Shown here piece by piece: positions 1 to 32,000 of a stretch of 32,000 nucleotides of DNA. Position 1 is the stretch's first letter. Each line of letters starts with the position of its first letter. The stretch lies in assembly GCA_003144275.1 (NCBI GenBank), contig NJBF01000007.1:60001-92000 (forward strand). Direction: 5' to 3'. Below the pieces are notes generated by a model. That model saw only the letters and a list, made by a program, of their open reading frames with translations, did no database searches and was not told the origin of the DNA. The position numbers and the translations under genes are program-made. Source of the DNA: Candidatus Heimdallarchaeota archaeon B3_Heim. Lineage in GTDB: Archaea; Asgardarchaeota; Heimdallarchaeia; Hodarchaeales; Hodarchaeaceae.

Positions 1-2
1 CT

Positions 3-77
3 GCACCTGGGTTTGAAATCGTTATGGGAACTCTCACTTTAGTGGGTTTAGCGATATTCGTTAGAAAGAGAAGATAA
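3..77 (+). CDS. 3' end of a surface protein with a PGF-type C-terminal sorting tail (5' part outside window)
   Basis: Manual translation from nt 3 gives APGFEIVMGTLTLVGLAIFVRKRR-stop: PGF motif, hydrophobic helix and basic tail, as in PGF-CTERM/Heimdall-CTERM-like signals. Not in the ORF track. Confidence 0.75.
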   Translation, partial: APGFEIVMGTLTLVGLAIFVRKRR

Positions 78-93
78 ATCACTCCTCTCTCCC

Positions 94-115
94 TTTTTTC
101 TTTTTTCTTTATTTT
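94..115 (+). terminator. Oligo-T archaeal-type terminator candidate
   Basis: T-tracts (tttttt c tttttt c ttt a tttt) starting 17 nt after the stop at 77, between convergent genes. Confidence 0.45.
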
Positions 116-221
116 ATCTTTGATTTCAAGATTTCCATTCTCAATTTGTTCTAAACAAAAACATTGTTCTGTTGATCGAACTTACTGCTCGCAAGTTCAT
201 TCTAGGAGCATTTTGGATTTC

Positions 222-2087
222 TCATTTTCTTTTTGGTAACATCGTATAGGTAAGAACAGCTATCAGGGACAGCCCAGAGATTCCAAGAAAGAGGAGTATT
301 GGTAATTCTTTGAAGGAGTTATTTCCAGCAGGAATCGTCGTAACGTTCACAATCGGAAGTATCCATTCTGTTGAAATTTCTGATAACGTTATATACGCAG
401 AACCAAGAGGGGGAAGAACAGTATTGAATGATTCCCCTGGTTGGTATTGACCACTGAATGTCCCATTCACATATATATCGTATTGATCTGTTAAGTGTTT
501 TAATGTAAATTCCAAGCTTTTTTGCTGTTCATAAGGATTAAAAATCATAAAAATACGATTTTCAGGTTCAGGCAAATAAGACTGGTCAAAAATATTTAGA
601 TTCACGATCAATGATTTATTATCTGTTGCTTCTCCCAAAGCTTCAAACATCAAAAAGTTCCATAGTGTTTCTCCAGCCCCATAAATTTCTTTTCCGTTAT
701 ATCCTGCTTTCAATGGGTCAGGATCATAAAAACCTCTAGAAGTATGATAATCTATATCCTCATAAGGAATATATTGAAGTGTAGTTGGTCCATAATCTCT
801 TTCATAGACATCGGGGATGCTAGGACTAAAGAAATAAAAGTTCTTTATTCGATTTAAATTTAAAATTTTGAGGGGTTCAATAGCTTTGAATCCAGGTCTA
901 AAATATAGATTTTTGAGGTAGGATGTCCAAAACATTATTGATTCGATGTTTTCTTTATATGCGGGTGCATTAATACCTCCCGTATTTACTTCCTTGGGAT
1001 TAGCGTAGGGGGAGTGCAATCCATCTCGCCAATTTGAGGGTAACCAAGGACTCGGCTCGGGATTAAATCCAAATGACCAATCGATTTCTCCATTATTATA
1101 ATAAAGAACTTGTTCTTCTGCATAGAATAAATCGATAGCTAGTTGTGCAAAATCAGTTGAGGACTCAATGACATCTACATATTGAAGAAGTCTTGATGCC
1201 GCAGCTACTCCTGCAGCTATTTCCTGTGGTTCATACATTAGCTTATATGGTTCTTTAACAGCTCTCATTGCTTCGAGAGCAGTTTTGGCTTCGTTTAAAT
1301 ATTCAATATTACCTGTAAGCTCATAAACATCTATTAAACTGTAGGCCAACAAACCAGAGGTGCCATAATTAATATTAGTATTTCGAGTCTGTTGTTTTGT
1401 CTCAACACTTACAAATTGGGGGAATAAATAATTGAAATTGTGAGCCATCTCTATAGCGCTACCGAGAGAGCCATAAAAAGATTCATTTAATACTGAAGCT
1501 TGGCTCATCATAAATATTTGCCCCCACTTCAAGACTGAATTTTCTAAATAATACCAAGAATCGTGATTGGTTTCCCCCGGACCATTGGTAGCCTGTTCAT
1601 AGATGATGGAATAATATAAAGGTAAACTATTAATGAATTCTTCTACGAGTGATTGTTGTGTAGAATTTGGTTGAAGTTGGAGATAACGATATAACGGCCA
1701 GATAACATCTACTGTCGCTATAAGTTCAGCACTTTCTCTAGTCCAATCCTCTCCTCCCCATCCATCAGCACCTTTCACATACGGACGAAATCCAATGTTT
1801 CCTCCAGAAAGATTGATCCAACATTCATCAAAAGTTAAAAGATCATCAATACTTTTTTTAGTGTAGTCTGTCCAATTCGTAGCATGATCAGGATAATCAG
1901 CATACGCAGGTAGAATGTCTATCGCGGTTTTACGTGACGTAATCATTGAATTCCAATCGGTATAGATATTTACTCCAGTATTAAATTCAGGTAGGCTAAA
2001 AACAATTGGAGTAGTTGAAGAGAGTAATACACTAAGTACACTGAACATAACTAACACATATCGGACGGAGAGGAAATTGAATTTCAT
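222..2087 (-). CDS. Secreted, C-terminally membrane-anchored protein, putative (alpha/alpha)6 six-hairpin glycosidase-like enzyme
   Basis: N-terminal signal peptide; helical-barrel-type repeat (GLLAYSLIDVYELTGNIEYLNEAKTALEAM); C-terminal beta-rich segment, TM helix and basic tail (LPKRK). Fold is inferred and substrate unknown. Confidence 0.55.
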   Translation of the reverse strand: MKFNFLSVRYVLVMFSVLSVLLSSTTPIVFSLPEFNTGVNIYTDWNSMITSRKTAIDILPAYADYPDHATNWTDYTKKSIDDLLTFDECWINLSGGNIGFRPYVKGADGWGGEDWTRESAELIATVDVIWPLYRYLQLQPNSTQQSLVEEFINSLPLYYSIIYEQATNGPGETNHDSWYYLENSVLKWGQIFMMSQASVLNESFYGSLGSAIEMAHNFNYLFPQFVSVETKQQTRNTNINYGTSGLLAYSLIDVYELTGNIEYLNEAKTALEAMRAVKEPYKLMYEPQEIAAGVAAASRLLQYVDVIESSTDFAQLAIDLFYAEEQVLYYNNGEIDWSFGFNPEPSPWLPSNWRDGLHSPYANPKEVNTGGINAPAYKENIESIMFWTSYLKNLYFRPGFKAIEPLKILNLNRIKNFYFFSPSIPDVYERDYGPTTLQYIPYEDIDYHTSRGFYDPDPLKAGYNGKEIYGAGETLWNFLMFEALGEATDNKSLIVNLNIFDQSYLPEPENRIFMIFNPYEQQKSLEFTLKHLTDQYDIYVNGTFSGQYQPGESFNTVLPPLGSAYITLSEISTEWILPIVNVTTIPAGNNSFKELPILLFLGISGLSLIAVLTYTMLPKRK

Positions 2088-2168
2088 AATTATCCCTTAG
2101 TTTAGCCTTTCTATTTAAACTATAATTATAAATAAGAGAAAATACTCAGACAAGAAAGAAGAGAAAAG

Positions 2169-4085
2169 TCAATTTTTCCTCTTTCTACGTAAGAAAAATA
2201 TGACTGTACTCAGAGCTAAAGATACCAATAAAATACTAGAAAATGGACTTGCTTTGGTACTTGTGGTAGTTATGGTTGTGGTTGATGTCGTCAATGTAGT
2301 TGTAGTTGTAACCGGTTCAACTGGTTCATAATCCACAGTTACATTGTTAATTAAGGTTCGTGTCCCATCGTAGGTAAGATTTCCATCAGCAGGAGTTATG
2401 ACTACTACAAAAGCTGTATCTGCGGGAATCTCAAATGATGTCACACCCGTAGCATTAGTAACTAAAAATGACTCTGAAGTAGTTTCGTATAAACTTTTAT
2501 TCTCTGTACCAACGTCAATTTCAATTGTTTTACTAATAGCATAGGGATTGAAGTATAAATACGTCGGATAAGCTTCTTCGTGATAGTAATCTGTTACTAG
2601 ACAATCTAGTTGTAAAATTTTCTCATCATTTGTTGGCGCGATGATACCACCAAGATTTCCAACATGAGAACTCCCATATAACCCTAGATTTGTAGCTCCA
2701 GTTTGGTCAGCGTACCTATCCCGGTTTAAATCACCAGTTGCGAGAGGAGTAATTCCATTCCAAGTTTTTCTTAATGATTCATACGCTACAGAATTGTTTG
2801 GGTCGTAAACATCTTTCCAGTCCTCACTGTCTTGATGAGCTGCGTCTAAATCAGTACCATAATGTAAACGAGCGGCATTGGCTGCATTCAGGACAAATTT
2901 ACCAATATCATGGGCAAATCGATCATCATAACGAACTACAGGCATTAATGCTCCCACTGTTTCAAAAGTATTCATAGTAAATCCGTATCCTCCTCCATCG
3001 GTTATACTTCCTGACAATCCATAGGCGTCAAAGCCTCCCCATTGGTCAGCAATAACACCCCAACCTGAACGAACTCCGCCGTTACCAGTTCCAAAACACC
3101 AATCAATCATTTTATTGATATTGTATGCTCTGCCAAGTTCAGCGTTCATACGTGCAGTGATCAGCGCACCATAAAGCATTAAGACCTCATAGTAAGGATT
3201 AAAGGAAAGTGTGTGTAAATATTCCACACACCATTCCGCTGCAATCAAATATTTCGGATCGCCGAATTTCAAATAGGCCATATACTCCAACCAAGCAATG
3301 GCTCCTGCTGCATCAGGTTCTCTCCACTTATTATTATCGTAAGGAGTCATAGAATTAAAATCAAAAGCAGTATGCAAAAAATTAGGGACGGTCCATGGAG
3401 AAATTTTTCCACCCATCCCTACACATGCATCATACCATCTATCAGCAACTCCCCGCATCTGATTCTCAAAGTCTCCAACATCAGGATAATAATCTGCAAG
3501 CATATAAAATATTAGATTAGGGAATAAAACATACCAAAAACTTGTTTTCGCGGTAGTTTGGAGATTGTTCAAGTAAATATACTGGTTAGTATCAATATTA
3601 TACCAATTTTCACACATTTCCACCCAGTTATACCCACTCTGGCTGCTTTTGTCAATTCCCACGAGAGTAGCACTTAGAACAGCTGCCATTAGATTTATGG
3701 CTTCATCAGCCATTGGCAATCCGATATAGGAGGGTGCTCTGAAAACATCACGATCTCCCTCAATCCCCCAATGATTAGTACCTATAGAAGTCAATGGTAG
3801 GAATGTTCCTGTTGCACCTAAGTTGAAAAAAAGGGTATCATAATCTCGTGTTACTTGTTCCCAATCCCTCATATTAAAGGGCTCTGGAAGATTGGGCATA
3901 AGAGCTACTCGCTCTATTTGACCAATTACATTGACTGATTCAATTTTGGAATCATTTTTGATCATTAATGATCCAATTACGTTACCTGAACCAACTAAGA
4001 GTAATACACAAATCATTAGCACAGCTAGTAGAGTAGCTTTAGCTTGATTAGTACGATTTTTCTTGGGAATTGACATTTGTTCCAA
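2169..4085 (-). CDS. Secreted, C-terminally membrane-anchored protein, putative six-hairpin glycosidase-like enzyme
   Basis: Signal peptide; helical-barrel repeat (AGAIAWLEYMAYLKFGDPKYLIAAEWCVEYL); Thr-rich linker; SPF-TM-RRKRKN tail. Resembles an uncharacterised family I recall from bacterial polysaccharide loci. Confidence 0.55.
   Translation of the reverse strand: MEQMSIPKKNRTNQAKATLLAVLMICVLLLVGSGNVIGSLMIKNDSKIESVNVIGQIERVALMPNLPEPFNMRDWEQVTRDYDTLFFNLGATGTFLPLTSIGTNHWGIEGDRDVFRAPSYIGLPMADEAINLMAAVLSATLVGIDKSSQSGYNWVEMCENWYNIDTNQYIYLNNLQTTAKTSFWYVLFPNLIFYMLADYYPDVGDFENQMRGVADRWYDACVGMGGKISPWTVPNFLHTAFDFNSMTPYDNNKWREPDAAGAIAWLEYMAYLKFGDPKYLIAAEWCVEYLHTLSFNPYYEVLMLYGALITARMNAELGRAYNINKMIDWCFGTGNGGVRSGWGVIADQWGGFDAYGLSGSITDGGGYGFTMNTFETVGALMPVVRYDDRFAHDIGKFVLNAANAARLHYGTDLDAAHQDSEDWKDVYDPNNSVAYESLRKTWNGITPLATGDLNRDRYADQTGATNLGLYGSSHVGNLGGIIAPTNDEKILQLDCLVTDYYHEEAYPTYLYFNPYAISKTIEIDVGTENKSLYETTSESFLVTNATGVTSFEIPADTAFVVVITPADGNLTYDGTRTLINNVTVDYEPVEPVTTTTTLTTSTTTITTTSTKASPFSSILLVSLALSTVIFFLRRKRKN
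2255..2311 (-). repeat. Low-complexity Thr-rich linker (coding)
   Basis: Encodes VTTTTTLTTSTTTITTTST just before the membrane anchor. Confidence 0.85.
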
Positions 4086-4147
4086 TGCAAAATTCTGTAA
4101 TAATAAGTGTTTTCACGAATTTGTATTAGCATTCAATCAACCTTTTT

Positions 4148-4777
4148 TTATCCAGTTAATGCTACTTCTCCAAGCTTAGATATAACAAGCAAGATACTCG
4201 TTTTCATCATATTATAATCCATAGACGGAGAATGTGGACTATTCAAAACCTGCTCTGGTAATAAAGGGAGATGAATAAAACCAACTATACATGATGGTGG
4301 TTTTTTTTTCATACTGATATGATTAAGAGAATGATACATTATTTGATTACATCCAAAGGTTCCTGCGGAATATGAGATATAACTAGGAATTTGATACTCA
4401 TTTAGGTATTCCACAAGGATTTTAATTGGAAGCGAGCTGAAATAAGCAGTAGGACCACTTGGCTCCAAAATCTCTTCCTCAGGTTTCGATCCACAATTAT
4501 ATACAATCTTATTTGTGTTGGCGAGATTGATGGCGACTTTTTCTATAGAGATTGCCGAACGGGACGCCTGTCCCATATTAATGATGATTTCAGGTTCATA
4601 CTTATCTATCAATTCTGTGATTTCTCTTTTTATCTCATTAAAACGAAGTGGTATCGTCTTTCCGATTACCTGAATTTTGGAAAATTCCTGACCATTAAGC
4701 TCTTTAGCAATCATTTCTGAGGGGTTTACAAAATGATCACCAAAAGGCTCAAATCCTGTTAATAAGAGAGTTGTCAA
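4148..4777 (-). CDS. pcp: Pyroglutamyl-peptidase I (peptidase C15)
   Basis: LLTGFEPFG..NPS, EKVAIN (Glu), AYFSSLP, SAGTFGCN (Cys), GFIHLP (His); GGTGA site at 4782-4786 upstream of a TTG start. Confidence 0.93.
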   Translation of the reverse strand: MTTLLLTGFEPFGDHFVNPSEMIAKELNGQEFSKIQVIGKTIPLRFNEIKREITELIDKYEPEIIINMGQASRSAISIEKVAINLANTNKIVYNCGSKPEEEILEPSGPTAYFSSLPIKILVEYLNEYQIPSYISYSAGTFGCNQIMYHSLNHISMKKKPPSCIVGFIHLPLLPEQVLNSPHSPSMDYNMMKTSILLVISKLGEVALTG

Positions 4778-4870
4778 TTTTTCACCGTGCTATCTTTGAA
4801 AGAAGTATGAAATTCTTTCTAGGAAAATTCATTATAGATATTATTCGTATATCTTCTAAAGGGCATTAAG

Positions 4871-5494
4871 ATGACTTCAGTAAAACCTGAATGGGATATT
4901 TATGCTAAAAATACAATGAATCCGATAATTCAGGCGCATTACTATTTTACTGTATGGAGAAATTATAGATTATTATTACACGGATTAAAAATTCCACGAG
5001 GAACGCTCCTCGAATTAGGATCTTCAACAGGCCAAATTTCTCTTCGATTGTCTAGAATGTATAAGTTATCCCCTACTCTAGTAGATACATCGGCTCTTGC
5101 ACTCACATTAGCAAGTCAATTTTATCGAAAAAAGGGAATCATTCCTATTATCATTAAAAAAAGTATTCTCGACCTGAATCTAGGTCAAAAATATGATTTT
5201 GTTCATTCACATGGCTTATTGGAACATTTTATTGGTAAAAAGCAACAAAGGGCTATGGAAATACATATTAACCATGTTAAACATGGAGGATGGTTGATCT
5301 GCTGGATGCCCAGCCCTGATATATTTTATCGTCTTAATCGTTGGTATCTAGAACAAACTGGTAAATGGATTTTTGGTTTTGAACAGCCACTTACTCTCAA
5401 AGATGTTTTATCGATTTTTCGTCAAGAAGTACTAATTATCCGAAAGATTCGTCATTTTCCAGGATGGATTGGAGTAGCTGCTCAACGGCAATGA
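4871..5494 (+). CDS. Class I SAM-dependent methyltransferase
   Basis: Motif I LLELGSSTG, acidic residue in LVDTS, YDFVHSHGLLEHF, post-III HVKHGGWLI. Confidence 0.85.
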   Translation: MTSVKPEWDIYAKNTMNPIIQAHYYFTVWRNYRLLLHGLKIPRGTLLELGSSTGQISLRLSRMYKLSPTLVDTSALALTLASQFYRKKGIIPIIIKKSILDLNLGQKYDFVHSHGLLEHFIGKKQQRAMEIHINHVKHGGWLICWMPSPDIFYRLNRWYLEQTGKWIFGFEQPLTLKDVLSIFRQEVLIIRKIRHFPGWIGVAAQRQ

Positions 5495-5526
5495 TCTTAG
5501 ATACTCAGAATATTTAGCATTTCACC

Positions 5527-6723
5527 TTAAAAGCCTAGTATTCCTTTCAAGAATATCACAAAGACGAACAATTGGGCTATAGTAATGGTAAAACCTTCGT
5601 AAATATCTAATTTTTGATCGTCAGTCATTGAGGATTTTATCATAAACAGGAGTAACCACGCAAATCCAAATTGTACCAGTAAGAAGGGGACAGGTAGTTC
5701 ACCTGTTCCCTGTACATAATGAATTAACGGGATCCCCTGTAGGCTATTACCTTCTATGCCAATTACAGCCCCTATATATGAAAATAATGAAACTAGCCCA
5801 GTCATTAATAACAAATTTTGCATTGTACCTGCAATTAGATTACCTAGACCTAATTCAATACCTCCTTCGTGTTTGACTGCTAATAAAGCAATTGCATGCT
5901 CAGGTATTGAAGCTGCGGCACCAATAAAGAACGCCAACTGAAACTCATTTAAAACAACCTCTTCTGAATGTTCTAAGAATAGTTCTACCGATGAAGATAT
6001 CATTTCACCAGCAAAAAATATCATTCCAAATGCCAAGAGAAGTGTAAAGACTACGATAGAACGTCCTCCATTTTTATGCTCAACAGACGTTTCTCTTAAA
6101 GCATTAAGATCACGACTCTTTAAATTATGACGAATGATGAAGAAAAGGTAGAAAAGATACACAATTACAGTAATTACACTTGCTTCATAGGGAAGATGTG
6201 GGATTGTCCCTTCTCCACTCATTGCTAGTTCAAATATTTCAAGACAGAATAGAACAATTCCATAGACAAATATAGATCCTACTATTACAATAGCAACACG
6301 TACTATTGGAACCTCAATGTCTATAACTTCTTTAGGAATGGTTATAGGCTCTTTACGTTGAAAATTTCCAAGCATTACCAAAATACCCAGCATCAAGATA
6401 TTGAAACCAGTAGCGATTATAATAAATGCAATTGCAAATTCAACCTTTCCACTGAGTATTGCAAATCCACCAATAACCAATTCAGGTGAGTTACTAGCTA
6501 GGGAGGATAAAACTCCAGAGACATAGGGAGTTAAACCCATTCGTTTACCGAATATTTCAATTCCTACAACAGCTTTTTCAGAGGCTAAAATCGCGATTAC
6601 TAATCCAACAATCATAAATCCAATTAAGTAGAGAGTGGGTAAGGTGGTTTTAGTAAACCAGAAGATTATAATCAGAATACCAAACACAGGAAAGAGTATT
6701 TTATCACGAGTACCGAATTTCAT
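5527..6723 (-). CDS. CaCA-family cation/H+ or Na+/Ca2+ antiporter (CAX/ChaA-like)
   Basis: About 10-11 TM helices; alpha-1 repeat SSLASNSPEL and alpha-2 repeat AASIPEH...GNLIAGTMQN; AGGTGA RBS at 6728-6733. Confidence 0.85.
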   Translation of the reverse strand: MKFGTRDKILFPVFGILIIIFWFTKTTLPTLYLIGFMIVGLVIAILASEKAVVGIEIFGKRMGLTPYVSGVLSSLASNSPELVIGGFAILSGKVEFAIAFIIIATGFNILMLGILVMLGNFQRKEPITIPKEVIDIEVPIVRVAIVIVGSIFVYGIVLFCLEIFELAMSGEGTIPHLPYEASVITVIVYLFYLFFIIRHNLKSRDLNALRETSVEHKNGGRSIVVFTLLLAFGMIFFAGEMISSSVELFLEHSEEVVLNEFQLAFFIGAAASIPEHAIALLAVKHEGGIELGLGNLIAGTMQNLLLMTGLVSLFSYIGAVIGIEGNSLQGIPLIHYVQGTGELPVPFLLVQFGFAWLLLFMIKSSMTDDQKLDIYEGFTITIAQLFVFVIFLKGILGF

Positions 6724-6841
6724 TTGCTCACCTGACCTAAATCTATTGAAAAAGCAATGATTTCATCTGAAATTATTAATTTTTGTTTGGCCAATTGATT
6801 TTCGATAAGATTGTAGTGATACATTCTGAAGTGAGTATATT

Positions 6842-7840
6842 TCATCTTTGCTCCTCAATGTCGGAGAAAATTGAAGGTTCATCTTCAGGATTGAAATCAA
6901 AGAAGTCTTCAAAGTCCAAAATTCGAGCAACTTTACCAGTTTTTCCGTGTATTGACGTCGGCATCCGTAATAATCGACGTAAATCTATAGTTACTTTATG
7001 ATCTATCCGAGGAGCCCAGCGACGCAAGATCTCATCGTACTTATTTACACGAGCTAGGCTCAAATTGAAACTCCGAGCAAGATTATCATCTACGTATCCA
7101 TCTTGATGTTTCAGCTGTCTTATTGTATTTGTAGCTACATTCCCACTTAATCCAAGTTCGACTAGATCCTTCCGGCGAATATTCTTTAAATAGTATCTAA
7201 AGATCGTAGATTCAGTCCGTTTACGAAATTCATATTTTAATTGTTTTCTCTCCTGTACTCGTGCTGTTTCATCCTCACCCTTTATTATGGAAAGATAATC
7301 AATAATGGACTGACGCTGATCTCGATCAAGATCAAAGGTATTAGAATCGCGTACCCATCCATGAACGCCGCGTCGTCCTGAAAATAACCAGATGATATCG
7401 TTCATGCCGAAATCTCGACGCAAGGTCTCATCGATGAGGCTAATAGAGACATTTATCAATTGCCAGCACCGTAAACATACTTGACCAGCACCAGTACAAT
7501 CGCATACATACTTACGAACGGCATCATAGTCGTTTATATCAATATCAAAGACTAATTCATGTCCTATCCACTCTAATGTATGGATAGGTCTTTTTCGGGA
7601 AGGAGGATTGTCATAAACAGCCCCGATATAGGCATCGGTTGGACACCGGTCTATTAAGAAATCTTGCAGGTCATCTGGTGTTTCAAATGCGATATTCCTG
7701 AAAAATTTACCATTTAGACTCACAAATCCAAACTCACGAGTAGAGAATGAAGAAAAATCAATAACTTGAGTCAGAGTATCTACATCAAATTCCGTTGCAT
7801 AATAATCTCGAATAGCTATTCGACGTTTTGACATATTCAC
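6842..7840 (-). CDS. priS: DNA primase catalytic (small) subunit, AEP family (start may be ATG at 7834)
   Basis: REFGF, YIGAVY, ELVFDID (catalytic Asp pair), FSGRRGVH, IDHKVT...LLRMPTSIHGKTG. Confidence 0.96.
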   Translation of the reverse strand: MNMSKRRIAIRDYYATEFDVDTLTQVIDFSSFSTREFGFVSLNGKFFRNIAFETPDDLQDFLIDRCPTDAYIGAVYDNPPSRKRPIHTLEWIGHELVFDIDINDYDAVRKYVCDCTGAGQVCLRCWQLINVSISLIDETLRRDFGMNDIIWLFSGRRGVHGWVRDSNTFDLDRDQRQSIIDYLSIIKGEDETARVQERKQLKYEFRKRTESTIFRYYLKNIRRKDLVELGLSGNVATNTIRQLKHQDGYVDDNLARSFNLSLARVNKYDEILRRWAPRIDHKVTIDLRRLLRMPTSIHGKTGKVARILDFEDFFDFNPEDEPSIFSDIEEQR

Positions 7841-7851
7841 GATATTATCTC

Positions 7852-9168
7852 CTACTCCTCCTTGGGTTTGTTTTCGGGTTCCTGTGGTGAAGAAAGACCT
7901 TCAATCTTAATTGCAAAACGTGTCCATTGAAGGGGATGAACAATTTTTCGGTAAAGGGATCGATTATAAACTAAACGAAAATACTGAGAACAGGCTTGTG
8001 TAGGATTACTACTACTCACTGAAATTAACGAATTTAAGTGTGAATTCAGAATTTTCAATTTCTTTTTTGTCGTATAGTAATTCTCTTTTAAAAATTCTAT
8101 TAACACTGCTGGAGCCAAGTGGACAAATGGACAAAAATATCCAGTAGCTATCGTTGAACATTGAGGTACATTATAGTCTTTTTTTCCTCCTTCCAAACCG
8201 TATAAATGACGGATTTGATATCCTGAGGTTCGTTGGAACTCTGAAAAGGTTTGTCCAACATTATCCACTGATTTGTCGTACCAGAAGTGGAGCTGTTCGT
8301 TTACAGACATTCCTAACCTCTTAAGGAAAAAACCCATTTGCAGTCGTTGAACATGAACTAATCGTCCTGTCTTTTCAAACTCAAAATAGATGCGCAACAT
8401 ACACGGTGGGAATATCTCGGGATGTAAAAATAAATCTTGCCCTTCAAGCTCCCCTCCACTATATTGGGAACGAATTTGCACATGTTTAGAAAGGTCTTGT
8501 TCAAGATCCTGTACGGCGTTATCAATATCCTCCCTTATGCCCAATAAATCCTGAGATTTAATTATTTCTTCTTCGAGTTTTTTCTCGAATGCTTTTTTCA
8601 ACACCCCACGAAATGATGCTTCGTTTGATACGACCCATCCTTTTCTTAAATATCCTTTTCGCTTGGATACCATCCATGGAACCTTTGAAAAATGCACACA
8701 CAACAAGAAATCCCTTTTTTTTCTACTACGACTTGTATGATATTGTTGATAAAGCTCGGCTAGGTATTCATTCTTCTCCTCGTCCATTCTGAGCTTAAAT
8801 TCTTCGTATTTCAGAACGTTTTCTTCTCCAAAGACCTGTCGAAAGATTATAACTTTCTCATCTATTGTTTCTGTACGATCGTAATATAAACGCTCAAATA
8901 GATCCCCTTCAACTTCAATCAGCCACGATTCCAAACGACTATTAGTTGCAGCCACTAATCTAAGTAAATATGCTCCTAATCGATAATCCTCATAGATTTG
9001 GTTGAGAGCTTCATCATATGAGGGAAAATAGTCACGAATAACTTGTGAAGGATTGTTGGGAAGCTTTTCTAACAATTGAACTCTATTCCATGCAAGATTT
9101 TTCCACGCTTTCACATCGATATTCAAGTTTGGAGGTGCCTGCAAAAGAAACCAGTTCGGGAGGAGCAT
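7852..9168 (-). CDS. priL: DNA primase large subunit with Fe-S domain
   Basis: FPPCM, HVQRLQMGFFLK, YQIRHLYG, QCSTI..GYFCPF, QACSQYF (four Cys ligands); immediately upstream of priS on the same strand. Confidence 0.93.
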   Translation of the reverse strand: MLLPNWFLLQAPPNLNIDVKAWKNLAWNRVQLLEKLPNNPSQVIRDYFPSYDEALNQIYEDYRLGAYLLRLVAATNSRLESWLIEVEGDLFERLYYDRTETIDEKVIIFRQVFGEENVLKYEEFKLRMDEEKNEYLAELYQQYHTSRSRKKRDFLLCVHFSKVPWMVSKRKGYLRKGWVVSNEASFRGVLKKAFEKKLEEEIIKSQDLLGIREDIDNAVQDLEQDLSKHVQIRSQYSGGELEGQDLFLHPEIFPPCMLRIYFEFEKTGRLVHVQRLQMGFFLKRLGMSVNEQLHFWYDKSVDNVGQTFSEFQRTSGYQIRHLYGLEGGKKDYNVPQCSTIATGYFCPFVHLAPAVLIEFLKENYYTTKKKLKILNSHLNSLISVSSSNPTQACSQYFRLVYNRSLYRKIVHPLQWTRFAIKIEGLSSPQEPENKPKEE

Positions 9169-9362
9169 TCTTCAAACCACTCTGCGATTCATTCAAGCTT
9201 AGTCGTTATAAAACTACATAAACACTATTGCATATGTGCTAAGAATCCAAGAACACATCTTTTTATTAGCCTAACGATATTTTTTTTATTGGTAACCAAA
9301 GAATGGAGAGAATACTTTGATTGCACATTTCATTTGTATTTTTAGAACTGATCCTTGAATGC

Positions 9363-10439
9363 TTAAAGAAGTGATAGATCATCTTCTAGATATGGTATTT
9401 CAATAGGGAGAGGGATGTGGTGTTCATTCATGGCATGAAAATTAACCAAAGAATGTAAAATTTTGAGTTCTTTTTTGAGTGTTTGTTTTCGCATTCTTGG
9501 AACCCAAATTTTCAATCCTGCTCTCAACGCGGTATGAATATATGGAATGGTCGCTCTTACAAGGATTTTAGACAACATAGGAGTATTATAATACAAATAA
9601 TCGTATACTGGATTCTTTATTTTCTTGGGAGAATCAGGATTTAAATGGCGATGAATATCATATTGGATATTGTAATCGAGGTTCACAAATAAGTAACGAA
9701 ACCAATCTTCCCATATTTTATAGGTAGACCCCGTGCCTTTGAGCCTTATTTGATATTTTGAGGGTGATTTCTTCACTCTATGCAGATAATCTAGGATATC
9801 ATCTTCAGTAGTTCCCTCCACATAAGTATAACATCGTCCAACCATATTAGGTTGATGATTATCTCCTCCTGCTATACCAGGTAATCCGAACTCACGAGAA
9901 ATTATTTGGGCAAGATAATTATGCCTTTTAGGTTGGAACCCATTAATAATTTCTATCATCCCTACACGCTTCAGCACAGATGCATTGATTGTGTAAGTTT
10001 GTGAATCATACCCTCCTGCAGGTGCACTTTGAGAAAGATCAAACGGATGGGCTAAAATATACAGGGCATTTGAATCATCAAGATACTCCAAGAACTCAGG
10101 TAAGGGGCGAAAACGAATTTGCCAGGGAATATTACGTAACCCGTAAACCAGAATATGGGCCCACCCATGTCTATTTTTATCGTATTTCGTAACTTCTTGG
10201 CCCACAATTGGAATTATATCGGTGTATTTAGACGCATAATGTAAAAATGCTTTGATTCCATTCATATTATTATGATCAGTAAGTGCTATCGCGTTGAGCT
10301 TCCTACGACGAGCGAGTTTGACCAACAATTTCGGTGATAAAGCAGAGTCTTGAAAAAAATGATTTCCCTTGAGTTTAGGTACTCGTAAAAGTGAGTAATA
10401 GGTATGAGAATGTAAATCAACACTCGTTAAATCACTCAC
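9363..10439 (-). CDS. PHP-domain metal-dependent phosphoesterase with C-terminal helical extension
   Basis: DLHSHT, ALTDHN, GQEV, HILVYG, AHPF, IEIING, GGDNH motifs; AGGTGA RBS at 10448-10453 before a GTG start. Confidence 0.88.
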   Translation of the reverse strand: MSDLTSVDLHSHTYYSLLRVPKLKGNHFFQDSALSPKLLVKLARRRKLNAIALTDHNNMNGIKAFLHYASKYTDIIPIVGQEVTKYDKNRHGWAHILVYGLRNIPWQIRFRPLPEFLEYLDDSNALYILAHPFDLSQSAPAGGYDSQTYTINASVLKRVGMIEIINGFQPKRHNYLAQIISREFGLPGIAGGDNHQPNMVGRCYTYVEGTTEDDILDYLHRVKKSPSKYQIRLKGTGSTYKIWEDWFRYLFVNLDYNIQYDIHRHLNPDSPKKIKNPVYDYLYYNTPMLSKILVRATIPYIHTALRAGLKIWVPRMRKQTLKKELKILHSLVNFHAMNEHHIPLPIEIPYLEDDLSLL

Positions 10440-10615
10440 TTATTTTTTCACCTAGGGGAGGATGATCAGCTTTTTTTTTCCTTTGCCCCTCAATAATTTG
10501 CTCTTATTTTTTTCTTTATATCAAAGTAGCGATCTTTTGTTGATATTTAGATGATTTACTATCTATTGGTCTTTTATAAAAAATGTATGTAAATTCCTAG
10601 AAATCTGATAATTTA

Positions 10616-11773
10616 TTAAATCAAAGTACTAGAATCCTCAATATCTTGAGAAGTTACACGAGTTTTTCCTAAAATGTAAACTAGTAATCCAACCACTATT
10701 AAAAAATAAAATTTTACTAATTGGACAAGAATAGCACCTGAAAGTGCCATATCAGTACTGATACTCAAACCATATTCAATGAAAACTGATAATGAAATCT
10801 CTTTCAGTCCAGCCATTCCTGGAATTCCAACAGGGATTAGGTCAACAGTACCTCCCAGAAAATTTACAGCAGCGACCTGGTCAAGAGAGATCGCAATATT
10901 GACAGAATGTAATATTAATAGAATTGACAACCAATGTGCTACCTGTGCAAAAAAGGCTAAAATCAGTGCAACAGATGAAATTAATTTATTTTTGGCTAAA
11001 TACGAGAATTGGATACTAAAATCATCAACTAATTTATCTGAAGATAGTTTTTCAGAGTTAATACGAGTACTAACTAATGGTAAGGAGCTGAATCCTTGTA
11101 AAAAGGTATTCAGTATACTTTTCGCCTTATTCGGGCTAAGAGCTATCAATATAAATAGACCCACGATTAAAACAGTTATTATTGAGATAAGTAATACGAA
11201 AATTAGATTAAATCCGTTTGGTAAGGGAGGATAGCCTAATTCGACTAATATAGCACTTAGATACTCAAACATTGATACAGCAATAAACGTGGATATCGGA
11301 ATAAAAGCTAGTAGCCCACAGAGCTTATGAGCAACTACGCTAGATAATACTTCACCACTTGTGGCATTTCTCCTTTCCTCTTCGTTAAAAAATTCTTGTG
11401 TACCCATAACAACTTTCATAATAGCTTCGACGGCTCCAGCACTTGGGATAAGCAAGCCATAGGAGAACGAGGATAATTGAATCCGATAGGTTGTTTTTGT
11501 TGAAGGATAAATTCTAGATATTCCCAATAAAATTTTCCAGGCAAATGTATCAAGTAATACTGCAATAAACGTAAATCCTGCTCCGATCGTCAGTATAATT
11601 ACATTTGCTCCAAGAAATGTATCAATCATTGAAAAAATACTAATATCTTCAAGAATAAAGTATAATAATAAAACAAAAGCTGCAAATCCAAGCAAAATGA
11701 TAGTTTTCTTGTCAAATGCTTCTTTCAAAGAAAGATTCTTTTGACTCAACTCTGGCTCAGATTGATTTTCCAT
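10616..11773 (-). CDS. Flippase-like / lysylphosphatidylglycerol-synthase-TM (UPF0104) membrane protein
   Basis: About 8-9 TM helices; 'AWKILL', 'LLIPSAGAVE', 'LIPVGIPGMAGLKE' match the typical family pattern. Confidence 0.8.
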   Translation of the reverse strand: MENQSEPELSQKNLSLKEAFDKKTIILLGFAAFVLLLYFILEDISIFSMIDTFLGANVIILTIGAGFTFIAVLLDTFAWKILLGISRIYPSTKTTYRIQLSSFSYGLLIPSAGAVEAIMKVVMGTQEFFNEEERRNATSGEVLSSVVAHKLCGLLAFIPISTFIAVSMFEYLSAILVELGYPPLPNGFNLIFVLLISIITVLIVGLFILIALSPNKAKSILNTFLQGFSSLPLVSTRINSEKLSSDKLVDDFSIQFSYLAKNKLISSVALILAFFAQVAHWLSILLILHSVNIAISLDQVAAVNFLGGTVDLIPVGIPGMAGLKEISLSVFIEYGLSISTDMALSGAILVQLVKFYFLIVVGLLVYILGKTRVTSQDIEDSSTLI

Positions 11774-11868
11774 AAATTAGACCTTCTTTTAAGGAATCGG
11801 ATGGGAGCTTCATAAATTCTTTTCAGAATGAATTCTTTACCCTACATCTAAGTATTGGATGCTTTTCC

Positions 11869-12114
11869 GTGAATATTTCTGAATTAGTTTTCACATCTTT
11901 GGGGCCATTTCTTTATAATTTGTTATTTCTTGTCCTCTGGATTGATTATCATTATAAGGGAGCGCAAATCCAAACAAGAAAATATTTTGAAAAGTATTTA
12001 CGTGAAGAATTATTGTTTTATTTAATGACTGGATTATTAATCCTTTTGTTTCTCTTCCTTTTATTTGGCTACGCATTTGCTAATACCAAAATACAAGGAT
12101 CAGGAATCGTATGA
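11869..12114 (+). pseudogene. Truncated 5' fragment paralogous to the N-terminus of the 13753..14892 membrane protein
   Basis: 17 of the first 25 residues are identical to the protein read from ATG 13762 (SELxFTxLGPxxYNLxFLxLWI). Similarity continues to ...Y(AF)ANT at nt 12087, then the frame runs into the 3' end of the antisense LAGLIDADG gene and stops. Confidence 0.8.
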
Positions 12115-13329
12115 TGAATTAAACGAATTTTTACCATAATTTTTCTGTAACTTCAATGTCAACTTTGCAGGATCAGAAGAAGAGGGGAGTTTCCATGAAT
12201 AAGGATGATTATTCTCAACTTGAACGATAAACCCTTTATCTCGCAGATAGAATAATCTATGTAATAAATATTCAGAGTACACTCCTTTAATAAAGTGTTT
12301 TAATTTTGGATGCTTTTGAAGTTCTGGAGTAGTATAAACTTGATGGTCTCCAAGGACCTCAAGAATATGGGGGTAAAATTCTCGTGCACGGCGCAGAGCA
12401 GATCCTTTAGTTATATTGTAAGATTTCACAAGTGAATCAAGAGCATTTTTCTTGTGCCATAATCCTAACAATGGATCTTTAAAAGAAATTCTATTAAGAT
12501 CATTATAATATTGAATAACGCCTCCTTGATATAAACGAAATATGTAGGCTCTACCATTATTATGAGGGATTGGTGGATAAGGAGTGTGATCATACCCTAG
12601 TTGATCACACAGTTGCATTACTCTTGTTAAAATTAATTCATTCTTTTGGGCAAAGAGTATTTGGTTACTAACATTGCCATCATCCAGAAGAAAGGCAGTA
12701 AGAAATTGTATTTTCCAATTAAAATACTTTGAAGGTAAATCAATGACAAATTGCACGAATTTTGGAGTTTTCAGATCATGTGCAACAAGATCTGGGATAG
12801 CCATCATAATAACATATGTTAATCCTTTTGGATAATGAACTCTCTCACTATTACCGTCTGGTGAACGGCTTAATTTCCCTAATAGTGATCGCATGTTTTC
12901 TTGGTTCATACGTTTTTGAGTCCAGACCAAGGAGGGGAATGATTGCCGTTTATCAATAGTTCCATCGCCAATAATATGACAAATCACACGCCAAGCATAA
13001 ATGTTCATATGAAATGGAAACGAAATTTTTTCTAATTTACCTTGAGGAGAATATCGTACAGCTTGAACTGATTTTTGTATTGTCTTGAAATCTAAGTTAA
13101 GTTCTTGACAAAGCCTATATAGATTAGGTACTATAATGGTCTTATTAGGGGAGTCACGAATACCCAATAAGACTTTATAAGAAATCTTCAGATTAGTAGA
13201 TAACTTTGAAATGGTAGATCTTTTTAAAAAGGTGGACAAATAGAGCCATAAATTATAATTCAAGAGAACATAAAACTTGGTTAAATCTTTTAATTGTACT
13301 GTATTGAAAGGGTCATTGTTAAACTCCAT
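12100..13329 (-). CDS. Free-standing double-motif LAGLIDADG homing-endonuclease-like protein with N-terminal HTH and C-terminal winged-helix
   Basis: Motif 1 ICHIIGDG and motif 2 FLTAFLLDDG both retain the acidic residue. N-terminal HTH-like TISKLSTNLKISYKVL; C-terminal wHTH-like LLHRLFYLRDKGFIVQV...YSWKL. No intein splice blocks. Confidence 0.75.
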   Translation of the reverse strand: MEFNNDPFNTVQLKDLTKFYVLLNYNLWLYLSTFLKRSTISKLSTNLKISYKVLLGIRDSPNKTIIVPNLYRLCQELNLDFKTIQKSVQAVRYSPQGKLEKISFPFHMNIYAWRVICHIIGDGTIDKRQSFPSLVWTQKRMNQENMRSLLGKLSRSPDGNSERVHYPKGLTYVIMMAIPDLVAHDLKTPKFVQFVIDLPSKYFNWKIQFLTAFLLDDGNVSNQILFAQKNELILTRVMQLCDQLGYDHTPYPPIPHNNGRAYIFRLYQGGVIQYYNDLNRISFKDPLLGLWHKKNALDSLVKSYNITKGSALRRAREFYPHILEVLGDHQVYTTPELQKHPKLKHFIKGVYSEYLLHRLFYLRDKGFIVQVENNHPYSWKLPSSSDPAKLTLKLQKNYGKNSFNSSYDS

Positions 13330-13518
13330 CTTGCTAAATCCAAGTCCAAGTAGAATTTAAGAACATAAATTCTCTTTAATAATGTAACATTAAGCCACTG
13401 TTTTAAATACTTTACTAAGCTATTAACGCTTAATTACTATGCATATACCCTGTTGTTAATAATGCATTCTGATGGAATTACTGTACACAAAAAGCATAAG
13501 AATTGTTGAATTTATGCA

Positions 13519-13686
13519 ATGAAAGATGATGAAATGCCAAAATTACAAGAAAGAAAAACAAAGACTGGAACTACTTTTGTTATTACAGTTCCAAAAGAAT
13601 ATGTTGAAAAAATGGGTTGGAAGAAAGGAGATACCATTTTCTTCTCAATTCTGAGTGAAATGAGCTTAAAAGTTGAAAAAGGATGA
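13519..13686 (+). CDS. AbrB/MazE/SpoVT-family DNA-binding protein (55 aa; alternative start at 13534)
   Basis: Manual translation: MKDDEMPKLQERKTKTGTTFVITVPKEYVEKMGWKKGDTIFFSILSEMSLKVEKG. ITVPK...MGWKKGD is the swapped-hairpin signature. Missing from the ORF track. Confidence 0.88.
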   Translation: MKDDEMPKLQERKTKTGTTFVITVPKEYVEKMGWKKGDTIFFSILSEMSLKVEKG

Positions 13687-13752
13687 CAATCACCAATTAT
13701 TCTTTTTTCAAGCATCTTTAGATTTAAGAAAAACCTTATAAAACAATGATAG

Positions 13753-14892
13753 ATGATTAAAATGGCTTTTTCTGAATTATTATTTACTAATTTAGGCCCA
13801 CTTATATACAATCTTATTTTTCTATCGTTATGGATCCTATGGATACAGTATCATGGAGAAGAAGAGAATGGCAGAATTCGTTCCATTTTCAGAAGTTATA
13901 TAATGAATGAAAAGCTCTATTTTCTTATAACTGGATTGATAATCATCATTATCCTATATCTATTGTTCTCCTATGCAAATACGCACACAGACGTTGATGA
14001 TGCCATAACTTCTGGAGTAGAAGCGTTTTTAGCTGGTCATAATCCCTACCAAGAGGACGTAGTAATTCATCATTTACCTTCAGGTATTACTTACGGTCGA
14101 TATCATTATTTTCCGCCTGATTTACTCACCTATAGCGGTTTTTACATAATTAGTGGAGGAATTTTTGCTTTTCTAGGGACATATTGGTTCGTCCCCCTCC
14201 ATCTCCTAATGTTGATCCCTGGTTACTGGTTCTTGACAAGGATTGTTGATTGGCCACATCATAAACTAATCCCTTTCTATATTTTACTGGTTACTCCATT
14301 CCTTTTTACGAATTCAATGTTGATGTGGTTTTTTTTCATCATTGGTTATTACTACTACGAAATAAGAAATAATCAAGATCTAGGAATGATTTTTTATGTC
14401 TTCGCAGCATCAGTGAAGTATTTAGTGGGATTTATTATTGTCTTTTATTTCTTTCAATCAATCCAAACAATTGTGAGGGAGAAAAATAGAATTCAGCTTC
14501 GTTCTTTTATTATTAAAGAGATGAGACCTTACTTAATAGGGGGTTTGGCATTGGCAGTCATTTCTCTTCCATTTAATCTTATAGACGTAATTGTTTCTGT
14601 ATTTCTTTATCAAGGAGATTTAGCTGCAAGGGGTGAAGTGGCTCAATTGGTTGGTCCTCTTCTCATCGAAATTTTAAAAATACTACGCCTTGAAAGTCTT
14701 TACATCCTGAGCGTTATTTTTATCATTATTCTATCCTTATTCCTGCTTAGAAGTCATACTACTTATGAAAAAATTATTCATATTTCCTTTATGTCAATGT
14801 TTATACTCCCTTTCTATGGAACAGAGTTATTTATTACTCTCCCTTTCTATTGGTGGTTTAAAGAGGGATTACGTTCATATTCCAAAGAATAA
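13753..14892 (+). CDS. Polytopic membrane protein, putative GT-C-fold glycosyltransferase (GT87/DUF2029-like); probable start ATG 13762
   Basis: About 10 TM helices; first external loop TDVDDAI...FLAGHNPY...YHYFPPDLL matches the D...GxNPY...YxYxP pattern of lipid-phosphate-sugar-dependent transferases. Confidence 0.6.
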   Translation: MIKMAFSELLFTNLGPLIYNLIFLSLWILWIQYHGEEENGRIRSIFRSYIMNEKLYFLITGLIIIIILYLLFSYANTHTDVDDAITSGVEAFLAGHNPYQEDVVIHHLPSGITYGRYHYFPPDLLTYSGFYIISGGIFAFLGTYWFVPLHLLMLIPGYWFLTRIVDWPHHKLIPFYILLVTPFLFTNSMLMWFFFIIGYYYYEIRNNQDLGMIFYVFAASVKYLVGFIIVFYFFQSIQTIVREKNRIQLRSFIIKEMRPYLIGGLALAVISLPFNLIDVIVSVFLYQGDLAARGEVAQLVGPLLIEILKILRLESLYILSVIFIIILSLFLLRSHTTYEKIIHISFMSMFILPFYGTELFITLPFYWWFKEGLRSYSKE

Positions 14893-14957
14893 AATAGAAT
14901 AAGATAGGAAAAATTACTTTTTCCTCCTCTCCCAAGTTAGATACTTTTCTATTCATT

Positions 14958-15200
14958 TTATCGTGGTTTGTCTGCTATCGTTGTAATCAATGAGATACTT
15001 CGAACAGAAAACCGTTCATCGACGTATAAAATCCGAACGTGCTTTTTTTCTGGATGATCAAGCCCATGAACATCTACAACTTGGCATACACCAGAAATAG
15101 AAGATTTGTAATCATTTTTATTCATTTTCAATGGAATGGCTGTCTTACAAATTGTGCATGGTTCACAATTTAGGGTAACTATATCGCCTTTGGTAGTCAT
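14958..15200 (-). CDS. Small putative zinc-binding protein (CxxC ... HG...H ... LYVD..VRS)
   Basis: CTIC, VDVHG, KKHVRILYVDERFSVRS; resembles a small domain I recall as expanded in Asgard genomes. Confidence 0.6.
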   Translation of the reverse strand: MTTKGDIVTLNCEPCTICKTAIPLKMNKNDYKSSISGVCQVVDVHGLDHPEKKHVRILYVDERFSVRSISLITTIADKPR

Positions 15201-15638
15201 CGTCTGATTCGCCTCGAAGCTCTTGTGAAAGAAATAACCTCAAAGCCCTCTCTTAAACCTTTGTAAATTTAAATTATCATTCATACCTTATACGTTTACG
15301 GACGGAGAGGTATACAAATTTGACGCTTCTGTAACACCCATTCTACTAAGCCTAAAAGTGAATTATTTTTCGTAAAGTTTCATATTCTCTATTGTATATG
15401 ATAGACACTTAACGGTTTTTATCACTTGATTATATCAGTAAATAAGAATCTTTCACTGATATGTTCAGCTACGCATTAATATATCAAGGAATACAAATTT
15501 TTACTGTGTTTTACGGATATTTATTACCTCTCCAGACAATAAATGCCGCTTTAAGGAAAGAGGGCTCTTTACTTTAGAAAGTTTTAAATGGGGGGAGAGT
15601 TTTTATTTTTCTATACTAGAGAATGAGGGCTTTATAGT

Positions 15639-15950
15639 ATGAGTTCAGAAGAACATGTTGTAGATACTCCTTGGGGAAAACTCGTAACTGCTAAGGGCCT
15701 AGAGATTCTGATGTCTAGCTTCTCCAATGACATCAATCGATTATACAGTGCCATTACGAAATTAGATGAAAGGTTAAATAAACTCGAAATGTCTATTTCG
15801 TCATCCCAAGGAGAAAGTATAGATCCATTAATTGGTTCTAGTTTATCATCATTAGAACAGAAGATTGAAGAGCTGAAAGAAGAGCAATCTCGTTTTGCAC
15901 TTCATATGAAACAAACCTTGGAGCTATTCTATTCAAAGTTAGAAGAATAA
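15639..15950 (+). CDS. Small coiled-coil hypothetical protein
   Basis: Heptad pattern in LYSAITKLDERLNKLEMSI and LSSLEQKIEELKEEQ. Confidence 0.65.
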   Translation: MSSEEHVVDTPWGKLVTAKGLEILMSSFSNDINRLYSAITKLDERLNKLEMSISSSQGESIDPLIGSSLSSLEQKIEELKEEQSRFALHMKQTLELFYSKLEE

Positions 15951-15961
15951 GAGAATTCCTG

Positions 15962-17527
15962 CTAAGATTTTTTCTTTGAACTTTTCCTGAAAAAGCCATC
16001 TAATGTCGTATGCTGTTGTTTTTTCTGTGTATTATTAAGTAACTCAGGTAATTCTTCTTTGAGAAATTGTTTCATCCGTTTGTCTTTTTGTTTAATTGCC
16101 CAGTACATCCCTTCATCTCTCGTACCCTTTGTTACAAGGTGAACAACGCGTGATTTTCGTTTTCTTCCTCTCCCACGGCGTTGGATAGCCCTAACAACTG
16201 ATGGCACAGAATCATAAAAAATGACTAAATCACAGTTACCTACATCTAATCCTTCTTCACCCACAGAGGTACTGAGCAAAACCTTTATTTCTCCCTTTTT
16301 GAACTGATCAATTACTTTCAACTGATCTTTTTGAGATAATCCCTTATCCGTCTTTGAACTTGAATGTCCTATAAACACTCCAGTATTAATTTGAGAATTT
16401 GTTAGTTCTTCATGAAGAAAATGCACTGTATCTCGAAAATTACTAAATATAATGATTCGGGACTCATTTTTTGAATCGTCTCTTAATTCCGCTCTCAAAT
16501 CCGAGATCATGAATCCTAGCTTGGGGTGAATAAGAGGCTTATCACCGAGTGAGGTCTCCAGCTCGTGAATGATTGGATCCTCAAGGAAAAGCCGTAAAGC
16601 TTTGGAGCTTTTCTTTTGTCGCCATTTTTTGATTGTGTTCGCAACTTGAGGAAGCCCTTGGCTTTCTACTAATTCTTTTAGGTGTTGTACTCTAATGAGG
16701 TTTGAGCTCGAGATCAATAAGTCACCATAGGATGAATCTTGTTTAGTCTGGAATACTATCTGTTGGTGGATAGCCAACGCTTCACGTTTCCCAAGATATT
16801 TGGATTTTTTTATACTTGAGAGGCGTTCTTTAAGTGTTGCGAGAAGTTCATCTTGTAGCTCCTGTAATTTCGTCAATAAGGATCTATACTGGTCAGGCAA
16901 GTCAATCCAAATAACTTCGGGAGTGTGTACTGAAATGAAGTCTTGGACATCGAAATCAGCGGGATTTGTAACTGAAATTTTCCCAATCCTTAGATTCTCA
17001 CAAACCTCAAGAATTTTTTCTGGATTATTGCCTGGGGTTGCCGTAAATCCTATTATTTGACATTTTGCTTCTTTTGCAATGCTGACGTAAGCATAATCAC
17101 CTGTAGCTCTATGAACTTCGTCAATACATAATAATTGAACATTCTTGATTTCTAATCTTCCATAAAGCAAATCATTTTCAATAGTCTGTGGTGTACCAAT
17201 AATAATTTTCGCGTTAGGATATTCTTGTCCCCGTTTAGCGGGTGGAATTTCACCAGAGACTTCTAAAATTAAATCTGTACTCAAATTTCCGATGGAATCT
17301 GAAAACATGTTTTTAATTTGATGAACAAGTGGACGAGTAGGAGTGAGTATTAGTACTTGACGACCAGGAACCTTATTGAGACTGTAAGCACTGAGATAAG
17401 CCATAATAATCGTTTTTCCAAGGCCTGTCGGAAGAACAACCATCGTGTTCTTTGGATTAGTTACACACTCGGAAAAAATGACCTGTTGATAGATCCTAGG
17501 TTCTGTATTAGGTAGAACTAATTTCAT
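15962..17527 (-). CDS. Hef/FANCM/Mph1-like SF2 DEAH helicase without ERCC4 nuclease domain
   Basis: Q motif PRIYQ, LPTGLGKT, IDEVHRATGDYAY, FTATPG, IIIFSNFRDTV, GLSQKDQ, STSVGEEGLD, QRRGRGR; ends about 40 aa after GTRDE. Confidence 0.92.
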   Translation of the reverse strand: MKLVLPNTEPRIYQQVIFSECVTNPKNTMVVLPTGLGKTIIMAYLSAYSLNKVPGRQVLILTPTRPLVHQIKNMFSDSIGNLSTDLILEVSGEIPPAKRGQEYPNAKIIIGTPQTIENDLLYGRLEIKNVQLLCIDEVHRATGDYAYVSIAKEAKCQIIGFTATPGNNPEKILEVCENLRIGKISVTNPADFDVQDFISVHTPEVIWIDLPDQYRSLLTKLQELQDELLATLKERLSSIKKSKYLGKREALAIHQQIVFQTKQDSSYGDLLISSSNLIRVQHLKELVESQGLPQVANTIKKWRQKKSSKALRLFLEDPIIHELETSLGDKPLIHPKLGFMISDLRAELRDDSKNESRIIIFSNFRDTVHFLHEELTNSQINTGVFIGHSSSKTDKGLSQKDQLKVIDQFKKGEIKVLLSTSVGEEGLDVGNCDLVIFYDSVPSVVRAIQRRGRGRKRKSRVVHLVTKGTRDEGMYWAIKQKDKRMKQFLKEELPELLNNTQKKQQHTTLDGFFRKSSKKKS

Positions 17528-17620
17528 AAGTTAAGCTCCACACTTTGCTTGCATTTATTACACCTATCTAAGATTTCTCCATAAGAATATAGTTCATTAA
17601 GAGAGTTGAGATAACCTAAT

Positions 17621-18073
17621 TTGGCCTTGAATGGAGTCTCTTTAACTGTGTTATCTCAGAAAAAAGTAGTCCTGTTCGTGTGTACACACAATTCCGCTCG
17701 TTCTCAGCTATCAGAAGCAATTCTTGAACAAAAATTTGGAGATCACTTTCAAACATTCAGCGCAGGGACAAAACCCACGACAATTAATCCTTACGTAAAA
17801 CAAGTTTTAACGGAAATGGGAATAAATACCTCCAACCTTAAAGCGAAGCATGTTAACGAATTTTTAGGTCAAGAAATAGACATAATTGTAACAGTTTGTG
17901 ATTCAGCTAAAGAATCTTGCCCTTATTTCCTTGGTGCAAAACGTTATGAGCATAAAAGCTTCAAAGATCCTAGTAATTTTACAGGAACGAATGATGAAAG
18001 GCTTAAAGCAGTGAAACGACTTAGAGACGAGATTTCTGAATGGATCGAAGAGGTATTCACTCCCAAGTCTTGA
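17621..18073 (+). CDS. arsC: Arsenate reductase, LMW-PTP fold (start may be GTG at 17648)
   Basis: LFVCTHNSARSQ (CX5R), SAGT, VTVCDSAKESCP, FKDPS. Confidence 0.88.
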   Translation: MALNGVSLTVLSQKKVVLFVCTHNSARSQLSEAILEQKFGDHFQTFSAGTKPTTINPYVKQVLTEMGINTSNLKAKHVNEFLGQEIDIIVTVCDSAKESCPYFLGAKRYEHKSFKDPSNFTGTNDERLKAVKRLRDEISEWIEEVFTPKS

Positions 18074-18208
18074 ATGCCTTGAATTGAGTAAATTCAGCTT
18101 TTCTATTTGAAATAATTGACATAATTTTTTAAATAGAAGATATCTTAGGGTTGCATAATTTATTAGAGACTTGAAAATATTATTCTCTTATACAAGAGGT
18201 GAATACGA

Positions 18209-19039
18209 ATGTCTGAACAAGAAGTTACACAAGAAAAATCACAAGCTTTACCGGAAAAAGAAAGGAAGATAATTGTTGATCTTTGGAAAACGAAGATGCA
18301 TGGGGAAATTATCGGGATTAAACAGAAAGAAGAGCATATGGCTAAGTCAAGACAATTTAACCGAGATTTAGAACTATTTGGAGAGGTTAGAGAGGTTAAA
18401 AAGGGAGAAGAAGAAACAGTTGGATATTTGGGCTATCGAAAAGGTCTTTGGGATGATGAGAAAGATAAACTAAATCGTAGATTGGTCATAAAGCTGTTTT
18501 CAAAGAGTATGTATTACCAAGGAACCATAGAAGAAATGATTGCCCGTGAATTTACACGCTCTTTAACCTCACGAAGAGACTTTCCAAATTTTTACACGTT
18601 AATTGATGGTCATGATTATGTTCTATCTGTTAGCAAGATACGAGGCGGCCTATTCGTTCCTGAATGGTTTTCTTTCCGAGCACATTTTGATAAAGACAAG
18701 AAATTTTACCCAATCATTCTCAAACATAAAATGGGTCCGGGAATTGATTATCGAATAGTACACGGAATTGGCGATAAAGAAATTGGTTTAATTAACGGGA
18801 AGAAATTTGACGTGGGTGGACGTTACGATATTGATATAAAATCATCCGATCCTAATCTGCTGTCCAATGTAGTAGTGAGAACATTAATCCTCTTTGCCGC
18901 AACTCTTAAGTTTCATAAATCTATACACAAAAAGATCAAAAAGGGTACAAATTTAATGAAAAAAGGGAAGTGGACACCAGATCTCGTCAACGAAGAGCTC
19001 CTTCTTCATCGTAATCCGAGAGCTATATTGCGAAAATAA
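18209..19039 (+). CDS. Conserved-looking hypothetical protein, possible Tubby/LURP-one/scramblase-like beta-barrel
   Basis: GAGGTGA RBS at 18196-18202; beta-rich repeats ending in IGLINGKKFDVGGRYDIDI followed by a buried helix RTLILFAATL. Confidence 0.5.
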   Translation: MSEQEVTQEKSQALPEKERKIIVDLWKTKMHGEIIGIKQKEEHMAKSRQFNRDLELFGEVREVKKGEEETVGYLGYRKGLWDDEKDKLNRRLVIKLFSKSMYYQGTIEEMIAREFTRSLTSRRDFPNFYTLIDGHDYVLSVSKIRGGLFVPEWFSFRAHFDKDKKFYPIILKHKMGPGIDYRIVHGIGDKEIGLINGKKFDVGGRYDIDIKSSDPNLLSNVVVRTLILFAATLKFHKSIHKKIKKGTNLMKKGKWTPDLVNEELLLHRNPRAILRK

Positions 19040-19049
19040 CTCTCCCTCC

Positions 19050-19057
19050 TTTTTTTT
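19050..19057 (+). terminator. Oligo-T terminator candidate
   Basis: T8 run 10 nt after the stop codon at 19039. Confidence 0.5.
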
Positions 19058-19102
19058 CCCTCTACAAGAAGTATTGTGAAAGCAGTTTATTCCTAGCCAG
19101 AA

Positions 19103-19252
19103 CTAGTTCTCCTCAAACGGAAAACTCTCTTCTAAAACATCGTTTAATGACCAATTGCGAAGAATTGATCCAATTTGATTAGATATGTACTTTTTCCCGT
19201 AATTTAGTGCCGTCTTAACTAAGTCAGGCATTATATTAACATCAGTTTCCAA
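19103..19252 (-). CDS. Possible small hypothetical protein (49 aa, TTG start)
   Basis: METDVNIMPDLVKTALNYGKKYISNQIGSILRNWSLNDVLEESFPFEEN; AAGGGGAT purine tract just upstream. Not in the ORF track. Confidence 0.35.
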   Translation of the reverse strand: METDVNIMPDLVKTALNYGKKYISNQIGSILRNWSLNDVLEESFPFEEN

Positions 19253-19883
19253 AAGTATCCCCTTTACAAACTTTAAACTAATTGTTCCTATTAAAGAAAT
19301 CGATGTCGGTATTGTATAACAAGAGTCTACTGAATTTTTCGTGTTAAAGCAACAAAAATGGTATTAATTATTAACTTAAAGCTTCAAAAAAGCAAGAATT
19401 TCCTTAAAAGGATATGGAGCTCTAATTATATTTAGAAAATATTAGTTTAATCTGAATACAGCAATTTATATGACCATAATCGTGAAAGTTACCAAATTGT
19501 GAAACTGGATTTGCTAAAAAATTAACTATGATAATTAGTTCGATAAGGAGTATTATCAAAAATTATTCCTTTGTATCGGATTCATGACATAGTTTTTAAC
19601 TTTCAATTGGTTAAAAAAACGAAAAATGTGACTCAAACTGGTCGAATGCTTTATTTCTTAACGAATAATATCGCGATTATATTGACAAAACTTTAAATCG
19701 AATAGCTCGAATTAGTTCGAACTGTCTATAATCCTTCTCAGTTTCCCCTACTGTAATTAGATGATGCTTTAAAATCTATGTTAGAGGGATAATCTGGAAG
19801 TACAGAAAGATTATGTCAGGATTTTACAATCAAAAGAAATGAAAAACTATCTATTGTTTCATGAAACCTAGAGGAATTTTGAT
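19253..19883. promoter_or_regulatory. Long AT-rich non-coding region upstream of the AAA+ ATPase
   Basis: About 630 nt with no convincing ORF in a genome otherwise packed with genes. Confidence 0.4.
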
Positions 19884-21218
19884 ATGGCTGATGTGACCGA
19901 CAAAATTAAAGAAGCTTTACAAGCTGGGAGATCGGGCCAAGTCAGTCGAAAAACCCCATATGAGCGATTTGGATTCCAACAGAATCCTTTTCAGCTGAAA
20001 TCTACTCATAGTATTGAAGAATCATTAATTATGCGTGAAGATGTATTAATTAACTTTGCCACACAAATTGGCTATGCTATTCGATTGTTTGAAGAGGATT
20101 CTTCTTCACCATTCCGTCATCAACTTACCCATGGCATACATGGTAGTGGCAAAACCACTGTAGCACAGCATTTTACTGAAGAATGGGAAAAATTCGGTTT
20201 TAATGATTATGAAACGATATTTACCAGTTTAAAGAACTGGCGGGAACCTCAACAAGATCGTGGGTTATATAGTGCCTCATCAAAAACTCTACAGACATAT
20301 GAACGATTTCTTAATGAGATACTTCGTGCGACAAAACCACTTATAGTCTTCGTTGACGATTTTGACTATACTGTTACAGGTACATCCGCTATTCCACGTT
20401 GTTCAGAATTTTTTGGTGATATCATATCTAGAGCCCCCTTCGGTGCAATTATTATCGCATTAGTTAGTAGTCTTACACTTATTGTTTTATCTGAAACTGA
20501 GAATACTAACCTATCTAGATCTTTCTATTCAAATTTCAATCCTGATCATTTCTTTTTCCCAGTATTTTCAAAAACAGAGGTTCGTCAATTGCTTACCAAG
20601 CGCCTACGGGACGTTCGTAAACCCATTGACCTTTTCTCTGTGAAATCTTTGGAAGTAATAGCTGATCATAGTATGGGCCTTCCTACTATTGCATTGAAGA
20701 TTGCGTCTGCATGCTTACATGAATTAATTACACAAAACATTGAAAGAGTTACCTCATCCTTAGTTAAGAATGTTATTAAGCAAGCAGGTTTTCGAAATGC
20801 TGTATCATTAATAGAATCTTTAGATCGTGATGAGGGAGATGAATCTGTCAATATTTTCACCCCAAAAAGACGTGATATAGTCATTTCTATCCTTCAACAT
20901 CAAACACGTGAGAGGTTCTTTTTCCCACCGACTGGTGTTGATGGTCTAACGATATCAAACCTTGCCCAACAATTTGGTGTTAACTTATCAACTATGAATT
21001 ATCACATTAAACCTCTAACACAAACCCTGCCAATCCCCATTCTTGAAAGTCAGGATGATGTTCATGATGCTAGATCGAAAATTCTCAAAGTAGATATGAA
21101 AACACCCATTGCCAGCGCCCTTGAAATTTTGGCAGTCTACCATAGACTTCAACCCGAACGCTATCATGTCAGTACACATTCGATACAAGTAGGACATAGG
21201 GAGGATGAAAAAACTTGA
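19884..21218 (+). CDS. AAA+ ATPase with C-terminal winged-helix (Orc1/Cdc6-like or ExeA-like architecture)
   Basis: YERFGFQQNPF, Walker A GIHGSGKTT, Walker B LIVFVDDFD, lid FSKTEVRQLLTKRL...SMGLPTIAL, wHTH LTISNLAQQFGVNLSTMNYHIKPL. Confidence 0.8.
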   Translation: MADVTDKIKEALQAGRSGQVSRKTPYERFGFQQNPFQLKSTHSIEESLIMREDVLINFATQIGYAIRLFEEDSSSPFRHQLTHGIHGSGKTTVAQHFTEEWEKFGFNDYETIFTSLKNWREPQQDRGLYSASSKTLQTYERFLNEILRATKPLIVFVDDFDYTVTGTSAIPRCSEFFGDIISRAPFGAIIIALVSSLTLIVLSETENTNLSRSFYSNFNPDHFFFPVFSKTEVRQLLTKRLRDVRKPIDLFSVKSLEVIADHSMGLPTIALKIASACLHELITQNIERVTSSLVKNVIKQAGFRNAVSLIESLDRDEGDESVNIFTPKRRDIVISILQHQTRERFFFPPTGVDGLTISNLAQQFGVNLSTMNYHIKPLTQTLPIPILESQDDVHDARSKILKVDMKTPIASALEILAVYHRLQPERYHVSTHSIQVGHREDEKT

Positions 21219-21290
21219 ATACACCCCTTAGTGAAATTTTACAATATTTAATAACAAAAAAATCTCTGATAGAGAGTCCATTAAAATTAG

Positions 21291-21722
21291 ATGAAGGAAT
21301 TAACCGTGCCAAGTAATCTAGAACTTTTACCTCTTAAAGACCTTACCACTGAATATTGTCGATTGCGTGGTCTAACTATCGATCAGAACACCTCACGGGC
21401 TAGTAATCGTCGTTGGGATTTTGTCATTCAAAATGGTGGCGATAAGGAAGGTATAGGAATTACAATAAAGGACTGGAGACGTGCAGTAGGTGTGGATATA
21501 ATCATTCGTGCCGAACAATTAATGAAAGCCAGTCGCTTTGTTTCAAAAGTCTTACTCGTTTCCAATCATTTTTCTGACCCCGCACGTTCTTTAGCGGAAA
21601 AAATTGGTATTTTTCTATTAACCAAGAATGATCTCATTGAGATTATATCAACATCGAATTCCCCTCAAGAGGAACCGTGGGCGGATCATTCAGACAATCA
21701 TGAGAATATTGTCCTCCAATGA
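21291..21722 (+). CDS. Mrr-like restriction-endonuclease-fold protein, probably degenerate
   Basis: WDFVIQ...IGITIKDWRRAVGVDII...VLLVSNHFSDPARSLAEKIGIFLL follows the Mrr_cat pattern, but the (Q/E)xK residue is Thr. Confidence 0.7.
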   Translation: MKELTVPSNLELLPLKDLTTEYCRLRGLTIDQNTSRASNRRWDFVIQNGGDKEGIGITIKDWRRAVGVDIIIRAEQLMKASRFVSKVLLVSNHFSDPARSLAEKIGIFLLTKNDLIEIISTSNSPQEEPWADHSDNHENIVLQ

Positions 21723-21729
21723 CTTTTAT

Positions 21730-22155
21730 TTACCTTTGAGAATCTATGGCAAATGTTAGGAATACCAACGTAGGAATGGTCTTCTGTACTCGTTGGTAGT
21801 GGTAGACAAAATAATCATGCCGGGGAGTAAATATATCTAGTAAGAGCGGGGAAGTAGTGGTCAAGTCGAGAATTTTTTCAACTATCCACTTTTCTAGCTG
21901 CGCACCAAGAAGAATATAAAGCTGTTTTCGCTTCTGAAAAATTAATGGTAAATATAATTCTCCCCAAAGTGATGAGGGAAGAATTTCACACAGATAATCC
22001 AAGTCTATTCGATTAACTTCTGATATCTGATTATTTCTGATAGTAAAAGTCGGAGTTTCTAGTAGCGATTCTAAAGACATCTTTTTACGGGGGAGAGAGC
22101 CATAGATTTTCTCTTTTTCAGCTTTCCACAAGCCATTAATTAGTCTCTTCGACAT
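21730..22155 (-). CDS. DUF61 / UPF0216-family protein
   Basis: LPRKKMSLESLL...DLDYLCEILPSSLWGELYLPLIF matches the archaeal DUF61 pattern as recalled. Confidence 0.65.
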   Translation of the reverse strand: MSKRLINGLWKAEKEKIYGSLPRKKMSLESLLETPTFTIRNNQISEVNRIDLDYLCEILPSSLWGELYLPLIFQKRKQLYILLGAQLEKWIVEKILDLTTTSPLLLDIFTPRHDYFVYHYQRVQKTIPTLVFLTFAIDSQR

Positions 22156-22236
22156 TGAAATTACTTACTTCCTATTGCATTATAATAGACTATAATTCCA
22201 ATAGAGTATAACCTTAACGAATTGAAATATATATTT

Positions 22237-22959
22237 TTAACGTCTTCTTCTGAACTTGACGTCAGTTGATTCTTCAGGTTTCGTTTCAGGTGAATCACTT
22301 CCACGGGATTCAGCAAGTTCACGTAATTCTTTAAGCTCAGTTTTTCTCTGTTTAATGGATTTTTCTCGTCTTGAAATACTTGTACTATCGCTACCAAGTG
22401 CTTTCGTTCTTCTTCGAGAAGAAACAATAGCCCAAGATAATAGTCCTACAGCAACAATCGTTCCTCCTCCGCCAAAGATGAGAATATTACCAATATCAGC
22501 GAAAGGGTTACTAGCGGTAGTGGTGGTGGTAGTAGTTGTGGTAGTGGTGTCAGATTCACCACCAGAGGCATCATACCTTATTGATAACAATGTTACTTCA
22601 AAATAATAGTTTGTTCCTTGTTCTAACGCAGTAAATTTCTTTTTTTCATTCACGCTTAAACCAATTATTCCTTCTTTGAATCCTAAAAAAAAGGCTGCTT
22701 CGGCTTCAGGATATAATGCAGCAACATCAGGTGGAACCACTGAATCTTGAGCAAGATATACATAATCAAAGCTGTTGTTTTCAACAATCTCAGTATAATC
22801 AGAGTACTCAAATCGTAAGTAATGAACATCAACTACGTCACCCCAGTCAGCAGTGACGGTTGCACTAGCTAATTCTGCAGTATTTATCCAAAAAGTTAGT
22901 AAGAGAACAAAAACGGCCGTTTTAGTTAGAGATCTTCGTTTAAATGATGAATAAAGCAT
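22237..22959 (-). CDS. Secreted, single-pass membrane protein with FKBP-type PPIase-like domain
   Basis: Signal peptide ending ASA; GDVVDVHY...GFKEGIIGLSVNEKKKF...YFEVTLLSI; T11 linker; TM helix; charged cytoplasmic tail ending KFRRRR. Confidence 0.7.
   Translation of the reverse strand: MLYSSFKRRSLTKTAVFVLLLTFWINTAELASATVTADWGDVVDVHYLRFEYSDYTEIVENNSFDYVYLAQDSVVPPDVAALYPEAEAAFFLGFKEGIIGLSVNEKKKFTALEQGTNYYFEVTLLSIRYDASGGESDTTTTTTTTTTTASNPFADIGNILIFGGGGTIVAVGLLSWAIVSSRRRTKALGSDSTSISRREKSIKQRKTELKELRELAESRGSDSPETKPEESTDVKFRRRR
22516..22548 (-). repeat. Poly-Thr (11 codons) linker, coding
   Basis: Eleven consecutive Thr codons between the FKBP-like domain and the TM helix. Confidence 0.85.
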
Positions 22960-23188
22960 AAATATAGTAGTTTATAAAAAATCTATATCTTTTATGTTTG
23001 TACGCACAATTCTTCGTTCGCTGTTCTCAAGTGTCGAAGGATAAGTTAGCAGGGAAATCGATCATAATACTTATCACAGAAGCTCTTTTAAGAATCGAAT
23101 GCTGAAAATGAATAAATACTTCCAAATTAGATGGAACAGCTAAATCTTATTGAAGCTAGAAATAAAGACCATAATAAGAGGTTTAATA

Positions 23189-23968
23189 ATGCACGATAAA
23201 TCATCAGAATTAGTTATTCGAACAGATGCGGATCAAACCATTTGTGAATGCACCCGTGATATTTCCCCCGAATGGATTGTTGTTGGTTTTCCTGGTCACG
23301 GTTTGGTAGGTAATATTGCAGCTAAACACATCATTAGTGAACTGAATTTAGAGTGGATCGGTTCTATACGTTCTCCATTGATACCTCCAGTGTCTGTGTT
23401 CATTGATGGAGTACTGGCATATCCTTACCGAATATATGGTTGTAAAGACAAGGAAATTGGAATTCTCATAGGCGAATCTCCCTGTCCTCCCCAGGCATAT
23501 TACTATCTAGCACGAGCAATGATGCAATGGGCGAGAAGTAATGGTACCAAACAGGTTATTTGTTTAGATGGATTTGTAGCTGATCCTCGTGAGAATAAAT
23601 CAGACGAGGTTTATCTGGTTTGTGAACCTCAAGTCTATCAAGAGAATGAGGAGCTAAAAAACCATAATTTCCCAAAACCACATACTGGTTTTATTTCTGG
23701 TTTATCAGGAGCAATTATGAATGAGGCTTTGCTGAGTCCTATTGAAGGGATTTCTCTTTTAACACCAATCTCAACTCCTTATCCTGATCCTGGTGGAGCA
23801 GCCCGGCTTATTGAAGCATTAAGCAAGATTAAAGGGCTTAATATTGATGTTACAAAACTCTTAGGGGATGCAGAAAAGATACAGAAATCTTTAATGGAAC
23901 TCGCGGACAAGAATCGTCAAATTTCTCAACAAGAAACACTAGGCCCCAGTAAAGGCCTTTACGTTTAA
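23189..23968 (+). CDS. PAC2-family proteasome assembly chaperone (start reassigned to ATG 23189)
   Basis: VVGFPGHGLVGNIAAKHII, PYRIYG, CLDGF, GFISGLSGAI, PDPGGAARLIEAL; GAGGT RBS at 23178-23182. Confidence 0.9.
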   Translation: MHDKSSELVIRTDADQTICECTRDISPEWIVVGFPGHGLVGNIAAKHIISELNLEWIGSIRSPLIPPVSVFIDGVLAYPYRIYGCKDKEIGILIGESPCPPQAYYYLARAMMQWARSNGTKQVICLDGFVADPRENKSDEVYLVCEPQVYQENEELKNHNFPKPHTGFISGLSGAIMNEALLSPIEGISLLTPISTPYPDPGGAARLIEALSKIKGLNIDVTKLLGDAEKIQKSLMELADKNRQISQQETLGPSKGLYV

Positions 23969-23975
23969 TAGAAGG

Positions 23976-24491
23976 TTATTCCTCAGCCTTATGTGCCCAA
24001 TTGGCAATTATTTCCCATTTGTCAAAATACGGGCATAAGGCCTTAACCAATTTAGATTTTAGATTCGTTTGTTTCTTTTTATCTAACTGCTGGAGTTCTG
24101 AATATGGAAGACTAAGAACCCAGTAATTTTCTTTGGATATAATTTTCTCTTTTTTCAATACTTCAAGAAATTGATCAGAGCCAATGATGAAATGATGCTT
24201 TTCTAAGGTTTCATCTTCAGTAGGTAGACGAAAACTCAATATTAAGAAGCTCTCATTGTTCATAAAAAAAGAAATTTCTAACTTCCACACAATTTTCTGT
24301 TTCTCTCTTCTCCCTGTACATACCTTAATATCCGCATACCTTACATGTTGATTTTTATCAGAGCGGATAATCATATCTACTTTTCCTGTGCTAGCGTAAG
24401 GACTGAAAGATTCAACACCTAATTCAAATAGCTTGATCTGGGTATCTAACTCATCAAAACCTCCTGTTTCATAGTACACATTGTTTTCCAT
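23976..24491 (-). CDS. Putative PD-(D/E)XK nuclease-fold protein (start reassigned to ATG 24491, 171 aa)
   Basis: LFELGVESFSPY..GKVDMIIR....YADIKV resembles motifs II/III of stand-alone PD-(D/E)XK domains. The upstream extension in the ORF track looks like AT-rich intergenic sequence. Confidence 0.5.
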   Translation of the reverse strand: MENNVYYETGGFDELDTQIKLFELGVESFSPYASTGKVDMIIRSDKNQHVRYADIKVCTGRREKQKIVWKLEISFFMNNESFLILSFRLPTEDETLEKHHFIIGSDQFLEVLKKEKIISKENYWVLSLPYSELQQLDKKKQTNLKSKLVKALCPYFDKWEIIANWAHKAEE

Positions 24492-24736
24492 GAGAAAGAA
24501 CGCCCCAAAGTAGTTTCTTCTAAGATTATACTTAATGATTTTATTTATATTCCAATTTGTATCAATGCCCCTTAATAGTACATTGACAAAAATAATCAAA
24601 AGAAGTAAAAATAAAAATCTTTTGAAATTATTTTCCTTTGAGGCTTTTTCGCTTCTCCAATTAATTGTAGGAGATATAACTTGGGCAAGAATCAGGATGA
24701 ATAGATTATTTAGGGACAAATGTTGATTCGAAAGCC

Positions 24737-25705
24737 TCATCCAGGGTGCATTTTAATTCTTTGCTGACACATTGGACACTGATTGAATACTTTTAACCAT
24801 TCTAACAAGTGTGTTCGATGAAAGACATTTCTACATTCAGGACATGTCACTTTTTGTTCACGTGGGCCAACAGATCGCCGACATATTACACAATAATCTT
24901 GGGTTTCAGTAATACCCCCCCACGAATATGTATCTGAATTAACGTGAACTTGAACATCCCCCACGACAATTATATTTTCTCCTGTATCATCTCGTTTCAG
25001 TGTTCCATGTAATTCCCCATTGTCAAGAGCATGTTTTATAACCCGTTGTACAATGGATGAGTCAACCATTAATTCAGGAAGGTCTTTTTGAATACAATAG
25101 AATAAATATCCCAGTTCAACTTCATTTTGTGGACGACTTATTCGCTGATTAATACTCGAGAACAAATGGTTTCTTGTTTTGGCTAATAATATAAGATTTT
25201 GGTGTTTTTTATCAATTTCAAGTAGGACATCCTCCGCAGAGTCGATTACAACTTGTAGGAGTTGTTGTACCTCAGAGGATTGAAAAGGATGTGCAGATAA
25301 ATGCCTTTCACGTTTAGATTGCTCTAGGAAATCAGAGATCGTTTCATTATATCCCTGTACCTGACGTAACACTGTATCAACGTTCGCAAGTAACTGAAGG
25401 GGTTCAATCATATCTACTGAAACAAAAATTTGTTGAATATCTAACCTTCTGTCGTTGAGTTCCCCAAGATAACGTGACACTTCTGTGAAAAAAGGTTGGC
25501 GAAGAGATTGGTTAATTATATGGCCAAATATAACACTAAGAATTATTATTACTATTATTATCAATTGGTCATTGAACGTACTCATACCCGTATTAAAGAA
25601 CATGAAAAGAAAAATAAGACCTGAAATTGTGGCTAAGAAAAGAATGATATTGCCTGTTGTCTTTTCTCGTGATAAACGGGATAGTTTACTCACACTAGTC
25701 GTCAT
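24737..25705 (-). CDS. Membrane-anchored RING-finger protein, putative E3 ubiquitin ligase (start reassigned to ATG 25705)
   Basis: Two N-terminal TM helices, helical mid-region, C-terminal CVIC-x12-CPEC-x4-H-x2-H-LLEW-x6-CPMC; GGTGG RBS-like site upstream. Confidence 0.8.
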   Translation of the reverse strand: MTTSVSKLSRLSREKTTGNIILFLATISGLIFLFMFFNTGMSTFNDQLIIIVIIILSVIFGHIINQSLRQPFFTEVSRYLGELNDRRLDIQQIFVSVDMIEPLQLLANVDTVLRQVQGYNETISDFLEQSKRERHLSAHPFQSSEVQQLLQVVIDSAEDVLLEIDKKHQNLILLAKTRNHLFSSINQRISRPQNEVELGYLFYCIQKDLPELMVDSSIVQRVIKHALDNGELHGTLKRDDTGENIIVVGDVQVHVNSDTYSWGGITETQDYCVICRRSVGPREQKVTCPECRNVFHRTHLLEWLKVFNQCPMCQQRIKMHPG

Positions 25706-25818
25706 GTAGCCACCGAATAGGTCTAAGGGAATGAGTCGAAGCTTCAAATAATAACTGCCATTGAATTAATAAAAAGTAGACTAGTTAATAATTCCGCAAT
25801 AATTTTCATATTTTGAAA

Positions 25819-26793
25819 CTATTCACCCAGAAAAGACACACTGTGATCCGAAAGGACTAAAGAATATGTTATGTCATGTTTTACAAATGAATTCGGGAGA
25901 ACTACTGAATTTTGTACTTTTACTCCATCACTTATTGAACAAAAGTCTCCAATTACTGAATTTGTTACTTTATTAGGCGTTGGGTTTTCTACCTCCTTTC
26001 CAATGAGATTACCATTGGAATCTTCTAATTCAACACTTTTTAAAAATTCGAGATTAGTGTTCCATAAATCATAGGCATTACTGATGTGATAAACTTGTGA
26101 TGCAATCTTTCCTCCAACTCTTTTGCCCAGATTAATTAGTTTCATGATTGCGGGAGCTAATTCGTACTCATTTCGAATTGATTTGTCAGTTTCCTTTAAT
26201 GCATCAAATATGGCAGGTGTAAAGATATAAAGAGCTGCTGAGCTTAAGTTACTCAATACTTCGGCCCTTGTCTGAGGTTTCTCACGAATATTCCACACAC
26301 GTCCATTACTATAATCAACTGTGGAACTTTTACACATCTGTTCATAATTCATCTCCTCTAGTGATAGTGTGATAATATTACTTGCATTTAGATGAGTTTT
26401 TGATAACTTCTCTAAATAATCTGCTGAAAATAATGAATCACCAGCAAGCACAATGAAATTATCATACTCTACATACTTCTCTATTTGAAGTACTGCATGT
26501 CCAGTTCCTAAGGGGTCTTTTTGTACAATAAAACAAAATTCTAGATCAGGATAGACCGTGTTAAGTATTTTTTGAATTTGTTGTTCTTCTGGCTTAATAA
26601 CAACTGAAATTTGGTTGATTCCAGCCAATAGTAACCTTTTAATGGAATGAATAATCATGGGAATGTTAACAATTGGAAGTAACGGCTTGCTAATCAACTG
26701 AGAAAAGGGATACATACGAGTCCCCCTTCCTGCAGCCAAAATATAAGCAGGAAGGTTACTTTTGCCCATTCCTGCAAGAAAATTCATAATCAA
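25819..26793 (-). CDS. Sugar-phosphate nucleotidyltransferase (RmlA/GlmU-like) with short C-terminal beta-helix
   Basis: ILAAGRGTRMYP...KPLLPI, QKDPLGTGHAV, LAGDSL, IREKP, RNEYEL, hexapeptide repeats NSVIGDFCSISDGVKVQNSVV. Confidence 0.9.
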   Translation of the reverse strand: MIMNFLAGMGKSNLPAYILAAGRGTRMYPFSQLISKPLLPIVNIPMIIHSIKRLLLAGINQISVVIKPEEQQIQKILNTVYPDLEFCFIVQKDPLGTGHAVLQIEKYVEYDNFIVLAGDSLFSADYLEKLSKTHLNASNIITLSLEEMNYEQMCKSSTVDYSNGRVWNIREKPQTRAEVLSNLSSAALYIFTPAIFDALKETDKSIRNEYELAPAIMKLINLGKRVGGKIASQVYHISNAYDLWNTNLEFLKSVELEDSNGNLIGKEVENPTPNKVTNSVIGDFCSISDGVKVQNSVVLPNSFVKHDITYSLVLSDHSVSFLGE

Positions 26794-26861
26794 AAAGATT
26801 TAAGGGAATTGATTTAATATACTTACGTGTCTCCTTTTTCCAAAAATTCAATCATTCTCGA

Positions 26862-27659
26862 TTGAAGGAGTCAAGAAAATTAATGGTTCTTCTCAAAGCG
26901 GTCTATTTCATTACTGATGAAGGATTTAACATTTATAGTCAATCCTTTGAGTCAACGGATCGAGACCAAGATATGGTTAGCAGTCTAATATTAGCATTAC
27001 AAACATTCGGGAAGGAAGTTATGTCTGAAAATGTTTTACAAACAGTGGGCTTTAGAGGTGCTCAAGATGAAGATAACGAGGGGAAAGATATAGAAGGAAC
27101 ACGAATGATTCTTGAACAAGGGGATAGAGTAAACGCTATTTGCTTTGGAATTCTGGATAAGGATAATACGGAACGAGACGAATACAAGTTACGTGGACAA
27201 CTGCGCGTAATTATAAAAGAAGTCGAAGGGCAATACGCAGAAGAATTAAAAGACCCCATCTTCAGAAAAAACGCTTTCACAGGATTAGAAACGCTCATCA
27301 ATACCCGTTTCTTCCGTGACAAAATGTCTCGTATCTACAAGCAGCAATACGCTAGTTTAAATGAATATTTAAAATATCCAAGATCCCTCCTATTCGAACT
27401 GACGCCAAGAGGAATAAAAACCTACAATTTCTACCGTGACTTTCCAGAAGTTCAACAAAAAATGAAAATTATTGCTGTAGAAGAGTTAGATGGCCTTATT
27501 GATGATATAGAGGAACGGAGTAGTATGATATCCTTTCAAGATTGTATTGAACGCTTTGGAACTGATCGAAGCGGGGAAGTTTTTGAATTGCTGAAATTGC
27601 TGACAAGAAAGGGGGTATTTGACGCGTATAACTTTGAACGAGTGAGTATCACCGCGTAA
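26862..27659 (+). CDS. Longin-like domain protein with C-terminal winged-helix (start may be ATG 26883)
   Basis: KAVYFITDEGFNIYSQSF...MVSSLILALQTFGKEV...LRVIIKEVEGQY..L...FTGLETLI fits the longin beta-beta-alpha-beta-beta-beta-alpha-alpha pattern; tail VFELLKLLTRKGVF is wHTH-like. Confidence 0.7.
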   Translation: MKESRKLMVLLKAVYFITDEGFNIYSQSFESTDRDQDMVSSLILALQTFGKEVMSENVLQTVGFRGAQDEDNEGKDIEGTRMILEQGDRVNAICFGILDKDNTERDEYKLRGQLRVIIKEVEGQYAEELKDPIFRKNAFTGLETLINTRFFRDKMSRIYKQQYASLNEYLKYPRSLLFELTPRGIKTYNFYRDFPEVQQKMKIIAVEELDGLIDDIEERSSMISFQDCIERFGTDRSGEVFELLKLLTRKGVFDAYNFERVSITA

Positions 27660-27672
27660 GTGATCAAGTATT

Positions 27673-28548
27673 TTATGATCCCCTCATATCCCTCGATGCC
27701 TTTAAGATAAGTGCAGTTGTTTTCTTGCTCTCCTTCTCCATTCCATCAATTACCGAAATCAACTTAGTATCGACAGCTAAATTAATTTCATTCTTTATAA
27801 CTTCAGGTAATTGAGCAACGGACTGATTTAATCTCTCTACTACTTGAGAGAATCTTTGAATACTACCATCTTGCACCACAAGTCGCTCGGTGACAGAGGT
27901 TTTAAGCTCATTGACGGAATTTTCTAGATTTATGTTAATATGATCACGTAGGGAGGCTAATTCAACTTGGATTATCGCACTCACCCTATCTCGAAGATCA
28001 GCCACTGTTGCCAGTTGATCAGTCTGATTTTCGATCAAAGAATTTAGATTACTTTCCATCGTTTTTAAGTCATCAGAGATTGAGACGAAACTATTAATGC
28101 TCACTTCATACTGATTACTTGTTTTTTCGGTGGAATTATGAACCATAGTGGTTAAACTCTCTGATAATACCTTCATCCGTCCCACAACATCATCGACATA
28201 TCCAGCTTTTATAGTATTAAGATCTTCTTCAATTTTCCTCTCTGTAGATTTGAAATTAGTCTCCAGTTCATTTAATGATGACTCCAGTGTGGCAAGAACA
28301 GGTGGTAGTTGAGCGATAGAGGCGAGAAGTTCTGGATTGAGTCCCTCATAGGACTCCTGCACATGTCGAATAATGGTTCGAGCAGATTCTTGGAATTTTT
28401 CATCAATCGCCAAGGCGACATCAGAAAAATTACGAATGGAGGTTTCAAGTTCTTGTCGGATTTGAGAAACATCCTGACTCTGTTGAAGCATTTGAAAGAT
28501 CTTTATATTTACGTCATATATTAGTTTCAGGCTTTCTTCGATTCCCAA
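27673..28548 (-). CDS. All-alpha extended coiled-coil protein
   Basis: Nearly continuous heptads rich in L/I/E/S/N/Q, no TM segment, few Gly/Pro. Confidence 0.75.
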   Translation of the reverse strand: MGIEESLKLIYDVNIKIFQMLQQSQDVSQIRQELETSIRNFSDVALAIDEKFQESARTIIRHVQESYEGLNPELLASIAQLPPVLATLESSLNELETNFKSTERKIEEDLNTIKAGYVDDVVGRMKVLSESLTTMVHNSTEKTSNQYEVSINSFVSISDDLKTMESNLNSLIENQTDQLATVADLRDRVSAIIQVELASLRDHININLENSVNELKTSVTERLVVQDGSIQRFSQVVERLNQSVAQLPEVIKNEINLAVDTKLISVIDGMEKESKKTTALILKASRDMRGS

Positions 28549-28705
28549 GTTCTCACTTCACTCTTCTATCCCAATATTGTTTAGGAACAGATTGTGATTA
28601 ATTTTACTAAAGGTGTATCTACAATAAGTTTTCTATTTATGATTGCACTAAGAAGAAATATAAATCCATATTAGTGTGAGAAATAAGTATAAACCGTAGT
28701 AGATT

Positions 28706-29713
28706 TCATTTAAGTCGCCGTAGTAATACAATAAACCGATCATTCTGCAAAATAGCATCATTTAATCGATGAATTAACACAATGGTTTCTGAATACACGA
28801 ATTGTCTGAAATCATTTCCTCTAGCAAGCTGAAATTCTTTTTGGATGTCTTTCACAACGGAAAAGGATACATTTGGAATCCTAGATTCTAAATCACCTGG
28901 TCCTAGATTATATTGCTGGAGGACTGAAGTACTGATGCGTATTGTGTCCTGCAAAGTACGATTCCCATTGAGATAGTCTGATGTATTTGATATATATTTT
29001 TTAATGATGTTTTGAATAATTAATTCTTCTGAAGCATCCAATTCTATCTTACTCTGTAATGGGAACATCTTTTTTAAGTTCTGCAATAATCTCGCTGCAG
29101 GTGCTTCTCGTAGAAGCTTAAAAATCAAATCTTTAATTTTTATACATGGAAACTGTATGACTTCATGAGAATTAGGATGTGGAATCTCTTGTGTTAGAGC
29201 ATATCTTTGAATTTCTTTACACCCATGGAGATAAAAAGTGGGGAATGCGAGATTGGATAAATTTGCATAAGAATTCATTAGTGCTTCAACGGATTCAATT
29301 ATACCCCATTTATCAATTAGACTTTCATACCTATTGAAACCTTTAATTATTTCTTTATTCTTTTCTACTAGGGTGGAAGTATCATCAAATTGTTCGGTTT
29401 GATCGTTAGTATCAGATACTCCAATAATTTCAGTAAGTTTGAGATCTAATTTTTCTACAAGATCTATAAAAACGGGTTTTGCTTCTTTTAACGTTAACAA
29501 ATTTGGCAAAGCTGAATGAACTGTTCTTAGTTCCTTGTACAATCCATCAGGGATATTTTCTCGGTCACTGATATACGAGCTGAGTGTAATAATCAAATTC
29601 AAACTGGTTAGATTTAAATTGATTAGGAAATCTAATTTGTTCTCTAGCACTTCAAGAGGTCTCTGATTGGAAGAATGACCTTCTGGGGGATGTTGATCTT
29701 CATTAAAATTCAT
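28706..29713 (-). CDS. Hypothetical alpha-helical protein
   Basis: 335-aa ORF starting 43 nt downstream of the tubulin-like gene on the same strand; no recognisable motif. Confidence 0.7.
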   Translation of the reverse strand: MNFNEDQHPPEGHSSNQRPLEVLENKLDFLINLNLTSLNLIITLSSYISDRENIPDGLYKELRTVHSALPNLLTLKEAKPVFIDLVEKLDLKLTEIIGVSDTNDQTEQFDDTSTLVEKNKEIIKGFNRYESLIDKWGIIESVEALMNSYANLSNLAFPTFYLHGCKEIQRYALTQEIPHPNSHEVIQFPCIKIKDLIFKLLREAPAARLLQNLKKMFPLQSKIELDASEELIIQNIIKKYISNTSDYLNGNRTLQDTIRISTSVLQQYNLGPGDLESRIPNVSFSVVKDIQKEFQLARGNDFRQFVYSETIVLIHRLNDAILQNDRFIVLLRRLK

Positions 29714-29756
29714 AGTGATAATCTACCTCTTTACCTATCTATTCACATGATTTATA

Positions 29757-31136
29757 TCATTTATTTGCCTGGGTTTGTTCAGGTGTAATATAGTAACCAA
29801 ACAATTTTTCGAGATCGCTTACAGCATCCTCTAATTCTTGTTTTGTTGTACCTTTTGAGCGTTTAAACCAGTGTTGTTTCAATTCTGAATCACCACTGTG
29901 TAAACGTATCAACGATTTTGCTTCTTCTAATATATCATATAATTCTGGTATTCGTGGTAGGCCGAACAACAACAAAAGAGAGGCTCGTGCTTTCTCATCA
30001 TCATAAGCACAATAAGTTGGGGAAATACTTGCACCTTTAGCCAAAAAAGGACTAAGAGCTTTTTTCAATAATGGATCAAATTCAACTCGTGCAATTTCTT
30101 TAGGTCCACTCAATACGGAAAATACTGATGAAGCAGCGGGGTTTGTTCCCATATTAGTTAAACTGCAATGTGCAGCAGTATATTCAACTGCTGCGGCTAA
30201 TTGATTCCCTACATCTCCTACTTCAGGGAAAATGGATAAATCATCAAACATCGCTGGAACAACCACACTATCCAATTTGAGTGCGAAATCTCCGATATCT
30301 GTTGTAGGTAAGACCTCTTTACCTAGTTCAGGTACTCCTGGTGAGAGCATTTCTGCAATAGATTCAAGTGCTAGCGGATTTACAAGTTCAACAAATGCTT
30401 CTTCCATCTGAACGGGAAGAGGGGTGTTTGTTTGGCCTAAAACATTTGGTCTGGTCACATTACTATCTAATGCTGTAAGATCCAGGCCTTTCTCCCGTGT
30501 TATTAAATCAGCCGCTTCTCCCCTTTGCATACTTAATACACGACTCAACATAGTATTATTTGAAAGGAGTAGGATTAGATCGGGACCCATGTTTCCTTCC
30601 TCTAATTGTAATCGAAGGAGTTTAGATAAAGCCCATACGCTGTTCACAGCTTCAGATGATTGGTTTACGAAAGGTAAAACTCCGAATACATAGATGAAAA
30701 TTTTTCGCTTCTCTTGCTCTGCAAACCTTTTTCGCAATAAGCGAATTAAGGCAGGAGTGCCTCCACAACCTGTTCCTCCTCCAAAGCTTGTGAAAATGCA
30801 AAAACCACTGATTCCTTCATAGCCTAATGCCTGCAATTGATTTAAAATTATATCTTCAGAGTCAATAACTGATTCATAACCAGCAGAGAATTTTCCACCC
30901 ACGCCAATTTCTGCATCAGAATAAAGCAGGGTACGCTTCGATGAAATAGAGTACTTTTTTCTCGCTTTTAATAGATCTCCCCTATCGGTATTCATCACTA
31001 AATATTCACGAATACGCGTAGGGAGTTCTCCTTTCTCAGATTTCGCCAAATAGCTACCTACCAGGTTGCTCCCGCATTCTCCAATTCCGATTGCGAATAC
31101 AGATGCTTCTGATCCTTCTAATTTTACATCAGACAT
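29757..31136 (-). CDS. Tubulin/FtsZ-superfamily GTPase (CetZ-like/divergent)
   Basis: T1 IGIGECGSN, T2 MNTDRGDL, T3 GVGGKFSAG, T4 signature SFGGGTGCGG, VLPF, T7 TTDIGDF; GGTGAT RBS at 31143-31148. Confidence 0.9.
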   Translation of the reverse strand: MSDVKLEGSEASVFAIGIGECGSNLVGSYLAKSEKGELPTRIREYLVMNTDRGDLLKARKKYSISSKRTLLYSDAEIGVGGKFSAGYESVIDSEDIILNQLQALGYEGISGFCIFTSFGGGTGCGGTPALIRLLRKRFAEQEKRKIFIYVFGVLPFVNQSSEAVNSVWALSKLLRLQLEEGNMGPDLILLLSNNTMLSRVLSMQRGEAADLITREKGLDLTALDSNVTRPNVLGQTNTPLPVQMEEAFVELVNPLALESIAEMLSPGVPELGKEVLPTTDIGDFALKLDSVVVPAMFDDLSIFPEVGDVGNQLAAAVEYTAAHCSLTNMGTNPAASSVFSVLSGPKEIARVEFDPLLKKALSPFLAKGASISPTYCAYDDEKARASLLLLFGLPRIPELYDILEEAKSLIRLHSGDSELKQHWFKRSKGTTKQELEDAVSDLEKLFGYYITPEQTQANK

Positions 31137-31353
31137 ATTTTAATCACCATCATCCTTACTTATAACAATATTATCGTTGTGGTATCAAATTGAGGAAAAT
31201 AATGTTGTTTTTTTCAGCAAAGAAACTCATTCAGCTTAGTGTTATTACTAAATTTGATAAATGTTTTGAAACCTTTTCTTTACCCAATTCCATCAAGCAG
31301 GCATTAAAAATTCAAATATTATGAGAATAAGATCACTGAAAACTATTTCTTCA

Positions 31354-32000
31354 TTATTTGCTAAATATCTTTTCTATCTGTCGAATTGGTAATTTTGAAG
31401 GTCGTAAAACCCTTGGAATATTCCTATCATGATCAAGGAATTGTGTAAGGTATCTGAATCCACTACTCTTTAATGATTTCCTTTGATCATTGGTTAAAGA
31501 GGAGATATATTCTGTGTATACACCAATCATTACGTATTCTATTGTTTCATTTGATAGATTACCTTTTAATGAATAGATATTAGGTCTGTATTTTTGCAGT
31601 TTTAATTCAAAACCCGACCTATCTTTGATACCCCACTTCGCTTGAACTTTCTCCCATACATACTGGGGATATTCACGATGTCTAAAATCCTTTATCCTCT
31701 TCTTATTAAACAGAGTTGTAACGAAATCATCAAAATTACCAGAACTCAATAAGTGATCGCGATATCCTAAAGCATTCCACCTATCACTGTTTTTAACCAT
31801 ATACACCTTTTTGTGCTCTTTGGGTAAAAAAGTGTCAGTTGTCAGATCCACAATTAATCCTCTTGGTGTACCCCTGTTTTTTGGAGTAAGAACTTCTATC
31901 TGCTCAGTACATTCGAACCAATATCGCTGAAAAGCCAACCGACTACTTAAATTTCCTAGATTTCGTTTTAATTTTGAATACAACTGTGGTTCAAGAAGTT
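31354..32000 (-). CDS. Hypothetical protein, 5' end outside window
   Basis: The frame stays open from 31983 to the window edge (…LLEPQLYSKLK…), so the track's start is probably not the real one. No family recognised. Confidence 0.65.
   Translation of the reverse strand, partial: LLEPQLYSKLKRNLGNLSSRLAFQRYWFECTEQIEVLTPKNRGTPRGLIVDLTTDTFLPKEHKKVYMVKNSDRWNALGYRDHLLSSGNFDDFVTTLFNKKRIKDFRHREYPQYVWEKVQAKWGIKDRSGFELKLQKYRPNIYSLKGNLSNETIEYVMIGVYTEYISSLTNDQRKSLKSSGFRYLTQFLDHDRNIPRVLRPSKLPIRQIEKIFSK

Follow-up and report, generated by a model that had tools for sequence, protein, structure and literature searches.

A probable membrane-anchored RING-type E3 ubiquitin ligase of lineage-specific architecture in Hodarchaeales

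Described RING ligases and the gene studied here

In eukaryotes the sorting and destruction of membrane proteins depend on RING ligases bound to membranes, and to our knowledge the only archaeal RING ligases that have been bench-tested are small, soluble and operon-encoded. One of these, the srfp of Caldiarchaeum subterraneum, is an active E3 in vitro, for which residues I30, W58 and R69 are needed; its RING has an extra Cys before C3, and the C3 and H4 positions are shifted (PMC5654768). Among Asgard archaea, an operonic E1/E2/RING E3 cascade from Helarchaeia also works in vitro (10.1101/2023.07.25.550441).

The window, that is, the whole stretch of 32,000 nucleotides analysed here, contains an intact open reading frame for a RING protein of 322 amino acids (Table 1), in which a basic N-tail, a two-helix membrane hairpin, a three-helix bundle, an acidic winged helix, a flexible linker and a RING finger follow one another from the N to the C terminus. 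We propose that the product of this gene is an E3 ubiquitin ligase of the RING type, anchored in the membrane and specific to a single genus-level lineage within Hodarchaeales, a reading to which we attach a probability of roughly 0.6. The protein is a candidate ligase because of its RING homology, because the residues that contact the E2 are kept, and because the genome encodes a ubiquitin system. A candidate membrane E3 was also what the original prediction had seen in this gene: the membrane-anchored RING protein, with a finger of the archaeal ubiquitin-operon type, is retained, while we infer the ligase activity.

All 42 homologues begin at the Met equivalent to the ATG at 25705, so that a TTG further upstream (25747) is an unlikely start. 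The Shine-Dalgarno-like motif is kept in the window and in two homologous loci (L017 and L019), and is degenerate in more distant ones. In each of the six loci compared, a T-rich TATA-like word precedes the RING gene at the same aligned place, and may mark a promoter of its own. Between the RING gene and the downstream gene there are T-runs, followed by an AT-rich box.

Table 1. Features of the RING gene, of its protein and of the nearby PAC2 gene (positions in the window)
Feature	Position	Strand	Remarks
TATA-box-like element, TTTTTATTA	25767..25775	-	about 65 nt upstream of the RING-gene ATG
Shine-Dalgarno-like motif, GGTGG	25710..25714	-	5 nt upstream of the ATG
RING gene, whole	24737..25705	-	322 codons plus stop TGA at 24737-24739
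Basic cytoplasmic N-tail (predicted), residues 1-19	25649..25705	-	near-invariant motif LSRLSRxKxxGN
Transmembrane helix 1, residues 20-38	25592..25648	-	Kyte-Doolittle 19-residue mean up to 2.39
Transmembrane helix 2, residues 47-65	25511..25567	-	Kyte-Doolittle 19-residue mean up to 2.52
Cytoplasmic three-helix bundle (predicted), residues 66-188	25142..25510	-	AF2 helices, pLDDT 80-95
Acidic winged helix, residues 189-255	24941..25141	-	motifs RPxNEIExDYL and HALxxGEIxG
Variable linker, residues 256-268	24902..24940	-	pLDDT < 50 for 258-268; least conserved segment
RING finger, C4-H2-C2 variant of RING-H2, residues 269-318	24752..24901	-	
PAC2 gene	23150-23968	+	PF09754 match, 6.5e-40

With the archaeal srfp the protein shares the RING variant, the Ile between C1 and C2 and the Trp. 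It is considerably longer, however (322 amino acids against about 70-100), it adds the membrane hairpin, the three-helix bundle and the winged helix, and it is not operonic with ubiquitin. The linchpin position, which is R69 in srfp, is mostly His or Gln in this family.

A second likeness is to the eukaryotic ligases RNF24, the plant ATL proteins (EL5) and the PA-TM-RING proteins (RNF13/GRAIL), all of which combine an N-terminal anchor with a cytoplasmic, C-terminal RING-H2-type finger, and the RINGs of RNF24 and EL5 are among the best sequence matches of the finger. Unlike these proteins, the RING protein has a hairpin anchor with both termini inside, carries a bundle and a winged helix between anchor and RING, and uses C4H2C2 instead of C3H2C3 ligands. 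Outside the RING, no homology to eukaryotic membrane RING-H2 ligases was detectable in an exhaustive profile search. Given that the family is confined to one archaeal genus, the shared layout points to convergence or independent assembly, and not to common ancestry with the eukaryotic membrane RING-H2 ligases.

Membrane anchor, helical bundle and winged helix

Two hydrophobic segments, at about residues 20-38 and 47-65, confirm the two transmembrane helices proposed earlier. Both are present in most homologues; the exceptions are six proteins with a single merged hydrophobic stretch or with one segment, and one truncated sequence with none. The N-tail contains four K/R and the 8-residue loop between the helices (39-46) contains none, and the predicted topology is therefore N-in/C-in, with both termini cytoplasmic and the loop outside. 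In the first helix hydrophobicity is kept and the sequence is not (11-26% identity to distant family members), and the membrane helices show 11-37% identity to the most distant members. The corresponding figures are 68-79% for the N-tail, 53-73% for juxtamembrane residues 66-80 (motif LRQPFFxExSRY, the first 15 residues of the cytoplasmic bundle segment) and 58-66% for the RING. The N-tail, where L11, S12, R13, K15 and N19 are invariant in the homologue alignment, and the juxtamembrane segment are as conserved as the RING. These two segments should adjoin each other at the inner face of the membrane, and we read them as a putative binding site.

The whole protein was modelled with AF2 on 27 homologues (mean pLDDT 78.9). 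In the model the second transmembrane helix runs on as a helix to residue 98 and packs with helices 106-134 and 144-188, the three long helices (the first being 44-98) measuring 55, 29 and 45 residues. The 'long helical stalk' described earlier is thus helical in the model, but it packs as an antiparallel three-helix bundle and not as a single stalk. VIA matched this part to generic three-helix bundles (GAT, Z 11.9; spectrin; CorA), with scores that are all below the level meaningful for helical bundles.

The following domain has the canonical winged-helix order H1, strand, H2, H3, strand, strand (in the AF2 model, strand 195-197, helices 198-208 and 216-228, and strands 234-238 and 244-248), and a separate model of residues 176-262 agrees. 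The stretch IVQRVIKHALDNGELHG, which the original prediction had quoted as PCI-like, corresponds to helix 3 and the first wing strand. The winged-helix fold stands, and the best VIA match of the domain alone is indeed the PCI winged helix of PCID2 (Z 9.6 and 9.3), which superposes with an rmsd of 2.7 A over 78 residues. However, winged helices of kleisin, Fur and cullin type are nearly tied with it: JetA scores 8.6, Fur 8.5 and Scc1 8.2, followed by UFL1 and a proteasome-lid (Rpn) subunit (8.0) and the WHB domains of APC2 and Cul1 (7.1), and Foldseek ranks the Cdc53 WHB first (4.6e-3) and PCID2 second (5.6e-3). Moreover, the RING protein has no match to Pfam PCI (PF01399) at E <= 1 and is absent from the six PF01399 matches of the genome at E <= 0.1, and its helical part is not a PCI-type repeat: in the predicted model the short preceding helical hairpins (TPR-like repeats) are not seen, and three long helices stand in their place. 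Judged by the models, residues 189-255 are a generic winged helix to which no specific subtype is assigned.

A protein-binding winged helix adjoins a RING in several known ligases as well, namely in the cullin WHB with Rbx1, in the APC2 WHB with APC11, and in Nse1, where two winged helices precede a variant RING and which gives weak matches to the whole model. The likeness is architectural only; the winged helix matches bacterial regulators at least as well, and the RING protein differs in being single-chain and membrane-anchored. No Pfam match to Cullin (PF00888) was found in the genome, and the cullin idea was dropped on that ground.

For 27 of the 29 homologues the pI of the winged helix is about 5 and its net charge negative, which argues for a protein-binding rather than a DNA-binding type. 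This bears on the idea that the protein is a transcription regulator like ToxR/CadC, tethered to the membrane and acting through its winged helix, with the zinc finger helping to bind DNA or a ligand. Fur/Zur, MarR and PadR are among the structural matches of the winged helix and would fit such a regulator; the acidity of the domain, an outer loop of about 8 residues that leaves no sensor domain, and a zinc finger that is clearly of the RING E3 type speak so strongly the other way that we give the idea hardly any credence.

The whole model found no match in the PDB with Foldseek at E <= 0.001, only generic three-helix bundles in a wide VIA search, and in the ESM Atlas neither a structure with TM >= 0.5 by query nor a usable feature match. 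An NCBIfam search of the protein gave noise only. The architecture as a whole is therefore without a known match in structure searches, which does not prove that none exists.

The RING finger and the ubiquitin system of the genome

The C4-H2-C2 RING read from the DNA holds up well. All eight zinc ligands (C272, C275, C288, C291, H296, H299, C310 and C313) are invariant in the 27-30 homologues compared. Aligned with RING-H2 structures, C291 falls at C3, Asn stands at H4 (in 29 of 30 homologues), H296 corresponds to H5, and H299 stands in for C6. The fourth ligand of site 2 must come from C288, which precedes C3 by three residues; the proposed sites are C272, C275, H296 and H299 for site 1, and C288, C291, C310 and C313 for site 2.

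Pfam zf-RING_2 (PF13639) matches the protein with E = 5.9e-6 and 26.9 bits, for a cut-off of 27.3, and the six-frame ORF with 30.8 bits, above that cut-off; precomputed PF13639 matches exist in most homologues. In the PDB, the protein matches the RNF24 RING with E = 2.8e-7, and a profile of the RING region finds 23 sequences at E <= 1e-3, nearly all of them RING-H2 E3s (Arkadia, 7e-8; RNF24, 3.9e-7; also RNF165, listerin, RNF4, synoviolin, EL5 and RNF38). Foldseek aligns the finger locally to RNF126, RNF165, RNF38 and EL5 over 50-52 columns (rmsd 1.5-2.0 A, probability 1.00). Against the 70-aa RING of a ubiquitin cluster in the same genome, of the srfp type, hhalign gives 97.9% and E = 5.5e-13.

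Among the positions that contact the E2, the Ile between C1 and C2 (C1+2) is present in 30 of 30 homologues, and Trp303 (after ligand 6) and Pro311 (after C7) are invariant. This Ile and Trp correspond to I30 and W58, on which srfp depends. Eukaryotic RINGs carry a linchpin Arg or Lys at C8+1, just after the last Cys. In this family, C8+1 is H in 18 homologues, Q in seven, R in three, N in one and Y in one, and a basic residue (R/K) after the last Cys is invariant only at C8+3. As the linchpin Arg is lacking in all but three of the 30 homologues, E2~Ub may be activated weakly or only with the help of another element. Docking of the RING region with the best E2 of the genome and two Zn gave a score of 0.30 (mark 0.32), and counts neither way.

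The genome, which is 94% complete, has two ubiquitin clusters, on contigs C10 and C86. The C10 cluster comprises an E2, the 70-aa RING, an Arf-like GTPase, KaiC, a pro-ubiquitin ending in TGG-MVR, an E1 and a UEV-type E2. The C86 operon encodes a Ub-like protein, a 165-aa protein, an E1, an E2, a JAB protease and a 370-aa RING protein with six helices. Further E1/E2 genes lie on contigs C57 and C58. In all there are five ThiF/E1-like genes, and UQ_con gives four matches above the cut-off, including one that is UEV-like as well; the genome encodes at least three E2s. In the best of these the catalytic Cys and the HxN motif are intact, as are the Phe of loop 4 and the SPA of loop 7. The ubiquitin, E1 and E2 genes on which a ligase would depend are thus present. 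The RING gene itself is in neither of the two clusters.

The question arises as to whether the finger works as a ligase at all. The Pfam score just under the cut-off, the position outside the ubiquitin operon and the mostly missing linchpin Arg tell against an E3. Together with a non-canonical ligand set whose spacing is PHD-like (C-x2-C...C-x2-C-x4-H-x2-H), they would suit a non-catalytic, RING-like zinc module in a membrane scaffold or adaptor that binds partners without activating an E2. We nevertheless consider such a scaffold unlikely. The same ligand variant occurs in the active srfp of Caldiarchaeum and in the operonic RING of this genome, the Ile, Trp and Pro that contact the E2 do not vary, and matches of the finger to PHD fingers (E 0.5-0.8) are far weaker than those to RING-H2 E3s. 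A membrane-anchored ligase, with putative E2 binding and ligase activity, is the reading that we retain.

Four other RINGs were found in the genome, and three of the four share the C4H2C2 pattern. The fourth is that of the six-helix protein of the C86 operon (G000:C86:25415-26524): its RING belongs to the same family and has the same cross-brace spacing, with an Asp at the sixth ligand position, and this protein is also membrane-bound. It differs from the RING protein in being polytopic and operonic with E1, E2, Ub and JAB, whereas the RING protein has two helices and stands alone, and its full-length family is confined to one genus. The six-helix protein has matches in 116 of 301 sampled Asgard genomes, many of them full-length. 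Far more widespread than the RING protein and encoded inside a ubiquitin operon, it has the better claim to being an old membrane ligase.

Distribution, gene neighbourhood and proposed function

A word-index search returned 42 proteins at E <= 0.001, with 36-94% identity and nearly all aligned over their full length (three are truncated and cover 63-82% of the query). Those with a name are mostly labelled Hodarchaeales or Hodarchaeota, and a few Heimdall-, Thor- or Promethearchaeota. An exhaustive profile search of 1.84 billion representatives gave 1,871 matches in all, with five full-length clusters; besides these clusters, nearly all of the best 150 of the 1,871 matches align to the RING region only. 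Among the 301 sampled Asgard genomes, full-length matches are confined to the window's own GTDB genus, where they occur in 17 of 20 other species genomes, together with one fragment covering 136-324. RING-only matches are found in 147 of the 301. In the 148 best representative RING matches, the C4H2C2 pattern occurs in 140 and a TM-like segment in 85; an anchor in the membrane is a common trait among RINGs of this type.

A metagenomic singleton, P0060, is distantly related over its full length; it lies in a different context and has two TM segments, helices, a winged helix and a RING, of which the winged helix is homologous to that of the RING protein (hhalign 85.8%). Two other candidates, P0091 (Odinarchaeota) and P0055, were rejected as relatives, the regions upstream of their RINGs not being detectably related, and a RING protein of about 300 aa from the same genus, which matches profile positions 234-319, has an unrelated, soluble architecture. 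Outside the RING and the membrane-proximal motifs the RING protein evolves fast, with 36-38% identity where the neighbouring PAC2 retains 66-74%, and the family is restricted to one genus; neither conservation nor context points to a substrate. The literature searched yielded no published work describing this family or membrane-anchored RING ligases of Asgard archaea.

The RING gene is followed by a gene for a protein of about 170 aa and then, as noted earlier, by a PAC2 gene, which lies on the opposite strand and is convergent with the single intervening gene; an NTP-transferase gene lies upstream. Neither the RING protein nor any of its five closest neighbours has a PADLOC match, and a defence role was dropped for that reason. 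The order common to five homologous loci is tubulin-like, 335 aa, 291 aa, an opposite-strand 265-aa gene, NTP-transferase, RING, about 170 aa, and opposite-strand PAC2. The part from RING to PAC2 is the same in each of the five loci examined, even where the RING proteins share only 36% identity.

Such constancy, with PAC2 one gene away and the RINGs of synoviolin/Hrd1 and gp78 among the sequence matches, could be taken to indicate an ERAD-like quality-control ligase that is coupled to the neighbouring PAC2 proteasome-assembly chaperone and marks or extracts misfolded membrane proteins, much as the original prediction had it. However, a whole block of 12 genes, from the tubulin to an AAA gene, is collinear within the genus (10-12 of the 12 genes found per locus), and the adjacency of RING and PAC2 is therefore not specific. 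Of four loci compared gene by gene, the two most distant have the RING protein as the least conserved gene of the block, with identities of 37-38% against 83% for the tubulin and 66-74% for PAC2. No block genes were found around the PAC2 orthologues of four genomes from outside the genus (two of the same order, two of the same class), in flanks that reached about 10 kb at most on either side in two closed genomes and less than 2 kb downstream on two short contigs. The adjacency is best explained by collinearity within one genus, and a functional link to PAC2 is not supported; PAC2 is also on the other strand, and a conserved TATA-like element of its own precedes the RING gene.

The ERAD side of the proposal fares no better. 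Hrd1/synoviolin and gp78/AMFR are likewise membrane-bound and of RING-H2 type, but the similarity is confined to the RING (E = 5e-5 by profile, and 0.04-0.05 as PDB matches of the protein). Hrd1 and gp78 are polytopic proteins of 6-8 helices that belong to a retrotranslocation channel, whereas the RING protein has two membrane helices and no polytopic, channel-like or retrotranslocation-type domain. We know of no ER in archaea. A different RING protein, the widespread six-helix one, sits in the Ub-E1-E2-JAB operon, and a family restricted to one genus cannot be ancestral to the eukaryotic ligases. We accordingly regard an ERAD-like, PAC2-coupled ligase as improbable; of the original prediction, the ERAD/PAC2 part does not hold, and the PCI part comes down to a winged helix.

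How, then, might a membrane-anchored RING ligase of this build work? The two-helix hairpin would anchor the protein in the cytoplasmic membrane so that both of its ends lie inside the cell, and the bundle of about 120 residues would project the acidic, protein-binding winged helix into the cytoplasm, with the RING next to it on its flexible linker. The RING may recruit a ubiquitin-charged E2 of the genome's own E1/E2/ubiquitin system and promote the direct transfer of ubiquitin to a substrate bound by the winged helix, by the conserved N-tail and residues 66-80, or by both. Such a substrate would be a membrane protein or a membrane-associated partner, whose fate might be sorting by ESCRT or delivery to Cdc48 and the proteasome. 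That an active E3 ubiquitylates membrane or membrane-associated proteins, which then pass to the ubiquitin-binding ESCRT of Asgard archaea or to Cdc48/proteasome, we put forward tentatively, as a possibility with the odds against it.

The value of the finding is limited by the confinement of the full-length family to one genus, and for questions of ancestry the six-helix operonic RING protein is more informative. It has been proposed that Hodarchaeales are the closest relatives of eukaryotes, and isolates of the order are now reported (10.1101/2025.02.26.640444). The soluble part, residues 66-322, makes the candidate easy to express. Probably a membrane-anchored RING E3 with a lineage-specific architecture, the RING protein adds a definite candidate to the search for ubiquitylation at the membranes of archaea.

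Conserved parts of the RING protein and its gene neighbourhood

Two stretches flanking the membrane hairpin of the 322-aa candidate membrane RING E3, its cytoplasmic N-tail and the 15 residues past TM2, are as highly conserved as the RING itself, and the membrane helices score below all three. Judging from this sequence pattern, the N-tail and the post-TM2 residues probably form a putative binding site at the membrane face.

The RING gene belongs to a twelve-gene block, running from an AAA+/wHTH gene to a tubulin-like gene, that is collinear across the genus, with 10 to 12 of the 12 genes present in each of the four loci compared. In the two most distant of these loci, it is the fastest-evolving gene of the block. 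Between it and PAC2, a proteasome-assembly-chaperone gene, lies a conserved gene for which we retain a product of 170 aa: the longest ORF, 254 aa from 24740, is too long, homologues measuring 166 to 177 aa. Its match to the RAP domain is weak (PF08373, 3.1e-4) and under the cut-off. T-runs and an AT-rich box are found 5' of this gene, which makes a promoter of its own probable.

The product of a further window gene measures 240 aa. Its N-terminus is signal-like and its tail basic, and it contains ten consecutive Thr and a single membrane helix. It matches no Pfam family and has the look of a small surface protein whose stalk, rich in Thr, may be glycosylated.

Coordinates and strands of the features discussed (G000, genome of the window; C10, C57 and C86, its contigs; L024 and L025, loci fetched from C10 and C86)
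Feature	Position	Strand	Detail
Twelve-gene block	window 19884-31136		
240-aa protein gene	window 22237-22959	-	
170-aa gene	window 23976-24488	-	
RING protein, post-TM2 segment	window 25466-25510	-	
RING protein, N-tail	window 25649-25705	-	
Tubulin/FtsZ-family GTPase gene	window 29757-31136	-	PF00091, 2e-16; at head of conserved block
433-aa membrane-anchored RING protein gene	G000:C57:97864-99162	-	
Six-helix RING protein gene	G000:C86:25415-26524 = L025:3413-4525	-	370 aa
Ubiquitin cluster	G000:C10:19579-30221 (L024)		E2, 70-aa RING, Arf/Rab-like GTPase, KaiC-like ATPase, pro-ubiquitin, E1, UEV-type E2

Other membrane-anchored RING proteins

The same genome encodes a 433-aa protein that has a single membrane helix at its N-terminus and ends in a C4H2C2 RING; the long helical region between them is perhaps TPR-like. 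Five database proteins from metagenomes and genome assemblies (P0047, P0050, P0051, P0049 and P0053) have membrane helices at the N-terminus and, after these, a tandem pair of C4H2C2 RINGs, and such a double-RING membrane protein seems to be a recurrent layout.

Ubiquitin loci of the genome

The cluster on C10, whose pro-ubiquitin has MVR after the GG, is similar to the Hodarchaeia cluster of 10.1101/2023.07.25.550441. On C86, an operon comprises genes for a Ub-like protein, a 165-aa protein, E1, E2, JAB and a TM-RING protein, the TM-RING gene being the last but one. In the 370-aa product of the latter, about six membrane helices precede a linker that is basic and rich in Ser and Arg, and the C-terminus is a RING. 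Of the 301 Asgard genomes sampled, 116, spread over several families, contain matches to this protein, many of them full-length.
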